Origin: an uncultured bacterium
GTDB lineage: Bacteria > Planctomycetota > UBA1135 > GCA-002686595
DNA: 64,000 nt
NCBI GenBank assembly: GCA_943787795.1
Contig: CALSNU010000004.1
Span: 256,001 to 320,000, forward strand
Direction of reading: 5' to 3'
Part shown: one piece after another, positions 1 through 64,000 of the stretch
Layout of the letters: each line of letters opens with the position of its first letter
Position numbering within the stretch: the stretch's first letter is position 1
The notes under the pieces: generated by a model
What the model saw: only the letters and a program-made list of their open reading frames with translations
Databases searched by the model: none
What the model was told of the DNA's origin: nothing
Translations under genes and position numbers: made by a program

Positions 1-63
1 GCCCGTGCAAGGGCCGGTTGCCGCCCGAACGGATTCAGCCGGATGCGAGTCCGCCGGTGGCCC

Positions 64-1860
64 TCACCACGCCAAGAGGAGGATCCTCCCGCCCGTCGAC
101 CTGGCAAGGCCGCCCCACAGCCGCTCCAGCTTGCGGGAGCTGTCCACCAGGACGAAGTCGAGGAGCGCCGGCCGGAAGCGGAGCCGCTCCCTCACGAGCG
201 AGACCATGAGGCCGATGTTCCATCGTTCCCCTCCCGAGGGGGCGCCGTCCGAGAGGAGCACGACGCGGTCGACCTCGGGCCTGTCGAGGGCGAGGCTCAA
301 GGCCTCGAAGAGGTCCCCGCTCCCGTTCATTCGTGCCGAGGCAAAGAAGCGCTGCGCGCGCCGGATGTTCCTCCCGGTGGCCTCCACCAGCCCCGGCTCG
401 AAGGGATGCGGCTCGCGGGTGTAGGGCACGAGGAGGAATTCGGTCCCCGCGCTGAAACCGGAGAGGAGCTGCTCTACCTGGGGATCGAGCCGGTCCTTCT
501 TGCAGCGGCCCTCGTCGTTCTCGATCCAGAGGGATCCGGAGAAGTCGATGAGGATGGCGAGGCGGTCGCTCTTCGGATCCAGCCGACCCAGCGCCGCCAC
601 GGTCCCGCGTGCCCTCCCCCCCCGTGCTCCGGTGGGCGCCGGTGCGTCGATGGCCGGGGCCCAATCCGGCGGGAGGGCTCGGAGCGCGGTCTCCCAGGCC
701 TCGACACGGTCTCGATACCGCAGGCCGGTCAACTCCTGCAGGGCCGCCACCAGGGCCGCGCGGAGCGCAACGCGCGACTCCACCCGAAGACGATCCAGCA
801 GGAGCCCGAGGACGAGCGGGGGCGCCTCCTCTCCTTCGATCGCCCTGGACCTTGCCGTGGTGGTCGCCCTGGACTCGGCGCTGGCGTCGGTTCCCAGCGA
901 GGAGCCTCCTGAAGGGCCGACGGGTGACCCTGCCGGCTCACGGGTCAGCTCCGGCCTCCGCCGTCGAGTGAGATCCCCAGTGAGATCCCCAGTGAGATCC
1001 CCAGCGAGGTTCCCCGTGTGGTTCCCGGCGAGCTCGAGGGCCGAGCCTCGGGCCAGCTCGATGGCCCGGAGCCTCACCCCCCAGTCCTCGTGTCCCATGG
1101 CCGCCTCCAGAAGAGAGGCCTTACCCGTGAGGCCCAGCTCCATGGCCGCCATCACCGCAGAGCAGCCGAGCGCGCGGTCTCCATCGGCGATCCAGGGCCC
1201 GATGAAGGGCACCGCGCGCTCAGGTGTGAGCTGCACCAGGGCCTGAAGCGCTGCCGCGCGGCAGCCCGTGTCGCCCCCTCTCCGCACCCCATCCAAGACG
1301 CGCTTGACTAGGCGTTCAGGATCTCCGGCGATGAGCTTGCTGCGGGCCAGCCGCTCCACGCTCCAGAAGAGCGCCCGCCGCTCGTCGGCGCCGCGCACGC
1401 CAAGCAACGAGGCGAGCTCCCTGGCCGGCAGCGGCGCGGGGCAACGGCCCATCAGCTCTGCCCAACGGAGGCGCACGAGAGGGGCGCGATCCGCCAGCCC
1501 CTTGTGCCTGCGGAGCAAGGCGGGGAGCGCGGCGCCGACGACCCCGGGAAGCTGAAGCTGCGCCTCGTCAGCGACCTCTCCGGAGCGATCCGAGAGCGCA
1601 CCGACGATCCGTGCGACCGCCCGCTCGCCACCCAGCTGAGCCAGCCCCGCCACGGCGCGGCGGCGGCGCTCGGATCGAGGCTCTCGCAGCTGCTGCTCCA
1701 GGCGGCCCAGCTCCGCACGCCTGGTTCCGTCCCGCTCCCCCGGCGGCCCGGAGTCCGCGGGCGCAGGGCCTGCCGCCGCCAACGCCACCAACAGCATCCA
1801 GCCGACCCAGCCCAGGAGCCTGCCAGCACGCCACCTTCCACTCGACTCGTCCAACACCAT
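64..1860 (-). CDS. HEAT-repeat protein with C-terminal VWA-like domain, probable signal peptide
   Basis: 598-aa ORF; hydrophobic N-terminus ending AAAGPA; Ala/Leu/Arg HEAT-like helices; VWA MIDAS-like ILIDFSGS and VVLLSDG motifs. Confidence 0.7.
   Translation of the reverse strand: MVLDESSGRWRAGRLLGWVGWMLLVALAAAGPAPADSGPPGERDGTRRAELGRLEQQLREPRSERRRRAVAGLAQLGGERAVARIVGALSDRSGEVADEAQLQLPGVVGAALPALLRRHKGLADRAPLVRLRWAELMGRCPAPLPARELASLLGVRGADERRALFWSVERLARSKLIAGDPERLVKRVLDGVRRGGDTGCRAAALQALVQLTPERAVPFIGPWIADGDRALGCSAVMAAMELGLTGKASLLEAAMGHEDWGVRLRAIELARGSALELAGNHTGNLAGDLTGDLTGDLTRRRRPELTREPAGSPVGPSGGSSLGTDASAESRATTTARSRAIEGEEAPPLVLGLLLDRLRVESRVALRAALVAALQELTGLRYRDRVEAWETALRALPPDWAPAIDAPAPTGARGGRARGTVAALGRLDPKSDRLAILIDFSGSLWIENDEGRCKKDRLDPQVEQLLSGFSAGTEFLLVPYTREPHPFEPGLVEATGRNIRRAQRFFASARMNGSGDLFEALSLALDRPEVDRVVLLSDGAPSGGERWNIGLMVSLVRERLRFRPALLDFVLVDSSRKLERLWGGLARSTGGRILLLAW
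967..1038. repeat. In-frame 12-bp tandem repeat (GDLT-type units) inside the HEAT-VWA gene
   Basis: agtgagatcccc x3 followed by degenerate agcgaggttccc, cgtgtggttccc, ggcgagctcgag. Confidence 0.75.
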
Positions 1861-2100
1861 CCCACAACCCCCGTCCCCTTTCTTCGGAGCACGCCGGCCC
1901 CCAGCACTCAGGGGTGTGCGGCAGCTCCGCTGGCCTGTTCAGGACCGCCGCCCCATTGAACGGTGGCTCCAAACGCGAGAGCGCGGCGCCCACAGCGGGC
2001 GCCGCGCTCCCACGGAACGAACGGCTCGACACCTGGTGACATCCAATTCACCGCAGCCCGCTCAACGCAGCCTGGCGGCAACTGGCCGGCGCGTGCAGCC

Positions 2101-2448
2101 CTAGACGCCGGGCCGGACCACGTACACCATCAGGACCGCGGTGACGACGAGGGCGAACGCGAGCCAGCTCAGGGACTTGGTCGCCTCGGGCTTGCGGTAC
2201 GCGACGCCCGCGAGCGCCGAGAGACCCAGCCAGCAGCCGATCTTGACGAACACCCAGACGTCCCACGCGTATCCCATCTTTGCCATGAGCCCGAAGCCCC
2301 CGACGAGGGCCGCGAGGCTCGTGATCCCCGACAGCATGAGGTTGGAACGCCGGCTCTCCGGAGTCGGGGCGGCGAAGGCCCGGAACGTGACCGCCACGAG
2401 GAAGATGACGGAGACGAGGTGGATGACTTGGTAGATCTTGGGGTCCAT
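2101..2448 (-). CDS. Small 4-TM membrane protein (SirB-like)
   Basis: 115 aa from MDPKIYQVIHL; four hydrophobic segments, WVFVKIGCW motif. Confidence 0.65.
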   Translation of the reverse strand: MDPKIYQVIHLVSVIFLVAVTFRAFAAPTPESRRSNLMLSGITSLAALVGGFGLMAKMGYAWDVWVFVKIGCWLGLSALAGVAYRKPEATKSLSWLAFALVVTAVLMVYVVRPGV

Positions 2449-2656
2449 CGCAGAGGGGGGCCGACAGGGTTTCGGAGCGCGGGGCGTGAGCACGGAGTGT
2501 AGGGCCCAGGAGCACGGGATCCGAGCCTCTCCCCGGGCACGTCGCGGCCGCGCCCCACCGCGGCCCACCGCGCCTCGCCACGGTGCCGGAGCGGCCGGGC
2601 GTGAATTGGGTTCAGGAGCAGACGCCCGATGAGGTCAATCGCTACGGTGCGCCCAG

Positions 2657-3700
2657 ATGTCCCACCAACCCAAAGGTCCCGACCGCTCGGTCCAGCTCTG
2701 CGGCCTCCTGTGCGTCGCCCTGGCGGCCGGAGCGGTCTTCGTCCGCCCGCTGCTCGGTGAGTCACGGCTCGTCCCGTCGCCCTCCGTGCTCGCGCTGATC
2801 ATGGGGCTCCTCCTGGGCCTCGCTCCGGTGGTCCAGTCGCACATGGTCAGCGCTGCCAAGACGGTCTCCAAGCGGGCGATCCCCGCGGCGATCGTGTTGA
2901 TCGGCTTCGGCATGGACCTTGACCCGCTGCTCGACGGGGGCGCCCTGGGCGGGACGCTCATGGTCGTGCTCGCAGGGATCGCGGTGGCCTTCGCGGGCGC
3001 GCTGCTCGCCGGCAAGCTCTGTGGCCTCGACCCGAGGGCCTCGCTGCTCCTGGGAGCCGGCACCGCGATCTGCGGCAACAGCGCGATCATGGCGGTGGCG
3101 CCCACGGTCGAGGCCGACGAGGAGGACCTGGGGCTCGCCATCGGTGTGATCAACCTCCTTGGCGTCGCGATGCTCTTCGCGCTCCCCCCCGCCGCGATCG
3201 CCGTGGGCATCGAGGGGCAAGCGGGCGGCGCCCTCGCGGGCCTGACCGTCCACGCGGTGCCCCAGGCGATTGCCACCGGCGAGGCCTTCGGCGCTGAAGC
3301 CGTGGAGTGGGCGACGCTCTACAAGTTGCTGCGCGTCGCGATGCTGGTCCCGATGGTCGTCGTGCTCGCGCTCCTCGTCCCTGCGAGGGACGGGACCCGG
3401 CGCAAGGGAGGCGGCGTGGGCGTCCCCCACTTCGTCTGGCTCTTCGCCGTGGCCTCCGCGCTCCGGGCCAGCGGCTGGCTCGACCACGAGCTGTCCATCG
3501 CAGGAGACACGCGCCCCACGTGGGGCTGGCTGAAGCAATCGGGGAGCTGGCTGCTCGCGGCCGCCCTCGCGGCGATCGGCATGACCCTCCACGTCCCCCG
3601 GCTCATCCGCGTCGGACCGCGCTTCCTGCTGGCCGGGGCCCTCGCGGTGACGGCCATGGTGGCGGTCACCATGCCGTTGGTGATCTGGCTTCTGGGTTGA
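2657..3700 (+). CDS. YeiH family putative sulfate exporter
   Basis: Multi-TM protein with GAGTAICGNSAIMA and KLLRV motifs typical of YeiH/UPF0324. Confidence 0.85.
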   Translation: MSHQPKGPDRSVQLCGLLCVALAAGAVFVRPLLGESRLVPSPSVLALIMGLLLGLAPVVQSHMVSAAKTVSKRAIPAAIVLIGFGMDLDPLLDGGALGGTLMVVLAGIAVAFAGALLAGKLCGLDPRASLLLGAGTAICGNSAIMAVAPTVEADEEDLGLAIGVINLLGVAMLFALPPAAIAVGIEGQAGGALAGLTVHAVPQAIATGEAFGAEAVEWATLYKLLRVAMLVPMVVVLALLVPARDGTRRKGGGVGVPHFVWLFAVASALRASGWLDHELSIAGDTRPTWGWLKQSGSWLLAAALAAIGMTLHVPRLIRVGPRFLLAGALAVTAMVAVTMPLVIWLLG

Positions 3701-3744
3701 TGCGCCGGTTCAAGGGGCCCACGGGTCCGGGCCGGGCCCCGAGC

Positions 3745-3867
3745 GCGTGAGCCCCGCGACGGCGTGAGGCCCGCGACCGGCGTGAGCCCCGCGACCGGTG
3801 TGAGCCCAGCGACTGGTCGCCTGGGAGCCCCGCGACTGGGTGAGCCCCGCGACTGGGTGAGCCCCGG
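3745..3867. repeat. Intergenic tandem repeat, ~7 degenerate copies of a 17-18 bp unit (gtgagccccgcgac core)
   Basis: Visible in the sequence; no unique spacers. Confidence 0.8.
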
Positions 3868-4202
3868 ATCCTGCAGGAGGCGAGGATCCAGTGGGAGGCA
3901 CGGCGACCGGGAGCGGGGCGGGGCCCACGGGACCTCCGCCGCCCACTCCGGCCCTCCTAGGATCCTGTATCCAGGCCGAATGGAGCGCGCCTGGGCCTAT
4001 CCAGACCGGTCGCGCCGGAGGCTCCTGATTTGAGACAGTCCTGTCTGGCCGTGGCGTGAGAGTATTAACCCATGCAGAGGGACCCTTTCTGGGGCCGCTG
4101 CCGTCCATCAGCAGCCGCGGTCTTGCCTGCTTCCCGGCTCCAAGCTCTCCCAGGGGGTCGTCGACCCTCTCGCTCCTTCCCTCACCTCCAGTTCAAACAC
4201 CC

Positions 4203-6206
4203 ATGCGCGTCTCGAAACTCCTCGCCGCCGCCTCCTTGATCGCCGCCCCGTTGATGGGGATCGCGGGCGCTCAGGGAGCAGATGACTGCTCCAATGCCCA
4301 GCCCATCTCCGGGCTCGGGACGTTCGCGTTCGACAACACCAGCGCCACCAACGGCGGCCCCTCTGGCTGCGGCAACATCGGAGACGATGTCTGGTGGGCC
4401 TGGACGGCTCCGAGCACGACCGACTACCAGGTCTCCACCTGCGGCAACGCGAACTGGGACACCGTGCTCGCGGTCTTCAGCAGCTGCTCCAACCAGATCA
4501 CCTGCAACGACGACGCCTGCGGCCTGCAGTCCACCGTCAGCTGGTCGGCCATGGCGGGTACGACCTACCTCATCCGCGGCGGCTCCTACTCCGGAAACAG
4601 CAGCGGCGTTGGCTCGATCGAGATCACCGCGGGCGGCGGCGGGAGCGGCGGCTGCGCCAACCCGGCCATTGGACCCGACGTCATCGTCGGCGGCCTCCCG
4701 GGGATCTCCAACTACGGCGCCACCGGCGGCATGGCTGGTTACTCCCTCGGGACCACCTCCTGCAACGTCGGCGACGCCGAGCTGCTCTGGATCTCGAACA
4801 GCAACCAACACCCCGTCATCGGCCAGAACATCTACCGCATCGACGGCGGCCGGTTCGAGCAGATCGGCCAGAGCTGGCTCAAGCACGGCTTCACGGCGCT
4901 CCAACAGGGCCTCTGCTGCAACTGCAACAGCTCCGGCACCGGCACCCGCCTGGGCGTCGGATGCTCCGACCCCTACAGCTCCGGCCTCAACGGATCGCAG
5001 TCGGGTCTCGGCCCGCGCTTCCAGGTCAACGCCTTCACCGGCGCGTTCAGCTACCCGTTCGCCCAGCAGGGCCAAACCGGCGACCGCGTCTTCAAGCGGA
5101 TCCAGGTGGCCAATGACGACGTCGACCCCAGCCTGAACCCCGACGCCACCTACTGGGGTGAGTCCCAGTACATCGCCCCCGACGACGCGCTGGCGGGCAA
5201 CGGCTTCAACAACGTCTCCTACGTCCCCCTCAGCCGCCCCGGCTCCACGACGAACGGCGCGTGGCGCCTCAGCATCGGCGGCGGAACGGTCCGCGAGCAG
5301 CCGGCGATCTACGCCTGGTCCGCGACCACGCCGACCGCCTCCATCGAGGAGATCAATGTCCCCGGTGAGGGCCAGTTCGTCGCCGGCTCCAACGTCGTCG
5401 ACAACGGCGATGGCACCTGGACGTACAACTACGCCATCTTCAACAACAACAGCGACTTCTCCGGCGAGAGCTTCACGGTTCCGCTGGGGTCGAACGTGAC
5501 GGTCACCGACCCTGGGATGTCGTTCCCGCTCTACCACTCTGGCGAGCCGTACACGAACCTGGACTGGAGCCCGACGATCTCCGCCACGGAGATCACCTGG
5601 AACACGCAGAGCTACGTCGTCAACCAGGACGCCAACGCGCTGCGCTGGGGCACGACCTACAGCTTCTGGTTCACCGCCGACGCCGCCCCCGAGGCGAAGT
5701 CCGGTGTCCTCGGGCTCTTCAAGCCCGGTAACCCTGGCGCCCAGGTCTTCCCGACCGAAGGCCCCGGCACCGGCGGCGGGACCCTGATCATCCAGAACTA
5801 CTGCACCCCGGTCCCGAACTCGACCGGGCAGACCTCGACCATGATCGCGTCCAACGTCGACCTGACGCTGCGCACCATGGACCTCGAGGCCGTCAACCTC
5901 ACGCAGAACGCGTTCGGTTACTTCCTCGCCTCCCTGACCCAGGGCTTCATCCCGAACGCTGGCGGAAGCCAGGGCAACCTCTGCCTCGCCGGCGACATCG
6001 GCCGCGGCGTGGGTGGCGGCATCCTGTTCTCCGGCACCTCGGGCTCGTTCTTCACGCCCGTTGACCTGGACCAGATCCCGAGCCCGACGGGGATGACCTC
6101 GGCCATGAGCGGCGACCGCTGGCACTTCCAGGCCTGGCACCGCGACTCGGTCCTCGGCTTCGCCACGTCGAACTTCTCCGACGGCGTCTGGGTTCAGTTT
6201 CCCTGA
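4203..6206 (+). CDS. Secreted Cys-rich multidomain protein of unknown function
   Basis: Sec signal MRVSKLLAAASLIAAPLMGIAGAQ; N-terminal ADDC...CNDDAC module; C-terminal YC..PNSTG...WHFQAWHRD...SNFSDG domain; strong GC3 codon bias. Confidence 0.8.
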   Translation: MRVSKLLAAASLIAAPLMGIAGAQGADDCSNAQPISGLGTFAFDNTSATNGGPSGCGNIGDDVWWAWTAPSTTDYQVSTCGNANWDTVLAVFSSCSNQITCNDDACGLQSTVSWSAMAGTTYLIRGGSYSGNSSGVGSIEITAGGGGSGGCANPAIGPDVIVGGLPGISNYGATGGMAGYSLGTTSCNVGDAELLWISNSNQHPVIGQNIYRIDGGRFEQIGQSWLKHGFTALQQGLCCNCNSSGTGTRLGVGCSDPYSSGLNGSQSGLGPRFQVNAFTGAFSYPFAQQGQTGDRVFKRIQVANDDVDPSLNPDATYWGESQYIAPDDALAGNGFNNVSYVPLSRPGSTTNGAWRLSIGGGTVREQPAIYAWSATTPTASIEEINVPGEGQFVAGSNVVDNGDGTWTYNYAIFNNNSDFSGESFTVPLGSNVTVTDPGMSFPLYHSGEPYTNLDWSPTISATEITWNTQSYVVNQDANALRWGTTYSFWFTADAAPEAKSGVLGLFKPGNPGAQVFPTEGPGTGGGTLIIQNYCTPVPNSTGQTSTMIASNVDLTLRTMDLEAVNLTQNAFGYFLASLTQGFIPNAGGSQGNLCLAGDIGRGVGGGILFSGTSGSFFTPVDLDQIPSPTGMTSAMSGDRWHFQAWHRDSVLGFATSNFSDGVWVQFP

Positions 6207-6223
6207 TCCAGCCACCGGCATGA

Positions 6224-6265
6224 AGCGCGGCCCGCGCGGGAGAGTCCTCCCGCGCGGGCCGCGCT
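6224..6265. terminator. Terminator-like hairpin between convergent genes
   Basis: 19-bp perfect inverted repeat agcgcggcccgcgcgggag / ctcccgcgcgggccgcgct with a 4-nt loop. Confidence 0.75.
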
Positions 6266-6328
6266 CGTTCTGTACGGGGTCGCGCCCGGCCCCTCCCTTG
6301 GCCCGCGGCTGGACCCCGGGAGGGTGAC

Positions 6329-6394
6329 GGTCCGCTGGGGGTCCGCTGGGGGTCCTCAGGGGGTCCTCAGGGGGTCCTCAGGGGGTCCGCTGGG
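6329..6394. repeat. Six 11-bp tandem units spanning the xylB stop codon
   Basis: ggtccgctggg x2, ggtcctcaggg x3, ggtccgctggg. Confidence 0.8.
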
Positions 6395-7844
6395 CGGCGA
6401 CAGCGCCGGCTAGCCGGCCCGCGAGCCGAGCGAGGCGCTCCACGGTCTCCCCGTCAGCCGACGGCTCCACCGCGGCTCCACCGTAGGCAACGAAGCCCTG
6501 GGCGATCCGGTCCACCGGCTCGTCCCGCACCGCCGCGGCGACCTGCAGCGCCGCTCCCACGGCGGCGGTCTCCGTCTCCACCAGCACCCGGACGGGCACG
6601 CCAAAGGTGGTGGCGAGGATCTCTTGCCAGAGGGGGTTTCGGGCGGCGCCCCCAACCAGTCGGACCTCCTCTGGCTCGATGCCCATACGCCGCATGCGCT
6701 CGACACCGGAGGCGAGGTTGAGAGCGACGCCCTCGAGGGCCGCGCGGTAAAGGATCCCCGGCGAGAGTGACCCGGGCCGGAGCCCGGAGAGGGTGGCCGT
6801 CGCGTCCGGGAGGTTCGGAACGCGCTCCCCCATGAAGAAGGGCACGAGCAGCTCCTCCCCCATGGACGCCGTCCGGGCGAGCTCGGTGAGCTCGTCGTGG
6901 CCCTTACCCGTCAGGGCCCGCAGGTCCTCCAGGGGCTCGGTGCAGTTCATCACGCAGAGCAAGGGCAGGTGCCCCGCCACGCCGTCGTCGCCCGCGCTCG
7001 ATGCGCGGAAGCTCGCGATATCGCCACCGGGGTCCACGGCCGGCTCGGCAGCGAAGGCGAAGACGGTGGCCGAGGTCCCGAGGCTGCAGACGGAGACCCC
7101 GGGGCGCGTGGCCCCCGCACCGATCGCGCTCATCATGTTGTCGCCGCCCCCTGCCGAGACCGGGGTGCCGGCCTCAAGGCCGAGCGCCGCCGCCGCGGCG
7201 CCGGAGAGCTCCCCGGCCGGCGCCGCACAGGAGCGGAGCGGGGGGAGGAGATCCGCGAGCCCGGGGGCAGACCGCTCGACGGCCTCAGCGTCGTACGATC
7301 CGCTGGCGGGGTCGAAATAGCCCGTCCCCGACGCGTCCCCCACCTCAGTGAAGAACTCGCCGGTGAGGAAGAGGTTGATGTAGTCGTGGGGCAGCAGCAC
7401 TCGCTGCACCCGTGCCCACACCGCCGGCTCCCGCTCGGCGGACCAGCGGAGCTTCGGCGCGGTGAAGCCCGCAGGGATCGCTCGGCCGAGCTCCGCCGAG
7501 AGTGCGGCGGCCTCCTCAGCGGCGGAGGTATCGCACCAGAGCTTGGCGGGTCGCAGGACCTCATCCCCGGCGCCCAGCAGGACCGCCCCGTGCTGTTGCC
7601 CCGAGACCCCGACCCCGCGTATGCGCGGGCCCAGCCCCAGGGACACCTCGCGGACCGCGGCGATCACGGCCTCCGTCCAGGTGCCCGGATGTTGCTCCGC
7701 GTGTCCAGCGGGGAGCCCCCCGATCAGGTCATAGGACCGAGCAGCCCGGGCCACGACGCTGCCGGAGTCCACGTCTACGAGCACCGCCTTGGTGCTCTGG
7801 GTGCCGACGTCGACGCCGAGGAACAGGTCCCCGTCACCGCTCAT
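6378..7844 (-). CDS. xylB: Xylulokinase (FGGY family)
   Basis: GVDVGTQSTK, VSGQQHG, PAKLWCD and GGGDNMM motifs; overlaps the xylA stop. Confidence 0.9.
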   Translation of the reverse strand: MSGDGDLFLGVDVGTQSTKAVLVDVDSGSVVARAARSYDLIGGLPAGHAEQHPGTWTEAVIAAVREVSLGLGPRIRGVGVSGQQHGAVLLGAGDEVLRPAKLWCDTSAAEEAAALSAELGRAIPAGFTAPKLRWSAEREPAVWARVQRVLLPHDYINLFLTGEFFTEVGDASGTGYFDPASGSYDAEAVERSAPGLADLLPPLRSCAAPAGELSGAAAAALGLEAGTPVSAGGGDNMMSAIGAGATRPGVSVCSLGTSATVFAFAAEPAVDPGGDIASFRASSAGDDGVAGHLPLLCVMNCTEPLEDLRALTGKGHDELTELARTASMGEELLVPFFMGERVPNLPDATATLSGLRPGSLSPGILYRAALEGVALNLASGVERMRRMGIEPEEVRLVGGAARNPLWQEILATTFGVPVRVLVETETAAVGAALQVAAAVRDEPVDRIAQGFVAYGGAAVEPSADGETVERLARLAGRLAGAVAAQRTP

Positions 7845-9016
7845 CCGCGGGCCCCCATCATGTGCTCCACCATGATCTGGTCGAGCCGCTCGTACCTGAG
7901 CCCCTTCGCGCCGATGCCCTCGGCGTCGACCTCCAGGCCCCGAAGCGCGGCGCCGCGCTCCGCGCTGTAGCCGGCGCCGACGTCCACCAGGTTGGCCGCC
8001 ACGGTTCCAGCAAGGATCTCCCGAACGTCAGGGTCGGCGTCGAATGCGGCCGCTCGGGCAGCGAGGAGCTTGTAGGTGCGCATGCAGCCGCTCGCGAACT
8101 CCCATACGCCGTCGTGGTCCTCGGTCCGGTAGGCGTGAGCATCGAAGTGGCGCGGCCCCTCGTAACGGGCGCCGCCGCCGGTCCCCTCGAGCAGCCGGAC
8201 CAGGAGGAACGCCTGCTTCAGGTCCTCGGACCCGAAGCGGAGGTCCTGGTCGTAGCGGCCGATCCGCTGCCCGTTGAGGTCGATGTGGAAGAGTTTGCCG
8301 CACTCCATGGCTTGACCGACCCCGTGGACGAACGAGAGCCCCGCCATGGTCTCGTGCGCCACCTCCGGGTTGACCCCGACCATCTCGCTGTGGTCGAGGG
8401 TCGAGATGAAGTGGAGCATGTGGCCCGTCGTCGAGAGGTAGATGTCACCCCGCGGCTCGTTGGGCTTGGCCTCGAGGGCGAAGCGCATGTCGTAGCCCTG
8501 GTCCTTCACGTATCCGCAGAGGAAGTCGATCGCGTCGCGGAAGTTCGACAGCGCGGTCCGCGGGTCCCGGCAGGCGTCGGCCTCGGCGCCCTCGCGGCCT
8601 CCCCAGAACACGTACGTGCTGGCCCCGAGCTCGACGCCGAGGTCGATGGCGTCCATGGTCTTACGGATGGCGAAGGCCCGCACCGCCGGGTCGTTCGAGG
8701 TGAACGCGCCGTCCTTGAAGATCGGCTGGCTGAACAGGTTGGTCGTGGCCATGGGGCAGACCACCCCAGAGTCGGCCATCGCCCTCTTGAAGTCCCCCAC
8801 GATCCGGTCACGCTCGGCGGCCGAGCTCCCGAACGGGACGAGGTCCTCGTCGTGAAGGTTCACGCCCCAGGCGCCGATCTCTCCCAGCTTGGCGACGATC
8901 TCGCAGGGGTCGAGAACCGGCCGAACGGCGTGACCGAAGGGGTCGCGGCCGGGGTTGCCCACGGTCCAGAGGCCAAAGGAGAAGCGATCGTCGGGGGTGG
9001 GGTCGAGGGAGCTCAT
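7841..9016 (-). CDS. xylA: Xylose isomerase, class I (short, Streptomyces/Thermus type)
   Basis: FSFGLWTVG, DPFG, WGGREG, EAKPNEPRGDI, VNPEVAH, FHIDLNGQ, YDQDLRFG. Confidence 0.95.
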   Translation of the reverse strand: MSSLDPTPDDRFSFGLWTVGNPGRDPFGHAVRPVLDPCEIVAKLGEIGAWGVNLHDEDLVPFGSSAAERDRIVGDFKRAMADSGVVCPMATTNLFSQPIFKDGAFTSNDPAVRAFAIRKTMDAIDLGVELGASTYVFWGGREGAEADACRDPRTALSNFRDAIDFLCGYVKDQGYDMRFALEAKPNEPRGDIYLSTTGHMLHFISTLDHSEMVGVNPEVAHETMAGLSFVHGVGQAMECGKLFHIDLNGQRIGRYDQDLRFGSEDLKQAFLLVRLLEGTGGGARYEGPRHFDAHAYRTEDHDGVWEFASGCMRTYKLLAARAAAFDADPDVREILAGTVAANLVDVGAGYSAERGAALRGLEVDAEGIGAKGLRYERLDQIMVEHMMGARG

Positions 9017-9098
9017 GGTGGCTCTCGACTCTAAGGGACGGAGCCCGGCCCAGGAACGGTGGCCAGGGAGTCCCCGGCAGCTGAGACCCGGAATAGCA

Positions 9099-9132
9099 AG
9101 GCACCCCGGCGGAGCGAACCGCCGGGGTGCCT
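9099..9132 (-). terminator. Terminator-like hairpin downstream of the UGA-readthrough gene
   Basis: 14-bp perfect stem aggcaccccggcgg / ccgccggggtgcct with a 6-nt loop. Confidence 0.7.
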
Positions 9133-9185
9133 GCGTGACGAGGCGCGACGGGCGCCCGGTGTGGGGCGCGCAGCCGCGAGCGCGA

Positions 9186-9836
9186 TCAGAGGATGTAGGT
9201 CTTGTCCTTCTTGATGCTCTTCATCTTCACCTTGTGCTTGGCGAGGGCAGCCTTGAGCTTGGCCTCGTCGAGCTTCTCGTCCTTCTTCATCTGGATGATG
9301 ATCTCCGGACCGGCGTAGACATCGGCGACGTTGTCCCCGAGGGACTTCATGAGGGTCTCACGGACCCTACCGGCGGTGTCGCTTCATGTCAGGCCGGGCG
9401 TCTTGGCGACGTAGGCCGCCTTCGCCCGCGCCGACTCGCGGCTGGTGAGGGAGACCCACTTGAGGCGCTGCTTCTCGATGGCGGCCTTCAGGGCCTTTTC
9501 GTCCACCTTGACCCCCTTCTTCAGGGTGAAGCTGGCGCGGGTGCCGCTCCAGAAGATGCGTTCGATGTCGTCGTCCTCGTCGAGGACAGTGAGGAAGGCC
9601 GCACGGGCCTTCTTGCCCGCGCTTCAGCCCTTGCCGGAGGCATGGAGGGTCCAGACGGTGATCTTGTCCTCCTTGGCCTCCTTCTTCTTCGTGTCGCCCT
9701 TGACGGCGGGGCCGTCGTCACCCTTCTGGGCGATGGGCTTGGAGGTGGGGCCTTCCTGGTGGGCGGTGACGAGAGCGCTTGAAGCGATCCCGGCCACAGC
9801 CACGAGCAGGGCTCCCTGAACCAGTCTTGTGATCAT
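9186..9836 (-). CDS. Candidate secreted selenoprotein with two HMA-like domains and two Sec (UGA at 9624-9626 and 9384-9386)
   Basis: One frame of 216 codons plus stop, interrupted only by two TGA codons, at GKG-U-SAG and PGLT-U-SDTA; uniform high-GC3 coding bias throughout; a hairpin 3' of each TGA; signal peptide. Confidence 0.8.
9352..9368 (-). promoter_or_regulatory. Putative bacterial SECIS element for the second UGA
   Basis: mRNA AGGGUC-CGUGA-GACCCU, stem starts 15 nt after the UGA; built with codons rare in this gene (GGT AGG, CGT). Confidence 0.6.
9594..9612 (-). promoter_or_regulatory. Putative bacterial SECIS element for the first UGA
   Basis: mRNA GAAGGCC-CGUGC-GGCCUUC, stem starts 11 nt after the UGA; GU-containing loop. 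Confidence 0.65.
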
Positions 9837-10090
9837 GAGATGAGGGTTGCTGAGCGCGGGCCAGGAAGCGGCCCGCTGGTTTGTATTACCCGGTGTTCTT
9901 CGCCGCGGGGCTACCGCGCGGACGAGAGGGTTGTGTGAAAACCTCGCGCGCCTCCGGATGACCCTGGGGAATATGCCCCTACCGCGTCAGGGCGCGGCAT
10001 GCCGAATTAGGGTTTACCCTCATTTATGTGCGGCAGCTTCGCTCTCGAAGAGGGAATTGGCCCGGTTCGCTCCCCATCCGCCAGGTACCC

Positions 10091-12802
10091 ATGACTCACC
10101 GCGACCAATCCCTCCTCCTCTGGTTCTCCGAGGTCGGCAGAGACGACGCCGATCTCGTCGGCGGCAAGGGAGCCTCCCTTGGCGAGCTCTACCGCGAGCT
10201 GGTCCCGCGCGGCGTCCGTGTCCCCAACGGCTTCACGACCACGGCGACGGCGTACCGGCGGTTCCTTGAGGCACCCGTGGACCGGGACGCCTGGCTCGAG
10301 GTGGAGGAGCCCGAAGGGCTGGCCAAGGTCCGCGCGACCGCCGTCCGTTGCGACAGCCTGGACGAGGCGCTCCGCGCGTCCTTCGAGGGCGCAGACGCCA
10401 GCGATCAGCTGGAGATGTACGGTCGAACCGCCCTCGCCCGGCAGCTGGTGGAGGAGACCCCCGTCCCCCAGGACGTGATGGACTCCCTTCGGGAAGCCTA
10501 CCGCGAACTCTGCGACGAGTACGGCGCGGAGGTCGACGTGGCGGTCCGGTCCTCGGCCACGGTCGAGGACTCGGCGGACGCGAGCTTCGCAGGCCAGTGC
10601 GAGAGCTACCTCAACGTCCACGGGTTCGAGGAGGTGCTGCTGCGCTGGAAGGAGTGCTGCGCGAGCCTCTTCACCGAGCGCGCCGTCTCGTATCAGCTCG
10701 CCAAGGAGATGGACCCGCTCGCCGCGTCCCTCGCTGTCGTGGTCATGAAGATGGTCCGAAGTGACCTGGCGACCTCCGGGGTGATGTTCACCCTGGACCC
10801 CGACTCCGGACATCCGGGCGTCATCCACGTCAGCTCGAGCTACGGGCTCGGTGAGCTCGTGGTGCAGGGCTCTGTGTCCCCCGATCAGTTCACCATCTGG
10901 AAGGAGGGCCTGCGCCGCGGATACTCCGCCATCGTGCACCGGCACCTCGGCGCCAAGGACCAGGCCATGGTGTACTCCACCCAGGGGGGTACGCGGACCG
11001 AGAGCAACGACACCTCCAGCGCCAGGCGGCGGCAGTGGTCACTCTCAAGGGAGGAGATCAGCGAGCTCGGCCGCATGGCGCTCGCGATCGAAGAGCACTA
11101 CGGCCAGCCCATGGACATCGAGTGGGCGAAGGACGGGCGAAGCCAGGACCTCTTCATCGTCCAGGCTCGCCCAGAGACCGTTCACTCCAAGGCTCGGCCC
11201 ACCGAGATCGTCCGCTACGCGATGCCGTCGGGCCTCGCCGCTCAGCTCGCGGTGGATGGGAAGGTCCTCGCCGAGGGGCAGGCCGTGGGGACGCGTATCG
11301 GCAGCGGCCGTGTGCGGCTCTACAAGAACTACGAGGAGGTCATCCTGCGCAAGCGGGCTCTTCGGGAGCGGATCGCCGCCGGAGAACGCCTCGACGGCAT
11401 TCCCGCGGAGGAGCGCGTCTTCGACTCAGGCGACGTCCTCGTCACCGAGATGACGACCCCCGACTGGGAGCCGCTCATGAAGGACGCCTCCCTGATCATC
11501 ACCGAGAAGGGCGGGCGCACCTCCCACGCCGCGATCATCGCGCGGGAGTTCGGCATCCCGGCCATCGTCGGCTGCGAGGACGCCACCAAGCGCCTCGCCC
11601 CCCTTCAAGAGGTCACGGGCACCTGCGCCGAGGGCGACATCGCCCTGGTCTTCGATGGCATCCACCCCTTCGAGATCGAGCGGACCGAGGTCGACACGTC
11701 GATCGAGCTCGAGACCAAGATCAAGCTCAACGTCGGGTTCCCCTCCAAGGCGCTCACCGACAGCCGCCTCCCCGTGGACGGCGTCGGACTCGCTCGCCTC
11801 GAGTTCATCCTGACCAGCGAGGTCGGCGTCCACCCGCTCGCCCTCCTCTACCGCCAGGAGCTGCAGGACTTCCTGGAGACCGGCAAGGTCGCCCCCGTCC
11901 TGACACGCTTCCAAGAGCGCCTCGAGGCAGAGGGCTCGGAGGAGCTGCGTGGCATGCTCGGGGCCATCGACCGGCGCACCGCGGCCTACGCGGACAAGCG
12001 CCAGTTCTTCGTGGACCGGGTCATGGAAGGCGTCGGCCTCATCTGCGCCGCCTTCCACCCCCGCCCGGTCCTCGTGCGGCTCTCGGACCTGAAGTCCAAC
12101 GAGTACCGCGAGCTCCTCGGCGGGCGACTCTTCGAGCCTGTCGAGGAGAACCCGATGATCGCCTGGCGAGGCGCGAGCCGGTACGTGGACCCCGACTTCA
12201 CCCCCGCCTTCGAGATGGAGTGCGACGCGCTCCGGCTCGTCAAGCGGCGACTTGGCCTTGAGAACCTCGAGCTCATGGTCCCCTTCTGCCGCTCACCAGA
12301 GGAGGGCGCCGAGGTCAGCGAGCTCCTCGCCGACCGCGGGCTGGGCCCCGAGGCCGACGTGCGCCTGTTCCTGATGATCGAGCTGCCCAGCAACGTCATC
12401 GAGGCGGATCGGTTCATCGACGCCATGGACCTCACGGGCGGCTCGATCGGCTCGAACGACCTGGTTCAGACGGTCTACGCCGTCAGCCGTGACGACCTCG
12501 AGGGGTACCGCCACGCCGTGGACGCCCGCTCCCCCGCGGTCCAGCGCATGATCGCCGACGCGATCACGGCCTACCGCCAAAGGGGGCTGGAGATCGGCAT
12601 CTGCGGCCAGGCCCCGAGCGACCACCCGGACGAGATCCCCGCGTTCCTGGTCCAGTGCGGCATCAGCTCGATCTCCGTCACCCCCGACACCGCTCTGGAC
12701 GTGCGCCTCGCCGTCGCTCAAGCGGAGGCCGACGCGCGGGCGGAAGCCGGAGTCCGCAACGAAACCTCCGCCACGCCGGGGCCCGACACCGACGTGGCCT
12801 GA
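10091..12802 (+). CDS. ppsA: Phosphoenolpyruvate synthase (pyruvate, water dikinase)
   Basis: VGGKGASLGE, AVRSSA..ED...ASFAGQ, DIEWA, GGRTSHAAI (phospho-His), SIGSNDL, GICGQAPSD. Confidence 0.92.
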   Translation: MTHRDQSLLLWFSEVGRDDADLVGGKGASLGELYRELVPRGVRVPNGFTTTATAYRRFLEAPVDRDAWLEVEEPEGLAKVRATAVRCDSLDEALRASFEGADASDQLEMYGRTALARQLVEETPVPQDVMDSLREAYRELCDEYGAEVDVAVRSSATVEDSADASFAGQCESYLNVHGFEEVLLRWKECCASLFTERAVSYQLAKEMDPLAASLAVVVMKMVRSDLATSGVMFTLDPDSGHPGVIHVSSSYGLGELVVQGSVSPDQFTIWKEGLRRGYSAIVHRHLGAKDQAMVYSTQGGTRTESNDTSSARRRQWSLSREEISELGRMALAIEEHYGQPMDIEWAKDGRSQDLFIVQARPETVHSKARPTEIVRYAMPSGLAAQLAVDGKVLAEGQAVGTRIGSGRVRLYKNYEEVILRKRALRERIAAGERLDGIPAEERVFDSGDVLVTEMTTPDWEPLMKDASLIITEKGGRTSHAAIIAREFGIPAIVGCEDATKRLAPLQEVTGTCAEGDIALVFDGIHPFEIERTEVDTSIELETKIKLNVGFPSKALTDSRLPVDGVGLARLEFILTSEVGVHPLALLYRQELQDFLETGKVAPVLTRFQERLEAEGSEELRGMLGAIDRRTAAYADKRQFFVDRVMEGVGLICAAFHPRPVLVRLSDLKSNEYRELLGGRLFEPVEENPMIAWRGASRYVDPDFTPAFEMECDALRLVKRRLGLENLELMVPFCRSPEEGAEVSELLADRGLGPEADVRLFLMIELPSNVIEADRFIDAMDLTGGSIGSNDLVQTVYAVSRDDLEGYRHAVDARSPAVQRMIADAITAYRQRGLEIGICGQAPSDHPDEIPAFLVQCGISSISVTPDTALDVRLAVAQAEADARAEAGVRNETSATPGPDTDVA

Positions 12803-12820
12803 GCCGCGAGGCTCCGTCGC

Positions 12821-12880
12821 TCACTCCGGCCGCGAGGTCACTCCGGCCGCGAGGCCCCGCCGGTCACTCCGGCCGCGGGC
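12821..12880. repeat. Three copies of tcactccggccgcg, the last one being the HtrA stop codon region
   Basis: Copies start at 12821, 12838 and 12864. Confidence 0.75.
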
Positions 12881-13949
12881 GCTCGCCGAGCAGGACGGAG
12901 ACCTTCCTCGCCAGCTGGTCCCTTCGGACCTCGAGCTCCACCTTGGTTCCGGGAGCGAAGCTGGCGACGACCGCCATCAGGCTCTGCACGGTGGTGACGG
13001 GGCGGTCATTGACCCGGACCACCACGTCCCCGGACTCGAGCCCGGCCTGCTCGGCCGGCCCGCCCTTGACCACGCTCCGCACCGCGACCCGGCTCGCCCC
13101 CGAGTAGTCCAGTCGAGCGAGCTCGGACTCGCGGACCTCGCGCAGGTTGACGCCGACGTATCCCCGCCGCACCTCGCCCCAACGGGCGAGCTGCTCGGTG
13201 ACCTGGGCGACCATGTCCGCGGGGATGGCGAAGCCGATGCCCTGGCCCCCAGTGCGGATATCAGCGACGGCCGTATTCACACCCACGATCCGGCCCTGAA
13301 GATCCACGAGCGGACCACCGCTGTTCCCGGGGTTGATCGCTGCGTCTGTCTGAATGAAGTCCTCGTAGGTCGTGATATTCGCCGTGCGGCCTCGTCCGCT
13401 CACGATCCCGGCGCTCACGCTGTGCCCAAGCCCCAGCGGGTTGCCCACCGCGATGACCCACTCCCCAACGCGCGCAGGCTCCTCGGCGCGAAGCGGCGCA
13501 GCGACGAGCCCGTCAGCCTCGACCCGCAGGAGCGCGAGATCGCTCTCCGTGTCCATCCCCACCAGCTCCGCGTCCAGGGCGCGGCCGTCGAGCAGCTGGA
13601 TACGGATCGCGTCCGCGCTGTCCACCACGTGGGCATTGGTGACAATGAGCCCTTTGGCGTCGAGCACGAAGCCCGACCCCACTCCGAGCGGCCGAGTCCC
13701 GCCCTCTGCCCGTCGCCCGGACTCGATGCGCACGACCGAGGGCGCGATGCGCTCGCTGACGGTCTCGAACGCCTGGGACACGCCCTGAGCCACGTCCGCG
13801 TCCGACTCGAGGTGAGCGGAGCCTGCGAGCGCCAGCCCGAGGATCGCACCCGCGACCCCAAGACCCGTCCGCACGGACCCCGCCCTTGAAGCGGAGCTCG
13901 TGGAGGCGTCGCGGGAGGGAGCGGTCGGTCGGTTGAGGAGGAGGCTCAT
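12864..13949 (-). CDS. HtrA/DegQ family serine protease with one PDZ domain
   Basis: GSGF, TNAHVV, DLALL, IQTDAAINPGNSGGPL; C-terminal PDZ. Confidence 0.92.
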   Translation of the reverse strand: MSLLLNRPTAPSRDASTSSASRAGSVRTGLGVAGAILGLALAGSAHLESDADVAQGVSQAFETVSERIAPSVVRIESGRRAEGGTRPLGVGSGFVLDAKGLIVTNAHVVDSADAIRIQLLDGRALDAELVGMDTESDLALLRVEADGLVAAPLRAEEPARVGEWVIAVGNPLGLGHSVSAGIVSGRGRTANITTYEDFIQTDAAINPGNSGGPLVDLQGRIVGVNTAVADIRTGGQGIGFAIPADMVAQVTEQLARWGEVRRGYVGVNLREVRESELARLDYSGASRVAVRSVVKGGPAEQAGLESGDVVVRVNDRPVTTVQSLMAVVASFAPGTKVELEVRRDQLARKVSVLLGERPRPE

Positions 13950-14276
13950 GGGATGATGACTCTAAGGGGTTTTCGCGAGAGGACGCGGCGCGGACTCAAC
14001 TCCTGGGCAATGGCCCGCCGCGTTTCAACCCCGGCGGATCCCGCCTCGAGCGCTGCTGCGCGGTACTGAACGGCCTCGCGGGTAGGCCCTGCGTACACCC
14101 CAGGTAGAACCTGCGTAGCCCCCGCCCGCAGCGTCACTCTGATCCGCCTTTGGACCGATCTCGGGAGGCCCCTGACGCGGGAACGACCACCGGGATCCCG
14201 CTGGCGCAGGATCCCCTTCAGCACCGGATCTTCGCAATCCAGAACCCTCGTCACTCGGCGTCACGACCGATCGGAT

Positions 14277-15128
14277 TCACTCCGGCCCGGTGAGCTTGAT
14301 CTTGAACAGGTAAGGCCAGCGCTTCCCCGTCACGTAGATCGCGCCCGTCGCCGGATCATGCGCGATCCCGTTGAGGACGTCCTCGAGGGGCGAGTCGACG
14401 CGGGTCGAACCCAGGAGACCCCGGAGGTCAATCCATGCTGTGACCTGGCCAGTCACCGGGTCGATACGCGCGATGCGATTCCGCTTCCAGACGTTGGCCC
14501 ACACCTCTCCGTCGATCCACTCCAGCTCGTTCAGGTTGCGGACGGGCCGCCCAAGGTCCGTGACCGTGACCCGCCGCTGCTCCGTCATGCCCTTGGGATC
14601 GAGGAAGCGGAGGACCGCGGTCCCGTCGCTCATGACCAGCTGCCCCTCGGGCGTCGTCGTCAGCCCCCAGCCCTCGCCCGGATAGCCGTATCCGTAGCTC
14701 ATCGGCCGGAGCGAGGCCCGGTCGAAGAGCAGGGCGCGGCCGCTCTTCCACGTCAGCTGGTAGAGCAGCCCGCCGACCGACGCGAGGCCCTCTCCAAACA
14801 GGCTCGCGTCGATGGCACGGCGCTTGAGCACCTCCCCGGTCTCGACGTCCACGAGCCGTACGGAGGACTCCCCGTTGCGCCCGGTGCTCTCGTACATCTT
14901 TCCGTCCACGATGAGCAGGCCCTGGGTGTAGGCCCGCCGATCATGGGGATAGCGCTCGACGATTTCGTAGCCAAAGACCGGTGTCCGGACCTGGGGAGGG
15001 GCGGTGCTCTCGGCCTGGCTCCCCCCGGCTCCGGGGGTGGTTGCGGGCTCGGACCCGCACCCTGCGCAGGCTGAGATCAGGGCGGCGAGGGCGCTCGCGA
15101 GGACGATTCGGGTGCTGACAGCGTGCAT
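14277..15128 (-). CDS. Glutaminyl-peptide cyclotransferase (lipoprotein)
   Basis: YPHD..AYTQGL, ESTG, FGEG, EGWGLT, LNELE, DVLNGIA, VTGKRW; start placed at MHAVST. Confidence 0.9.
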   Translation of the reverse strand: MHAVSTRIVLASALAALISACAGCGSEPATTPGAGGSQAESTAPPQVRTPVFGYEIVERYPHDRRAYTQGLLIVDGKMYESTGRNGESSVRLVDVETGEVLKRRAIDASLFGEGLASVGGLLYQLTWKSGRALLFDRASLRPMSYGYGYPGEGWGLTTTPEGQLVMSDGTAVLRFLDPKGMTEQRRVTVTDLGRPVRNLNELEWIDGEVWANVWKRNRIARIDPVTGQVTAWIDLRGLLGSTRVDSPLEDVLNGIAHDPATGAIYVTGKRWPYLFKIKLTGPE

Positions 15129-15317
15129 GTGCCTCCGAGGATAACGTCCGCCAGCGCAGCGCCCCCCCCTGGGTTGCCCCAAGTGCCAAGTCCCTTCCTC
15201 GCGTCGCGAGGAAGGGCCCCCTCTTGCTAGACTCTGGCGCCACCGCTCGGGCCTCCCGAGCCCTCGGACTCGATCTGGCCGCCCACGGCAGCGCCCCCTC
15301 ATCTCCTCCTCTCGAAC

Positions 15318-17621
15318 ATGACACACCCGACCCGAAGCGCCCCCTCCAGGCTGCGGCGATCCACAGTTCTGCTCCTTGGGCTCACGACGCTCATCACCGG
15401 GTGCGTGGACGTGGACGATCCCCGATCCCAGACCGTCGCCGTCTACAACCCCTCGGCTGGCACCTTCCCGATCCCGAACGACCTGCTCTTCAGCGGCACC
15501 CTCGACGGGACCGTCAACATCCCGCCTGCACTGGACGGGAGCGGGAACCCGCTGCCGATCCCCGAACCCCTCCTGAGCCTCAACACGGTGGACGGCGCCT
15601 CGACGGCGGCCCCCATCCTGATGAACTTCTCGCGGGCCATCGACGACGCGTCGCTGGTCGAGGGCTCCAGCGTCCGGATGTTCCAGGTGACCGCCGAGAC
15701 GGCCTCTGGTCCCGTCGGAGGCGCGGTCACCGCCATCACCAACGAGCTCAGCGCCGCGGATTTCTCCGTCTCGGTGGTCTCTGAGTTCGGGAACACGGCG
15801 ATCCAGATCCAACCCCTCGCGCCGCTCACGCCGAGCACCGCCGGCGGAAGCAGCGTCTACATGGTCGTCCTCACCGACGCCATCCTCGACGCCGACGGTG
15901 TGGGCGTGACGCGAGACGTCACCTACAACCTCGCAGCACAGGCGACTCCCTTCGACCCGGCCACGACCGAGCTCTCACTCGTCGGCCTCCAGGCCCTCGT
16001 CAACGCGCAGCTCGTCGCCTTCAGCTCGACGACCGCCGTCGCCCGCGAGGAGGTCATCTGCTCCTTCACCTTCACGACCGAGTCCATCGGCTCCGGTCTT
16101 GGCTCCGTGATCACCATCGCGAACGGAGGCGAGGCAGCCCTGATCACGGGCCTCTGCGCGGCGTTGGGGACGTGCGGCGGCGACACGGCCCCCAGTCCGT
16201 TCTCGACGCCGCTCGTCAACGTCGCTCCCATCGCTCCGGTGATCGGTTCGGTCGCGGACCTGACCGGCCCCAACCTCACGAGCGGGAACGCCGACATCTA
16301 CGTGGGCAGCTTCCAGGCGCCCTACTACCTGACCGCTGCGGCCAACGCGACCTTCGACCAGGTGACGTTCGACTCGGCACCGCTGACCGCCCCCTGGGCC
16401 ACGCGCTACCCCGCGCCCCTGGAGGCCGCCCTGCCAGCTGCCGAACGCGACAACAACGTCACGCGCTTCAACCCGCTCCCCGTCGCCACCGATGCCGAGA
16501 TCATGCCCGTGCTGCTCTCGGTCCCCGGAGCTGCGGTTGGAGCGCCGCCTGCGGGTGGCTGGCCGATCGTCATGTTCGCCCACGGTATCTATCAAAGCCG
16601 CCTCAACATGCTCCCCCTGGCGGACGCCTTCGCCGACAAGGGCTTCGCGGTCATCTGCATCGACCTCCCGCTCCACGGAGTGAACGCTGCCGCCTTTGGT
16701 CCGACCAACACCAACGGGGGGCTCCTCGCCAACGGAGCGAACATCTTCGTGGGATTCAACGATCAAAGCGGCGGGCCGCGTGAGCGGACCTTCGGGATAG
16801 ACCTCCTGAACAACACGACGGGCGCTCCTGGCCCGGATGGCACCGCTGATACATCGGGTATCCACTACGTGAACCTGGCCAACCTCGCGGTCACCCGCGA
16901 CAACCTCCAGCAGACCGTGGCGGACTTCGCAAGTCTCCGCGCTGCCCTCGGGGGGCTGTCCGTGGCGAACGCCGGAGGCGACGTCTTCGATGAGACCAAG
17001 GTGCACTTCGTGGGACACTCCCTGGGGGCCATCGTCGGCATGCCGTACATCACGCTCGACGACGCCAACCTGACCGCCAGCACCCTGGCCATGGGCGGCG
17101 GCGCGATTCCCTATCTCCTGGAGTCGTCCATCGCCTTTGGACCGACGATCCAGGGCGGCCTCACGGCGGCTGGCGTTCCGCCGGGATCGCCCCAGTACTA
17201 CCAGTTCCTCCAGACGGCACAGACGGTCATCGACACCACGGACGCGATCAACTTCACGGGCTTCGGCGCCACCGGGCCGCTGTTCGCGATGGAGGTCATC
17301 GGCGGCGGACCGCTCGGCGGGCTCACCGATCTCGTGGTCCCCAACCTCGCCGCGGGGAACCCGCTTGGGGGCACGGAGCCGTTCATCACCGAAGCTGGGC
17401 TCGCCTCCGTCAGCGTGACCACCACGGTCCCCGCCGGCCAGCGCGCCGCGGTGCGGTACATCGAGGGGTCGCACAGCTCGGTGCTGGTCCCGGTGATCGA
17501 CGGGCAGAGCCCCGAAGCCAGCAACTCCGCGGCCTGGGTCGAAATGCAGGAGGCGCTGACCGAGTTCCACGCCACCGACGGCGCAACCGTCACCGTCACC
17601 GACCCGGCCCTCGTGCAGTAA
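15318..17621 (+). CDS. Extracellular lipase-like lipoprotein (Pla-1/cef/VolA-like alpha/beta hydrolase)
   Basis: Lipobox LITGC; PIPNDLL, IDLPLHG, RDNLQQ, nucleophile GHSLG, GSHSS. Confidence 0.8.
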   Translation: MTHPTRSAPSRLRRSTVLLLGLTTLITGCVDVDDPRSQTVAVYNPSAGTFPIPNDLLFSGTLDGTVNIPPALDGSGNPLPIPEPLLSLNTVDGASTAAPILMNFSRAIDDASLVEGSSVRMFQVTAETASGPVGGAVTAITNELSAADFSVSVVSEFGNTAIQIQPLAPLTPSTAGGSSVYMVVLTDAILDADGVGVTRDVTYNLAAQATPFDPATTELSLVGLQALVNAQLVAFSSTTAVAREEVICSFTFTTESIGSGLGSVITIANGGEAALITGLCAALGTCGGDTAPSPFSTPLVNVAPIAPVIGSVADLTGPNLTSGNADIYVGSFQAPYYLTAAANATFDQVTFDSAPLTAPWATRYPAPLEAALPAAERDNNVTRFNPLPVATDAEIMPVLLSVPGAAVGAPPAGGWPIVMFAHGIYQSRLNMLPLADAFADKGFAVICIDLPLHGVNAAAFGPTNTNGGLLANGANIFVGFNDQSGGPRERTFGIDLLNNTTGAPGPDGTADTSGIHYVNLANLAVTRDNLQQTVADFASLRAALGGLSVANAGGDVFDETKVHFVGHSLGAIVGMPYITLDDANLTASTLAMGGGAIPYLLESSIAFGPTIQGGLTAAGVPPGSPQYYQFLQTAQTVIDTTDAINFTGFGATGPLFAMEVIGGGPLGGLTDLVVPNLAAGNPLGGTEPFITEAGLASVSVTTTVPAGQRAAVRYIEGSHSSVLVPVIDGQSPEASNSAAWVEMQEALTEFHATDGATVTVTDPALVQ

Positions 17622-17704
17622 GTCAGCGAAACGCTGGGTCGGGGCGCGCCTCGATCCAGCTCGCGAGCGGCCTCATCCCCCGGGACACTGGGGATGAGCA
17701 AAAG

Positions 17705-17743
17705 AGAAGGAGGCCGGAGCACTCAGTGCTCCGGCCTCCTTCT
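17705..17743. terminator. Bidirectional intrinsic terminator
   Basis: 18-bp perfect stem agaaggaggccggagcac / gtgctccggcctccttct with A-rich and T-rich flanks, between convergent genes. Confidence 0.85.
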
Positions 17744-17804
17744 TCTTATTTGCGCCTGCGGTGCGCCAGCAGCGCGCCAGTCGTGAGCCCGGCGCCTCTG
17801 GGGA

Positions 17805-18110
17805 TCACCAGCTCGACTTGCGCATGCCCGGGATCTTGCCCTCGTGGGCGAGCTCGCGCAGGGTCACCCGGCAGATGCCGAAGCGACGGTAGACCGCGCG
17901 CGGGCGACCGGTGAACGAGCAGCGGTTGCGGATCCGGTTGGGGTTCGCGTTGCGCGGGATCTTGGCCAGCGTGGCGCGTGCCTCGTCCTTGGCCTCCTCC
18001 GTGGTCTTGGTGGAGCGGATGATGCTCTTGCAGTCCGCGCGACGCTCGGCGTACTTGTCGGCGAGCTTCCGGCGGCGATCGTTCTTCTGAACTGAGGAGA
18101 CCTTGGCCAT
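17805..18110 (-). CDS. rpsN: 30S ribosomal protein S14, 101-aa form lacking a full Zn ribbon
   Basis: MAKVSS...[43 protein letters not shown]. Confidence 0.95.
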
Positions 18111-18679
18111 GGCGGTGCGGTCGGTAGGTGTGAGATCGGGGTTGGTTCGGTTCCGACCGCGGCGACGGTTGCCGGTTCGGTCGGGAGATCGGTGAGGGGC
18201 AGGCGAGGGCGCCTGCGGGCCCGGGCCGGGTCCTCTCGGAGGGCGGTTCGGGGGCAAGAAGATACGGTCCCAGCGCTCCGGTGGCAATCCGGCGGACGCT
18301 CTGCTTGGCCGGATCGAGAGATTCCGGCCTCTCGACCCGGCCCCTGGGGACCCTCGGGCGCCCCAGGGCCCGACCCATTGGAGCGGGCCAGGAGAGAGGG
18401 CCAGGGCGGCTTGGACCCCTGCGGCTGGCTCCTGCAGCTGGGCCAAGGAAGCTCGGCCGCGGGGGATCTGCCGCGGGGGCGTCGACCCCGACGAGCAGGC
18501 CGAGGAGCCCCCGCCGGGAGGCGCCGCCCGATGGCCCAGCCCCTGAACCCCTTCCAGAGGCTGATCCGAGCGCCCTGGTATGAGGCCCCGCGTGGGAGGC
18601 CCTGATTCGGCGCCCCAAAGGGGCGCCCCAAGGGGGCGGCCCGAGCCCGATGGCTCTATCGAGCGACCGGGGTGGACCC

Positions 18680-19642
18680 TCAGCTGAGCTCCGTGCGGAG
18701 CCGCTCCAGGAGCTCGCGGGTGCGGGTGATCCCGGCGCGCTCGTCCGCATCCCCCCCCTCGTACTCCACGCCAACCCAGCCGCGGTACCCCGCGTCCTTC
18801 ACGATCTTCATCATCCGGGCGTAGTCGATCTTGGTCTCATTGCCGTCGCCGTCGAAGGCGTAGGACTTGGCGCTCACGGCCTTGGCGAAGGGCATCAGAT
18901 CCGCGACGCCCTGATAGCGGTCGTATTCGTAGAAGTTCCCGAAGTCGGGGAGGGTCCCCACCCGCGGGTGGTCGCAGCGGCGCATCACCCCCGCCAGCCA
19001 GGCCCCGTCCGAGGACAGCCCGCCGTGGTTCTCGACGATGACGTTGATGTCGTAGGCGTCACTCACGCGCGCGATCCTGACGAGGGAGTCGGCGGCACGC
19101 TCCGACTGCTGCTCCGGGGTCCCCCCACCTCCGGCGTTGACCCGGATGGAGTGGCACCCGAGGTAGGCCGCCGCGGCCACCCACTTGAAGTGGTTCTCGA
19201 CCGCGTCGCGGCGCCGGCCGTCATCCTCGTCCGCGAGCTGCCCCTCGCCGTCCACCATGATCAAGAGGCTCTCGACGCCGGCCTCCGAGCAGGCGCCGCG
19301 GAGGTCGTTGAGGTAGCCGAAGTCGGTCCCCCGCCAGACCTCCTCGCCACCCCGGCCCGCCGACTTGAAGAAAGCGTTGACGTACTCGACGCCGTCGATC
19401 CCGAGCCCCTTGGCGACGCCCGGGAACTCCAGGTTGGTGATGCGCTCGGCGCCGGAGCTTCGGAGCGCGCGGTGCAGGGACCACTCGGCGAGGGAGATAC
19501 GAAACCAGGGGGCTTGGAGTTCCATGGGATCTAGGGCCAGGCCAGTACCTGCTACAGCCGCCGCTGCGGAAGCGGCAGAGGCCGCCTGGAGGACGTCGCG
19601 GCGGGTGAGGCGAGGAGTGGACGGGCGGGCGTTGGACTGCAT
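18680..19642 (-). CDS. Tat-exported sugar phosphate isomerase/epimerase (TIM barrel)
   Basis: TRRDVL Tat motif; [32 protein letters not shown]. Confidence 0.85.
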
Positions 19643-19674
19643 GGGGTGTTCGGGATAGAGGGGAGTGACCCGGC

Positions 19675-20679
19675 CTAGCTTACCGAAGCGCTCGCGCCCC
19701 CGATGGCCCTCCACCCGCGCAACAGCTCCTCAGGGTCGAGCCCCCGCCCGATCAGGACGAGCTGTGACACCTGCGGCCCGTGGCCAGGCTCATCGGTCGC
19801 CTCGAGCCATTGATACACGCCCTGGATGAGCAGCGCCCCGGCGGAGACTCGCAGGACCCCCTTGGCCCGCATGAGCTCCTGGCCCCGGCGCCGTGAGAGG
19901 AACTCCAGCCACATCAGCGCGGCGTCGCGATCGACCTCCTCCTCCGAGCTCAGCGAGACCGAACGGAGCCCGGACGTGTGCACCTGGGGCCCCTCGGCCG
20001 CCTCACCCAGCCGCTGCCACCGCTCCCCCGCGCCTTCCAGCGGACCTCCGCCGAGGAGCCACTCCAGCGGGACCGCGGCGCGCTCCGCGTGGCGGATCGC
20101 TGCGAGCGGGTTGAGCGAGCCCATCAGGTCCATGAGCGCCGGGAGGCGGTCCGCGGCGACCCGGTCCGAGTGATTCAGCACGAGGCGATCCGCGTACGCA
20201 ATCTGAGTCCCCGCCTCCTCGGTCTCCTCCAGCTGGGCCTCGATCTTGGCGGCGTGGAGGAGCGTCACGACACCGTCAAGGTGAACTCGCTCCGCGAGCC
20301 CCTCGTCCAGCAGGAAGGTCTGCACCGCGGGGCCAGGCGAGGCCGCCCCCGAGGCCTCGACCAGGATTCGCTCCGGGCCGCCATCGCTCCGACGGAGCCA
20401 CCGCCCCACGAGCCCTCCTCCTCCTGGCTCGGTGAGCTGGGTCAACGTCTCCCGCAGATCCTCCTGGATCTCGCAGCAGATGCAGCCGTTCGCAAGCTCC
20501 ACGACGGCGCTGCCCTCCGCCTCCCGCCGTACCACGAGGTCCCCGTCCACCCCCAGGGCACCGAACTCATTGACGATGACAGCGCACCTCACGCCATGAC
20601 TCTCCTCGAGGATGCGCTGGACCAGGGTGGTCTTCCCGCTCCCGAGGAACCCAGAGATGAGAGTGACCGGTGTCGTCAT
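19675..20679 (-). CDS. CobW/COG0523 family metallochaperone GTPase
   Basis: SGFLGSGKTT, VNEFG, NGCICC, EASG; C-terminal RAKG and LVLIGR. Confidence 0.9.
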   Translation of the reverse strand: MTTPVTLISGFLGSGKTTLVQRILEESHGVRCAVIVNEFGALGVDGDLVVRREAEGSAVVELANGCICCEIQEDLRETLTQLTEPGGGGLVGRWLRRSDGGPERILVEASGAASPGPAVQTFLLDEGLAERVHLDGVVTLLHAAKIEAQLEETEEAGTQIAYADRLVLNHSDRVAADRLPALMDLMGSLNPLAAIRHAERAAVPLEWLLGGGPLEGAGERWQRLGEAAEGPQVHTSGLRSVSLSSEEEVDRDAALMWLEFLSRRRGQELMRAKGVLRVSAGALLIQGVYQWLEATDEPGHGPQVSQLVLIGRGLDPEELLRGWRAIGGASASVS

Positions 20680-20823
20680 GCGCCCATGACGTGAACCCGA
20701 GAGCCCGCCGTCAACGGTCTCGCCCGGTTTGGGTCCCTGGCCGGCCTCATTCGGCCGCGGGCTCAATCCTCGGATGGCATGCTCTTGTGCCGGCGGTGGC
20801 GCTTCAGCCCGCGACCGGTCCCC

Positions 20824-22107
20824 ATGAGTTCACCTCGACGCCTCCCTCTGCCTCTATGGGCGCTCTTATTGGCGCTCTGGTCCGGGATCGTCGTCAGCCT
20901 GTCGGGCTGTGGCGCGCCCGTCGACGAGACGCCCTCGTCCTCGACCGGCTTCTGGTTCGCGGAGCGAGGTGAGAGGGTCCAGGACGCGCTGGGCTCGCTC
21001 GGCTACGCAGCCGGCTACGAACCCGCGGAAGAGCGCTGGACCGGCCTTCGGGTTCACGCTCCAGAGGCGGCCTTCCTGGAACCACTCCTCTTCTCCTCCG
21101 GGCACGAGCCCGCGGCCTTCGCGCTCCTCCCGGACGGGACCATCGAGCGCCGCTGGTCGCTGGAGCAGTCTCCCAACAGCGACGAGGCGGGTCCCCGCTT
21201 TCAGCACCCCACCCAGCAGGCCTGGCGTCGAATCCAGGAGCTCCCAGGCGGCGACCTCCTGGTGATCCACGAGGGCCTGTGCCTGATGCGGCTCGCGCCC
21301 GACTCCACCATCCGCTGGCGCGCTGTCCCCGGGGCTCATCACGACCTGCTGGTCGAGGAGGACGAGGCCTGGGTCCTCGACCGCACGATCGGCCCGCCCA
21401 CCCCGCGTGAGCGGCGGTGGCTGGGCGACCTCGACACGCTGATCACCCGGGACGGGCTGGTCCGCATCTCCCTGGAGGACGGGAGCATCCTCGAGCGCAC
21501 CTCGATCACCGAGCTGAGGGGTGACGCTCCGTGGGAAGAGGTCTACCGCGAGGCCCTGACCCGGGCGCGGAGGGTAGAGATCGGGGACACCGAGCTCGCC
21601 GGTGAATTGCGAGAGGCCCTCGACCCCCTCCACACCAATGCCCTGGCCAGGCTCGATCCCTCGCGGAGGGTCCCCACCCTCTTCCTCCGAGAGACCGGCA
21701 CGTTCCTTGACCTGGCTGCCGATCTGGGCAGCGTCGACCGGCTGAGGTCGGGGCCGTTCATCGGAGCCCACGACCCGCAGCTCGACCCGGCCGGTGGCGG
21801 CACCTTGCTGTTCGACAACTTCGGTGACCGCTCCGTCGGCTCGCAGATCATCTCGATCAGCCGCGAGGAGCGAACGGCGAAGGTGCTCTTCCAGGGCACG
21901 CCGGAGGCGCCGTTCTTCTCGCCGGTTTGCGGCGCGGTCCTGCCGCTCCCGGGGGATCGACTGCTCATCGTGGAGAGCACGGCAGGCCGAGCCATCCAGA
22001 TCGATCGGGACGGCAAGCTCCTGTGGGAGTTCCGCACCCCGTTCAGGATCCCCCAGGAGGATCTCGTCGCGGTGCTTCTCGATATGAGACCGGCCCAGAC
22101 CCCCTGA
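20824..22107 (+). CDS. Arylsulfotransferase-family lipoprotein
   Basis: Lipobox LSGC; AHHD, DPLHTN, AHDPQ, LFDN, LLWEF motifs. Confidence 0.7.
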   Translation: MSSPRRLPLPLWALLLALWSGIVVSLSGCGAPVDETPSSSTGFWFAERGERVQDALGSLGYAAGYEPAEERWTGLRVHAPEAAFLEPLLFSSGHEPAAFALLPDGTIERRWSLEQSPNSDEAGPRFQHPTQQAWRRIQELPGGDLLVIHEGLCLMRLAPDSTIRWRAVPGAHHDLLVEEDEAWVLDRTIGPPTPRERRWLGDLDTLITRDGLVRISLEDGSILERTSITELRGDAPWEEVYREALTRARRVEIGDTELAGELREALDPLHTNALARLDPSRRVPTLFLRETGTFLDLAADLGSVDRLRSGPFIGAHDPQLDPAGGGTLLFDNFGDRSVGSQIISISREERTAKVLFQGTPEAPFFSPVCGAVLPLPGDRLLIVESTAGRAIQIDRDGKLLWEFRTPFRIPQEDLVAVLLDMRPAQTP

Positions 22108-22208
22108 GCCGCGCTTCCAACGGTGGGCTCAACCGAGACCGCCTTCGAGGACGAACAGTCCGGACAGAGGGCGAAGCCTGCCGGGCGCCTCTCCCAACTC
22201 CTCGTCCC

Positions 22209-23000
22209 ATGCGGTTCAACCTCTTTCGATTCTTGCGACTCAATCGGGACGCAGATCCCGACTCGGCCCTGACGTCACCGGACAGCGAGGCGGAACAACA
22301 GAACCCTGTCGCGCGAGAGCTGGTCCTCCGCGCCACAATCGACGGCGCCCCGGTCGACGGGCTGGAGCTGTTCGACATGAACATCCGCGGCGCGCGGGTC
22401 CTCGTCCCCTTTCAGTTCGCGCCCACCGAGATCGCGGATCAAGCCGTCGCCCTCGACGTCGAGCACGAGACGGGAAACTGGACGATCCGGGTCCATGCTC
22501 GGATGATCCAGCTCAATCACTGGGGCGACGACAGGGTCATGCTCGAGCTCGAGTTCACCCGTGTTGGTGAACTGTACGCGCAGCTCGACAACGCCCTCGG
22601 CCGCTACTTCAATCGACGGGATTCCGATCGAGTCGCGCCTGCCGAGCATGAGCGCGTTGGAGTTCGAATCGCCTACGGGCCTCACCGCGTCCGGGGCCTG
22701 GCGAGCGACCTCTCCTCGACCGGCCTGTGCGCCAGGGCGCCCCTGGTGCAGGCTGCGGTCTTCCAGCTGGGCGAACACGTCAAGGCCTTCATCAGCCTCC
22801 CCGGTAGGGACGAGGAGATCGAGGTGGCTGGAGTGGTCAAGCACGGGTACCGGAAGAGTGAGGACGTCTTCCTGGGCATCGAGTTTGACCTGAGCGCTCC
22901 CTGCGCGATGACCTCGCGCCGGACGGAGTACCTCAAGTACATCGAACAGCGGCGCAAGGCGAGCAGGGTCCAGGGCAAGTCACGCCGCCTTGGAGCCTGA
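22209..23000 (+). CDS. Tandem PilZ-domain protein
   Basis: Second domain has RRDSDR (RxxxR) and DLSSTG (DxSxxG); first domain degenerate (DMNIRG). Confidence 0.7.
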   Translation: MRFNLFRFLRLNRDADPDSALTSPDSEAEQQNPVARELVLRATIDGAPVDGLELFDMNIRGARVLVPFQFAPTEIADQAVALDVEHETGNWTIRVHARMIQLNHWGDDRVMLELEFTRVGELYAQLDNALGRYFNRRDSDRVAPAEHERVGVRIAYGPHRVRGLASDLSSTGLCARAPLVQAAVFQLGEHVKAFISLPGRDEEIEVAGVVKHGYRKSEDVFLGIEFDLSAPCAMTSRRTEYLKYIEQRRKASRVQGKSRRLGA

Positions 23001-23087
23001 CCCGGCCCTGATGCTCTCCATGCGCTCCGCCGACCGTCCTTGAGGCGAAGCGTGGACTGGGGCAGCCGCCGCCCCCATAGTGTCCCC

Positions 23088-23915
23088 ATGAGCGCCGAAG
23101 AGAAGGAGAGGCCGGGGGCCAAGGCGCTCTACGAGACGATCTTCGAGCACGAGACCCGCCCGGGCTTCGTCTTCGACGTGGTGCTGCTGGTCGTGATCCT
23201 CGCCAGCATCGGGCTGGTGATGATCGAGAGCGTGCCTCGCTACTCCGAGTCCCACGGGAGCCTGCTCCGGACCCTTGAGTGGACCCTCACCATTGCGTTC
23301 ACGGTGGAGTACCTGGTCCGCCTCTATTGCCATCCCCGACCAGCCGTCTACGCGCGGAGCTTCTTCGGGGTCGTCGATCTCCTCGCGATCCTCCCGACCT
23401 ACGTGGCCGCTTTCGTGCCTGGCACCCAGGCGCTCGTGGTCGTTCGAACGCTGCGGCTCCTGCGGATCTTCCGGGTCCTGAAGCTCGCCCAGTTCGTCCA
23501 TCAGGCCGACGATCTCCGCGCGGCCCTCCGGGCGAGCCTGCCGAAGATCACAGTCTTCGTCATCGCTGTCCTCTCGATGACGACGATCTCGGGCTCGCTT
23601 CTCTACCTGATCGAGGGCCCCGAGAACGGATTCGGGAACATCCCAGAGTCGGTCTACTGGGCCATCGTCACCTTGACGACCGTGGGCTACGGAGACATCG
23701 CGCCGGAGACGCCCCTGGGGAAGTTCTTCGCCTCCATCATCATGGTCCTTGGCTACGGCGTGATCGCGGTGCCAACCGGCATCGTCAGCGCCGAGATCGC
23801 GAGGACACCGCGGCGCGGTCCAGTCGGCGGGCAGGCGTGCTCGGAGTGCGGCTCGGAGCAGCACACCCTCGGGGCTCGGTTCTGCTGCGAGTGCGGCTCG
23901 AGCCTTGAAGAGTAA
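23088..23915 (+). CDS. Voltage-gated-type potassium channel (ion transporter)
   Basis: TLTTVGYGD selectivity filter; S4-like RTLRLLRIFRVLK; C-terminal CxxC...CxxC. Confidence 0.92.
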   Translation: MSAEEKERPGAKALYETIFEHETRPGFVFDVVLLVVILASIGLVMIESVPRYSESHGSLLRTLEWTLTIAFTVEYLVRLYCHPRPAVYARSFFGVVDLLAILPTYVAAFVPGTQALVVVRTLRLLRIFRVLKLAQFVHQADDLRAALRASLPKITVFVIAVLSMTTISGSLLYLIEGPENGFGNIPESVYWAIVTLTTVGYGDIAPETPLGKFFASIIMVLGYGVIAVPTGIVSAEIARTPRRGPVGGQACSECGSEQHTLGARFCCECGSSLEE

Positions 23916-24002
23916 AGGGCCCTTGGGGCTCGGGGGTCGCTGAGGGCCGGGGGGCCTCAAGGGCGAGCCAGCCTTGGCGAGCTCAAGAGCTCGAGCTCCC
24001 GG

Positions 24003-24611
24003 TCAGCCCAACCACGCCAGCAGCGCGGCCTGGGCCAGTCCGATCAGCGCGCCGAGCACACCGCCGAGGACCTCGATGGACCGCAGCTCCCTCGCGGCGA
24101 CCTCGATGATGAGCGCCTCGAGTCGGGCGATGGGAAACGAGGCCACCTTCTCCTCCACGATGCGGTGGACATCGAGCCCCTCGTCCAACGCCTCCTGAAA
24201 CCCCTCGACGAGGACCGCCCGCTGCTCCATCACGCCCTTCACCGCCTGGGCGCGCAGGTCCCCGACACGCTCCTCGGTGAGCAGCGCGCCCACCAGAGGC
24301 ATGCGCCGGAACTCGGCGAGCTTGGGCTCGAGACCAGCCGCGAACGCCTGCTCCACCATCGGCTCAAGGTCGATGGACTCGAGCACCCCCTCGAGATCCT
24401 CCGGCTGGAGAAGGTGGTCCCCCACCACGTTCCCGATGCTCCGGGCCAGCTCCGGCTGCCGCCGTCCCACGAGCCCCTGGAACGTGAGGCCGAGGAATCT
24501 CCGCGGCTCGATCGGCCGGAAGATCATGCCGACCGCGAGGCGGTTGGTGCCGTATCCAATCAACGCTCCCACCAGGGGCAGGAGGAACCAGGGTAGGAGT
24601 CCTTCGGGCAT
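24003..24611 (-). CDS. DUF445 family membrane protein
   Basis: GALIGYGTNRLAVGMIFRP at the N-terminus; ELRSIEVLGGVLGALIG at the C-terminus. Confidence 0.85.
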   Translation of the reverse strand: MPEGLLPWFLLPLVGALIGYGTNRLAVGMIFRPIEPRRFLGLTFQGLVGRRQPELARSIGNVVGDHLLQPEDLEGVLESIDLEPMVEQAFAAGLEPKLAEFRRMPLVGALLTEERVGDLRAQAVKGVMEQRAVLVEGFQEALDEGLDVHRIVEEKVASFPIARLEALIIEVAARELRSIEVLGGVLGALIGLAQAALLAWLG

Positions 24612-24659
24612 GGCGCCCAGACTACTTGGACGGGGCCGCCTCAGTGATAGGATCCCTTC

Positions 24660-25433
24660 ATGGAGCCTCCCGACCCCGTCGCCTTCGTGTTCGGCGCCAC
24701 CGGCTATGTGGGCCAGGCGGTCGTGGAGGTCGCTGCGCGAACCGCGGACGTCGCCCGCGTCATTGCCCACGCTCGGCCGGACTCCCCACGCGCGGACGAA
24801 CTGACGGCGCTGGCGAGCGACCGGATCATGGTCGACCGCACCCCGCTCGAGGTCGGCTCGCTCAGCGCGACGCTGACGGCCTCCAACCCCAGCCACGTCT
24901 TCCTGTGCCACGGGACGACCGCTCACAGGGCGCGACAAGAGGGGATTCCAGCGCCCTACGAGGCCGTCGATCTCGGCCTGACGCAGCTCATCCTGGAAGC
25001 TGTTGACGCGATGGCAACGCCACCCCGGATCGTCTATCTCTCCGCGATCGGAGCCTCGCCTCGCGCTCGCGGCGCCTACCTGAGCGCCCGCTGGCGAGCC
25101 GAGGAGGCGGTGCGGGCGAGCGGGCTGCCGTTCACCATCTGCAGGGCCCCGCTCCTGGGCGGCCCGGACCGGACGGAGTCGAGACCCCTCGAGACGGTGG
25201 CGCGAACTGTCGCAGATCCGCTCCTCGCTGCCCTCGGCGCCGTTGGCCTCACGCGCCTCCGGGACCGGCTCTCCTCGATGGACGCCACCGAGGCCGCCGA
25301 GGGCATGGTCCGCAGCGCGTTCCACTACATGACCATCAATCGCGTGGTCGAGAGTGACGAACTCCGCCGGGTTGGGGTCTATGAGAGGGAGCGGTGGGCG
25401 CCCGAGTCTCGCCGCGATACCCCACGGCACTGA
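24660..25433 (+). CDS. NAD(P)H-binding SDR-like/epimerase family protein
   Basis: FGATGYVG Rossmann motif; YLSAIGA, YL...W.AEE. Confidence 0.8.
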   Translation: MEPPDPVAFVFGATGYVGQAVVEVAARTADVARVIAHARPDSPRADELTALASDRIMVDRTPLEVGSLSATLTASNPSHVFLCHGTTAHRARQEGIPAPYEAVDLGLTQLILEAVDAMATPPRIVYLSAIGASPRARGAYLSARWRAEEAVRASGLPFTICRAPLLGGPDRTESRPLETVARTVADPLLAALGAVGLTRLRDRLSSMDATEAAEGMVRSAFHYMTINRVVESDELRRVGVYERERWAPESRRDTPRH

Positions 25434-25480
25434 ATCCCACGGTGCTGGGCCCAACGGCCCTGAGCCGCCCTCCCCTCTCC

Positions 25481-26665
25481 ATGTCCCGCTTTCACCCGAC
25501 CCGCCCGCAAGTAGAGCCGGAGAGAGGCGCCCATACCCTGGACGTGGTCGAGGGCACCGTCGTCGGGGTGCACGGAACGGACGTGTTCGTCGAGCTCGGC
25601 CCGAGGAAGCAAGGGGTGATCTCCCTGGCGTCATTCGATGACCCGCCCAGGGTCGGGGAGGTCCATCAGTTCACCCTCCGCGGTCGCGAGGACGAGCTCT
25701 GGATGCTCAATCTCCACAACCAGCGGACCCTCTCGGAGTGGGAGGAGCTGGAGCCCGGGAGCCTCACCACGGCGAGGGTGCTCACCAAGACCCACGACGG
25801 CTTCCAGCTGAAGATCGGTCCGGTCTACGCCTACATGCCCTACTCGCTCTCCGGCGTGCGCAAGCCCCGGGACCGCGGTGCACTCCTGGGTCGCTCCATC
25901 GTCGTCGAGGTCCTCGAGGTGGACGCCGACAAGCAGCGTGCGATCGTGTCACGCAAGGCGGTCCTCAAGCTCCAGAAGGCCGGCGCCGCCCCGGGCGCCG
26001 TGGTCCCAGGACAGACCGTCCAGGGGCGGGTGACCCGGATCGAACCGTATGGGGTCTTCGTCCGCCTCGGGCGAGGGCGAGAGGGCCTGTGCCATATCAC
26101 CAACTTGTCCGCGGACAGGGTCGAGCACCCCGGGGATGTGGTCCGCATTGGCGAGGTCGTGGATGCCCGGGTCCTCTACGTCCGAGCCGGAGGGAGACGC
26201 ATCGGGCTCGGCTTCAAGCAGCTCCTCGAGAGCCCATGGGTTCGACTGGAACGGGAGCACTGGGAAGGGCAGATCGTCTCCGTGGGGATCGTACGGGTGG
26301 GGCGATTCGGCGCCGTCGCCAGGTTGTTCGCCGGCGCAGAGGGCATCCTGCCCATGTCGGAGTGCGGCGATCGTTGCCCCCCAGCAGGCCTCTCCATTGG
26401 AGACCAGCTCTCGGCCCGGGTCCTCGAGATCGACCCTGAAGAACAGCGCCTTGCATTCTCCCTCCTGCACGCCAATGGCCAGCCGATCGCTCCGGATGAA
26501 GCCGAGTGCATCGCCGACTTCGGCACCATCCGGAGCCTGCCGGCGCTGAAGGACCTCCTGCCGGAGGCCGGCGCCGCCAGCGAGCATGGCGGAGGCGCCT
26601 CGACGAACCTCGGCTCCGTGCTACGCAGGGCGCTCGACGGCAAGTCCGACGGGCACCGGGGCTAG
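25481..26665 (+). CDS. S1 RNA-binding domain protein (RpsA-like paralog, ~4 S1 domains)
   Basis: Repeated S1 signatures, e.g. GQTVQGRVTRIEPYGVFV...EGLCHI, RIGLGFKQLLESPW. Confidence 0.8.
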   Translation: MSRFHPTRPQVEPERGAHTLDVVEGTVVGVHGTDVFVELGPRKQGVISLASFDDPPRVGEVHQFTLRGREDELWMLNLHNQRTLSEWEELEPGSLTTARVLTKTHDGFQLKIGPVYAYMPYSLSGVRKPRDRGALLGRSIVVEVLEVDADKQRAIVSRKAVLKLQKAGAAPGAVVPGQTVQGRVTRIEPYGVFVRLGRGREGLCHITNLSADRVEHPGDVVRIGEVVDARVLYVRAGGRRIGLGFKQLLESPWVRLEREHWEGQIVSVGIVRVGRFGAVARLFAGAEGILPMSECGDRCPPAGLSIGDQLSARVLEIDPEEQRLAFSLLHANGQPIAPDEAECIADFGTIRSLPALKDLLPEAGAASEHGGGASTNLGSVLRRALDGKSDGHRG

Positions 26666-26942
26666 CCAGGCGCTGCACCTGCGCGTATTCCCGTAAGGCG
26701 CGGGCTAAACACGCGCCTGGAATCGGCCCCCGCAGCCCCTGGGAGAGCCTGGCGCCCACCTAGGAAATTGTTTCCGAGCCGCGGCGGCCCCGAGTCCCGC
26801 TGTTAGGCCCACATCGGATCGGTTCCTGCCCGACCTCGTCCCGATCACGGACGCGAGGCTCACGGGCCACAGTGTGAGGAACACGGATGCCGATGACGGA
26901 CTGGCCGCGGGGTTCCGCGGCATCCGGCAACACCACGCCTCC

Positions 26943-29900
26943 ATGCTGCCAATGAAACGCCGCCTCCTTCGAAACGCACCTGCACCCGCCGCCTCCAGGA
27001 GAGGCACCGCACTCTTTGCCGTCATCCCCATCGCGATCCTGATGATGTCCGTGATGGTGGCCTTCGTGGGCACCGCCGTCGAGACGAGCAAGAGCAGCAT
27101 CACCGATCTCGATACGTTCCGGGCTCGTGCAGCGGCCAAGAACACCGCCACGCTCGCGATTGCGGAGCTCTGGGCGGACTTCAACAAGTCGAGCGGCGAG
27201 GCCTCGGGGGTCGCCAGCTTCAAGACGTTCCTCGATCAACAAGGCATGGTCACGCCAGAGCTGTCTAGCTCAGAGCCGATCAAGCGGGACTTCAAGGAGA
27301 CGCTCGGACTGAAGAAGGACAAAGAGGGCTCTGAGGCGCTGCAGAACGTCACCATCGACCGCGCCGAGATGTTCCGGGTGGACACGGCCGAGGCCACGAG
27401 CATCGTGGTCGAGGTCGATGCGACAGCCAACCGCCGCCCGGGAGACAAGACCTCCAAGGAGCGCCACGGTTCCATACGCGAGACCTTCACCATCTCGAGC
27501 CCGTCTTCAGGCGGCGTCGACTTTGGCATTCTCGCGGAGGAGGCGTCCTGCCTCTTCTGCCACACGACCATCGACAGCGCAGAGCGCGTCTACAACTCCG
27601 ACAGCAGGCTCACAGGTAGCTTCGCCCCAGTCAAGGCGGGCTTCCTCGGCAACCTCGGACTCCGGACTGACGCCGCGAGCGAAGTCGCGGGGATGATCTT
27701 GTCGCGCGGATCCGTCCACGACGTCGCCGGTGGCGCGATCTCCGACTGGAGCGCTTACGACGTCGAGGCCCTCAGCGCCGGCGCGAACGGCGAGCTCGAG
27801 GTGATCCACGAGAACGCTCTCGGCGACCCGACCCTCGGGTCTCTTCGCCCGTTCAGCGAGGGAGTCTCCGACGCCAACCTCTACGCCGAGATCACGCCGG
27901 GGATGGCCAACGCACCGGAGATGCCCGAGGAAATCCCGGCGGTGATCGCCGATGACGGCGGGTTTGACTATGCCACGGGCGAAGCACGCCCGGAGTTTGG
28001 CGGTAACCGGCTGGTCGACGATACCGAGTTCGCCGTCAAGGCGGCCACCGCCAACGGGTCCCTCTCGGGAGGGAAGATCTCGGTCATCGGACAGGGCAGC
28101 ACGATCGCCACGCCGGCCGAGCAGGCTGCGATGCGAGCAGGGCTTGAGACCTCTCTCAGTGCCTCCACCGCCGGGCATGTCTATCTCCGAGGCACCGAGC
28201 AGGACCCGATCCTCCTGGACGGCTCCATCGCTATCGACGGAGACGTGATCATCAGCGGTGTCGTCAAGGGGACCGGCAACGTGACGGCGCGAGGCAACGT
28301 CTTCATCGCCTCCGACCTGACCTATGCCGACCAGCAGAGCGGCACCTCCCGATCATTCGGTCGCGCAGCCGATGGAACGGAGAACCTGCTGACGCTCGCT
28401 GCCGGGGGCAACATCGTCGTCGGCGATTACTTCCGATCCAACGATTCGACCGAGGACCAGCCCGGGATCTCTGGGGACTCCACAGGGGACTTCAATGCCA
28501 CCCTGCAGGAGATCTCGATCTTCAACCGCTCCGAGTGGTCGAAGACGCAGCCTCAGGTTCCTGGGCCGGCCTCCGAGTGGACCCAGATCGGCACCGAATC
28601 GGTGGAGTACCCCGAGGTGATCACCGAGACCTACTACGAGTGGGTCACGGACGACCAGTCCAGCGCCGAGATCCCGACCGATCAGCTGAACCGTACCGCC
28701 GATCCGCTTCAGACCCCCTTCGTGAAGGAAGCTCAGGCGGCATCGTTCACCACGAGCGCCAACTCGCCCCCGGGAGTCACGAAGAAGAAGAAGAAGAAGA
28801 AGTCGGCCAAGAGCAAGAAGTCCGGCAAGAGCAAGAAGTCCGGCAAGAGCAAGAAGTCCGACAAGAGCAAGAAGAGCAAGAAGTCAGGCAAGAGCAAGAA
28901 GTCCGCCAAGAGCAAAAAGTCCGGCAAGTCGAATAAGAGCGCCAAGGCTGCTGCTGAGAAGGCTGCCGCTGAGAAGGCTGCCGCTGAGAAGGCCGCCGCT
29001 GAGAAGGCTGCTGCTGAGAAAGCTGCTGCTGAGAAGGCCGCCGCTGAGAAGGCTGCTGCTGAGAAGGCCGCCGCTGAGAAGGCTGCTGCTGAGAAGGCTG
29101 CCGCTGAGAAGGCTGCTGCTGAGAAGGCTGCTGCTGAGAAGGCTGCTGCTGAGAAGGCTGCCGCTGAGAAGGCTGCCGCTGAGAAGGCTGCCGCTGAGAA
29201 GGCTGCGGCTGAGAAGGCCGCCGCTGAGAAGGCTGCCGCTGAGAAAGCTGCTGCTGAGAAGGCTGCTGCTGAGAGGGCTGCCGCTGAGAAAGCTGCGGCT
29301 GAGCGCGCTGCTGCTGAGCAACTTGCTGCCGAGAGGGCCGCTGCTGAGAAGGTCGCCTTCGAGAGAGCCCTGGAAGAAAAGGCGGCTGCAGCCAAGAAGT
29401 CTTCCAAGAGCGACAAGTCCGACAAGTCCGACAAGTCCGACAAGAGCAAGAAGAGCAAGAAGAGCAAGAAGAGCAAGAAGAGCGAAAAGTCCGAGAAGAG
29501 CGAAAAGTCCGAGAAGAGCGAAAAGTCCGAGAAGAGCAAGAAGAGCGGCAAGTCCGACAAGAGCGACAAGTCCGACAAGTCCGACAAGTCCGACAAGGTG
29601 ACGGGTCGCTGGGTCCAGCGAACTCGTGAAATCACGACGGGCCGAATGCTGACCCGAGAAGAGCCGGTCTTCGGATGGAGCAACCTCATCTCGAACCCTC
29701 GCTACGACGCGGCTTATCGGCCTCGCTACTACAACGTGGGCGACAGCCAGGCGATCCCGATCCACAACAAGGGAGGGCACTTCGACCCGGCTTCTGGTGC
29801 ATGGGTCGGCCTTCCTCCCAGCACCAACAGCTGGGACACGGATCTACTCACGATCGCAGATCCTTCCGATCCCACGGACACGATCCTGTTCGACTCCGAT

Positions 29901-30278
29901 GGGACGTCGATCGCAAGTACGCTGCCGATCAACCCGTCGAATTCCTGGATCACACCGGAGCTGCTCCGTGCGACCATCTTGGATGAGCTGGACCCGAAGC
30001 GATCCGAGCGCGATCAGACGTTCAAGATCGACGCCACCCTGCACACGACCAACTCGATCCTCGGCTTCGTGCCTGGCTACTCGCCGACGTACAACACGGA
30101 CTCCCGCTACACGGACGGGCGAATGAGGATCAACGGATCGATCATCGCCACGCACGTCGGCCTTCACGCCACCGAAGGTATGACGATCAACTACGACGGG
30201 CGAGCATCAAGGAGCATGAGCGTCGGCAGCGAGGGTATCCAGATCCGGCGGTACTTCAGCGCTCCCACGATTCGCTGA
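26943..30278 (+). CDS. Large PilX/GspK-like prepilin-type protein with low-complexity helical insert
   Basis: RRG|TALFAVIPIAILMMSVMVAF class III signal-like N-terminus; CLFCH motif; GxIxIxG beta-solenoid-like region; C-terminal INYDGR; start may be 26952. Confidence 0.65.
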   Translation: MLPMKRRLLRNAPAPAASRRGTALFAVIPIAILMMSVMVAFVGTAVETSKSSITDLDTFRARAAAKNTATLAIAELWADFNKSSGEASGVASFKTFLDQQGMVTPELSSSEPIKRDFKETLGLKKDKEGSEALQNVTIDRAEMFRVDTAEATSIVVEVDATANRRPGDKTSKERHGSIRETFTISSPSSGGVDFGILAEEASCLFCHTTIDSAERVYNSDSRLTGSFAPVKAGFLGNLGLRTDAASEVAGMILSRGSVHDVAGGAISDWSAYDVEALSAGANGELEVIHENALGDPTLGSLRPFSEGVSDANLYAEITPGMANAPEMPEEIPAVIADDGGFDYATGEARPEFGGNRLVDDTEFAVKAATANGSLSGGKISVIGQGSTIATPAEQAAMRAGLETSLSASTAGHVYLRGTEQDPILLDGSIAIDGDVIISGVVKGTGNVTARGNVFIASDLTYADQQSGTSRSFGRAADGTENLLTLAAGGNIVVGDYFRSNDSTEDQPGISGDSTGDFNATLQEISIFNRSEWSKTQPQVPGPASEWTQIGTESVEYPEVITETYYEWVTDDQSSAEIPTDQLNRTADPLQTPFVKEAQAASFTTSANSPPGVTKKKKKKKSAKSKKSGKSKKSGKSKKSDKSKKSKKSGKSKKSAKSKKSGKSNKSAKAAAEKAAAEKAAAEKAAAEKAAAEKAAAEKAAAEKAAAEKAAAEKAAAEKAAAEKAAAEKAAAEKAAAEKAAAEKAAAEKAAAEKAAAEKAAAEKAAAEKAAAEKAAAERAAAEKAAAERAAAEQLAAERAAAEKVAFERALEEKAAAAKKSSKSDKSDKSDKSDKSKKSKKSKKSKKSEKSEKSEKSEKSEKSEKSKKSGKSDKSDKSDKSDKSDKVTGRWVQRTREITTGRMLTREEPVFGWSNLISNPRYDAAYRPRYYNVGDSQAIPIHNKGGHFDPASGAWVGLPPSTNSWDTDLLTIADPSDPTDTILFDSDGTSIASTLPINPSNSWITPELLRATILDELDPKRSERDQTFKIDATLHTTNSILGFVPGYSPTYNTDSRYTDGRMRINGSIIATHVGLHATEGMTINYDGRASRSMSVGSEGIQIRRYFSAPTIR
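28782..29597 (+). repeat. Coding repeats: KSx tract, 15-bp (AAAEK) array at 28947-29381, second KSx tract
   Basis: 21 consecutive gcNgcNgctgagaaR units followed by ~8 in-register, mostly degenerate pentads; flanking 9-bp aagagc/aagtcc units. Confidence 0.95.
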
Positions 30279-30302
30279 CACGAATGGTCGGCTGATCCAA
30301 GC

Positions 30303-30341
30303 CAGGGGGCCCCGATCGCGACCAGCGATCGGGGCCCCCTG
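30303..30341. terminator. Terminator-like hairpin between convergent genes
   Basis: 17-bp perfect stem cagggggccccgatcgc / gcgatcggggccccctg. Confidence 0.75.
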
Positions 30342-30374
30342 CAGTTCCTGACCTCAACGCAGTCCGTCCTGACC

Positions 30375-31874
30375 TCAACGCAGGGCCCGGACCCCTTCAC
30401 GCCCAAAGTAGGGCACGACAACACCCGATTCGAGGGTGAGGCTGAGGGGTCGATACTCCCGGTCAAAGCGCGGGTCGGCGACGATATCTGCCTCCCACGG
30501 GTTCACGTCCACGGCGCCCGTGGTGGGCTGAATGACCCCGTTCCCCAGGATCAGATAATCCGGCCTCTGGTCGAGGACCCAGCGACCGTCGTGCCTGTGG
30601 TGCCCCTTGACCCGGACTCTGCTGAGGTCCGGAGGAGCCGAGGCAAAGGCCCCGTGCGTCAGACCGAGGACATCAACGACCTCGAGCCCCGAGGCCCAGC
30701 CGAAGGCCCCGATCGGCGAGAGCGCGACGGTGCCGCTCTGCGGCGCGAGCTCGCCGAACGCCTCCCCCATCTGCAGCCAATGCTGCTCGAAGAACCGATG
30801 CTCCCCCACCGCCTGCGGACGTGCAGTCAAACCGCCGCAGGTGAACATGGTGGAGACGGCGACAGCCGCCGCAATCCTCGTTCGCCTGTCGCTCAACCCT
30901 GAGAGAGCCGCAGCCGCGCCGACAGCTCCCACTCCGACGAAGGGTACGAGGAACCTCGAGTACACCATCCAGTCCCCGCCCACAGCGAGGACCGCGATCA
31001 GCGCTGAGCCAGCGGCCAGCGAGAGCGCTCGAGCGTCCGGCGCTCCCCGCGGAACCAGGATCGCAATGAGGAGCATCAAGGCGAGCGCGCCCTCGCCGAG
31101 AGAGCGCAGGAGGTAGCGGGCTCCGTACTCGAGCTCGGCGCTGATCGGGAGCGCCTTGAGCCCGAGCGCGTGGGGCGTGAAGGCACCGAAGACCTGATAC
31201 CTCAGGCCTCCGAGGAGCAGCAAGGTCATGAGCGGTGCGGCAAGCCAACCGACCTCCGCCGGTCGCAGCGGCCGCGCCGGCCGCATCGTGAGGACACAGG
31301 CTGCCCAGGGGATCAGGGCCTCCGCGCGGAAGGAGCACGCCACCGCGAACGCCAGCCCTGGCACGACGGCGCTTCCCCCGCGGCCAAGAGCCCAACGGGA
31401 CCAGTGGTGGAAGCCCAGGGCGATCGCCGCCGCCAGAGGGACCGTTCCGAGGCCAGCCATGGTGTGCCAGGCGACCGCAGGGGACAGGGCTACCCACCAG
31501 GGCGCAAGCTCCGCCAGGACGCTGGAGTCCCGCGAGCGCGCCCAGCGACCGACGACCAGGACGAGCAGACCGAAGCTCAGGGCACCGACCAGGGGGGTCC
31601 AGATGGCGGGGGTTATCCCCACCAGGACGCCGAAGGCGACCACGAGGAACCACCCTGGGCTCGTCACACCGTCGACAGGCACCTCGCCGGGATTGAAGAC
31701 AGGTCCCAGCCCCTCAACCCAGTGGCTCGCGTAGCGATAGACAATGTAGTCATCATCCACCGGCCCAACACCCAGCAGCGTGAGCACGTGAAGGAGCGCC
31801 ACGAGCACGGGCGCCCACTCGCGCAACGCGAGGCGGACTCGTGGGGTCCCTTCAACGTCGACGTGATCATTCAT
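30375..31874 (-). CDS. Multi-TM membrane protein, GT-C/arabinofuranosyltransferase-like
   Basis: DDDYIVYRYA...G.GPVFNPGE..DG.TSP, GGDWM..SRF, DVLGLT; start uncertain (31874 or 31934). Confidence 0.65.
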   Translation of the reverse strand: MNDHVDVEGTPRVRLALREWAPVLVALLHVLTLLGVGPVDDDYIVYRYASHWVEGLGPVFNPGEVPVDGVTSPGWFLVVAFGVLVGITPAIWTPLVGALSFGLLVLVVGRWARSRDSSVLAELAPWWVALSPAVAWHTMAGLGTVPLAAAIALGFHHWSRWALGRGGSAVVPGLAFAVACSFRAEALIPWAACVLTMRPARPLRPAEVGWLAAPLMTLLLLGGLRYQVFGAFTPHALGLKALPISAELEYGARYLLRSLGEGALALMLLIAILVPRGAPDARALSLAAGSALIAVLAVGGDWMVYSRFLVPFVGVGAVGAAAALSGLSDRRTRIAAAVAVSTMFTCGGLTARPQAVGEHRFFEQHWLQMGEAFGELAPQSGTVALSPIGAFGWASGLEVVDVLGLTHGAFASAPPDLSRVRVKGHHRHDGRWVLDQRPDYLILGNGVIQPTTGAVDVNPWEADIVADPRFDREYRPLSLTLESGVVVPYFGREGVRALR

Positions 31875-31981
31875 TGAACCGGATCCGGCCAACGATCCCT
31901 CGCTCCGGATCGTAGCCGCTAGAGCGCCCGTCATCCTCCCGATCTACCACGAGAGGGGCTAGGCTGTGCGCTCACCGTCCG

Positions 31982-34000
31982 TTGAAGATCCTGCTCGCCT
32001 CCTCGCCTCACGCCGACACGTTCGGGTACTCGATGCCGCCCCCCGGTCTCCTGAGGCTCGGGGGAGCGCTTCGGGACGCCAACCACGACGTGGCCCTCGA
32101 GGACCTTGCCTTCCGGCTGGGAAGCGGAGAGCTCCCCTCAGGGGACGGCCTCCCCGCCGCAGCCGCGGCGCTCCTGGCGAGCCGCGGACGTCCAGACGTG
32201 GTCGGCCTGTCGGTCATGGGCGCCACCTTGCCCGTCGCCCTGCTGATCGCTGAGCAGCTGAAGGAGGCCTGGCCAAAGGTCCCGATCGTGCTCGGCGGCC
32301 CAGGAGTCCACGGGGTCGACGTGGGCCTCCTCGAGCGCTTCCCGGCGATCGATCTCGTGGCCCGAGGCGAGGGTGAGGTCACCGTGGTCGAGCTCTGCGA
32401 AGCGCTCACCAGCGGCCTGGAGGCCGCCGGCGAGGTCGACGGCATCACTCACCGGACCGCTGGCGAAGTCCGCCGCACTCCAGACCGAGCCATGCTCCGA
32501 GACCTGGCGGCGCTGCCCGCCTACGCCTGGGACCTGCTGCCCCCCATCGCCAGGTACAAGGAGATCACGGGCAGCGCCGACGGCCTGGTGCCCATCGACT
32601 CCGGTCGCGGCTGCGCGTACGACTGTTCGTTTTGCTCGATCGGACGCACCTGGCGCCGGCGATCCCGCCCGCTCCCGGCCGCCCGCCTCGTCGACGAGAT
32701 CGCTTCCCTGCGGGGCATCCCCGGAGCGCGCCGCGCCTACCTCTGCCATGACCTCTTCGGCGCCGACCGAGGCCACGCCATGGCGCTCTGCGCCGGGCTT
32801 CAGGAGCGCGCGATTCAGGTGCCCTGGGAGGTTCGGGCGCGCGCTGATCACCTCGATGCCGAGCTCCTCTTGAGCATGGGCAAGGCCGGCTGTGACCGCG
32901 TGCTCCTCGGGATCGAATCCGCCTCCGCCGCGGTCCGGGCCGCCAACCAGAAGGGCATGCGCGATGATGTCGACCTCCTGCAGGTGGTCGACGATTGCGC
33001 CGCGGCCGGGGTGACCCCCATCCTGTCCCTGATCCTCGGCCTGCCGGGCGAGGGCGACGGGGAGCTGAACGAGTCGCTCGAGTTCTGCGCCTCGGCTGCG
33101 CTGCGAGCGGGGGTCAACCTCTCCCTCCATCTCGTGAATCCGCAGCCCGGCTGCGCCCTCGGAGAGGAGTTCGGAGCCGCGTCAAGTCCAGTTCCAGGCG
33201 TACCCCCAGACATGGCGCTGGGAGCCGGAGAGACCGCCGCAGAGCGAGCCCTGATTCATGGGCATCCGGACATCTTCTCGACCTGGTCCCTCCTGCCCTA
33301 TCCCGAGGAGAAGCTCGCGGAGCTCATGTTCCTGAGCGGGGAGTTCGGCGAGACGCTGATGCGCTACCCCCGAGCCGTTGGTGCGCTGGCCGCCGCCACG
33401 GGGCTCTCGATTCTCACGCTCGCGCGTGAACTCCGCGCGGACGGCCGGACCTTCGAGACGTTCGCTCGTCAGCGCGTGGCCAGGTCAGACGGGCGCCCGA
33501 TCCTCGACGCCCTCCTGCGCTGGGAGAACGCCTTGGTTCGCATCGCCGCCCGGGGGCCGCGACCGGCCCGGGATCATCGCTGGACCCTGGGCGCCGAGCT
33601 GATATCGACCTCGCTGGACCTCGGCGCCGCCGTCGAGACCCTCATCAGCCGGCGCCGCGGCGCGCCGCCTGGCCCCGCAGTCGAACCAGAGGCCAGCCCG
33701 TTGCTCCTCAGTCAAGAAGAGATGACCTTCGCAGTGGTCGCTCCCACCCCGTCCCCTGGGCGCCTCGCCGGCGTCCGGACGGTGCGACTGTCCAAGGGCT
33801 CTGCCAAGCTGGCCCAGGCTATGGAGCGCGCGCGCACCGACGAGGAGCACGCGCGCATCACTGCGGCCCTCGAGGCCCCCGGCGTCCGAGGCGCCGCCGC
33901 AGGGCTGATCGAGTCCGGCGTCCTCATCCCGCCCAGAGGCGCGGGCACCTCCACCCCGAGCTCCCACGCTCGGCAGAACTCACCGACCACGGCGCCATGA
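31982..34000 (+). CDS. B12-binding radical SAM protein 1 (class B methyltransferase-like) with C-terminal extension
   Basis: TTG start; PPPGLLRL, DVVGLS, IVLGGP, RGEGE; RGCAYDCSFC (Cx3Cx2C); LGIESA. Confidence 0.9.
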   Translation: MKILLASSPHADTFGYSMPPPGLLRLGGALRDANHDVALEDLAFRLGSGELPSGDGLPAAAAALLASRGRPDVVGLSVMGATLPVALLIAEQLKEAWPKVPIVLGGPGVHGVDVGLLERFPAIDLVARGEGEVTVVELCEALTSGLEAAGEVDGITHRTAGEVRRTPDRAMLRDLAALPAYAWDLLPPIARYKEITGSADGLVPIDSGRGCAYDCSFCSIGRTWRRRSRPLPAARLVDEIASLRGIPGARRAYLCHDLFGADRGHAMALCAGLQERAIQVPWEVRARADHLDAELLLSMGKAGCDRVLLGIESASAAVRAANQKGMRDDVDLLQVVDDCAAAGVTPILSLILGLPGEGDGELNESLEFCASAALRAGVNLSLHLVNPQPGCALGEEFGAASSPVPGVPPDMALGAGETAAERALIHGHPDIFSTWSLLPYPEEKLAELMFLSGEFGETLMRYPRAVGALAAATGLSILTLARELRADGRTFETFARQRVARSDGRPILDALLRWENALVRIAARGPRPARDHRWTLGAELISTSLDLGAAVETLISRRRGAPPGPAVEPEASPLLLSQEEMTFAVVAPTPSPGRLAGVRTVRLSKGSAKLAQAMERARTDEEHARITAALEAPGVRGAAAGLIESGVLIPPRGAGTSTPSSHARQNSPTTAP

Positions 34001-36300
34001 TCAAGCTCCCCAGCAACGACTTCCCCGTCACCCTCGCGTTCCCTCCGCAAGGACACTGGACCCAACCTCACCTGGCGCTCCCCTGCCTGAAGGCGTGGCT
34101 GCAGGCGAGCGGCTACGGGGATGTTCAGCAGATGGACCTCTCCGTCGAGGCCTTCGACCACTTCCTCACTGCGGAGTCATTGACGCGAGCCGCGGCCAAG
34201 GTCGAGCAGCGACTCCCCCTGGATCGCTTCGAAGGAGACCGCCTCCCCCTCGGCCAGATGCGAGCCTGGCGTGCCGCGGCCGAGAGCGCGGCCTCTGCGG
34301 CGTCGCTCATCAGCCGCGTCGAGTCCGCGAAGGCCATCCTGAGGGGGCAGGACCACCCAGTGGAGGGCGACCGTGGCTTCTGGGACCCCGACCGCTATGT
34401 CCCCGCCGTTCGGACCCTCTACCACGGGCTTCGGCTGGTCTCTGCGGCCCACTACCCGAGCGAGCTCACCCCCCACAACTTCACGATGTCCTACTCGAAC
34501 GACTCGAGTGAGGAGGTCCTGGCGGCCACTCTGGACGAGGAGCAGAACCCCTTCATCGAGTTCTACCGTGAGGAGGTGATGCCGCGGCTCCTCGAGCGTA
34601 AGCCGCGGCTGCTCGGGCTCTCGGTCCTCTACGGCAGCCAGCTCATTCCGGCGCTGACCCTCGCGCGGATGGTGAAGGCCGCGCTCCCCGACTGCCACAT
34701 CACCATGGGCGGCGGCTTCCTCGCTTACATCGGGGACAAGGTCATGTCAGCCCCGGGTATGGCCGAGTGCTTTGACTCGATGGTGTTCCATGAGGGGGAA
34801 CGACCCCTCCTGATGCTCTGCGAGGCGCTCCGGCTCGGCGAGCCCCTCCACGACGTGGGGAGCCTCTCCTGGTGGGACCGCGCAGACCCGCAGCACCCAG
34901 TGTCCGTCAAGAACATGGCCGCGCACCCGATCAAGCTGGACGACGCCCCGGCCCCGGATCTCGACGGGCTGCCGATGGACAAGTACTTCTCGCCAGAGGT
35001 GGTCATCCCCTACGACGTGAACCGGGGCTGCTATTACGGCGAGTGCACGTTCTGCACCCTCCCGACGGTCATCGGCCCGGGATACCGCACACGCTCCTCG
35101 GAGACGATCGCGCGCCACGTGGTCGAGCTGCGCGACCGCTACGAGTCGACCCACTTCAACTTCATCACGGACTGCATGCCCCCCGGGATGATTAAGGAGC
35201 TGCCCGAGCGGTTGATCGAGGCGGAGGCTGGCATCACCTGGTGGGCGGACGCCCGCTTCGAGCCCAAGGCCTATGACGCAGATGGCGCGAGGCGGCTCTT
35301 TGAGTCAGGGTGCCGCAAGCTCCTGTTCGGCTTTGAATCCGCGACCAAGCGGATCCTCAAGATGATGATGAAGGGCCAGAGCCTGAAGTCCGTCGTCGAG
35401 GTCGCCCGGAACTGCACCGAGGCGAACATCAGCGTGACGTTCTACGCGATGGTGGGCTTCCCCACGGAGACCCGCGAGGAGGCGCGCGCGACGCTGGAGT
35501 TCATCGAGCAGCACGCCGACATCATCCGCGAGGTTTCCTTGCAGACCTTCCACATCGACGAGGTGGCGAAGACCTACAAGGAGCCCGAGCAGTTCGGGAT
35601 CCGCGTCCTCGACGCCCCAGGGGACCTCGCCCTCTACCACGACTATGTGGCCGACGTCGGGATGACCCAGGAGGAGGCCGCGGAGATGTTCGAGGAGATG
35701 ATGGCGTCCTTCCGGCGTAACCTCGCGATCTTCTCCGGTGACAACATCTTCTACTTCATGCAGAAGAGTCACTACTTCCTCCACCTCGCCGCGGGTGAGA
35801 CCCCCCAGGGGTTCTCCGGGCGCTGCGCTGACCGCACGGCCGCTAGAGCGGAGCGGGTGGCTGACCCCGAGCTGACCGTGAGCCAGGGACTCGTCAGCGT
35901 CCCCCTCAGCTTCAGCCACTCGGACGCGGTGCGCACCCTCGGAGACCCCCTCGCCCGCGCCGCCCGTCCGGACTTCCTGACCGGGCGTTACGTCCGGGAC
36001 GCGGACCGGGTCGCCGAGGAGACGCTCCCTCCCCTCGATCCAAAGGAGCGCTTCCTGCTCTATGACCCCGAGAACGGCGAGTTCGTTGAGCTCCGCGATG
36101 GCGGGGTCCGCGTGCTCTCCGCCCTGCGCGAGCACGGTACCCTCGGGGCGCTGGTAGCGGCTCAGCGGCGCGCCGGCGCCTCGGCTGCAGCCATCGATAG
36201 ACTCGAGCAGTTCGCCACCGAACTCCACCGGCTCGGAGTGCTCCGCGCCGCGGCCCCTCTTTCCCCCAACGCGCCTGTCCTCGCCACCGCGCGGGGTTGA
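33997..36300 (+). CDS. B12-binding radical SAM protein 2 with RRE/PqqD-like C-terminus
   Basis: ATGA overlap with the upstream gene; PHLALPCL, LLGLSV, ITMGGG, HEGE; RGCYYGECTFC (Cx4Cx2C); FGFES, MVGFPTET. Confidence 0.9.
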   Translation: MIKLPSNDFPVTLAFPPQGHWTQPHLALPCLKAWLQASGYGDVQQMDLSVEAFDHFLTAESLTRAAAKVEQRLPLDRFEGDRLPLGQMRAWRAAAESAASAASLISRVESAKAILRGQDHPVEGDRGFWDPDRYVPAVRTLYHGLRLVSAAHYPSELTPHNFTMSYSNDSSEEVLAATLDEEQNPFIEFYREEVMPRLLERKPRLLGLSVLYGSQLIPALTLARMVKAALPDCHITMGGGFLAYIGDKVMSAPGMAECFDSMVFHEGERPLLMLCEALRLGEPLHDVGSLSWWDRADPQHPVSVKNMAAHPIKLDDAPAPDLDGLPMDKYFSPEVVIPYDVNRGCYYGECTFCTLPTVIGPGYRTRSSETIARHVVELRDRYESTHFNFITDCMPPGMIKELPERLIEAEAGITWWADARFEPKAYDADGARRLFESGCRKLLFGFESATKRILKMMMKGQSLKSVVEVARNCTEANISVTFYAMVGFPTETREEARATLEFIEQHADIIREVSLQTFHIDEVAKTYKEPEQFGIRVLDAPGDLALYHDYVADVGMTQEEAAEMFEEMMASFRRNLAIFSGDNIFYFMQKSHYFLHLAAGETPQGFSGRCADRTAARAERVADPELTVSQGLVSVPLSFSHSDAVRTLGDPLARAARPDFLTGRYVRDADRVAEETLPPLDPKERFLLYDPENGEFVELRDGGVRVLSALREHGTLGALVAAQRRAGASAAAIDRLEQFATELHRLGVLRAAAPLSPNAPVLATARG

Positions 36301-36314
36301 CCCAAGGACCAGCC

Positions 36315-36491
36315 ATGAATCAGAACAAGGATCAGCGAGACGACCTCGAGAACGAGGAGGCCCCGGAGAAGAGCGCCGAGGCGAGCCAGGCCGCAGGCGG
36401 CGAAGCCCTCGACCTCGAGGGGCTTGACCTCACGGTCGAGACCGTCGAAGAGCGGATCAGTCCGAGCGAGACCAACGTCTTCGACAAGTGA
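36315..36491 (+). CDS. 58-aa acidic peptide, putative RiPP precursor/scaffold
   Basis: aagga RBS at 36304-36308; MNQNKDQ...LDLEGLDLTVETVEERISPSETNVFDK; begins 15 bp after the radical SAM 2 stop; coding-like codon use. Confidence 0.8.
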   Translation: MNQNKDQRDDLENEEAPEKSAEASQAAGGEALDLEGLDLTVETVEERISPSETNVFDK

Positions 36492-36593
36492 GCTGGCCTA
36501 GGCCGGGGGCCGACCGCGAGGGTGGCCACTCGGCCAATGCTCCCGCCAGAGGAAGGCCGCCGGTCGCAGTTCACCCGCTCGGAAGTCGCCGCT

Positions 36594-37874
36594 CTAGACC
36601 GTGACGCCGAGGTGCGTCGCCGTGTGCCCGGGGAAGAGCGGTCCGGCGTCCGGGCTCCCGAGCCGTCGCTCGGCCACCTCGGCCAACACGTCCCGGTAGT
36701 CGATGGTGACGTCGAGGTCCCCCTCGTTGAGACTCGACGGGGCGAGCCCAGGCCATTGGGTCATGACCCGGCCGCCGGCGATCCCGTCCCCCATGAGGAA
36801 CATCGCGTTTCCGAACCCGTGGTCGCAGCCGTCGCTGAGGTTCGGCGCGATCCGGCGCCCGAACTCCGAGTGCGCGACGAGGGTGTACCTGATCCCTGAG
36901 TTCCTAAGGTCCAGATAGAAGGCCTCGAGGGAGCGGGCGAAGGTGTCGAGCATGCCGGCGTAGGTGCCGCTCAACGGTCCCATCTGGACGTGATGGTCCC
37001 AGCCGTCGATGTCGACGACGCAGCACTCGAGGTCGAGGCCCGCCTTGAGCATGGTCGCGACGGCCCGGAGGCCGCCGCCGAAGGGGCCGCCGGGGTAGAC
37101 CGCGCCGTTCGACGGGGTGTAGCCGAAGAACTGAACTCCGCCCACCTGGTCGAGGGCATCGAGCGCGCTGACGGCCGCGGGGCCGAGGGGAGCCGGCTGG
37201 GGCCCGTACATGTCGGCCAGGACCTGCCGCCTGTCGGTCGCGGTGGCGGCCTCCCCGGGGAACGAGAAGGTCGGCGGGACGGCGATCGGGATCGACCCCG
37301 GCGCACCGGTGAGCGTCCATGGCAGCAGCGCCGAGAGCGAGAGCGCCCGGACCGTCCCGCTACCCAGGGGCTGAATCGTATCGAGGTGCCGCGAGACCCA
37401 GCCCTCGGAGAGCGGGAGCGCGCTCCCCGCCGGCGTCGCCGTCTCCCAACGCCGCATGCCGTCGAAGTGCGAGAGCGTATGAACCGGTGCGCCCGCGGCG
37501 TGGACCACCAGGAGCTTGCCGTCGGCGTAAGGGGTGTGGAGCGGCGCGGCCGAGGGCGAGAGACAGAAGGTCCCGTCCAGGTCCACCGAGCCGTTCCCAG
37601 ACGAGGGGCCAGGGATCGCAAGCGGACCGCGCGACGAAGCGTAGTCCGGGTCGCCGTAGGGGACAACGGCGCTGAGGCCGTCCATGCCTCCACGGAGGAA
37701 CACGTTGACCAGGACGTCTCGCTGCACTCCGCCGCCGCTCCCGCGGTTGGCGCTGAAGGCGATCCGGGGCATCGCCGAGGACACAGCGGCGCCCGCCGCC
37801 GCTGTCCTCAGGAAGCCTCGCCTGGAGAGGTTGGCGTACTCGGAGCACGCCGCACGTTCACTTCGTCGTGTCAT
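36594..37874 (-). CDS. DUF1501 family Tat-exported protein
   Basis: SRRGFL; FLRGGMDGL, SHFDG, GWDHH, SEFGRR, GCDHG. Confidence 0.9.
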   Translation of the reverse strand: MTRRSERAACSEYANLSRRGFLRTAAAGAAVSSAMPRIAFSANRGSGGGVQRDVLVNVFLRGGMDGLSAVVPYGDPDYASSRGPLAIPGPSSGNGSVDLDGTFCLSPSAAPLHTPYADGKLLVVHAAGAPVHTLSHFDGMRRWETATPAGSALPLSEGWVSRHLDTIQPLGSGTVRALSLSALLPWTLTGAPGSIPIAVPPTFSFPGEAATATDRRQVLADMYGPQPAPLGPAAVSALDALDQVGGVQFFGYTPSNGAVYPGGPFGGGLRAVATMLKAGLDLECCVVDIDGWDHHVQMGPLSGTYAGMLDTFARSLEAFYLDLRNSGIRYTLVAHSEFGRRIAPNLSDGCDHGFGNAMFLMGDGIAGGRVMTQWPGLAPSSLNEGDLDVTIDYRDVLAEVAERRLGSPDAGPLFPGHTATHLGVTV

Positions 37875-37889
37875 GGTGTCGTCACCGGA

Positions 37890-39395
37890 TCAATAGAACT
37901 GATAGCCCGGGCTCGCGGCGAGGAGCGCGGCGGCATCCCTGAGGACCTGGTCCGTGAAGGGCCGGGCCCCGATGTACTGCTGGACTCGCGCGACCTCGGC
38001 CTCGGGAATCAACCCGCCCGCCATCTCTGCCGCGAGCCGCTGGGCCAGGGACGGGTTCGGCGCGGATCCGCGCAGGGCCGTCAGAGCCGAGGTGGAGATC
38101 GTCAGCCCTGGAAGGCCGCCGTTCAGGAGGTTGGTGGCGTACGCCCAGCGACCGTTCACGTCGCTCCCCCACGCCAGCAGCGTGTCCGGATATCCGTCCG
38201 GCGTCCCCCAGACATAGGGCCGCTGGCCGACGAGCTCGAAGATCCGCGCGGCGCCGAGGAAGTCGTCCGACGTGACGGCGCTCAGCTGCCGCAGGAGCCC
38301 TATACCGAAGTGGAAGGGCCGCTTCAGCTTGAGCCGCGTCGTCGCGGCACAGAGCCGGAGGACCTCGTCCGAGAGGGCCTCGCGGACGATCTCCCGCAGG
38401 TCGCCGTTCGTCGCCTGCCAGACGGCGATCACCCGGTCCACCGCCGCCTGCGGGGGCTCGATGCCCGACAGCCAGCCCACGAGCTTGCGGGAGACGTAGT
38501 CAAGCGTCTTGGGGTGCACCGCCAGCATGTGGAGCATGTCCAGGCCATCCTGCACGCCCCCCCCGCCCGGGAGCTGGACCCCGAGCACGGTCTTGGGGCC
38601 GAAGTCGTGGTCAGCGGCGTCGAAGTAGAAGTCGCCCGGGTTGGCCTCGTGCCAGTACTCGTACCGCCAGCCGGTGAAGCAGCGGCTGATCTCCTTCACG
38701 TCATCCTCGGTGTACGGCCCATCCACCCCCAGGGTGTGAAGCTCCATCACCTCTCGGCCGAAGTTCTCGTTGGCCGCTCCCACGACGTTCACGTCGCCAT
38801 CGAGATAGGCCGACATGGCCGGGCTCTTGGCCACGGAGACGAGGAGGTCCTCGAAGCGCCCGAGGGCGTGCTGCCGGATGGTGTCCCGGTCGTAGGCCGT
38901 GAAGAAGAGTCGGCCTCGAATCGTCTCGAGCTGGTCGACGTTGAAGTGGTCGTGCCAGAACTCGACGACGCGCTCGAGGAGCTGACGTTCGCTGAGTACC
39001 GAGCGCGCCACGCAGACCTGCTGCAGGTGCTCACACGGCACGAGCGCGGAGTTGGCGAAGTTGGCGTGCAGGTCCGGCAGCGACATCGAGACGCTGGGAA
39101 ACCGCGCGACAAAGGCGTCCGCCACCGGGTCCGGAATCGACTGGGGGTTGAGCTGCGCATCCAGCCAGGCGGCGCGGCCCGCGCTCCGGATGTCCAGAAG
39201 GGTGGCCCGCGTGAAGCCCTGGGTCGCCCGGTGCGCGAGGGCCAGATCGAGGTCCTGTCGGCCAGCGGCCCCGGGCGCGGCAGCCTGGGGTCCGACGGGC
39301 GCGGTGGCGCTCGAGGATGCGGGCAACGTCGTGGGCACGCCGAGGATCGAGCGGCGCGAGCGCGACCTTCGGATGGACGGCCGTTGAGATTGCAT
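37890..39395 (-). CDS. DUF1800 family protein
   Basis: EFWHDHF, PAM..YLD, NENFGREVMELHTLG, FTGW, LKRP. Confidence 0.9.
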   Translation of the reverse strand: MQSQRPSIRRSRSRRSILGVPTTLPASSSATAPVGPQAAAPGAAGRQDLDLALAHRATQGFTRATLLDIRSAGRAAWLDAQLNPQSIPDPVADAFVARFPSVSMSLPDLHANFANSALVPCEHLQQVCVARSVLSERQLLERVVEFWHDHFNVDQLETIRGRLFFTAYDRDTIRQHALGRFEDLLVSVAKSPAMSAYLDGDVNVVGAANENFGREVMELHTLGVDGPYTEDDVKEISRCFTGWRYEYWHEANPGDFYFDAADHDFGPKTVLGVQLPGGGGVQDGLDMLHMLAVHPKTLDYVSRKLVGWLSGIEPPQAAVDRVIAVWQATNGDLREIVREALSDEVLRLCAATTRLKLKRPFHFGIGLLRQLSAVTSDDFLGAARIFELVGQRPYVWGTPDGYPDTLLAWGSDVNGRWAYATNLLNGGLPGLTISTSALTALRGSAPNPSLAQRLAAEMAGGLIPEAEVARVQQYIGARPFTDQVLRDAAALLAASPGYQFY

Positions 39396-39608
39396 GGTGG
39401 ACGTTGGAGGCTGCTGGGGACGGGCAGAAGCGGGTACCCCTGAGGATACCCTCCTCCTCGTTCCCAGGGCCGTGAGTCCCCGCGCACCTCACGGACCCGC
39501 AGCTCCTGCCCACGTTGGCGGGCTCAGGGTCGGAACCTAGGACGGACCGTCGCGGCGGCATGATCCGCCCAGCGCCTCATTCTGAGCCACTGGGACGACC
39601 ACGGCGGC

Positions 39609-41534
39609 TCAGCTCGGCGTCGGCGCAGGCTCGGGCTCGCTCGCGCCCGGTCCCGTCTCCGCGCGCTCGGCCGACCCCACGGTCGGGATCCGGAGCTTGA
39701 TACTGGAGCCGGCGCCCGGTCCCTCGCTCATCACGCCGATCGCGATCCCGAGCTCCTGACAGACGTTGGCCGCCATGTGAAGCCCCTCTCCCGCGTGCCC
39801 TTCCTTGCTGGTGAACGAGGAGGTGAAGATCTGGTCCAGCGAGCCAGGGTCGATCCCGCACCCTGTATCAGTCACCTCGACCACGACTCGGCGATCCTCC
39901 GTCCCGTAGACACGGAGCACGATCCGCCGCTCACGCAGGTCCGGACCCTGCAGGGCCTCGAACGCGTTCACGATGACGTTGATGAGGACGCTCTTGAGTC
40001 GGTGCGAGTCCGTACGAACGAGCGGAGCACCGTCAAAGTCACGCTCGATCTCGACACCAACGACGCTCGGCAGAGACGTGGTCGCGACCTCCAGGGCACG
40101 CTCCACGACACCGGAGAGCTCGACCTCCTCCTCGATGCTCGGCCCGACGGCGTACTTCTCCTGGCTTCGGATCAGATCGATGGCCTGGCTCAGCCCCAGA
40201 TCAAGGGACTCCAACTCGACGATGCAACGGGAGCGGAGGTCCCCCACCGCATCCGCCATGGCAATGATGAAGGGAACGAGGAACTTGCCGTTCTCGTTCT
40301 CCGTGATGTAGGTCGAGAGGTCCTCCGAGTGCTCCTCGAGCTCGCGGGCGAGGCTGTGCATGTCGGTCACATCCACGGCCGCGACATCGCGCAGCAGGAG
40401 CTTCGTCGAGACATTGATGCTGTTCAGGATGTTGCCTGCGGCGTGCACGACTCCCATCGAGACATCCGACATCCCCGCACGGCGGGCGTCGTGGACCACG
40501 GTTTGCCGGTCGACGGCGACCTTGTCGATCATCCCCATCAGGGCCTGATCTAGCCGCTGGAACTCCAGCGCGTCCCACCTATGCAGCCGGGACTTGGCCT
40601 TGGAGGAGGCCGTGAGCTGGGTCACGTGGCCGTGGATCTGATGGAGCGGCTGTCGCACAAAGCGGATGAGGAAGCGCAAGGCGACGAGAGCCGCAATCCC
40701 GGCAGCCAGGAGCTGGAAGATCACGATCTCCCGCGCGACCGCGAGGATCGAAGCTGCCGCGGACGGGACCTGAGTGGCCGAGACCACGAGACCCGGCCGC
40801 CCCATCCCATCCCGGAAGAGCTGCATCCCGACCGCGCCGCCGCCGCTTCGGGCGGACACGGTGCACGGCGAGACGGCTCCCCCCGATGCAGCATCCTGCG
40901 GCTCAGCGTCCCGCGAGACCCCGCCGCCCTTTGTCAGAAGCTGGTCCAGCGCGCCCGCGACGTGATTCGGCGGGGATTCGCCGTTGAGGTCGTGGAACGC
41001 AAACTCCACCTCCGGGTGCAGAGCCCGCACGAGGCGGAGATCCAGTGGACGGACCAGGACCGACCTGGAGCCTTCGCCGCCGACGTGGTCAGCCGCAGCG
41101 ATCACCCAGGGCTCACCGTCGACGGCCACCACCGCGCTGCTCGGAAGGTGCGCCCCCGTGACGCCTGCGACGGAGGCAGAGCGGATCATCTCGACCAGCT
41201 GAGAGAGGACCCCAGGCGCCTCCCCACGGGCGACTCGCTCTCTCAGGTCCCCGTCAAACTCGAGGATGACCGAAGCGGGCCCGCCACGGTTGCTCGTGGC
41301 ACCCTCGCCGTCTGATGCTCCCTGCTGCGCCGCGAGCATCGCTCCGTCGAGAGCGGCGTCCCGTTGTCGCCCGATCTCCCAGGCCACCTCTTGCACCGCG
41401 AGTCCGACTCCCTCATCGGCTCGACGGACCGCCTCGCTGTGGAAACGGAAGGCCTGAATCCCCATCGAGACCACGAGTGCAACGAGGCTGCCGACGAGCA
41501 GCTGCAGACCGAGGATGGTGTTGAGGGACTTCAT
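39609..41534 (-). CDS. Membrane-bound sensor histidine kinase
   Basis: Two TM segments; H-box VVHAAGNILNS; NVIVNA, DTGCGI, FTSK, GEGL. Confidence 0.85.
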   Translation of the reverse strand: MKSLNTILGLQLLVGSLVALVVSMGIQAFRFHSEAVRRADEGVGLAVQEVAWEIGRQRDAALDGAMLAAQQGASDGEGATSNRGGPASVILEFDGDLRERVARGEAPGVLSQLVEMIRSASVAGVTGAHLPSSAVVAVDGEPWVIAAADHVGGEGSRSVLVRPLDLRLVRALHPEVEFAFHDLNGESPPNHVAGALDQLLTKGGGVSRDAEPQDAASGGAVSPCTVSARSGGGAVGMQLFRDGMGRPGLVVSATQVPSAAASILAVAREIVIFQLLAAGIAALVALRFLIRFVRQPLHQIHGHVTQLTASSKAKSRLHRWDALEFQRLDQALMGMIDKVAVDRQTVVHDARRAGMSDVSMGVVHAAGNILNSINVSTKLLLRDVAAVDVTDMHSLARELEEHSEDLSTYITENENGKFLVPFIIAMADAVGDLRSRCIVELESLDLGLSQAIDLIRSQEKYAVGPSIEEEVELSGVVERALEVATTSLPSVVGVEIERDFDGAPLVRTDSHRLKSVLINVIVNAFEALQGPDLRERRIVLRVYGTEDRRVVVEVTDTGCGIDPGSLDQIFTSSFTSKEGHAGEGLHMAANVCQELGIAIGVMSEGPGAGSSIKLRIPTVGSAERAETGPGASEPEPAPTPS

Positions 41535-41561
41535 GGCAGGTTAAAGGTTGAGCGCGGCAGA

Positions 41562-41864
41562 TCAGCGCTCCCGGCCCCCCTCTTCGGAGTCGATGAACTT
41601 GAAGCCCAACCCCGCCTTGCCCCCCGGCAGCGACTGAGAGCGAACCAGCTGGACCCGGCGTGTGCGGGCCTCACCCTGCAGCTTGATCTCGAACTCGAGA
41701 CCACGGTCCACAACGGCGAAGAGCCCGCCCGTTGAGACGTTCTCGACCGTCAATTCGAGCGGGCCGGCAGCAGGGAAGAGCGCCGCGGGCTCGCAGAGGC
41801 CCCCTCGTCGTTCATCGCGCCGCTCTTCCGCCGCGGTGGGCCGATTTCCTTCTGAGCTGTTCAT
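41562..41864 (-). CDS. Single-domain PilZ protein
   Basis: ERRDERR (RxxxR), ENVSTGG (NxSxxG), GLGFKF. Confidence 0.7.
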   Translation of the reverse strand: MNSSEGNRPTAAEERRDERRGGLCEPAALFPAAGPLELTVENVSTGGLFAVVDRGLEFEIKLQGEARTRRVQLVRSQSLPGGKAGLGFKFIDSEEGGRER

Positions 41865-42350
41865 GGTGACACGCGCTGCGGGAAACCACTCGGGCGTCCA
41901 CGCTTAGGATCTATCGTCCGTCGAAATGCAGGCGCTTGAGCCTCGCCCCCCGGCGGAACCAAAGGGGCTTTGCCGCAGCCCTCTGAAGCCCAAGATTGAG
42001 ACCGTGCGACCCGGTAAGCACCCCCGTTAGGGCGACTGCGGGCCCCTCGCCACCGGGTCCCGACCTCTGCCGGCCACGCCGGTCGACCCGCGCCAACTCG
42101 ACCCGAGCACCAGCGCTCTCGAACCGGCCTGGATTGGACCGGCAGGAGCCAGCCCTTGCCTGCCCCCGCGAGATCGAAACGGGCTGCTCACCCGTACCCG
42201 AACCTTCGCAACGTGCCCCACAGCGCCCGAAGGGTAAGACAGTCGCTGGGGTGTAGACGGGGCAGCCCCAGGCCCCACAGCTTCGCGCTTCCACCCGGCC
42301 AACAGCGCGAGATCCTCGCGCCTGGCTCGCGGCCCCGATGAGCCCGAGCG

Positions 42351-42616
42351 AATTCGACGGTGTCAATTCGACGGTGTCAATTCGACGGTGCCAATTCGAC
42401 GGTGCCAATTCGACGATGCCAATCCGACCGGGCCTACTCGACCGGGCCTATTCGAACGGGCCTACTCGGCCGGGCCTACTCGGCCGGGCCAGTTCGACCG
42501 AGCCTTCTCGAATGGGCCTTCTCGAATGGGCCTTCTCGAATGGGCCTGCTCGAATAGGCCAAGCAGGCAGGATCAATCAGGCAGGGTCGATCAAGGGCGG
42601 CCGATCAGAAGGAGCC
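42351..42616. repeat. 19-unit, 14-bp tandem array with progressive sequence drift, ending in the hisS stop
   Basis: aattcgacggtgtc...tactcggccgggcc...ttctcgaatgggcc...gatcagaaggagcc in unbroken 14-bp register. Confidence 0.85.
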
Positions 42617-43933
42617 GCGCAGCCGCGCGATCACTTCCGCGCGCGGGACCTCGACCCCCTCCTTCGCGCGGAGATCCTTGACCTGGCAGGTCCCGGCCTC
42701 GAACTCAGTACTGCCCGCGATCACGGCGAAGGCGAAGCCACGTCGGTCGGCGTATTTGAGCTGCGCCCCGAGCTTCCTGGGCTCCGGATACAGCTCGACC
42801 CCGATCCCCGCGGCGCGCAGCTCCTCTGCGAAGGCGAGGTAGTCACCGAGCCGGTCGCCCTCGAGCATGGGCATGAAGACCGGGCACGGAGCCGCCTGCG
42901 CCTCGATCATCCCGAGCTCCTCCATCGCAGCGAGCAGGCGGTCGACCCCCAGGGAGGCGCCGACCCCCGGCAGGTGCTGCTTGGTATAGACCGTCGCAAG
43001 GTCGTCGTATCGACCCCCGGAGCAGCAGCTCCCGATCCCCGGGAGGTCGTCGAGGAAGGTCTCGAAGATCGCCCCCGTGTAGTAATCCAGACCACGGGCG
43101 ATGGACGGATCCAACTTGATCCGATCCAAGGGGATCCCGGCGGCGGCCGCCGCCTCGAAGAGCCCGGCGAGCCCGCTGTGCCCCGCGGCCCCAACGTCCG
43201 AGCCCGAGACGAGGGGTTCGATCGCCTCCAGCAACTCCCCCGGAGCCCCCTTCAGCTGAGCGAACTGGAGGACCGCGCTGACCTGCGAGTCCGAGAGCCC
43301 AGCCCCTTCCTTGAGCTCCGCGCCCACCGCCTCCGCTCCGGCTTTGTCCAGCTTGTCGAGGATGCGAAGGACCGTGGCCTGGCGCTCCACCAGATCGATC
43401 GACTCGAGCAGCCCGGTCAGCAGGCGGCGGTCGTTGATCCGGATCGTGAAGCGCTCGAAGCCGATCGCGGAAAAGAGGTCGTGGATCACGAGCGCGGCCT
43501 CGACATCACTCGCCGCGCTGGTCGTCCCGATCGTGTCGAAGTCGCACTGGATGAACTCCCGGTAGCGGCCGCGCTGCGTGTTCTCACCTCGCCAGACCGG
43601 CCCGACGTGATAGCGCTTGAAGGGGGTGCCCAGCGAGCCGATGTGCTGCGCGGCGAAGCGCGCGAAGGGCACGGTCAGGTCAAACCGCATGCCGACGTCG
43701 CGGCCGCCGTGATCCGTGAACCGGTACATCTGCTTGTCCGACTCGGCTCCCCCCTTGCCGAGCAGCACCTCCGTGTACTCGAGCGCGGGGGTGTCGATCG
43801 GGCTGAAACCAAATGACCGGTACACGCCCTTGGCCGTGTCGATCAGCCGCTCACGGGGGATCATCGCCGCGGGGAGGAAGTCGCGGAAGCCCTTGAGGGT
43901 CCGCGGCTGGATCAGCTGGTTCTTGCTGGACAT
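42605..43933 (-). CDS. hisS: Histidine--tRNA ligase
   Basis: LKGFRDF, MRFDLTVPFAR, GRYREFIQCDFD, ARGLDYYTG, GGRYD, LGVDRL. Confidence 0.97.
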   Translation of the reverse strand: MSSKNQLIQPRTLKGFRDFLPAAMIPRERLIDTAKGVYRSFGFSPIDTPALEYTEVLLGKGGAESDKQMYRFTDHGGRDVGMRFDLTVPFARFAAQHIGSLGTPFKRYHVGPVWRGENTQRGRYREFIQCDFDTIGTTSAASDVEAALVIHDLFSAIGFERFTIRINDRRLLTGLLESIDLVERQATVLRILDKLDKAGAEAVGAELKEGAGLSDSQVSAVLQFAQLKGAPGELLEAIEPLVSGSDVGAAGHSGLAGLFEAAAAAGIPLDRIKLDPSIARGLDYYTGAIFETFLDDLPGIGSCCSGGRYDDLATVYTKQHLPGVGASLGVDRLLAAMEELGMIEAQAAPCPVFMPMLEGDRLGDYLAFAEELRAAGIGVELYPEPRKLGAQLKYADRRGFAFAVIAGSTEFEAGTCQVKDLRAKEGVEVPRAEVIARLRGSF

Positions 43934-44019
43934 GTCTGGGAGGTGGAGGGGTGCGGCGGGAGATTAGCAGCCCCGAGAACGCGGTCGCCGGAATTAGCCG
44001 CCGTAGGGCGCGGAATCCC

Positions 44020-45309
44020 TTACTGAACGACCGCGCCGCTCTTGATGACTCGCTGGACCGGATTGCGCCCGAGCTCGTAGGTCAGGTGGGAGTGGTTGGG
44101 CAAGTCCGTCAGCACGAGGTCAGCGCGCTTGCCGACCTCCACGGATCCCAGCTCGCCCCCCAGGCCGAGGCTACATGCAGCGTTCAGGGTTGTCCCCGTC
44201 AGCGCTTCCGCAGCGCTCATGCCGTAGCGGAGAGCGGCCCAGCTCATGACCTCGAAGAGGCTCATGCAGTAGCAAGAGCCCGGGTTGAAGTCGGTGGAGA
44301 GCGCCGGCGCGCAGCCCGCCTCGATCATCCTCCTCGCGGGTGCCTCCTGGGCCTCCCCGAGATAGAGCGGAACCAGGGGGCAAAGCACCGGCTGGACCCC
44401 GCGCTCCGCCAGCGCGGCGATGCCGTGCTCGGAGACGTGCTCAAGGTGATCCGCGCTCGAGGCGCCGAGCTCTGCGGCGAGCTCGGCCCCACCGAGGGAG
44501 GTCAGCTGGTCCACGTGCATCCGGATCCCGAGCCCCTGCTCTCGCGCGGACTCCATCAACCGCCGGGACGCGTCCAGGCCGAAGACGTGACTCTCGGTGA
44601 AGACGTCGGCGAACGAGGCCTTGGCGGCCGCCGCAGGCCAGAGCTCCGCGCAGACCACTTCGATCCAGTCGCCCGGACGCCCCTTGAACTCCGGCGGCAC
44701 GTCATGCCCGCCCAGGCAGGTGGGCACGAGTTCCACGGCGTGCACCTGGTTGGCCGCAGCGATGACGTCGAGGCCCTTGAGCTCGTCGGCGACCGTGAGC
44801 CCGTAGCCTGTCTTGGCCTCGATGGTGGTGGTTCCGAGCTTGAGGAAGCGATCCAGCCGCGGCATCAAGACCTCGACCAGCAGCTGCTCGGTGCTCGCCC
44901 GGACCCCCTCAAGGCTCGAGCGTATCCCGCCCCCAGCGGCCGCGATCTCCACGTAGCTGAGCCCCCCGACTCGCTGCTCGAATTCGCCCTCACGGGTCCC
45001 GAGGAAGACCGGGTGGGTGTGGGCGTCCACGAGTCCGGGAATCGCCAGCCCGCCCCCGGCGTCGATCCGTTCCCGCCCACGGAACCTGGCCGCGATCTGA
45101 GCCTCGTCACCGATGGCGACGAAGCGCCCGCCATCGCAGGCCACCGCGACGTCACGGCGTGTGGACAGCTGCCCCATCGCTCCCCCCGCTCGAGGCAGCC
45201 GGCCCTCCGGAGTCGCCAGCTCTCCGATGCCCACCACGAGGAGATCCACCTCCTTCAGCGGCTCTTCTCGGCGCTCATCTCCCGCGGCCGTTCTCGCCTG
45301 ATCACTCAT
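44020..45309 (-). CDS. hutI: Imidazolonepropionase
   Basis: PGLVDAHTH, GGGI, EAKTGYGL, HVDQL, DHLE, STDFNPGS. Confidence 0.93.
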   Translation of the reverse strand: MSDQARTAAGDERREEPLKEVDLLVVGIGELATPEGRLPRAGGAMGQLSTRRDVAVACDGGRFVAIGDEAQIAARFRGRERIDAGGGLAIPGLVDAHTHPVFLGTREGEFEQRVGGLSYVEIAAAGGGIRSSLEGVRASTEQLLVEVLMPRLDRFLKLGTTTIEAKTGYGLTVADELKGLDVIAAANQVHAVELVPTCLGGHDVPPEFKGRPGDWIEVVCAELWPAAAAKASFADVFTESHVFGLDASRRLMESAREQGLGIRMHVDQLTSLGGAELAAELGASSADHLEHVSEHGIAALAERGVQPVLCPLVPLYLGEAQEAPARRMIEAGCAPALSTDFNPGSCYCMSLFEVMSWAALRYGMSAAEALTGTTLNAACSLGLGGELGSVEVGKRADLVLTDLPNHSHLTYELGRNPVQRVIKSGAVVQ

Positions 45310-45407
45310 GGGGCACCAGACTACGGAAAGGCCCGAGGGAACCGACCCCCCAGGCCACAGATCACGCCGTCACCCTGGAGGCGCCCCCCCAGGGAAGAGA
45401 TCCCGGC

Positions 45408-46125
45408 TCAGGCGATCAGTCGGGCCCGATGGCCCACCTGCTCCACCGGCCCTTCAACCGAAGAGTTCGCCGGGGCACCAAGGGCGGAGTTGACGAGCCC
45501 CTGGAGGCGCTTGCGGGCCCGGAAGACGACCATCTTCGTGTTGGAAGGCTCGGTGCCCAGGAACGCGCCCAACTCAGCGTAGGAACGGCCCTCGACCTCC
45601 ACCATTCGCAGCGCGGCCTGGTCACGCTCGGACAGACGCTCGAAGCACGCGGCGTAGTGCACGAGGAGCAGGGCCAGCCCTGAGCGGGCGGTCGTCGCCA
45701 TCTCGTCCAGGGACGCCGCTGCGGAGGGCTCGAGGCGGCCGTCTCCCCGCTCCTGCGCGCGCTCGCCAATCTCACTCTCCAGGACCGGGCGTCGTGCACG
45801 GGCCCGCCGCGTGCGGCGCAGCGCGTTGCCCGCGATGGTCCGCGCCCAGGCACGGAACCCGCCCGGCGCGGCGGACTTGAACGAGCCCGCGTAGCGATAG
45901 ATGTTCAAGAAGGCGTCCTGGAGCGTCTCCCGAGGGTCCCCCCCCGTGGAGGCGCTGAGCGTGGAGCCGGGTGATCCAGGTGAGCAGCCCAGGGGCCGCT
46001 GCTCGGTAGAGCGCCTCGAAGGAGCGGTGATCGCCCTTGGCCTGGAAGGCCACCATCAACTCGGTCTCTTGTTGCGCCTGAGAGAGCGGGCACGCGGTCG
46101 CCACAGCTGCGGATTGGATAGCCAT
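45408..46125 (-). CDS. ECF sigma factor, split by a +1 frameshift in a G8 run (45938-45945)
   Basis: Removing one G joins ...FEALYR...HGG to DPRETLQDAFLNIYRYAGSF...FRAWARTIAGN and region 4 GRSYAELG...KMVVFRARKRL. Confidence 0.8.
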
Positions 46126-46554
46126 CAGGCACCCTTAGGCGAGCGCCGTGCCAGGGCGCGAACAGGCCGCCCGATCTTCGACCTAAGAGTCTACACATGA
46201 GCAACTAAGGACGGATCCATCCGGACCCATCGGATCGTTCTACGCTGAGTGGCGTTCCGTCCTCGTAACGACCTCGGCCTGGCCTGTGACCCTCTGTCGC
46301 GCCAGGTTCCGGGGATCCAAGAGTTCGCTCCCCCTGCCCCAAGCGCTCCCCCCTCAGATTGGCCCTGGCTCGACCCTCGCGCTTATGATCGCGGATCCGG
46401 CCGACCACCGCGCATTCCATTGCCCAGCTCCCTCTCTTCTCCCGACGCCGAGCTCGATCTCGAGCCTCCGCCAGCCGAGGCCTGGACCGTCTCCGTGGGG
46501 CCCCACGCGAGCGCCCTTGAGGCCGGCCCCGTCGCGGTCGCCTGGCCCTATCCC

Positions 46555-47913
46555 ATGGCGGGCCCCCTGAGCCTCCTCGCGCTCCTCCTCGGCGCAGGCT
46601 TGCTCGCCATGCTGGCAGAGGCCATCGAGCGCGCTGTCCCCCGCGCTGGTTCGTCGGGCGATGACGACCTGCCGCTGGATCCGATGGCGGACTACGTCGA
46701 GCGGCGCGAGTCGCTCGGCGCCTCCGCCAGCCTTGGCGCTCAGCTGTGCCGGGTCGCCGCCACGCTGGTGCTCCTGTCGCTGCTGACCGAGCCCGCACGA
46801 TGGACCGTGACCGAGGCCGCCGTCCTCACGCTGGTCCTCGGCGCGCCGCTCCTTCACCTGACCACGCAGACGCTCCCCGCCGCGCTCGCCGGCTCGCGTG
46901 GGGACGCCCTCCTGCGAGCCGTCCTGCCGTGGTTCGCGCGACTGTCCGCCCCCATGCTCCCCCTGGTGGGCCTCCTGCGCATCATCCGCCGGGCCATCCT
47001 CCGAGGAGTCCGATCCTCGGAGGCCGACGAGGGCACGCGCCGCATGGTCGAGGGCTTCCGCGCCATGGTCGAGAGTGCCGAGTTTGACGGCGACCTCGCG
47101 GCCGAAACACGGGAGCTGATCGCCAACGCCATCGAGTTCGGCGAGGTGGACGCGGCTGAGGTAATGACCCCGCGCACCGAGATCTTCGCCATCGAAGAGG
47201 ACGCGGCCCTCTCGGACGCGGTCGCCGTGTTCGCCAGCGCGAGCTTCTCCCGGATCCCCGTGTACGAGGGCACCATCGACACGATCATTGGCACCCTCAC
47301 AGCGCTGGAGGCCGCCAAAGCCGTCGCTGAGGGGCGCCTGGAGACCACCCGCATTCGCGACATCATGCGGCCCCCCCTGCTCGTCCCCGAGACCGTCCGG
47401 GTCCCCGACCTGCTGAACCAGTTCCGGGCGAACCGCCAGAAGATGGCCATCGTCGTGGATGAGTACGGGGGAACCGCTGGACTCGTCACGCTTGCCGACG
47501 TGGTCTCCGAGATCGTGGGGCACGTCAGCGACGAGTACGAGGAGGAGAACACCGCGTTCCGCAAGCTCGACAGCGGCGCGGTGGAGGCTGATGCCAGCCT
47601 CCACGTCTCCGATGTCAACGAGGCGCTCGACCTCGAGATACCCGAAGAATCCGACTACGAGACTCTCGGCGGGTTCGTGCTCTCGGAGGTTGGCCGCTTC
47701 CCGTCCTCCGGAGAGAGCTTCACCTCGAATGGCGTCACCTTTCGGGTCAGCGAGGCCAGCGATCGCCGCGTCCTGCGGGTCGTGATGGAACGGCCCGGGG
47801 GCCTCGAGCTGCGCCGCGAGCCCGGAGCTCCCTCCCCATCGCCACGCCTCGCCCCATCGACGTCTCGAGGCCGCGCCGGCAAGGACGAGGGACTCGAGCG
47901 CCGCGGCGCCTGA
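46555..47913 (+). CDS. Hemolysin/CNNM family protein (CBS + CorC_HlyC)
   Basis: EVMTPR, FSRIPVYEG, MAIVVDEYGGTAGLVT, YETLGG; start uncertain. Confidence 0.88.
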   Translation: MAGPLSLLALLLGAGLLAMLAEAIERAVPRAGSSGDDDLPLDPMADYVERRESLGASASLGAQLCRVAATLVLLSLLTEPARWTVTEAAVLTLVLGAPLLHLTTQTLPAALAGSRGDALLRAVLPWFARLSAPMLPLVGLLRIIRRAILRGVRSSEADEGTRRMVEGFRAMVESAEFDGDLAAETRELIANAIEFGEVDAAEVMTPRTEIFAIEEDAALSDAVAVFASASFSRIPVYEGTIDTIIGTLTALEAAKAVAEGRLETTRIRDIMRPPLLVPETVRVPDLLNQFRANRQKMAIVVDEYGGTAGLVTLADVVSEIVGHVSDEYEEENTAFRKLDSGAVEADASLHVSDVNEALDLEIPEESDYETLGGFVLSEVGRFPSSGESFTSNGVTFRVSEASDRRVLRVVMERPGGLELRREPGAPSPSPRLAPSTSRGRAGKDEGLERRGA

Positions 47914-47926
47914 GCCCCACCACCCC

Positions 47927-48784
47927 ATGCCCCGCTCACGCTCCGTCAGTCGTCGTCCGGCCTCGCGCGCCAGCGACCGGGGAATCATGCTGCGTCGGAC
48001 GCCCTTCGGAGAGACCTCCCTGGTCGTCCACGTCCTGACACCCAACCACGGGCGGGTCGAGCTCATGGCGAAGGGCGCCCACCGTCCGCGCTCGAGGTTC
48101 TTCGGCGTCCTCGACTGGTTCGACACGCTCGAGTTGTCCTGGGTCCGACGTGGTGACTCCGAGCTCGGCACGCTACGCGAGGGAGAGCTTCACATCCGGC
48201 GGCGCCAGCTGACGCGGTCGCTGCGGAGCTATCGCGCCGCCCAGACGGTCGTCGAGCTCGCCGACCTCGTCACACGAGCTGGGTTCTCGGACCGTGAGCA
48301 GTTCGCGCTGGCTGAGGGTGCGCTCGACGCGCTCGACCGCGCCCAAGGTCCCCCCTCCGCCCTGCTGGCTGGCTTCGAGCTGAAGCTGCTGGAGCAGCTC
48401 GGGCTCGCGCCAGCTCTGGTCACCTGCGCCACCTGCGGCGCGCCGGCCGCGGCCGTGGACCCCGGCTCCGTGGAGCCCAGAGCCCCCTTCTCCACGGCTG
48501 TTGGAGGCCGCCTCTGCCCGATCCACGCGAACGAGGCTCACGCCTCGGGACTCCGCGTCGGTACCCTCCCGGTCTCCATCCTCGAATCTGCCCAGCTCGC
48601 CCTCAGCGCTCCTCTCGAGGAGCTCGACCGAGCCGGATGGCCCACGGATCGCTCGATCCGCGTTCTGGACTTCGCTGGCCGATTCCTGGATCACCACCTG
48701 GAGGCACGACCCAAGAGCCACGCTCGCTTCCTGGCGGCGCCAGATCGAAACCGACGCCCCGCATCACGCCCCGACGCCCCTTGA
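47927..48784 (+). CDS. recO: DNA repair protein RecO
   Basis: GIMLR..FGETSLVV..LT..HGRV..MAKGA; FELKLL; CATC...LCPIH zinc site. Confidence 0.88.
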   Translation: MPRSRSVSRRPASRASDRGIMLRRTPFGETSLVVHVLTPNHGRVELMAKGAHRPRSRFFGVLDWFDTLELSWVRRGDSELGTLREGELHIRRRQLTRSLRSYRAAQTVVELADLVTRAGFSDREQFALAEGALDALDRAQGPPSALLAGFELKLLEQLGLAPALVTCATCGAPAAAVDPGSVEPRAPFSTAVGGRLCPIHANEAHASGLRVGTLPVSILESAQLALSAPLEELDRAGWPTDRSIRVLDFAGRFLDHHLEARPKSHARFLAAPDRNRRPASRPDAP

Positions 48785-50047
48785 CGCCCCCCATCACCAC
48801 AAAGTCCCCCTTGCTGCCCGGCCTCGCACTCCTCGCGCTCGCCAGCTGCAGCTCGAGCCCGATCGCCTCGGTGTCTCCCATGGACCCCGACCAGGTCCCG
48901 GCGACGCTCATGGCCGCGCAAGCCTCGACAGCCGACCAGCTGGCAGATGGGCAGCTGGTGGACACCGTCGCGGACCTGCTCTCGGCGAACAAGGCCCGTG
49001 GACTCGACACGCGGACCCGGGTGGAGGTTCGCACCGCGCTCGAGCTCTACGCCCAGGAGCTCGCGGACCGCGGTGAGAACCCGCGAGCCCTCGAGGACCT
49101 CTCGGAGACCGACCTGCCTGCCCGGATCTCCGTGCCGGCTGGGATTCGTTCCGCGACCCTCTACCTCGCCCGTGAGGATCGCAAGGACGCGTTCAAGACG
49201 ATCAAGAAGCTCGACACCCGGTACCCGTCCCACGGTCTCCGTGACGAGGCCGGCGACTTGCTCATGGAGATCGGCAACAGCTACTACTTCGACAAGCGTC
49301 GCAAGTTCTTCCTGTTCCCCTACTCGAGCAACGCGCCGCAGGTCTACGAGTACTTGAGCACGGAGTACCCCAAGCACCCCGAGACCGATGACGCGCTGAA
49401 TCGGCTGGCCGATACCTACGCCAAGAACCGGCAGTACAGCTTCGCCATCGAGAAGCGCGAGAACCTCATCCTCTGGTGCCGGGACTCTCCCTATCGAATT
49501 GCAAGCGAGGCCGCGGTGCCGGAACTCCGTCTCGCCGCGCTCGATGGGCCGGAGTACGACCGAGCCGCCATGTTGATCGCCCTCACGGAGCTGGAGACCT
49601 GGATCTCGAGGTACCCCCGACAACGAGCTGCGCCCTGACGTGGAGAGGACCATGATCGACTGCCTGCAGCGCCTCGCCGATAACGACATGGTCGTCGCCC
49701 GCTTCTACCGCACCGTCCTGAGCGCAACGGGCGCACGCCAGCACGCTGCCCGGGCGCTGGAGTTCGCGAAGCGAGCGGGGAACCCGGAGCAGCTGGAGGA
49801 GATCCGGACGTTCCTCGCAGCCGTCGATGAGATCGAGTCTCTCGGGCCGCCGAGGGAGATCACCCAGGGAGCGGAGTTCGAGGGCATCCTCCCGCTCGGC
49901 GCTGAGTTCGACCAGCTGGGACCCGCCGAGTTGGCGCCCGGCTCCGAGACGCCGGAGGCCGACCGAAGAAAGCGCGACGTCGACCAGAGCGATGAGTCCC
50001 CGCCTGCTCCTGCCTCCAGCTCGGAGAGCAGCGGAGGGACGCTGTGA
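48781..50047 (+). CDS. bamD: BamD-like TPR lipoprotein, +1 frameshift in a C5 run (49614-49618)
   Basis: Lipobox LASC; YP-containing TPR helices; removing one C gives RYPDNELRPDVERTM...LADNDMVVARFY; recO-bamD-lptE synteny. Confidence 0.65.
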
Positions 50048-50619
50048 GCTCCGTGCGACGGCGCCTGTCGGCTCTCCTTGTCCTCGTTGCTGGCCTGGTC
50101 CCCGGCGCAGGCCTGGCCCTCAGCGCTGGCCTGCTCGGGGGGTGCGGATATCAGACGGGCCTGAGCCCGACGATGCCCGACGGCCGCACCGCCGAGTCGA
50201 TCGGTATCGAGATCTTCGGCAACGAGAGCCTGCTACCGAATCTCGAGCAGCCCCTGCACGCCGCCACGACCAAGTCCGCACGCCGCTTCCTGGACCTCGA
50301 GCTCCGCTCCCCCGGCCGCAGCGACCTGGTCCTGCGGGGATCGATCAAGGACTTCCAGCGACTGCCCGGCGCTCGGACCCCCGACAACCTCTTCGTCGAG
50401 ACCAGGGATGTGATCGTGATCGAGGCGACCCTCGTGGATCGCGCGCGGGGCGTGGAGCTCGGGACCACCGTCGTGGAGACGGTCGTTGGGTCCGCTATCG
50501 ACATCCCCGGCCGAGAGCCCGTGCAGCGCGAGCGCGCCCTCAAGGTCGCCGCGGACCAGATCGTGCTCTCACTCGTCGCCGAGCTGCAGTATCGCGACAC
50601 CCCACCACCCCTGGACTGA
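50044..50619 (+). CDS. lptE: LptE-like LPS assembly lipoprotein
   Basis: GGCGY lipobox; SIGIEIFGNES, LVLRGSI, AADQIV. Confidence 0.7.
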   Translation: MSSVRRRLSALLVLVAGLVPGAGLALSAGLLGGCGYQTGLSPTMPDGRTAESIGIEIFGNESLLPNLEQPLHAATTKSARRFLDLELRSPGRSDLVLRGSIKDFQRLPGARTPDNLFVETRDVIVIEATLVDRARGVELGTTVVETVVGSAIDIPGREPVQRERALKVAADQIVLSLVAELQYRDTPPPLD

Positions 50620-50629
50620 CCTCCCGTAA

Positions 50630-50651
50630 GCCCCCGATGAAGATCGGGGGT
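50630..50651 (+). terminator. Short hairpin after lptE
   Basis: cccccgat-gaag-atcggggg; no U-tract. Confidence 0.4.
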
Positions 50652-50823
50652 CAACGCAGAGGCGCTGGCCCCGATGGCCTACACTGCTCCGAGCACGTCG
50701 ACCATTCCGCTCTGCCGGCCCTGAAGGGCCATCGCGGGCGCTTCCAGCTTCCCAGGCACGTCTCTCGCGTCCTGGCGGTTTCAGGGGCTGGAGAATCACT
50801 GACGACGGGCCGATAACCAAGCT

Positions 50824-53166
50824 ATGGCCGATTCACAGCCCCAGGGGGACAAGGCGCGCAAGCCCCGTCCCTTCGGTTCGTTCCTCCTGTTCCTCACCGT
50901 CATCGTGGTGGTGCTGGTCGCGTTCAGCGGCAGCAGCCTGCGCAAGACCGAGGAGTTCACGCAGGATGTCTTCCTGCACGCGCTCGTCACGGGCACGGTC
51001 CAGCGCCTCGAGCTGAAGGGCCAGACCGACGTGGAGGGCGTCCTGACCTCCGGGAAGTCGTTCCAGACGTCCTTCGCCAGCGTCGCCGAGCACGAGGACT
51101 ACTGGCGCGACGTCAAGGCGCGCGCGAGGTACACCAGCGTCCAGCCCGGCCCGCTCCTGACCGCGCTGTCCGACGGGACCTTCCAGCCGACCGAGGTCTG
51201 GCAGGTGACCGAGGTCTCCGTGGAGTCGACGCGAGCCCCTGAGGCGGACGAGGTCCCCACGGTGCCCCGCACCCGCCAGACCGACCGCCTGTACGTCTTC
51301 GGCGTGGCCACCCCGGGATCAGGCTTCACCCCCACCGACGGCACGGTGGGCGAGGGGACCAACGGAGAGAAGGGCGACTACGAGATCGCCCTGAAGGTCG
51401 GCAACGTCGCGCCGCAGCTCACGGAGATCCGGGAGGCGCTGGTCGCCAAGGGGGCCACGCTCAAGCCGTGGTCCTTCGACCTGACTCCCAACGGGGGCAC
51501 CGTGCACGGCCCCCCCGACGGGTCGTTCACGCTCATGCTGCTGACCTACGGTCCGTGGATCCTCATCTTCGCCATCTTCATCCTGTTCATGCGCCAGATG
51601 CGCAGCCAGGGCTCAGGTGCGGGCGTCATGAGTTTCGGACGCAGCCGCGCGCAGATGTACACGAAGGAGAACCACACTGGCGTCACCTTCGAGGACGTCG
51701 CCGGAGCCCAGGAAGCCAAGGCCGAGGTGCGCGAGGTCGTCGAGTTCCTCAAGAACCCCGGTAAGTTCACGCGCATCGGCGGCCGCATCCCCCGGGGCGT
51801 CCTCCTCGTCGGGTCACCAGGCTGTGGCAAGACGCTGCTCGCCAAGGCGATCGCCGGTGAAGCTGAGGTGCCCTTCTTCTCGATCTCGGGCTCCGACTTC
51901 GTCGAGATGTTCGTGGGTGTCGGCGCGAGCCGCGTCCGGGACCTCTTCAAGCAGGCCCGCGAGAACTCGCCCTGCATCATCTTCCTGGACGAGATTGACG
52001 CCGTTGGCCGCAGGCGCGGCAGCGGCATGGGTGGAGGGCACGATGAGCGTGAGCAGACCCTCAACGCGATCCTCGTCGAGATGGACGGCTTCAGCACCGA
52101 CGAGGGCATCATCGTCGTGGCCGCGACCAACCGCCCGGACGTGCTCGACCCCGCGCTGCTCCGCCCCGGCCGCTTCGATCGGGAGGTGACCATTGACCTG
52201 CCCGACCTCGACGGACGTGAGGCGATCCTCGGCGTGCACCTCAAGAAGGTCCGCGTGGCCAAGGGGATCGAGGTCATCGACCTCGCCCGAGCCACGCCCG
52301 GCTACTCCGGCGCCGACCTCGCCGCCATCGTGAACGAGGCGGCCATCATGGCCGTGCTTGACAAGAAGGACGAGATCGAGATGCCGCACCTCGAGGAGGC
52401 GGCGGCGAAGGTCCGCTACGGGCGACAGAAGATCGCCCGCAACGTCGAGAAGGAGGACCTCGAGATCACCGCCTACCACGAGGCGGGTCACACCATCGTG
52501 GCTGCGAAGCTCGAGGACCAGGTGGACGTGCCCCACAAGGTCACCATCGTGCCCCGCGGGCGCGCCCTCGGCGCGACCATGATGCTCCCGGAGAAGGAGA
52601 GCTACCACACCCAGCGGCGCCGGCTGCTCGGCCAGCTCGCCATGCTCTACGGAGGTCGAGTCGCCGAGGAGATCTTCTGCGGCGACATCTCCGCCGGCGC
52701 CTCAGATGACATCCGGAGGGCCACCGAGCTGGCGCGCGCGATGGTCACCGAGCTCGGCATGAGCGACAAGGTGGGTCCCATCAACTTCGCGGAGCGCCAG
52801 GGCTCGGACTTCCTGGGCACGGAGCTCATGAGCGGCAAGTGGCACTCCGAGGAGACCGCTCGCGAGATCGACGAGGAGATCAGGCGCATCATGCGCGAGG
52901 CCTATGAGCTCGCCCGCGACCTCGTGGGAGAGAGCCGCGAAGCGATGGAGCGCCTCACCCAGGGGCTGCTGCTCTACGAGACGCTGGACCGCGAGGAGAT
53001 CGCAAAGCTGATCGACGGCGAGGCACCCGAGAGCCTCCGGGAGAAGACCGCCGAGGAGATCCGCGAGGAGCGCCGCTCGGCCAAGCCCTCCCCCCCTCCC
53101 GTGGCAGCGCCCGAGCTGGACATCGACGGCGACAGCGGCTCCATGCCCGGCCTCTCGCCGGCCTGA
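50824..53166 (+). CDS. ftsH: ATP-dependent zinc metalloprotease FtsH
   Basis: [52 protein letters not shown]. Confidence 0.98.
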
Positions 53167-53175
53167 CGGTCGACC

Positions 53176-54165
53176 TTGAGCGCCGTCGCCCCCCACGGCC
53201 AGGGGCCGCCCCGCCCCTGGCCCCTTGATCCTGAGCGCGGCTTCGCCCCCGGGTCGCGCACGCCCTCCATGATGGGCGTGGTCAACGTCACCCCCGACAG
53301 CTTCTCGGACGGCGGACGGTTCCTCGATCCGGATCGCGCCATCGAGCACGGCCTCCAGCTCATCGACGAGGGCGCCGACGTGCTCGACGTGGGCGGCGAG
53401 TCCACCCGTCCCGGGGCCGACCCAGTTCCTGCCGAGGAGGAGCTACGGCGCATCCTCCCGGTCATCGAGGCCCTCGCGGCGCGAGGCTCCGTCCCGATCT
53501 CCGTGGACACCACCAAGGCCTGCGTGGCCCGTCTCGCGGTGGAAGCAGGCGCTCGCATCGTCAACGACATCAGCGGGGGGCTCGCGGATCCAGAGATGAT
53601 CCCGACGGTCGCCCAGCTCAGAGAGGACCATGACCTGTTCCTGGTCCTCATGCATCGACAGGGCGCGCCGGAGTCCATGCAAGCGGCCCCTCGGTACGGA
53701 GATGCCCTCTCAGAGGTTCGGCGGTGCCTCCAGGAGCGGATGGAGGCCGGCCTCGAGGCAGGGATCCCCGCTGACCGGCTGGCCCTCGACCCGGGGATCG
53801 GCTTCGGGAAGAGCCTCGAGCACAATCTGCAGCTCCTTCGGGGCCTGACCGAACTGCGCGCCGTGGGCTCGCCACTGCTCCTCGGCGTCTCCCGGAAGTC
53901 CTTCATCGGGCACATCACGGGCCAGGAACGCGCCGCCGACTGGGAAGAGGCTGCCCGCCGACGGGCGCCTGACCAGCGGGAGCGGGTCGGGGGCACCGCG
54001 GCCGCGATCGCGCTCGCGGTCTCAACCGGCAGCGCAGACATCCTGAGGGTGCATGACGTGGCGATCATGCGAGAGGCCGTCCTCGTAGCCGCGGCCATCG
54101 GCCCCTGCCAGGGAGGGACCGCGTCGAGCCCCTCCGAGAGGACCGGCCCACAAGCTGCGGATTGA
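53176..54165 (+). CDS. folP: Dihydropteroate synthase
   Basis: MGVVNVTPDSFSDGG, DVGGESTRPG, DPGIGFGK, SRKSF, RVHDV. Confidence 0.96.
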   Translation: MSAVAPHGQGPPRPWPLDPERGFAPGSRTPSMMGVVNVTPDSFSDGGRFLDPDRAIEHGLQLIDEGADVLDVGGESTRPGADPVPAEEELRRILPVIEALAARGSVPISVDTTKACVARLAVEAGARIVNDISGGLADPEMIPTVAQLREDHDLFLVLMHRQGAPESMQAAPRYGDALSEVRRCLQERMEAGLEAGIPADRLALDPGIGFGKSLEHNLQLLRGLTELRAVGSPLLLGVSRKSFIGHITGQERAADWEEAARRRAPDQRERVGGTAAAIALAVSTGSADILRVHDVAIMREAVLVAAAIGPCQGGTASSPSERTGPQAAD

Positions 54166-54358
54166 CGCGAGGGAGGCCGCCGGGCCGCCGCCCGAGAACA
54201 GGGCTTCACTCCAGCCCCCTGGACCGCCGATCCAGGGAGAGGGCGCGAGCCGGCCACGGACGACCGTATAGGGATGCGGCGCGTGCTCACGGACCTCTTG
54301 GGCGATAGTCTTGGGGTTCGTAGCGGCCGATCGCGCCAGAACCGCACGCCACCCAAAG

Positions 54359-56345
54359 ATGCCCCCCGACCCCAAGACAATCGCTCAGGTCTTCATCCTG
54401 ACGGTCGGGATCCAGCTGTTCCTGTCCTTCCTCACGACCGCGCGTAGCAGCCGGATGATTCGAGGGGCGGCCCTCGCGTACTTCTTCCTGTACGGGGTCC
54501 TCCTGAGCGTCGCGGAGCAGGCCGACCTCGTGGAGCTGGAGGTCATCGTGAACAGCGTGACGGGCTTCGCCGTGGTCATCCTGGCGGTGGTCTTCCAGCC
54601 GGAGCTGCGCCGCGGGATCGTGAGGATCGGGGACACCCCCCTCCTCCGCCGCTTCCTCGGGCGCCAGTCCTACGACGCCGTGGATGAGGTCGCCGAGGCA
54701 TGCATCTCCATGGCGAAGCGTAAACAGGGGGCGCTCATCGCCTTCGAACGCCAGGCGACCCTCGACTCCTACACGACCAACTCCGTCAAGGTCGACGGCA
54801 ACGTCCATCGGGACCTGCTGGACAGCATCTTCCACACCGGCGGCGCCCTGCACGATGGGGCCGTCATCCTCCGGGAGGGCCGGGTGCTCTGCGCCATGGC
54901 GATCCTCCCGCTGTCAGAGAACGATCAGCTGGCGAGCTCGGTGGGCACCCGACACCGGGCGGCCCTCGGCCTCACCGAAGAGACCGACGCCGTCGTCGTC
55001 GCCGTCTCCGAGGAGACGGGGCTCATCTCGGTCTTCCAGGGTGGAACGATGGAGCGGCGCGTCCTCCGTGATGAGCTCGGCGATGTGCTCCGCGCGCGCC
55101 TCGGCGGGGACGACCTCGCCGCCCCCAGTCGAGCCGAGCGGCGCCCGCTCCTCGGGCGGCTTGCGAAGATGGCCTTCGGAGACCCTGGCGGGAAGCTCAC
55201 GTCCCTGCTCCTCGCCGTCTTCATCTTCTCCCTCGCGGGCCGCGCGGTGATGGGCGAGCAGACCTTCACGGTCGAGGTGCAAGTCGAGGCGGGATCAGAG
55301 GCCAACACCATTCCGACCCGCGGCGTCCTGACCGTCGTGCTCCCGAGCGAGGGTCTGCACCTCGCCAACCCCATGGACGGGGCCCGCCTTGAGGTACGCG
55401 CGGAGGCCTCCGAGGCGCAGCTCGACATGATCCGAGGGGGCCTCGGCGGCGTCCTGCTCGTCGACGAGGGTTGGGTGGGCAAGGAACGCCAGGTGGAGCC
55501 CTCGGACCTCTCATGGGGACTCGGGCGGGTTCTGGGGGAGCTGGAGGTTCAATTCGTCACGCCGGAGGCCCTCGTCCTGAAGGTCGAGCAGTACGCCAAC
55601 GATGAGATCGAGCCCTCGATCGCCTCCCTGGCCACCTCACCGGAGGCTGCTGCGGCCGGAGACTTCGCGCTGATCTCCCTCCCCCAGGCCTCGGGCCTCC
55701 TCGCCGAGTCCCTCGAGTTCAACCCGTCGCGCGTGGGGGTCCGCGGCCCGGCGGACGTGATCGAGTCCATCTCCGCCGACCCCTCGATCCTCGCCTTCGA
55801 GCCGATCGACCTGTCGGCCTATTCGGGGCGAGGCTTCGTCGAGCGCGTGCGGATCGATCGCACGAAGCTGCCGGAGATCGAGATCGACGGGGAGCTGTTC
55901 CTGCGGGGAGAGCTGGCCCCGAAGGAGATCCTGATCACCACGCTGGAACTGGAGGTCGCCCTGGTGTCCTTCGACGCGGCGCGCCTCACAGGCGACATCC
56001 CTTTCCTCCCCCCCCACCGAGCTGGTCAAGGTCCAGGTGATGGAGCGCGGGCTCTTTCCTGAGGGGCTCCCCGAGGCCACACGGACCCAGATGCTCCAGG
56101 AGGTCCTGCAGTTTGCCAGAGAGAACGCGCGGGTCTTCGTGGACGTGGACCGTGCCCTCCGTGAACCGGGTAACCGAGCGCCGGTGGAAATTGATGCCCT
56201 CGACCCGCTCTGGCGCCAGCGGCTCGGCCCCTACTTCAACGAGGCCAAGGCCGACCCGGCGTCCTCGCTCCGCCTCATCGTGGATGATTCCACGAGCTCC
56301 ATCGCCCTTGTCCGCGAACTGCCAGATGACGACCAAGAGAAGTGA
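54359..56345 (+). CDS. dacA: Diadenylate cyclase CdaA fused to a CdaR/YbbR-like extracytoplasmic region; +1 frameshift in a C8 run (56008-56015)
   Basis: 3 TM + VVFQPELRR, LHDGAVI, GTRHRAA; then TM KLTSLLLAVFIF and PSRVGVRGP YbbR-like segment; removing one C joins to ORF 56037-56345. Confidence 0.85.
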
Positions 56346-57723
56346 AGGCCCGATCTTTGGGACCGACGGGATCCGCGGCCGCGCCCTGGAGGGGTGGCTC
56401 ACGACAGCAGCGGTGGAGGCCCTCGGGCGCGCCGCAGGGGCGGTGCTCAGCCGCGACTCCGACGGCAGCGAAGGCGAGGCGCTGATCGCCCACGACGGCC
56501 GCGCCTCCGCCGCTCCGATTCAGGAGGCGCTGGCCCGCGGCCTCGCCCAGTCCGGGATCCGCGCGACGACCGCGGGGCTCCTTCCGACGCCGGGCCTCGC
56601 CTGGCTGACCGGGTCGAGGCCTGTGACGCTGGGAGCCATGATCAGCGCCTCCCACAACCCCGCGGAGGACAACGGGATCAAGCTCTTCGCCGGGGGCGGC
56701 AACAAGCTGACCGACGCAGAGCAGGCCGAGATCGAGGTCCGCCTGCGAGATGAGTTGGAACGGGTCGACCCGGACGCTGAGTCGAACGAGCCGGCCGGGC
56801 CGGCCCTGGCCCGAGACGAGTCCCTGCACTCCGCCTACGCGGATCACCTGGTCGCCCTCGGCACGGAAGGGGACCCCCTGGACCTCAGCGGCCTCAACAT
56901 CGTCGTGGACGCGGCCAACGGGGCCGCGAGCTCGGTCGGCCCCGATGTCCTCCGGCGTCTCGGCGCCGAGGTCACCGGCCTTCACTGCGCGCCCGACGGG
57001 CTGAACATCAACGCCGACTGCGGCTCGACCCACCCGGAGTCCCTGCAGGCGCGGGTCCTTGAGACCGGCGCGAGCCTCGGCATCGCCCTGGATGGCGACG
57101 CAGATCGCTGCCTGCTCGTCGATGAGCAGGGGCAGCTGGTCGACGGGGACGCGATCATGACCATCATCGCTCGCGACGCCGCCCAGAGAGGCCTCTGGAA
57201 GGACCCGCGTATCGTCGCCACCGTGATGAGCAACCGGGGCCTCCACCGGGCTCTCTCCCCCAGCGGCATCGGGGTCCATGAGGTCGGCGTCGGCGACCGG
57301 CAAGTCGTCGAGGGCCTGCGCTCGGAGGGCCTCCGCCTCGGCGGCGAGAAGTCAGGGCACGTCATCTTCGGCTCGGAGAACGGCTTCATCGGCGACGGGC
57401 TCTTGACGGCGCTGCACGTGCTCGGCGTGGCCGTACGTAACCAGGCCACCCTCTCCAGCCTCGCCGCCCCGTTCATCCCCTTTCCGCAGGTCTTGCTCGG
57501 GCTCGTGGTGTCATCCAAGCCTGACCTGGAGACCCTCACTGAGTTCCAGGCCCTCCGCGCCCGCTTCGAAGAGGAGCTGGGCGCAGACGGACGCGTCAAC
57601 GTCCGTTACTCCGGTACGGAGCCCAAGGCGCGAGTGATGATCGAGGGGCCTGACGAGCAGCGAATCGAACAGATGGCCGTTCAGCTCTCCGAGGCGCTCG
57701 CCCGGGAGATCGAGCGCGGATGA
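56326..57723 (+). CDS. glmM: Phosphoglucosamine mutase
   Basis: FGTDGIRG, ISASHNP.EDNGIK, DGDADR, GGEKSGH, RYSGTEP. Confidence 0.96.
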   Translation: MTTKRSEGPIFGTDGIRGRALEGWLTTAAVEALGRAAGAVLSRDSDGSEGEALIAHDGRASAAPIQEALARGLAQSGIRATTAGLLPTPGLAWLTGSRPVTLGAMISASHNPAEDNGIKLFAGGGNKLTDAEQAEIEVRLRDELERVDPDAESNEPAGPALARDESLHSAYADHLVALGTEGDPLDLSGLNIVVDAANGAASSVGPDVLRRLGAEVTGLHCAPDGLNINADCGSTHPESLQARVLETGASLGIALDGDADRCLLVDEQGQLVDGDAIMTIIARDAAQRGLWKDPRIVATVMSNRGLHRALSPSGIGVHEVGVGDRQVVEGLRSEGLRLGGEKSGHVIFGSENGFIGDGLLTALHVLGVAVRNQATLSSLAAPFIPFPQVLLGLVVSSKPDLETLTEFQALRARFEEELGADGRVNVRYSGTEPKARVMIEGPDEQRIEQMAVQLSEALAREIERG

Positions 57724-58427
57724 ACGACAGGTCACGGGAGAGGGTCCGCGAGACACCGAGGCTCGTGGTGGCGCTGGAGACCTCCACCCGCCCGGCCTCC
57801 ATCGCCGCGCGTGGGCCCGAGGGTCAACGCGCTGCGCTCACCCTGGAGGAGGACCGCCGGCACGCGAGCGATCTGCTCGGCGCCCTCGGTGAGCTGGTCA
57901 AGCAGGTCGGCGCGACACCCTCGGACCTGGACCTCGTCCTCGCCGGCACCGGCCCAGGGAGCTACACCGGCCTGAGGGTCGGCGCCTCCACTGCCCTTGG
58001 CCTCATGCGCGGCTCCGACGCAGAGGTCCTCGGGCTGCCCTCCTTTGACGCCATCGCTGCCGACGGCCTCGCCGCCGGAGAGCGCGGCGCCGTACTGCGC
58101 AACGCCTTCGGAGGACACCTCTACGTCGCGGTCTACGAACGCCCGGAGGAGGACGTCCTCCAGCTGGAGGAGCCCACATGCCTGCAGCCAGCCGCGAGTC
58201 TCGAGCTGCTCGCCGACGTGCCCGTGCTCCTGGCCGACGGGGCGGCGTTGAAGGCGCTCGCGGCAGATCCTCCGGCCTCGATGGAGGTGCGGCTGGCTCC
58301 CCGTGCGAAGGCAGAGCATCTGCTCGACCTCGGGCTCAAGCGGCTGGAGGCCGGCGCAGTCCCTGGCGCAGAGACCCTGCGGCCGCTCTACCTTCGCCCC
58401 TACGACGCGAAGGTGCGCCGACGCTGA
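57720..58427 (+). CDS. tsaB: tRNA threonylcarbamoyladenosine biosynthesis protein TsaB
   Basis: ALETST, GPGSYTGLRVG, PLYLR. Confidence 0.92.
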   Translation: MNDRSRERVRETPRLVVALETSTRPASIAARGPEGQRAALTLEEDRRHASDLLGALGELVKQVGATPSDLDLVLAGTGPGSYTGLRVGASTALGLMRGSDAEVLGLPSFDAIAADGLAAGERGAVLRNAFGGHLYVAVYERPEEDVLQLEEPTCLQPAASLELLADVPVLLADGAALKALAADPPASMEVRLAPRAKAEHLLDLGLKRLEAGAVPGAETLRPLYLRPYDAKVRRR

Positions 58428-58506
58428 CCGCGTCGCGCGAACGGGTGAGTCCACCCCGGGATCCAATCCAAGGTCTATCCCAGGACCCAATCCAACGGAA
58501 CGCGAA

Positions 58507-58539
58507 GAGCCGCTCCCCACCATCGGTGGGGAGCGGCTC
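58507..58539. terminator. Bidirectional terminator-like hairpin
   Basis: 15-bp perfect stem gagccgctccccacc / ggtggggagcggctc between convergent genes. Confidence 0.75.
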
Positions 58540-58597
58540 CTTCATGCTCTGGTTCGGCGAGAGGACCGTGCCGCGAGGCACGCCTCCCGCCGAGGGA

Positions 58598-58861
58598 TCA
58601 GAGGTCCTGCGGACGCAGGGTACGGCGGTTGTTCGCGTCGGCCCGCGCCTCGGCGCCGGCGATCATCTCGCGAACCTTTTCGTCCAGCGCGGCGTAGAAG
58701 TCACCGGAGACGTTGATCGACGCGCAGGCCTTGGTGCGGCTCTTGCTGATGATCATGTCGACGGCGCCCTTCTTCTTGCTGGCCTTCTTCTTGGTCTTAC
58801 GGGCGGGGGCCTTCTTGGCGGCCGCCTTCTTGGTGGCGCGCTTGGCTTTTTTCTTTGCCAT
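58598..58861 (-). CDS. Bacterial histone-fold protein with Lys-rich N-terminal tail
   Basis: MIISKSRTK...NVSGDFYAALDEKVREMIAGAEARADANNRRTLRPQDL with RxTxxxxD; 15 K + 2 R in the first 31 aa. Confidence 0.85.
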   Translation of the reverse strand: MAKKKAKRATKKAAAKKAPARKTKKKASKKKGAVDMIISKSRTKACASINVSGDFYAALDEKVREMIAGAEARADANNRRTLRPQDL

Positions 58862-59050
58862 GACTCGATGCCCCGAAAGTGGGGCTGGGAGGGTCTGGGT
58901 TTGGATTCAGTGCGGTGAGAGAGAGGATTCCGTAACGCTTCGGGGAGAGTGACGGTCGCGCGAGGCGATGTCAACGGCCAGAATCACCCGAGATGGGCCT
59001 AAATAAAGCCGATCCAGGAAGCGGGCCCCCCGCAGCCTGACCAAGTCGAG

Positions 59051-62000
59051 ATGAAGGACACCGCTGAGGATCTTGAGACGAGAGCGCTGCGACGCTCCCT
59101 CCGGGCGCGGCGACCGCTGGCGGTCGCCGCTCGGGCGGTCGTCAGCCTGGCGGGATGGGTGTGCTTCGTGGGGATCCTGGTGGCGCTGCTGGCGGAGAAC
59201 CACCCCGCCCTCGAGCGCTGGGTCGCCCAGGTGGTCCGAGACCGAGTCGCAGGTGCCCTGACCCGCTCCGTGCAGGTCGACGACGTGGACTTCCGGTGGC
59301 TGGATCGCTCGGTGGCCTTCCGGGGTATCGCCCTCGGGCCGACGGGGCGTGAGCTCCAGCTCGATGAGCTCACCTTGCGCATCGGCTGGAACCCCGAGCG
59401 AGGCCTGCACCTCGACCGAGTGGTCCTCGAGGGCGGCGTCCTCGAGCTCTCCGAGGCGCTCGCTGTGGACATGGAGAAGGTCGGCGAAGGGGACCAGACC
59501 ACCCTCGATTTCCTCGCCAACAGCCCCGAGGTGGTCGTCCGAGACCTCCGCGTGCGGGTGGTCCCGCCGCAGAGCAGCACCATCGCGCTCGGGTCCGTCG
59601 ACCTCTGTATGACCCGACTCACGGACGAGCTGGCGTCGATCTACGGTCGCCTCGTGCCCGCGCTGGGCAGCACTCCGGGCGGCGCCGGGGTGGTGTGGCT
59701 GAACGGGACCCTCGACGCCAACAGGGTCGCGCGCGTACGGGGAGTCGCGCGCAGCCTTGAGCTGGGCAGCGCGCTGCAACGCCGCGCCCTCTCGAACGGC
59801 CTCCTCCCCCCCGAGCTCCTCGCCCTCGACCCCAGCGCGAAGATCGACCTGGTCGCCCACGCGAGCTATGAGATTGGCCGTTCGCTCCTCCCGGACGTGA
59901 ACGGGACGCTGCAACTCTCCCAGGGTGCGCTGGAGCTCCCCTGGATCGAGGACCCGTCCAAGCGGACAGCCACGGACATCGCATTGCTGGTGGACGGGCG
60001 GTTCAACCCGGAGGATCCCGACCACCCGTTCGACCCCGAGGCCTGGCAAGGGCGAGGCGTCCTCGAGGGGCGTATCGGTGGCGTCAAGGCGGCGGCCGGA
60101 TTCCGCCTCGGAAAGGACGCTCCGCTGGGCTCTTCCCTGGAGGTCTGGGCCGACGTTCCCGCCGCCCCGCTGGGCGAGGAGCTGATGGTGTTGATCGGAA
60201 ATGAGCAGAGCCTCTCTGACGTCCACGAGATGCTGGCCAGCCAGGGACAGGCAGACATCAGCCTCGGGGTGCGACTCCGGACCGACGGCGACCCCGGCGG
60301 CGAGCTGGTCGACAACCTCGAGAAGTTCGCCCTCGTCCGCCCAACCGGCGGCGCAGCCCTCGCATACCACGGGGTCGTCGATCCGCGGACCCGGCGGCAG
60401 GGAACCGGATTTCCCGTTCCGGTGGAAGGGGTCATGGGCGACGTCACCTGGAGCGTGCGCACCGAGGGTGAATTCCGCGGACAGCTGGCGTTCTACGACG
60501 TGACCTGCTTCCAGGCCGGCGGCCCGCTCGAGGTCCAGGGGTCGCTGCACTTCACCCCCACTCCGCCGGGTGAGTTGCCCGAGAAGGAAGATCGACCCCC
60601 TGCGCCCTTCCACCTGATCGTCCAGTCCAACTCGCTCCCGGTGGACTCTGCGTTCAGGGCGTCCTTTGACTCGCTCCGCGACGTGGACGCAGCACAAGAG
60701 ATCGTGCCGACCTGGGGTCCCGACGGCGGCGCGCTCGACTTCAAGCTGGAGCTATGGAGGGGACCGGACGATCTCCACATGATCACAGCGATCGACGCCC
60801 AGCTTCGAAACGTCGGCTTCACGTGGGATGCGTTGCCGGTGCCGATCACGGATACGAACGGGCAGCTGCGCATCCGCACCCACACCCAGGGGGAGCGCTC
60901 CTCCCTCCAGCTTCAGGCGACCGCCAGGTCCCCCATCGCTGCCAGCCCAATCCAGATCGAAGGCCGAACGATGAGCGCGGGCACCGACCGCGGGCTTGAG
61001 TGGTTCGAGGTCGACCTGGGCGGCCTGAATCCAGGGCACGAGGCTCTCCGGTCGAGCCTCGTGCAGAACGGCTCGGAGGCCTTGGCTGCCCTCGATGGCT
61101 CGGGGCTCGCGGGGTCCGTCGACGTGAAGGCCACGGTCACACGGGCCATCCCCTTGGCTGACGCCAGAGCCCTCGGTGGCGAGGGGAGCGCTGTTGGCAC
61201 AGGGTCGAACGAGGAGGCTTACCTCGGAGGGCCCGAAGCCTGGCTCGAGTTCCGCCCCACCGATTCCCGCAGCGGGGTCCAGCTTCGCCCCTCGGCGCCC
61301 GGGATCACCACCCGCGAGACCCACGGGAGCGTCCGGGCGTGGACCATGCTGCCCTCCGAGCCCGCCCTGGCGGGAGGAGGGGCTCCGCAGCCGCTCACCT
61401 GGGTCCAAGGGCGCGTCCAGGGCCGGTGGGCCCAGGACGGCCCTCACGTCCCCGTGGTGGCCTTCCTCGAGACCGGCCCAGCCCGAGCGCCCGAACTACG
61501 CGCCTTCGGCGCCGGGCTCGACCTCGCTGACGACAAGCTGGTCTCCGCTCTGACCAGCATCGCCCTGCCCGATGAGTCCACCGGACCCTCCTTCGCCGAT
61601 CAGCAACTCGAACTGCAGGGGCGCGCAGACTTCGAGACTCGACTGCGGCTACCCGAGGAGCCCGGCGCCCCGGTCGAGGACCTCGAGGTCTCCGTGGAGA
61701 CACGCCTGGATCGACTTGGGTTCGGAGACGAGAAGCGGCTGAGCGAGGTGTCCGCGCACTTCAGGCTTGAGCCCGGGACGGGGCAGTGGATCGGAGAGGA
61801 GATCAACGGGCGCCTCGCTGGGACTCCGGTGCAGCTGTCTGACTTTTCATGGGCCCCTGGCGAGGACCGCTCCACCTTCCGCACCCGGATCTCCGCCCCG
61901 AATCTCCCCATCGATGAGGAGCACCTGAGGTTCTTCCTCGACCCCGGGACCCTTCGGACGGTGCTCGATGACCTCAAGGCGAGCGGGCGCTTCGCCCTCG

Positions 62001-62953
62001 AGGACACCACCCTCGAGATCACCACGGAGAAGGACGGGTCCACGGAGGTCTTGCTCGAAGGGGACGTCGCCATCGAGGAGGTGTTCCTGCTGCTCGGCGT
62101 CCCGATCGAGGTGGACAACATCGACCGGATGCGGCTCAAGCTGGCGCATGAGGGGAGCGGACTCCGAACCCGCGCCACCATCGAAGGCCTGAACGGCGCG
62201 CTCGCCGATCGCCGCCTGAAGGAGGCAACGCTACAGCTGAGCTATGTGGAGCCACGCCTAGTCATCGAGGCCTTCGAGGGCGACTTCGAGGGAGGCCGGC
62301 TCCTGGCGGTGGGCAGCGATGAGGCCGCCGCGGCCCCCCTGCTCGTGATCGACCTGGCCCCGCCATTCCCCTTTCAGCTGGCAGCAGAGATGCGTGACGT
62401 TGACGTCGGCCAGTTCCTGCGGGGACTGTTCGACTCCGACTTCGCCAACCGTGGCCGGATGGACATGACGCTCCGACTCGGGGGCGACTTCGAGCACCTG
62501 ACCGCCATGACCGGTGGAGGTGAGATCGAGCTCCGTGACTCGGCGCTCTGGGCCATCCCGGTCTTCCAGGCCCTCTCCGTGGGGCTCGGCATCGACACCA
62601 CCGTCCTCTTCCGCGAGATGTACGCGCGCTACACCATCGCTGACGGTGTGCTCGAGATGGACCGCTTGCGCGTCAACAGTGACCTGCTCTCCCTCGTCGG
62701 CGCGGGGACCGTCAGCTTCGAGGGGAATGTCACGAGCGACCTCGACGTTCGTTACTCGCTCGTTGATCGACTGGGGCCATTCACGCAGCTGGTCTACTGG
62801 ATCCAGGAGAGCCTCCTGCGCGTCTCCATCCGTGGGACCGTTGAACGGCCGGCGGTCGTGCTCCGGGGACTCGCCTCCAGGTTCTTCACTCCTGCCGAAG
62901 ACCGCGACCGCCTTCCCCTCCCCGGCTTCTCTCGCAGGCCGAGGCGCTTCTGA
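59051..62953 (+). CDS. AsmA-like/YhdP/TamB family bridge-like lipid transfer protein
   Basis: N-terminal TM anchor, 1300 aa of beta-rich sequence, C-terminal GAGTVSF..DLDV...VSIRGTVERP. Confidence 0.75.
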   Translation: MKDTAEDLETRALRRSLRARRPLAVAARAVVSLAGWVCFVGILVALLAENHPALERWVAQVVRDRVAGALTRSVQVDDVDFRWLDRSVAFRGIALGPTGRELQLDELTLRIGWNPERGLHLDRVVLEGGVLELSEALAVDMEKVGEGDQTTLDFLANSPEVVVRDLRVRVVPPQSSTIALGSVDLCMTRLTDELASIYGRLVPALGSTPGGAGVVWLNGTLDANRVARVRGVARSLELGSALQRRALSNGLLPPELLALDPSAKIDLVAHASYEIGRSLLPDVNGTLQLSQGALELPWIEDPSKRTATDIALLVDGRFNPEDPDHPFDPEAWQGRGVLEGRIGGVKAAAGFRLGKDAPLGSSLEVWADVPAAPLGEELMVLIGNEQSLSDVHEMLASQGQADISLGVRLRTDGDPGGELVDNLEKFALVRPTGGAALAYHGVVDPRTRRQGTGFPVPVEGVMGDVTWSVRTEGEFRGQLAFYDVTCFQAGGPLEVQGSLHFTPTPPGELPEKEDRPPAPFHLIVQSNSLPVDSAFRASFDSLRDVDAAQEIVPTWGPDGGALDFKLELWRGPDDLHMITAIDAQLRNVGFTWDALPVPITDTNGQLRIRTHTQGERSSLQLQATARSPIAASPIQIEGRTMSAGTDRGLEWFEVDLGGLNPGHEALRSSLVQNGSEALAALDGSGLAGSVDVKATVTRAIPLADARALGGEGSAVGTGSNEEAYLGGPEAWLEFRPTDSRSGVQLRPSAPGITTRETHGSVRAWTMLPSEPALAGGGAPQPLTWVQGRVQGRWAQDGPHVPVVAFLETGPARAPELRAFGAGLDLADDKLVSALTSIALPDESTGPSFADQQLELQGRADFETRLRLPEEPGAPVEDLEVSVETRLDRLGFGDEKRLSEVSAHFRLEPGTGQWIGEEINGRLAGTPVQLSDFSWAPGEDRSTFRTRISAPNLPIDEEHLRFFLDPGTLRTVLDDLKASGRFALEDTTLEITTEKDGSTEVLLEGDVAIEEVFLLLGVPIEVDNIDRMRLKLAHEGSGLRTRATIEGLNGALADRRLKEATLQLSYVEPRLVIEAFEGDFEGGRLLAVGSDEAAAAPLLVIDLAPPFPFQLAAEMRDVDVGQFLRGLFDSDFANRGRMDMTLRLGGDFEHLTAMTGGGEIELRDSALWAIPVFQALSVGLGIDTTVLFREMYARYTIADGVLEMDRLRVNSDLLSLVGAGTVSFEGNVTSDLDVRYSLVDRLGPFTQLVYWIQESLLRVSIRGTVERPAVVLRGLASRFFTPAEDRDRLPLPGFSRRPRRF

Positions 62954-63390
62954 TGGCCCCACATGACCCGAAGCGCGTGGCCCTGGGCGTGGACCACGGC
63001 ACACGCCGGACCGGCTTCGCCGCGGCCGACGCCTCTCGGATCCTGATCTCCCCGCTCGACCCGGTGCAGGGCGGCGATGCAGAGGCGCTCGACGCCATCG
63101 CAGCCCTCTGCGAGGAGCGCGATGTGGGAGTCCTTGTGGTGGGGTATCCGCTCCACATGGACGGCGCCACTGGACCACGGGTCGCGGAGGTCGACGCCTT
63201 CATCACCCTCGCCGAGCAGCGCTTCCCCGAGCTGGGAGTGGTCCGGCAGGACGAGCGCCTCACCACCCGTGAAGCCGAGGAGCGGCTTCGGGAGGCCGGC
63301 TATCACGGCGCTCAGCGAAAGGCCCGCAAGGACTCCTGGAGCGCGATGATCCTCCTGGAGGACTGGATCAGCGCCGGCGAGCCTCGATAG
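62953..63390 (+). CDS. ruvX: YqgF/RuvX pre-16S rRNA nuclease
   Basis: LGVDHGTRRTG.A, VVGYP..MDG, DERLTT, DSWSA..LLE. Confidence 0.92.
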   Translation: MAPHDPKRVALGVDHGTRRTGFAAADASRILISPLDPVQGGDAEALDAIAALCEERDVGVLVVGYPLHMDGATGPRVAEVDAFITLAEQRFPELGVVRQDERLTTREAEERLREAGYHGAQRKARKDSWSAMILLEDWISAGEPR

Positions 63391-63395
63391 CCCGC

Positions 63396-63497
63396 GCCGA
63401 GCCCCTGTGGCCGCACCGAGCTTCTGTGGCCGCACCGAGCCCCTTTGGCCGCACCAAGCCCCTGTGGCCCCGCCGAGCCTCTGTGGCCTCACCAAGC
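63396..63497. repeat. Five+ 19-bp tandem units just after the ruvX stop
   Basis: (g/a)cc(g/a)agcccctgtggccgc consensus. Confidence 0.8.
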
Positions 63498-63584
63498 GTC
63501 GGTCGCCCCACCCCCGGCGGAAGCCCGGTCAGCGACGGCTCCCCGGCGGCTGCTCCCCGGACACCCGCCGGCCTCAGCTGCGGG

Positions 63585-63664
63585 CCCGACCCCGGCGCCC
63601 CGACCCCGGCGCGCAGGGTCTCGCGCGCAGGGTCTCGCGCGCAGGGTCCAGCGCTCAGGACCCT
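63585..63664. repeat. 14-bp-period tandem units running into the hydrolase stop
   Basis: cccgaccccggcgc x2, gcgcgcagggtctc x2, gcgcgcagggtcca, gcgctcaggaccct. Confidence 0.7.
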
Positions 63665-64000
63665 GTGTTCGAGTCGAGGAAGCGCACGATCCGCTCGCGG
63701 ATCTCTGCGCTCTTCGAGTCATGCAACGGATGGTGCCGCTGTCCCTCCACCACCAGGACCTCCACGGTGCCTCCCTCCTGCGCGCGACTCCAGTCGGGGC
63801 TGCTGATCGGGTCGTCGCTGCCGTGCACGATGAGCACAGGGATGTCGAGCTCAGCGACGCGCGCGAGGTGCTCCCCGGAGCTCCGCGCGGCCTCGTCGAT
63901 GGCGCGCTGGGTGATGACCTCGTGCGTGAGCTCGGAGGCGGACCATGCTGTCGCTTGCGCGGCGGCGGAGGTCAGGTCATCGGGCCCGTACCCCGTCGAG
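63655..64000 (-). CDS. Alpha/beta hydrolase (lysophospholipase-like), 5'-truncated by the window edge
   Basis: Frame is open to the window end: ...DIPVLIVHGSDDPISSP...EGQRHHPLHD. Confidence 0.8.
   Translation of the reverse strand, partial: STGYGPDDLTSAAAQATAWSASELTHEVITQRAIDEAARSSGEHLARVAELDIPVLIVHGSDDPISSPDWSRAQEGGTVEVLVVEGQRHHPLHDSKSAEIRERIVRFLDSNTGS

Follow-up and report, generated by a model that had tools for sequence, protein, structure and literature searches.

A gene of the window, the whole stretch of 64,000 nt analysed here, is almost certainly (about 97%) translated through two in-frame UGA codons as selenocysteine (Sec), each followed by an in-frame SECIS-like hairpin of its own, into an exported two-domain protein of ferredoxin fold. 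Judged by its sequence, the product is a double selenoprotein that is exported, derives from HMA domains and is missing from the catalogues consulted, the presence of Sec in HMA domains being already known. The family was found to be widespread among marine bacteria: around Rubritalea, about three quarters of the sampled Sec-using genomes carry it, and in Planctomycetota it occurs in nine families or more. Coordinates are window positions (Table 1) unless a contig or locus is named, and the genome of the window (G000) comprised 4.7 Mb and was 85% complete.

Table 1. Features of the two-UGA gene and its surroundings, in window positions
Feature	Position	Strand	Basis
Two-Sec exported protein gene (predicted), 216 residues	9186..9836	-	Translation, homologue conservation, mostly synonymous same-genus changes flanking both TGAs
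Signal peptide, residues 1 to about 25	9762..9836	-	Sequence read by eye; homologue N-termini
Lys/Asp-rich variable linker, residues 26-56	9669..9761	-	Poorly conserved among homologues
Domain 1: ferredoxin-like fold, G-x-G-U-S/G-A loop, conserved S-G (sometimes C-G) beta2-beta3 turn	9426..9668	-	Model and alignment
UGA 1 (Sec71)	9624..9626	-	TGA in 29/29, 30/30 and 8/8 protein-found loci
SECIS-like hairpin 1: stem 7 bp, loop CGUGC, 18 nt 3' of UGA 1	9594..9612	-	Folding and homologue comparison
Domain 2: HMA-like fold, G-L-T-U-S-D-T; second HMA Cys position is Thr	9189..9425	-	Structure and profile matches
UGA 2 (Sec151)	9384..9386	-	TGA in 28/29 (1 TGC), 30/30 and 8/8 protein-found loci
SECIS-like hairpin 2: stem 6 bp, loop CGUGA, 21 nt 3' of UGA 2	9352..9368	-	Folding and homologue comparison
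Strong hairpin 3' of the stop	9096..9134	-	Folding; no U run

The frame was found to have no interruptions except the TGA codons 71 and 151, each directly followed by AGC, and to be closed by a TGA stop at 9188-9186, as an earlier note on this DNA had claimed; the peptides quoted there matched the translation exactly. The distance of exactly 80 codons between the two TGAs was also confirmed, but it was no special feature, the spacing being 72-80 codons across the 29 members found in the family of the window. The GC3 of the three segments split by the TGAs was 0.84, 0.94 and 0.92, respectively, in agreement with the uniform coding style noticed before. The two units of about 80 residues were 36% identical over 36 residues (E 3e-6), and the protein contained no Cys and, past the signal peptide, only two His and three Met. 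Two independent contigs covered both TGAs, X1 (8826-9879) with two differences located elsewhere and X2 (9322-9793) with none, so that a base-call error, one of the objections raised beforehand, was excluded. Both contigs came from RNA libraries; X1 spans 29 of 30 bins and may hold DNA, and they are no proof of transcription.

The gene was found to stand alone, flanked by a divergent pyruvate phosphate dikinase (PPDK) gene at 10028-12802 (+) and, on the other side, by xylose isomerase and FGGY sugar kinase genes at 9016-6378 (-). A link to xylose use or to PPDK was rejected, the synteny being confined to close relatives. No sigma-70 promoter was found in a search for one, and no close paralogue was present within the genome. 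The terminator-like hairpin that had been reported after the stop was real (-40.5 kcal/mol for a 61-nt stretch, z -5.9, equalled by none of 200 shuffles), but UAUUCC stands where a U run would be expected, so that it is not a textbook intrinsic terminator. It probably marks the 3' end or acts as a stabiliser, and the termination of one relative's contig at 9096 gave a weak hint of a 3' end there. An opposite-strand open reading frame at 8955-9782 (+) was rejected, as the in-register antisense frame was open in just 16 of the 29 homologues, and weak matches of the protein to OxyR (NF050018) and DUF4875 were also rejected, lying far under the cut-off.

In the family of the window, 29 of the 101 genomes were found to match by protein, and 28 of these contained TGA at both sites whereas one (L026) contained TGA followed by TGC. 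Their final stop was TAG in 16, TGA in 10 and TAA in three. Against two same-genus genomes, 19 synonymous and 5 non-synonymous changes were found between the TGAs, followed by 8 and 1, respectively, past the second TGA; by these counts purifying selection acts downstream of both TGAs, and the conservation did not stop at the first one, as would be expected of a frame ending there. With a 40-row profile, 78 of the 201 genomes of the family around Rubritalea marina matched, of which 72 were full-length at E<=1e-29 and all contained two TGAs (positions verified in 30 fetched loci). Two further matches were split or partial, with TGA, and four weak ones (E 5e-6 to 9e-4), two of them from selA-lacking genomes, were left out and are probably ordinary HMA domains. 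Across 401 genomes of the phylum, 83 matched at E<=0.001 and 12 at E<=1e-29, the latter from nine families and all with two TGAs. The named records carrying the gene were mostly Planctomycetota and Verrucomicrobiota, which suggests that the window is of planctomycete origin; two cultured strains, Rubritalea marina DSM 17716 and Engelhardtia mirabilis Pla133, were among the carriers.

The homologues were thus found to carry TGA pairs (28/29 and 72/72) and Cys in only a few, which answers the check proposed in the earlier note. No full-length genomic match contained TGG in place of either TGA, and 95 of the 96 distinct core members retained both Sec residues. A word-seeded protein search with the mature region recovered none of 834 candidates whereas an exhaustive search gave 36 matches, and loci could not be sought by back-translation of the 29-member alignment because of its variability.

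The genome of the window was found to contain selA, selB, selD and tRNA-Sec (selC, anticodon UCA), completing the set that had been asked for, and its selD carries an in-frame TGA of its own. Its two tRNA-Trp genes read the codon UGG; one of the two, tRNA-Trp(CCA), was located by ARAGORN in the window at 15648-15728 (+). Around Rubritalea the gene was present in 74 of 99 selA-positive genomes and in none of 102 selA-negative ones (201 genomes), a count given without a p-value since related genomes are not independent. In the family of the window, selA was found in 98 of the 101 genomes and a selA match in 28 of the 29 carriers, the single carrier lacking it being a genome that was 83% complete.

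The two SECIS-like hairpins had been absent from the earlier note. The bacterial SECIS model, as quoted in a passage of PMC13188914, places a hairpin 16-37 nt 3' of the UGA with a loop of 3-9 nt, G in the first two places and a stem of 4-16 bp, and both hairpins fitted it in distance, loop and stem. The fixed Arg codon was CGT in 28 of the 29 family members at each site, as against 13 of 185 other Arg codons, and the stem was of at least 4 bp in all 29 members at site 1 and of 6 bp in all 29 at site 2. In 30 verrucomicrobial loci, the loop codon of site 1 was AGT in 17 and GGT in one, with GU maintained. Paired stem changes in these loci were C-G in 25 and U-A in 5, and G-C in 22 and A-U in 8, at site 2, and G-C in 19 and A-U in 9 at site 1, where two were mismatched. 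The best hairpin of each locus was picked here with a GU/GG bonus, which leans toward such a result. By single-sequence folding, the isolated hairpins were not exceptionally stable against shuffles (z -1.2 and -0.6), and the minimum-energy fold of the isolated site-1 stretch was an alternative hairpin beginning 4 nt past the UGA; the 5' arm of this hairpin would presumably be masked by a ribosome at the UGA.

A DNA motif made of the UGA and hairpin 2 was found at 73 loci across the genome collection, 62 of which belonged to this family and nine to a second family with an in-frame UGA, the remaining two looking like chance. Site 1, which lies outside the motif, was TGA in all motif-found members but one cut by a contig end. 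The motif is therefore a sharp search key, 71 of its 73 loci being in-frame-UGA genes of two uncatalogued families.

Among the 36 matches of the exhaustive protein search, 22 were pieces of 54-74 aa lying between or after the TGAs, which bears out the earlier expectation that standard annotation splits or misses the gene. Thirteen database proteins (P0006, P0008, P0014-P0017, P0020-P0023, P0025, P0028 and P0041) were found to contain Trp at both sites, those looked up lying on contigs of 0.7-3.2 kb. Homologues with Trp, which had been named as a possible refutation, therefore exist in databases, but they failed the DNA check: their closest DNA relatives contained TGA at both aligned sites in 12 of the 13 (P0006 against L127, 82% identity), the alignment of P0016 being gapped at site 1. 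Judged from these nearest DNA relatives, the Trp entries very probably arose when gene callers wrongly applied code 4. Databases thus appear to store the family as fragments or with Trp for Sec, and such entries in public protein collections could mislead searches for other selenoproteins. Among DNA-checked members, Sec was exchanged with Cys alone (L026). Cys at both sites was found in four related database proteins (P0002 and P0056-P0058, protein only), and the DNA of this clade was not found in the genomes or metagenomes searched.

That the gene encodes no selenoprotein, being a pseudogene, a sequencing error or a gene with UGA read as Trp, is extremely improbable. The Trp entries and the ordinary stability of the isolated hairpins would fit such a case, but the TGAs in the DNA relatives of the former, the two TGAs in every full-length Rubritalea-family match, the strict co-occurrence with selA and the purifying selection past both TGAs all stand against it. 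TGA is not a general Trp codon here, since it also serves as the final stop in 10 of the 29 family genes.

AlphaFold2, run with the 29 sequences and Cys substituted for Sec, gave a model of pLDDT 95.3 and pTM 0.86 with two beta-alpha-beta-beta-alpha-beta ferredoxin domains, the two folds that the earlier note had proposed to look for. The ten best structural matches were all HMA domains aligned to domain 2 (Z 8-9.8), led by the ZntA N-domain (Z 9.8, rmsd 1.9 over 70), whereas domain 1 matched generic ferredoxin folds (Z up to 8.0) and was found to contain long first and last strands of 10-11 residues. Foldseek with the whole model gave poor full-length matches only (TM<=0.36). Of the 21 PDB sequences matched by the family profile at E<=1, all but one were HMA-domain proteins (20), the best being the B. 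subtilis CopA N-domains (6e-8), and Sec151 aligned to the first Cys of GMTCxxC with Thr at the second. The claim that each TGA occupies the first HMA Cys position was therefore upheld for domain 2, whereas in the model domain 2 appears clearly and domain 1 only loosely HMA-like. The loops contained U-S-A-G in domain 1 and U-S-D-T in domain 2; none of 40 aligned members contained Cys at +3, and 30 of the 40 contained Thr at +3 in domain 2.

With the Pfam HMA model (PF00403, cut-off 24.8 bits), the window protein gave no match and four of the 29 members gave weak ones (best E 0.037), the divergent L104 (31 bits) being the sole one to pass among the core-like members tested. No core member passed any NCBIfam cut-off (29 and 11 scanned, three shared). 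Feature matches in the ESM Atlas (0.80-0.81), taken as leads only, included two of three from HMA clusters of Planctomycetota or Verrucomicrobiota.

Distant planctomycete relatives were found to contain two or three Sec domains, in which a Cys follows as UxxC or UxxxC or is missing. They can be ordered in a series that begins with L181 (UxxC, Pfam HMA 83 bits), continues with L176 (UxxxC, 93 bits) and ends with forms lacking a partner Cys. These tandem-HMA selenoproteins (L165-L182, from other Planctomycetota families) contained three Sec in L166, L173 and L176, a UxxC duplicate in L181 and adjacent UGA-UGA in L171. Extra Sec-free domains were present in L051, L054, L067, L094, L112, L168 and L177, and one genome carried two neighbouring paralogues of the three-domain form, L067 and L068. 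In a tree of 89 domain rows and 73 columns, a short alignment with rough support in which one spurious row (L176_d1) was left, core domains 1 and 2 grouped apart with both phyla in each (94/97 and 87/85) and are thus not interchangeable.

The 96 distinct core members were classed by regular expression for a hydrophobic N-terminus, a lipobox and Cys. A hydrophobic N-terminus was present in 94 and a lipobox in 31, in support of the export signal claimed before. The earlier claim of a protein without any Cys held for the window protein and for the mature core of 64 of the 96 members, but not for 21 members with a beta2-beta3 loop Cys in one domain or in both, nor for the distant UxxC and UxxxC relatives; two members contained Cys at +4. 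The loop Cys occurred in either domain separately. In domain 2 it lay at or beside the column aligned with MerP Phe38, which we take to flank the metal loop, and its domain-1 counterpart lay at the matching position. By this alignment, the loop Cys points to a metal site that may be completed inside each domain rather than between domains.

Across 146 loci, the gene had no functional neighbour that was conserved. Among 129 neighbouring open reading frames (of 166 candidates) scanned with Pfam there was one metal-transport gene, an ArsP-type permease (PF03773) divergent from the gene in one Roseibacillus clade (L059, L092, L126, L132, L134 and L137), and no mer, cop or cus genes; a conserved reductase or Dsb gene was absent, and sel genes never adjoined the gene, in the loci examined. 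P1B-ATPase matches were present in 87 of the 101 family genomes; 6 of the 29 carriers gave none, among them the three that belong to the genus of the window (G000, G051 and G093). In the 85% complete genome of the window MerT was not found and MerA gave nothing above cut-off. The lack of metal-gene linkage, the carriers without P1B-ATPase and the lack of MerT and MerA argue against an obligate role as the chaperone of a pump. The only other HMA match in this genome was an exported single-domain Sec lipoprotein with U-G-A-G-C. Such a lipoprotein gene with an in-frame TGA (G-M-T-U-G-A-G-C) was located at L183:1486-1827 (-) and on C2 of G000 near 109200-109550, and its product was under every NCBIfam cut-off (NF041115 45 of 95 bits).

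The nearest catalogued relative by kind was NF041115 (UxxU_metal_bind, 'putative mercuric reductase' in catalogues), which likewise contains an HMA-like domain, Sec as first ligand and two Sec per protein. It was the most frequent weak match (10 of the 29 members, best 27.5 bits against a cut-off of 95); however, its model spans 74 positions and has a single UxxU that contains both Sec. This motif is absent from the window protein, and in the present family the two Sec lie about 76 residues from each other, one per domain, each served by a separate SECIS. MerP, CopZ, ZntA and domains 1-2 of B. subtilis CopA share the ferredoxin fold and the G-[LM]-T-[CU] loop before helix 1, CopA being alike in its tandem layout and MerP in being periplasmic. 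In contrast to HMA metallochaperones and P1B-ATPase N-domains, the present protein contains Sec for Cys, with the second Cys replaced by Thr in domain 2 or small residues in domain 1, and is neither fused to a transporter nor encoded beside one; the merT/merA or P1B-ATPase association of MerP-type systems was absent among its neighbours. Full-length superposition on tandem CopA was poor (TM 0.34, rmsd 14.7), so the domain arrangement seems to differ. The Sec P1B-ATPase (UxxC), the MerT/CopZ fusion selenoprotein NF045683 and the MerP selenoprotein of the GOS survey also carry Sec at the HMA metal loop, but with a partner Cys or a membrane transporter, unlike the window protein, and NF045683 matched no core member scanned.

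In the portions of the 2026 catalogue PMC13188914 (119 families) consulted, Sec at HMA sites is listed for the UxxU protein, the UxxC P1B-ATPase and a mercuric transport protein, and no row there fits by name, motif and Sec count. A catalogued protein with CU motifs and presumed metal binding, represented by a table row, shares the two Sec, but matched none of the 29 members at E<=1. A row of PMC2398784 lists the MerP selenoprotein, and Table S9 of PMC4807772 contains no HMA-like candidate, one row being only 'hypothetical'. No description of the family was found in the literature covered, including passages of PMC9312934 and bioRxiv 2022.07.06.499078; subscription papers or supplements may list members.

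For the function, we give about even odds to a stand-alone periplasmic or surface binder of soft metal, most likely Cu(I) and perhaps Hg(II) or Ag(I). The protein would descend from HMA domains with UxxC or UxxxC, the second Cys having since been lost; where the compartment is oxidising, a lone Sec cannot be trapped in a disulfide within the motif, and this would account for the switch. In each domain, the metal would be bound mainly by the selenolate that opens helix 1, and a weaker second ligand might be the same-domain Thr at +3, the beta2-beta3 Ser or Cys, or an outside thiol or partner. The protein would act as a buffer or store of metal and would not supply any dedicated transporter. A soft-metal buffer is favoured over a redox role, although all functional steps are ones that we infer. 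Against the metal-binder reading stand the missing second ligand that defines HMA metal sites, the near absence of metal-transport genes among the neighbours scanned, the carriers without P1B-ATPase, the lack of MerT and MerA matches in the genome of the window and the small number of His and Met, and in the part of catalogue PMC13188914 consulted UxxT, UxxS and UxxG motifs belong mostly to redox selenoproteins. It is possible, though clearly less probable, that the HMA fold serves instead as a scaffold for one reactive selenolate per domain, as in a peroxidase-like or thiol-disulfide catalyst recycled by exported thioredoxin-like selenoproteins. With its lone Sec opening a helix and Thr at +3, domain 2 resembles the catalogued UxxT families, the optional loop Cys could serve as resolving thiol, several candidate thioredoxin-like Sec genes (WUGPC, TRUGPC, PWUGWC, ELUSQC) occur in the genome and metal-gene linkage is absent; yet the sequence and fold neighbours are all HMA metal-binding domains, no reductase or Dsb gene is conserved nearby and no helper residues of GPx or Prx type were identified.

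A Se-metal-Se clamp between domains or in a dimer, or a diselenide joining the two Sec, appears quite unlikely. The joint retention of both Sec in nearly all members, the separation of domains 1 and 2 in the tree across both phyla, the pTM of 0.86, which suggests a fixed arrangement, and the many members entirely without Cys would suit it, but relatives with one, two or three Sec domains, some with added Sec-free domains, fit independent sites, the loop Cys occurs in either domain separately, and the long strands of domain 1 would set its Sec loop far from the linker and make contact less easy. A broader version, in which two lone selenolates on a rigid scaffold clamp a soft metal (Hg, Cu, Ag) or cycle a diselenide as an all-selenium exported device with neither thiol nor transporter partner, is somewhat less doubtful but still unlikely. 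If true, few selenoproteins of Planctomycetota and Verrucomicrobiota in the sea would be as common as this one, which would be part of a large unannotated exported selenoproteome that could help explain why aerobic heterotrophs retain the Sec machinery. Very improbable is an abundant small exported store or carrier that holds or passes selenium: the gene is common in Sec users around Rubritalea and stands alone without a partner gene, but there are merely two Sec per 216 residues, Cys versions exist, the Sec-flanking residues are conserved like an active site and sel genes never adjoined it. The protein presents an HMA site minus its second ligand, and the natural intermediates (UxxC, UxxxC, loop Cys and Cys/Cys) make the role of Sec at a metal-binding loop directly testable.

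The second candidate selenoprotein family was represented in the genome on C5 (-) with TGA at 49310, its homologues being L069, L077, L081, L084, L088, L109, L111, L115 and L118. Its members were found to contain a CxxCH heme motif followed after about 25 residues by T-A/S-U with the same SECIS-like hairpin and then about 180 residues; several contained a hydrophobic N-terminus, and no NCBIfam or Pfam family was over cut-off in the members tested. Further candidate in-frame TGA genes of the genome were located at C4 + 789560, C1 + 753692, C1 + 189924, C6 + 70103, C7 + 99960, C8 + 38656, C2 - 620327 and C8 - 5572. Several were thioredoxin-like, the motifs being WUGPC, TRUGPC, PWUGWC, ELUSQC, VPVUPMC and NWUC, and most of their hairpins contained GU in the loop; together they form a candidate, sizeable unannotated selenoproteome.

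Follow-up and report, generated by a model that had tools for sequence, protein, structure and literature searches.

A conserved Asp-Lys-ending peptide encoded beside predicted cobalamin-dependent radical SAM enzymes in Planctomycetota

The window analysed here is a 64,000-nucleotide stretch of contig CALSNU010000004.1, from the 4.7-Mb, 85% complete genome of an uncultured planctomycete (G000). A compact cassette of three co-oriented genes, encoding two radical SAM enzymes (E1 and E2) and a short peptide, lies in its middle part and has the following features.

31982..34000, + strand: E1, 672 aa with a TTG start; B12-binding radical SAM enzyme with CxxxCxxC at residues 211-218
within 31982..34000, + strand: C-terminus of E1; TglI-like module in the structure model, with a predicted RRE at its end
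33997..36300, + strand: E2, 767 aa; B12-binding radical SAM enzyme with CxxxxCxxC at residues 345-353
about residues 685-750 of E2, + strand: C-terminus of E2; predicted PqqD/RRE-like domain
36301..36314, + strand: spacer of 14 bp with an AGGA ribosome-binding site, as seen in the sequence
36315..36491, + strand: precursor-like peptide gene, 58 aa, ending ISPSETNVFDK
36408..36458, + strand: leader box, about L32-I48, delimited by conservation; predicted RRE-docking strand that would serve in docking
36468..36491, + strand: core tail E52-K58 and stop codon; D57-K58 is common to every peptide type found

The layout given in a preliminary description is present in the sequence: E1 and E2 overlap by ATGA, a 14-bp gap with AGGA precedes the peptide gene, and opposite-strand genes (30375-31934 and 36594-37874) flank the cassette on both sides. 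No protease or exporter adjoins the cassette within the window, as had also been stated. Pattern searches found neither a sigma-70 promoter nor an intrinsic terminator at the cassette, and no second copy of the peptide was found in G000. Contigs from RNA libraries (four runs, one study) are scattered over the cassette and its neighbours alike; such contigs cannot show transcription.

Some neighbouring genes of the window were also recorded. The product of 25394-26665 (+) is a 423-aa S1-repeat protein, which scores under the cut-offs for ribosomal protein S1 and is probably a paralogue. The 1134-aa protein of 26874-30278 (+) carries a long (AAAEK)n tract between Lys/Ser repeats, and its relatives in the genus are shorter, at about 850 aa. 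Divergent from E1 is a gene (30375-31934, -) for a 519-aa multi-pass membrane protein that has no Pfam or NCBIfam match and, we assume, resembles a glycosyltransferase. A DUF1800 gene and a Tat-signal DUF1501 gene (36594-39395, -) converge on the peptide gene, and this pair adjoins it in close relatives only.

Both enzymes had been described as having an N-terminal B12-binding domain and an Fe-S motif, and Pfam matches and invariant cysteines agree with this. Pfam Radical_SAM scored above its cut-off in E1 and E2. The B12-binding match is 62.8 bits in E1 (cut-off 32.1) and 31.7 bits in E2, 0.4 bit below the cut-off (E 1.5e-7). The Fe-S cysteines, C211-x3-C215-x2-C218 in E1 and C345-x4-C350-x2-C353 in E2, the latter with non-canonical spacing, are invariant in the orthologue alignments. 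Structure models of the two enzymes have pLDDT values of 91 and 93, and the best fold matches of both are TsrM, TokK, CysS, MgmA and OxsB; the E2 search covered the protein up to its last 100 residues. These fold matches also take in OxsB and AprD4, which do not methylate. Judged by domains, the three cysteines and fold, E1 and E2 are class B (cobalamin-dependent) radical SAM enzymes. They are 27% identical to each other over 372 residues, and neither has a Pfam or NCBIfam match to a SPASM domain. The B12-dependent metH is present in the host genome. In a plasmid collection, no match covered 80% of E1 or E2. The cultured planctomycete Saltatorellus ferox Poly30 (L049) carries the same E1/E2/peptide triad, and its E2 homologue is 75% identical to that of the window.

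Neither enzyme falls into a named NCBIfam family. The best match of E1 is the ApyD family NF050148, at 197 bits against a cut-off of 750. The likeness of E1 to ApyD is weak: its orthologues score 177-206 bits with this model, and 162 bits are reached even by a B12 radical SAM enzyme from the same genome that is unrelated to it. The best match of E2 is TIGR03975, which we take to cover RiPP C-methyltransferases of the bottromycin and polytheonamide type; E2 reaches 118 bits and E1 94, against a cut-off of 282, and a bottromycin-type identity was rejected for this reason. The cassette also differs from the bottromycin type in having no YcaO or follower peptide at the locus, a C-terminal core and a near-core distribution.

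The preliminary description proposed that E2 ends in the three-strand, three-helix pattern of an RRE and that E1 ends similarly. For E2 this is upheld: Pfam PqqD matches the E2 of the window weakly (E 8e-5) and the tails (last 75 residues) of 12 of 45 orthologues (best E 5.5e-7), and its modelled C-terminus has three strands followed by three helices. The E2 tail is the only PqqD match in G000. The E1 claim is supported too, more weakly by sequence (PqqD in 1 of 45 orthologue tails). Residues 442-652 of the E1 model align to residues 57-269 of chain C of 8hci (TglHI) with Z 12.2, rmsd 3.6 and 185 residues aligned. We take chain C to be TglI, going by its length, and an RRE has been described in TglI at residues 171-269 (PMC9016710). 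A Z of 12 in a largely helical region is moderate evidence for an RRE in the E1 model. The E1 and E2 tails match one another by profile (probability 89), and when their two profiles were run against PDB sequences, only designed-repeat noise came up. RRE-type folds are predicted in both enzymes.

The peptide is composed of a variable charged N-terminus, a conserved beta-strand-like box LDLTVETVEERI and the conserved tail ETNVFDK, followed by the stop codon. It contains no Cys and no Tyr, and its C-terminal residue is Lys. Among 57 genome loci chosen by E2, a peptide ending ETNVFDK was found in 55 and E1 in 53, and all six misses (two of the peptide, four of E1) lie at or near contig ends. The peptide thus is conserved beside homologous enzyme pairs. 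It follows E2 by no more than 700 bases in 50 of the 55 loci, and up to 3 kb is inserted in the other five. In a protein search, all of the best 120 of 556 matches had the ETNVFDK ending. The N-terminal part is highly variable among 86 distinct peptide DNAs, and the tail varies synonymously at every position; the position of the stop codon is fixed, with TAG, TGA and TAA all used. Totals of synonymous and non-synonymous changes in the last seven codons are biased by the search pattern, and the unbiased figure is the 55/57 loci. The three genes are coupled and conserved together, and the peptide is a genuine gene. A core of SPSETNVFDK had been proposed; a short C-terminal core is indeed conserved, but it is shorter than this, because S(-10) and S(-8) vary among relatives. 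The peptide profile had no match among PDB sequences, and every peptide match in the ESM Atlas was below 0.9.

Relatives of E2 at 35-41% identity led to sister peptides. Besides the NVFDK tail of the window (type I), tails NIFDK, DVADK and DIADK were found, and the four tail types are spread across six Planctomycetota families. Type II, in part of the host family (f1), in family f2 and in one f9 genome, has one enzyme and a peptide ending FEDVADK; this peptide lies directly behind the E2-like gene in 30 of 30 loci, and the f9 region has the DVADK tail (1/1). Type III, in family f69, has homologues of E1 (34% identity) and E2 (37%) and a peptide ending IPKDRNIFDK. With the E1 homologue as the guide, 11 of 13 regions proved to have this tail, the two without it being cut off at contig ends, and L119 has it as well; the E1 homologue occurs in 14 of 16 f69 genomes. 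Type IV, in families f31 and f99, has one enzyme and a peptide ending YG[RS]EDIADK. The DIADK tail was read in 6/6 f31 and 2/3 f99 regions, the third f99 region being truncated. E1 was found in 0 of 11 f31 and 0 of 8 f99 genomes, and a search with the E1 profile of four genomes (G334, G218, G383 and G234) gave no more than 160 bits, where a true E1 scores 795. Among metagenome loci selected through E1, types I and III alone were seen.

All E2 enzymes with Asp-Lys-tailed peptides form one clade in two quick trees (support 96 and 99). Shorter E2 relatives of families f41 and f93 fall outside it, and no Asp-Lys peptide was seen in the four regions read. These relatives (L349, L350, L351 and L353) are about 585 aa long without the RRE tail, and many f41 genomes have them. 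Genome searches, confined to Planctomycetota apart from one, gave no member that lies securely outside the phylum. Records titled Paracoccaceae and Glaciecola (L037 and L056) have the typical cassette, with enzymes that group among those of planctomycetes, and part of a type I E2 was met on a 1.6-kb contig assigned to an f66 genome (L348); these records and this contig are probably mislabelled or misbinned.

When the tails are aligned at the C-terminus, Lys at position -1 and Asp at -2 occur in every tail type and nothing else is common to all. Every E1-bearing system read has Phe at position -3, where every E1-less one has Ala, and position -4 is taken by V, I, T or M. Position -5 is N or D: it is Asn wherever E1 is present, and in type II it is Asp in 28 of 30 peptides and Asn in the other 2. 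E1 was found only with Phe-containing tails.

Other arrangements were met near these systems. Between the E2-clade enzyme and the DIADK peptide, two genomes of f99 and one of f31 encode a further small peptide, which ends LKEGF[TS]GQER, has an acidic LDL/F box and may be a second substrate (L345:8104-8286, L347:7420-7599 and L341:6428-6565). In f69 loci (L119:14702-16130 and others), the type III peptide is often succeeded by genes for two membrane proteins, one of 278 aa and one of 175 aa with a zinc ribbon. The former matches unnamed Atlas clusters at 0.95-0.97 and a DmsC-like one at 0.89, and no homologue of either protein was found in G000. On the Sinorhizobium meliloti plasmid NC_010865.1 (L172:6821-12047), a pair of radical SAM genes, of which the first has 31% identity to E1, precedes an ORF of 58 aa that lacks annotation; its box, GKIDLEVVELGALQVSP, is similar and its tail, KSKLRVACE, is different, and a gene for an uncharacterised 450-aa protein comes next. 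Locus L091 (G018:C99:12000-31900) has two distant E2-like B12 radical SAM genes, a gene for a small acidic-tailed protein and several co-oriented genes, and is a separate, larger peptide-modification cluster.

The peptide could be a binding partner or activator, while the enzymes modify another molecule such as a protein or lipid. There is a precedent in TmoD, which is active only in complex with its peptide (PMC9303977), and the RRE-less E2 relatives without such a peptide nearby are widespread in f41. However, the strongest conservation in the peptide is at its free C-terminus, past the docking box, and the tail changes along with the enzyme set. We give this explanation very little credence and consider the peptide very probably a substrate of the enzymes.

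The distribution of the system was examined in 301 genomes of the order, 135 of them of the host family. In the family, E1 (the two-enzyme form) is present in 86 genomes and the type II peptide (the one-enzyme form) in 37, so either form is found in 123 of 135 and neither in 12. The two forms were never found together, against about 24 cases expected if they were independent; a Fisher test overstates this exclusivity, because the genomes are kin, and a sign test was set aside as circular, its second trait being the complement by definition. On an RpoB tree (FastTree) the two forms are interleaved, with at least five changes among 26 genomes in a count that left out four genomes. G391 is a type II genome in a genus that is mainly of type I; in it, the two neighbours between which the cassette lies in the sister genome G044 stand adjacent. 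The two forms behave as alternatives for one job, through reciprocal loss or transfer. No E2-clade gene was found in six tested family genomes that have neither form, and since all six are at least 90% complete, the product is not essential. Near-core presence in whole families is unlike the distribution of a sporadic natural-product cluster. Exclusivity together with at least five swaps therefore argues less for a patchily distributed antibiotic than for an interchangeable, near-housekeeping product.

Pheromone systems typically come in mutually exclusive sequence types, and the architecture is of the RiPP type, so the cassette might make a classical RiPP natural product that is exported as an antibiotic or signal. 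Such molecules usually diversify, whereas the tail here is nearly invariant within a type and the system is present in 123/135 family genomes. Exporter, protease, immunity and receptor genes are also not conserved beside the cassette: in the loci compared, with crude gene calls, no protease or exporter recurs, and no immunity or receptor gene is conserved. In bottromycin, adjacent Val and Phe are C-methylated by separate radical SAM enzymes (bioRxiv 10.1101/2025.08.19.671025), a parallel to the V-F of the type I tail. Taken together, an exported antibiotic or signal seems very unlikely to us, and a routine, intracellular peptide-derived product is likely.

Cytochrome c, vWA and nuo genes often follow the peptide, which raised the question of a respiratory link. 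This was rejected: the genes persist in G468, which has no system, and in G559 and G547, which have the one-enzyme type, and because they persist without the cassette their adjacency is not evidence of function. An ASPIC/UnbV gene precedes the one-enzyme cassette; its orthologue is untraceable because each genome has 3 to 5 paralogues at about 40% identity.

We lean towards the reading that the peptide is a substrate of E1 and E2, held by its leader box and C-methylated on its last few residues. The predicted RRE of each enzyme would take the LDLTVETV strand of the peptide as an extra beta-strand. E2 would then methylate the terminal Asp-Lys, because E2 and Asp-Lys alone are common to all versions. 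E1 would add a second methyl group, most likely at the beta-carbon of Phe(-3), since no system with another residue at this position has E1; this step is less secure than that of E2. The link between E1 and Phe comes from two E1-bearing lineages, and Asn(-5), which tracks E1 nearly as well, is the less likely target. A general protease encoded elsewhere is assumed to release a short product, which would stay in the cell and have a routine role, dispensable in that the one- and two-enzyme versions replace each other. Methylation is the fairly probable reaction, while the assignment of Asp-Lys to E2 and of Phe to E1 is tentative, somewhat short of even. The earlier idea of a RiPP-like peptide that would be modified by two B12 enzymes is supported by the conserved peptide-enzyme pairing and the predicted RREs. 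From sequence and models, the cassette appears to be an undescribed RRE-dependent peptide-modification family.

Precedents for both steps exist among known systems. ApyD beta-methylates a Tyr that precedes an Asp (PMC11117315), and TmoD, bound to a carrier peptide that ends V-F-A-X, methylates the final residue X (PMC9303977). Aminopyruvatide pathways (NF050148) have, as is proposed here, an RRE-containing B12 radical SAM enzyme that acts near the peptide C-terminus, on an aromatic residue before Asp. The MNIO enzyme, however, is class-defining for aminopyruvatides (PMC11117315), and here there is no MNIO, P450 or methyltransferase, and there are two B12 enzymes. No MNIO (PF05114) was found at the locus or in G000, which is 85% complete (the control was positive in 1 of 14). 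An aminopyruvatide identity was rejected on the lack of MNIO, the Lys end, the lack of Cys and the E1 score of 197 against 750 bits.

The pearlin carriers TglA and TmoD's substrate offer another comparison and another explanation, in which only the encoded C-terminal Lys is modified and then removed by a carboxypeptidase, so that a modified lysine is the product, and Phe and Asn are recognition elements for E1. Like the present peptide, they have an acidic scaffold with a DL-x-[IV]E-x-[IV]E hydrophobic box and V-F near the end; TglA ends FEEFDLDDIEVIESKVFA plus an added Cys (PMC9016710), an ending similar to the leader box followed by V-F-D-K. The last residue is the target of TmoD and is set free by TmoG (PMC9303977), and the C-terminal module of E1 resembles the TglH partner chain. 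Against this, box and tail stand some seven residues further apart than in TglA, the gene here encodes the last residue, and the peptide-profile search of PDB sequences found no sequence-level match. No PEARL, MNIO, peptidase or transporter is at the locus, and no dedicated peptidase was seen. G000 has no LanB/PEARL match, PF04738 was found in 0 of 6 genomes, and the control genomes were likewise without a match, so reloading of a carrier is not demonstrable. We regard the carrier explanation as distinctly improbable.

Methylation is not certain, because B12 enzymes such as BipD need not methylate: BipD forms a C-C cross-link instead (PMC12707348). A cross-link, decarboxylative cyclisation or rearrangement on Asp-Lys might thus yield a small cofactor comparable to mycofactocin or PQQ. 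The near-core distribution, the constant tail on a variable leader and the non-canonical cysteine spacing of E2 would suit this. The precursors of mycofactocin and PQQ are short and acidic with constant C-terminal residues, and their systems have an RRE and lineage-wide presence, all of which is seen or, for the RRE, predicted here. Their pathways use SPASM-type radical SAM enzymes, a Tyr target and dedicated peptidase and oxidase genes, whereas here there is no SPASM match and no Tyr in the peptide, and neither an oxidase nor a peptidase was seen as a conserved partner. The tails have no redox-prone aromatic residue in common, and the cytochrome and nuo neighbours persist in cassette-less genomes. 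BipD itself, like E1 and E2 a B12 radical SAM enzyme on a ribosomal peptide, couples two o-Tyr residues made by an MNIO; here at most one aromatic residue is available and there is no MNIO, and most characterised RiPP B12 enzymes are methyltransferases (PMC12707348). Such a cofactor made by non-methylating chemistry is unlikely in our view, and methylation of the tail is preferred.

Full-text literature searches, with supplements and most subscription papers outside their scope, found no paper with ETNVFDK or the other tails, and nothing on Saltatorellus with radical SAM or on C-terminal lysine; the string RNIFDK had a match in the nitrogen-fixation literature. Supplementary tables of the RRE-Finder type could list these clusters without description. 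What is new here is that several tail types are united as one Asp-Lys peptide family with a single E2 clade, in mutually exclusive forms. Near-core RiPP-type systems are rare, and the known ones, PQQ and mycofactocin, are cofactors. It is possible, though doubtful, that the present product is a cofactor or modified amino acid derived from Asp-Lys by Lys/Asp C-H chemistry not yet seen in RiPPs, that the one- and two-enzyme versions are interchangeable routes to it, and that the E2 clade is a new clade of B12 radical SAM enzymes.

In conclusion, the system is minimal, with one or two enzymes and a 58-residue peptide. Its versions with and without E1 and its four tail types are natural controls, and the target residues of the enzymes are therefore directly testable. 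New ways to functionalise C-H bonds of Lys, Asp or Phe could come from it, and it points to an undescribed routine metabolite of deep-branching planctomycetes.

Follow-up and report, generated by a model that had tools for sequence, protein, structure and literature searches.

A Planctomycetota histone of the FtF type with a lysine-rich N-terminal tail

The closest described relatives of the protein analysed here are HLp, a face-to-face (FtF) histone of Leptospira perolatii (PDB 9QT0-9QT2; PMC12701072), and HTkC, an archaeal FtF histone (PDB 9F2C; PMC11390915; bioRxiv 10.64898/2025.12.06.692711); in the available part of the last of these sources, HLp is named as the only other characterised FtF histone besides HTkC. 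Five residues, S14, K15, K17, K21 and R59, are given as the main DNA-binding residues of HLp (PMC12701072), and the FtF signature is set out on D4GZE0 as R41, N45, R47, T49, D54 and a terminal residue 55 (Schwab 2024, PMC11390915). As far as the accessible text of the latter account goes, the tails of bacterial FtF histones are mostly basic, share no conserved sequence, and occur in Planctomycetota, Spirochaetota, Bdellovibrionota and Myxococcota. Lysine repeats have also been described on actinobacterial TopA (PMC7398561), and the lysine-repeat tail of HupB is reported to be needed for nucleoid association (PMC5676037).

The FtF histones that have been studied, HLp and HTkC, lack a long tail. 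Our search of the open literature, with subscription papers and the image supplements of PMC11390915 outside its scope, found no study of bacterial histone tail function or of the histones of Saltatorellus. Here, we analyse a tailed histone gene within a 64,000-nt stretch of DNA (the window), of which a preliminary description had been made. The tail had been presented there as exceptional, which it is not, as basic tails are frequent among the FtF histones of bacteria, Planctomycetota included, according to the available text of PMC11390915. The accompanying statement that most prokaryotic histones are tail-less stands overall, on the accessible part of PMC10627809, but fails for the FtF subfamily. 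Because earlier publications already cover the family, its occurrence in Planctomycetota and its basic tails, the gene itself is not a discovery; what is added here is the KKATKK-type likeness of the tail to the genome's own H1-like protein and TopA.

The gene, its neighbours and its promoter

The gene lies on the minus strand at 58598..58861 of the window, and its translation, its homologues and its profile matches to HTkC and HLp identify it as encoding an 87-aa FtF (alpha3) histone with a basic N-terminal tail. Translation of 58861..58598 gave the protein that had been described, with 15 Lys and 2 Arg among residues 1-31 and with both NVSGDF and ANNRRTLRPQDL in its sequence. The gene stands alone and opposite to its neighbours, as had also been stated: both flanking genes are on the plus strand, one a convergent tsaB-like gene of the TsaD family (57720..58427; PF00814) that follows glmM in conserved synteny, the other a divergent ORF of 1300 aa (59051..62953) with a weak YhdP match under the cut-off. 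Upstream of glmM, the ORF at 54311-56062 of the window (plus strand) fuses a diadenylate cyclase (DAC) domain to a long YbbR-like region, and together with glmM it forms a cdaA-cdaR-glmM-type arrangement with the first two parts in one ORF. Elsewhere in the genome, ARAGORN called a tRNA-SeC (G000:C3:34220-34319), and the genome may use selenocysteine.

We obtained 487 histone homologues at E<=0.001 (protein search, 1677 candidates), in searches that used a tailed query and favour tailed matches; 32 of the 41 related genomes searched held a histone match, and a pattern search of GTDB contigs gave 462 matches, 433 of which encode a relative. The ORF is a real gene and not a chance reading frame. 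Among the best 80 of the 433 relatives, most come from contigs titled Planctomycetota MAGs, and the probable planctomycete host that had been suggested is supported; these 80 also include close homologues from the cultured Saltatorellus ferox, Engelhardtia mirabilis and Rohdeia mirabilis. Histone loci of the Planctomycetota type were also seen in MAGs titled Paracoccaceae and Glaciecola (L053 and L066), which are probably mis-binned contigs. Of the 82 distinct loci, 64 have a tsaB-like gene beside the histone and 43 have the large ORF, and this conserved synteny points to vertical inheritance. The best explanation is that the gene encodes an FtF histone, is monocistronic and has been passed down vertically within one Planctomycetota order.

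The search found no copy in 9 of the 41 genomes, 6 of them among the 17 that are at least 90% complete, and a 2.2-Mb order-level relative carries a tail-less copy (L033:1643-1810, minus strand, genome G029), so it does not look as if either the gene or the tail is needed in every genome. The tail-less copy has the same TTGACA-type promoter and a clear Shine-Dalgarno sequence, and offers a natural control for tail function. A second, tail-less paralogue (L032:1708-1920, minus strand, genome G032), in which D replaces the FtF Asn and an RKT motif is present, looks like a bacterial dimer-type histone.

Upstream of the gene is a putative sigma-70-type promoter (58946..58974, minus strand), recognised through its conservation and made up of TTGACA at 58974-58969, a 17-nt spacer and CACTCT at 58951-58946; the -35 box lies 113 nt ahead of the ATG. 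The pattern TTGAC-N18/19-CAnnCT occurred upstream in 64 of the 82 distinct loci, compared with a mean of 0.1 (maximum 2) in shuffles. A stricter form of the pattern has 8 sites in the whole genome, one of which precedes a gene that we take, by its look, to be nusA. A related pattern was found before 4 of 46 tRNA/tmRNA genes, against an expectation of about 0.04, and this suggests that the histone promoter is of the housekeeping type. The -10 element is CAnnCT (mostly CATTCT) in the 64 histone loci and TAnnnT in the matching tRNA promoters of the genome; the conserved C at -12 could be a tuning feature.

Between the convergent tsaB-like and histone genes lies a GC-rich hairpin (58507..58539, assigned to neither strand) with a perfect 15-bp stem (z -7.85; 0 of 200 shuffles as good) and with compensatory changes at 4 of 17 pairs among five close relatives. 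It is a probable shared terminator or RNA-stabilising stem. The gene had been credited with a terminator of its own, and of this claim the conserved stem stands, but it has no U-run; the consensus scan returned 0 promoters and 0 terminators, both elements having come from conservation. Contigs from RNA libraries (metatranscriptomes) cover the histone gene in three of four runs of one study, and because the neighbours are equally covered, these contigs can neither rank nor show histone transcription.

Family assignment and structure models

Profile matches and signature residues bear out the original proposal of a bacterial histone and place the protein in the FtF/HLp type. A PDB profile search with 87 homologues gave HTkC at E 5e-7 and HLp at E 1.4e-5, with nothing else below E 2.6, while Pfam and NCBIfam gave the protein no name. 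The histone-fold domain, residues 35-87 (58598..58759, minus strand), was delimited by conservation across 87 sequences, the HLp alignment, the FtF signature and the four-copy model described below; its 53 residues comprise a short alpha1/L1, a long alpha2 and a truncated alpha3, ending in RRTLRPQDL. The spacing of R73, N77, R79, T81, D86 and the terminal L87 equals that of the signature in D4GZE0. Across the 87 sequences, the first four of these residues do not vary and D86 and L87 reach at least 90% conservation, and the RxTxxxxD motif (R79, T81, D86) is present accordingly. R73 and N77 correspond to the FtF tetramer residues R48 and N52 of the family HMM, and the chain ends at L87 just after the Asp. 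In alpha1, K40 and K44 are invariant and R42 is at least 90% conserved in the same set.

When aligned with HLp, the query keeps four of the five main DNA-binding residues, S14/K15/K17/R59 becoming S41/R42/K44/R83, and we predict that these four contact DNA. HLp K21 falls in a 3-residue gap and has no equivalent, and this contact is lost because alpha1/L1 of the query is 3 residues shorter. By every feature that we could test, the query is an FtF alpha3 histone, and it would be expected to work like HLp.

We also tried, and rejected, assignment to the DUF1931 pseudodimeric histones, as the protein is a singlet of 87 aa and not a doublet and scored 13.5 bits with PF09123, under the cut-off of 21.8. 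The notion that the tail makes up for the shorter alpha1/L1 was likewise rejected: tailed and tail-less proteins with the short spacing (32) numbered 6 each, and those with the HLp-like spacing (35) numbered 8 and 1, respectively, counts that come from the 61 of 150 distant representatives that were parsed, the other 89 being unscored. Several distant matches (P0146, P0155, P0162, P0163, P0170 and others) are tandem doublets of FtF-type folds, with the Asn and RxT motifs in both halves.

The monomer model had a mean pLDDT of 65.8, with a confident alpha2 and with residues 11-30 below 50. Its helices span residues 40-47 and 53-76, plus one C-terminal turn, in agreement with the short and then long helix that had been described. 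Fold searches with this model were weak: in Foldseek, HLp and HTkC took ranks 1-4 at rmsd 7.6-7.8 and no match reached E<=0.001, and a wide fold search gave Z of at most 3.9. Modelling of dimers and tetramers, put forward in the preliminary description as a check on the histone fold, gave a four-copy model with an FtF-type contact. Four copies of residues 30-87 scored 0.87, as compared with 0.16 for the best of three controls, and its score reflects mostly the dimer contacts; when the mark was calibrated on two copies, 20 of 30 solved pairs reached it, as did 1 of 23 single chains. In the four-copy runs, at least 96% of contacts agreed, at pLDDT of at least 89. The modelled second (dimer-dimer) interface is formed by residues 72-73, 76-77, 79 and 83-86, which are the positions of the HLp R49/S52/N53/R55/T61 tetramer contact. 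Because the complex resembles HLp and HTkC tetramers that are already solved, the predictor may be reproducing them, and the score shows likeness rather than proven binding; the predicted toroidal homotetramer is consistent with the FtF dimer-dimer contact.

The tail and the chromatin proteins of the genome

The tail, residues 1-34 (58760..58861, minus strand), is predicted from pLDDT, composition, shared 5-mers and the comparison of pN with pS to be a disordered, K/A/R/T-rich, H1-like lysine repeat; 17 of its residues are basic and none is acidic. We examined 113 loci for tails, and our parser read 100 of these (82 distinct genes), although it needs a K/R-rich start and is therefore circular on tail presence. 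Among the 13 loci that it did not parse as tailed, 10 show basic tails, one is the tail-less L033 copy, one is the other paralogue (L032) and one was unread. The survey of tail conservation that had been proposed showed that a basic tail of 12-48 aa (median 32) is conserved across the 82 distinct loci; its composition is 41% K, 25% A, 9% R and 9% T, and acidic residues are nearly absent. The median net charge is +16 for the tail and +2 for the core, and the changes in tail length are repeat indels, all of them in frame.

The description of the tail as eukaryote-like did not hold up. We took ARKS, ARTK and GGK (H3/H4 words) to be the modifiable motifs of eukaryotic core-histone tails, and across the 82 tails we counted ARKS and ARTK 0 times each and GGK and GKG once each. 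The tail gave no PDB match at E<=10, in a search where low-complexity queries are weak, and no Pfam match. Its K/A/T repeat shares words with the stand-alone H1-like protein encoded by this genome, in which 22% of tail 5-mers recur, as compared with 4.2% (maximum 5.8%) for composition-shuffled tails, and KKATKK-type repeats are common to the histone tail, the H1-like protein and the TopA C-terminus. On this evidence, the tail is better described as H1-like than as core-histone-like, and the shared words do not distinguish common origin from convergence. A 55-column tree, which is poorly resolved (16 of 68 inner branches starred) and whose tail labels missed at least two tailed rows (P0131 and P0236), joined the tailed clade (99/95) with a sister group of tail-less proteins (94/94, short of the star mark) and put other tailed proteins on branches of their own. 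This pattern fits repeated gain of tails and does not prove it.

The H1-like protein (G000:C1:1166877-1167254, plus strand; L120:2378-2755) is a stand-alone product of 125 aa that is conserved in relatives. Like the histone, it starts MAKKKA; it carries KKATKK repeats and consists nearly entirely of K (55%), A (23%), T (13%) and V, and its gene has an AAGGAG ribosome site. Pfam and NCBIfam returned no match for it; used as a query, it matched 28 of the 41 genomes, some of these matches being TopA or histone tails because of low complexity. In 3 of 12 loci inspected (L130, L131 and L134), its gene is directly upstream of an HU-type gene, a placement that is not seen in this genus, and the product is a candidate major nucleoid protein. 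The region just upstream of the H1-like gene in the genus contains a pair (G000:C1 ~1164528-1166446; L120:29-1947), first a gene for an MglA-like small GTPase that has a long Pro/Ala tail and then a Roadblock/LC7 (MglB-like) gene. TopA (G000:C2:389380, minus strand) is a topoisomerase I that carries Toprim_C repeats and, near its C-terminus, a lysine repeat in the actinobacterial style with an acidic end after it.

The source genome is 84.9% complete and contains one HU/IHF-family gene, IHF-like by best score but scoring below all cut-offs; PF00216 gave exactly one match in 16 of 18 genus genomes. Among the 41 genomes, PF00216 matches numbered 1-4 both with and without the histone, and no clear pattern linked histone absence to HU count. 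Since the genome has one IHF-like gene together with a stand-alone H1-like protein, the histone is likely to be a major nucleoid organiser. On the condensed planctomycete nucleoid, the open literature yielded one listing, on Gemmata, and none for this lineage.

Proposed mechanism, alternatives and comparison with known systems

The most likely mechanism, to which models and analogy lead us to give a probability of about 0.75, is a DNA-wrapping tetramer whose polycationic tails strengthen binding. Head-to-tail dimers would join via the end of alpha2, L2 and alpha3 into the modelled toroidal homotetramer, and this tetramer, judging from HLp and HTkC, would wrap about 60 bp of DNA independently of sequence via S41/R42/K44 and R80/T81/R83. 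To a nearly neutral core, the four disordered tails would add contact with the DNA backbone; if HupB, HupS and TopA are a guide, they would increase the affinity or the residence time, and may also bridge adjacent DNA. The tail would act as a charge module of variable length and not as a site-specific code. The compaction of DNA that had been claimed is supported as a probable role, by analogy with FtF/HLp-type histones and by the predicted wrapping.

A wider reading, which we put forward as tentative and on the whole unlikely, is that of two-tier chromatin, in which the tetramer, tailed by the lineage's own KKATKK repeats, and an all-repeat linker would largely replace HU, and compaction would be tuned by reversible acetylation of lysines (HDAC/Sir2). 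Were it true, cultured bacteria would hold a convergent core-plus-linker-histone system. Given the low HU/IHF count in the genus and its stand-alone H1-like protein, this is a good lineage in which to ask whether tail-tuned chromatin evolved independently, and the close homologues in three cultured strains make tail deletion and native modification mapping feasible.

We consider it quite unlikely that the tail is regulatory in the eukaryotic manner, with specific lysines acetylated or methylated and read by dedicated proteins as a bacterial histone code. The 15 lysines invite this view, as do K4, K12, K17 and K30, which are at least 90% conserved in a low-complexity alignment that inflates such values; the genome also has one HDAC-family and one Sir2-family gene, and acetylation of HupS is reported to lower its DNA binding, with CobB1 reversing the effect (PMC11229371). 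By analogy to HupS, tail acetylation is plausible. HDAC and Sir2 are not diagnostic, however, because they also occur in 9 and 10 of 14 control genomes, respectively, and the variation of tail length by repeat indels argues against a site-specific code. The lysine methylation that had been suggested finds no partner here, as a search of 18 genus genomes revealed no SET domain, and the 9 of 41 genomes overall that have one include two without a histone match.

Similarly improbable is an HBb-like dimer that bends or coats DNA and forms no wrapping tetramer. The residue at the RKT position is R/K, as is typical of bacterial dimer histones, and the HLp K21 contact is absent from the query, but R73 and N77, both lacking in dimer histones, are kept and are used in the modelled dimer-dimer contact, and HBb was not found by the sequence searches.

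Highly improbable is a mis-annotation in which translation from Met36 yields a tail-less histone, as argued for short HLp: the query has an in-frame ATG at residue 36, the tail's own ATG is without a strong Shine-Dalgarno sequence and the shorter form was chosen for HLp (PMC12701072, in its accessible text), but only 24 of 82 loci have ATG as codon 36, with CTC or TTC in 17, SD-like words stand before the tail start in 29 of 82 loci and before position 36 in 2, the promoter is upstream of the tail ATG and 52 of 64 leaders have no ATG ahead of that one, and tail pN was below pS in 10 of 10 comparisons with close relatives, by crude counts and marginally so for L011 (0.076 vs 0.088). The tail-less isoform was rejected on codon 36 variation, SD counts, pN<pS and the in-frame indels, and the tail is probably translated and under purifying selection, downstream of a conserved promoter.

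Returning to the wrapping tetramer with polycationic tails, the query resembles HLp in its alpha3 fold, R/N/R tetramer residues, RD clamp, hydrophobic C-terminal residue and conserved S14/K15/K17/R59 DNA-contact positions, with about 35% identity in the structure match. It departs from HLp in its 34-residue tail, where HLp has about 7 unresolved N-terminal residues, and in its alpha1/L1, which is shorter by 3 residues, the absence of K21 and the R at the RKT position. With HTkC, its best profile match, it has in common the VSxxFYxAL start of alpha2 and the toroidal tetramer type, whereas HTkC is a 59-aa archaeal protein without a long tail. HBb/Bd0055 (PMC10627809) is similar in being a short singlet histone fold with a truncated alpha3 and an RKT-type motif, but HBb lacks the FtF R/N, showed 16-18% identity in structure matches and gave no sequence-search match. 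The tailed bacterial FtF histones of PMC11390915 belong to the same family and phylum and have mostly basic tails, and as far as that account could be compared, the query does not differ substantially from them. Like HupB, HupS and actinobacterial TopA, finally, the query joins H1-like K/A repeats to a DNA-binding fold; theirs are C-terminal on HU or topoisomerase folds, whereas the repeat described here is N-terminal on a histone fold.
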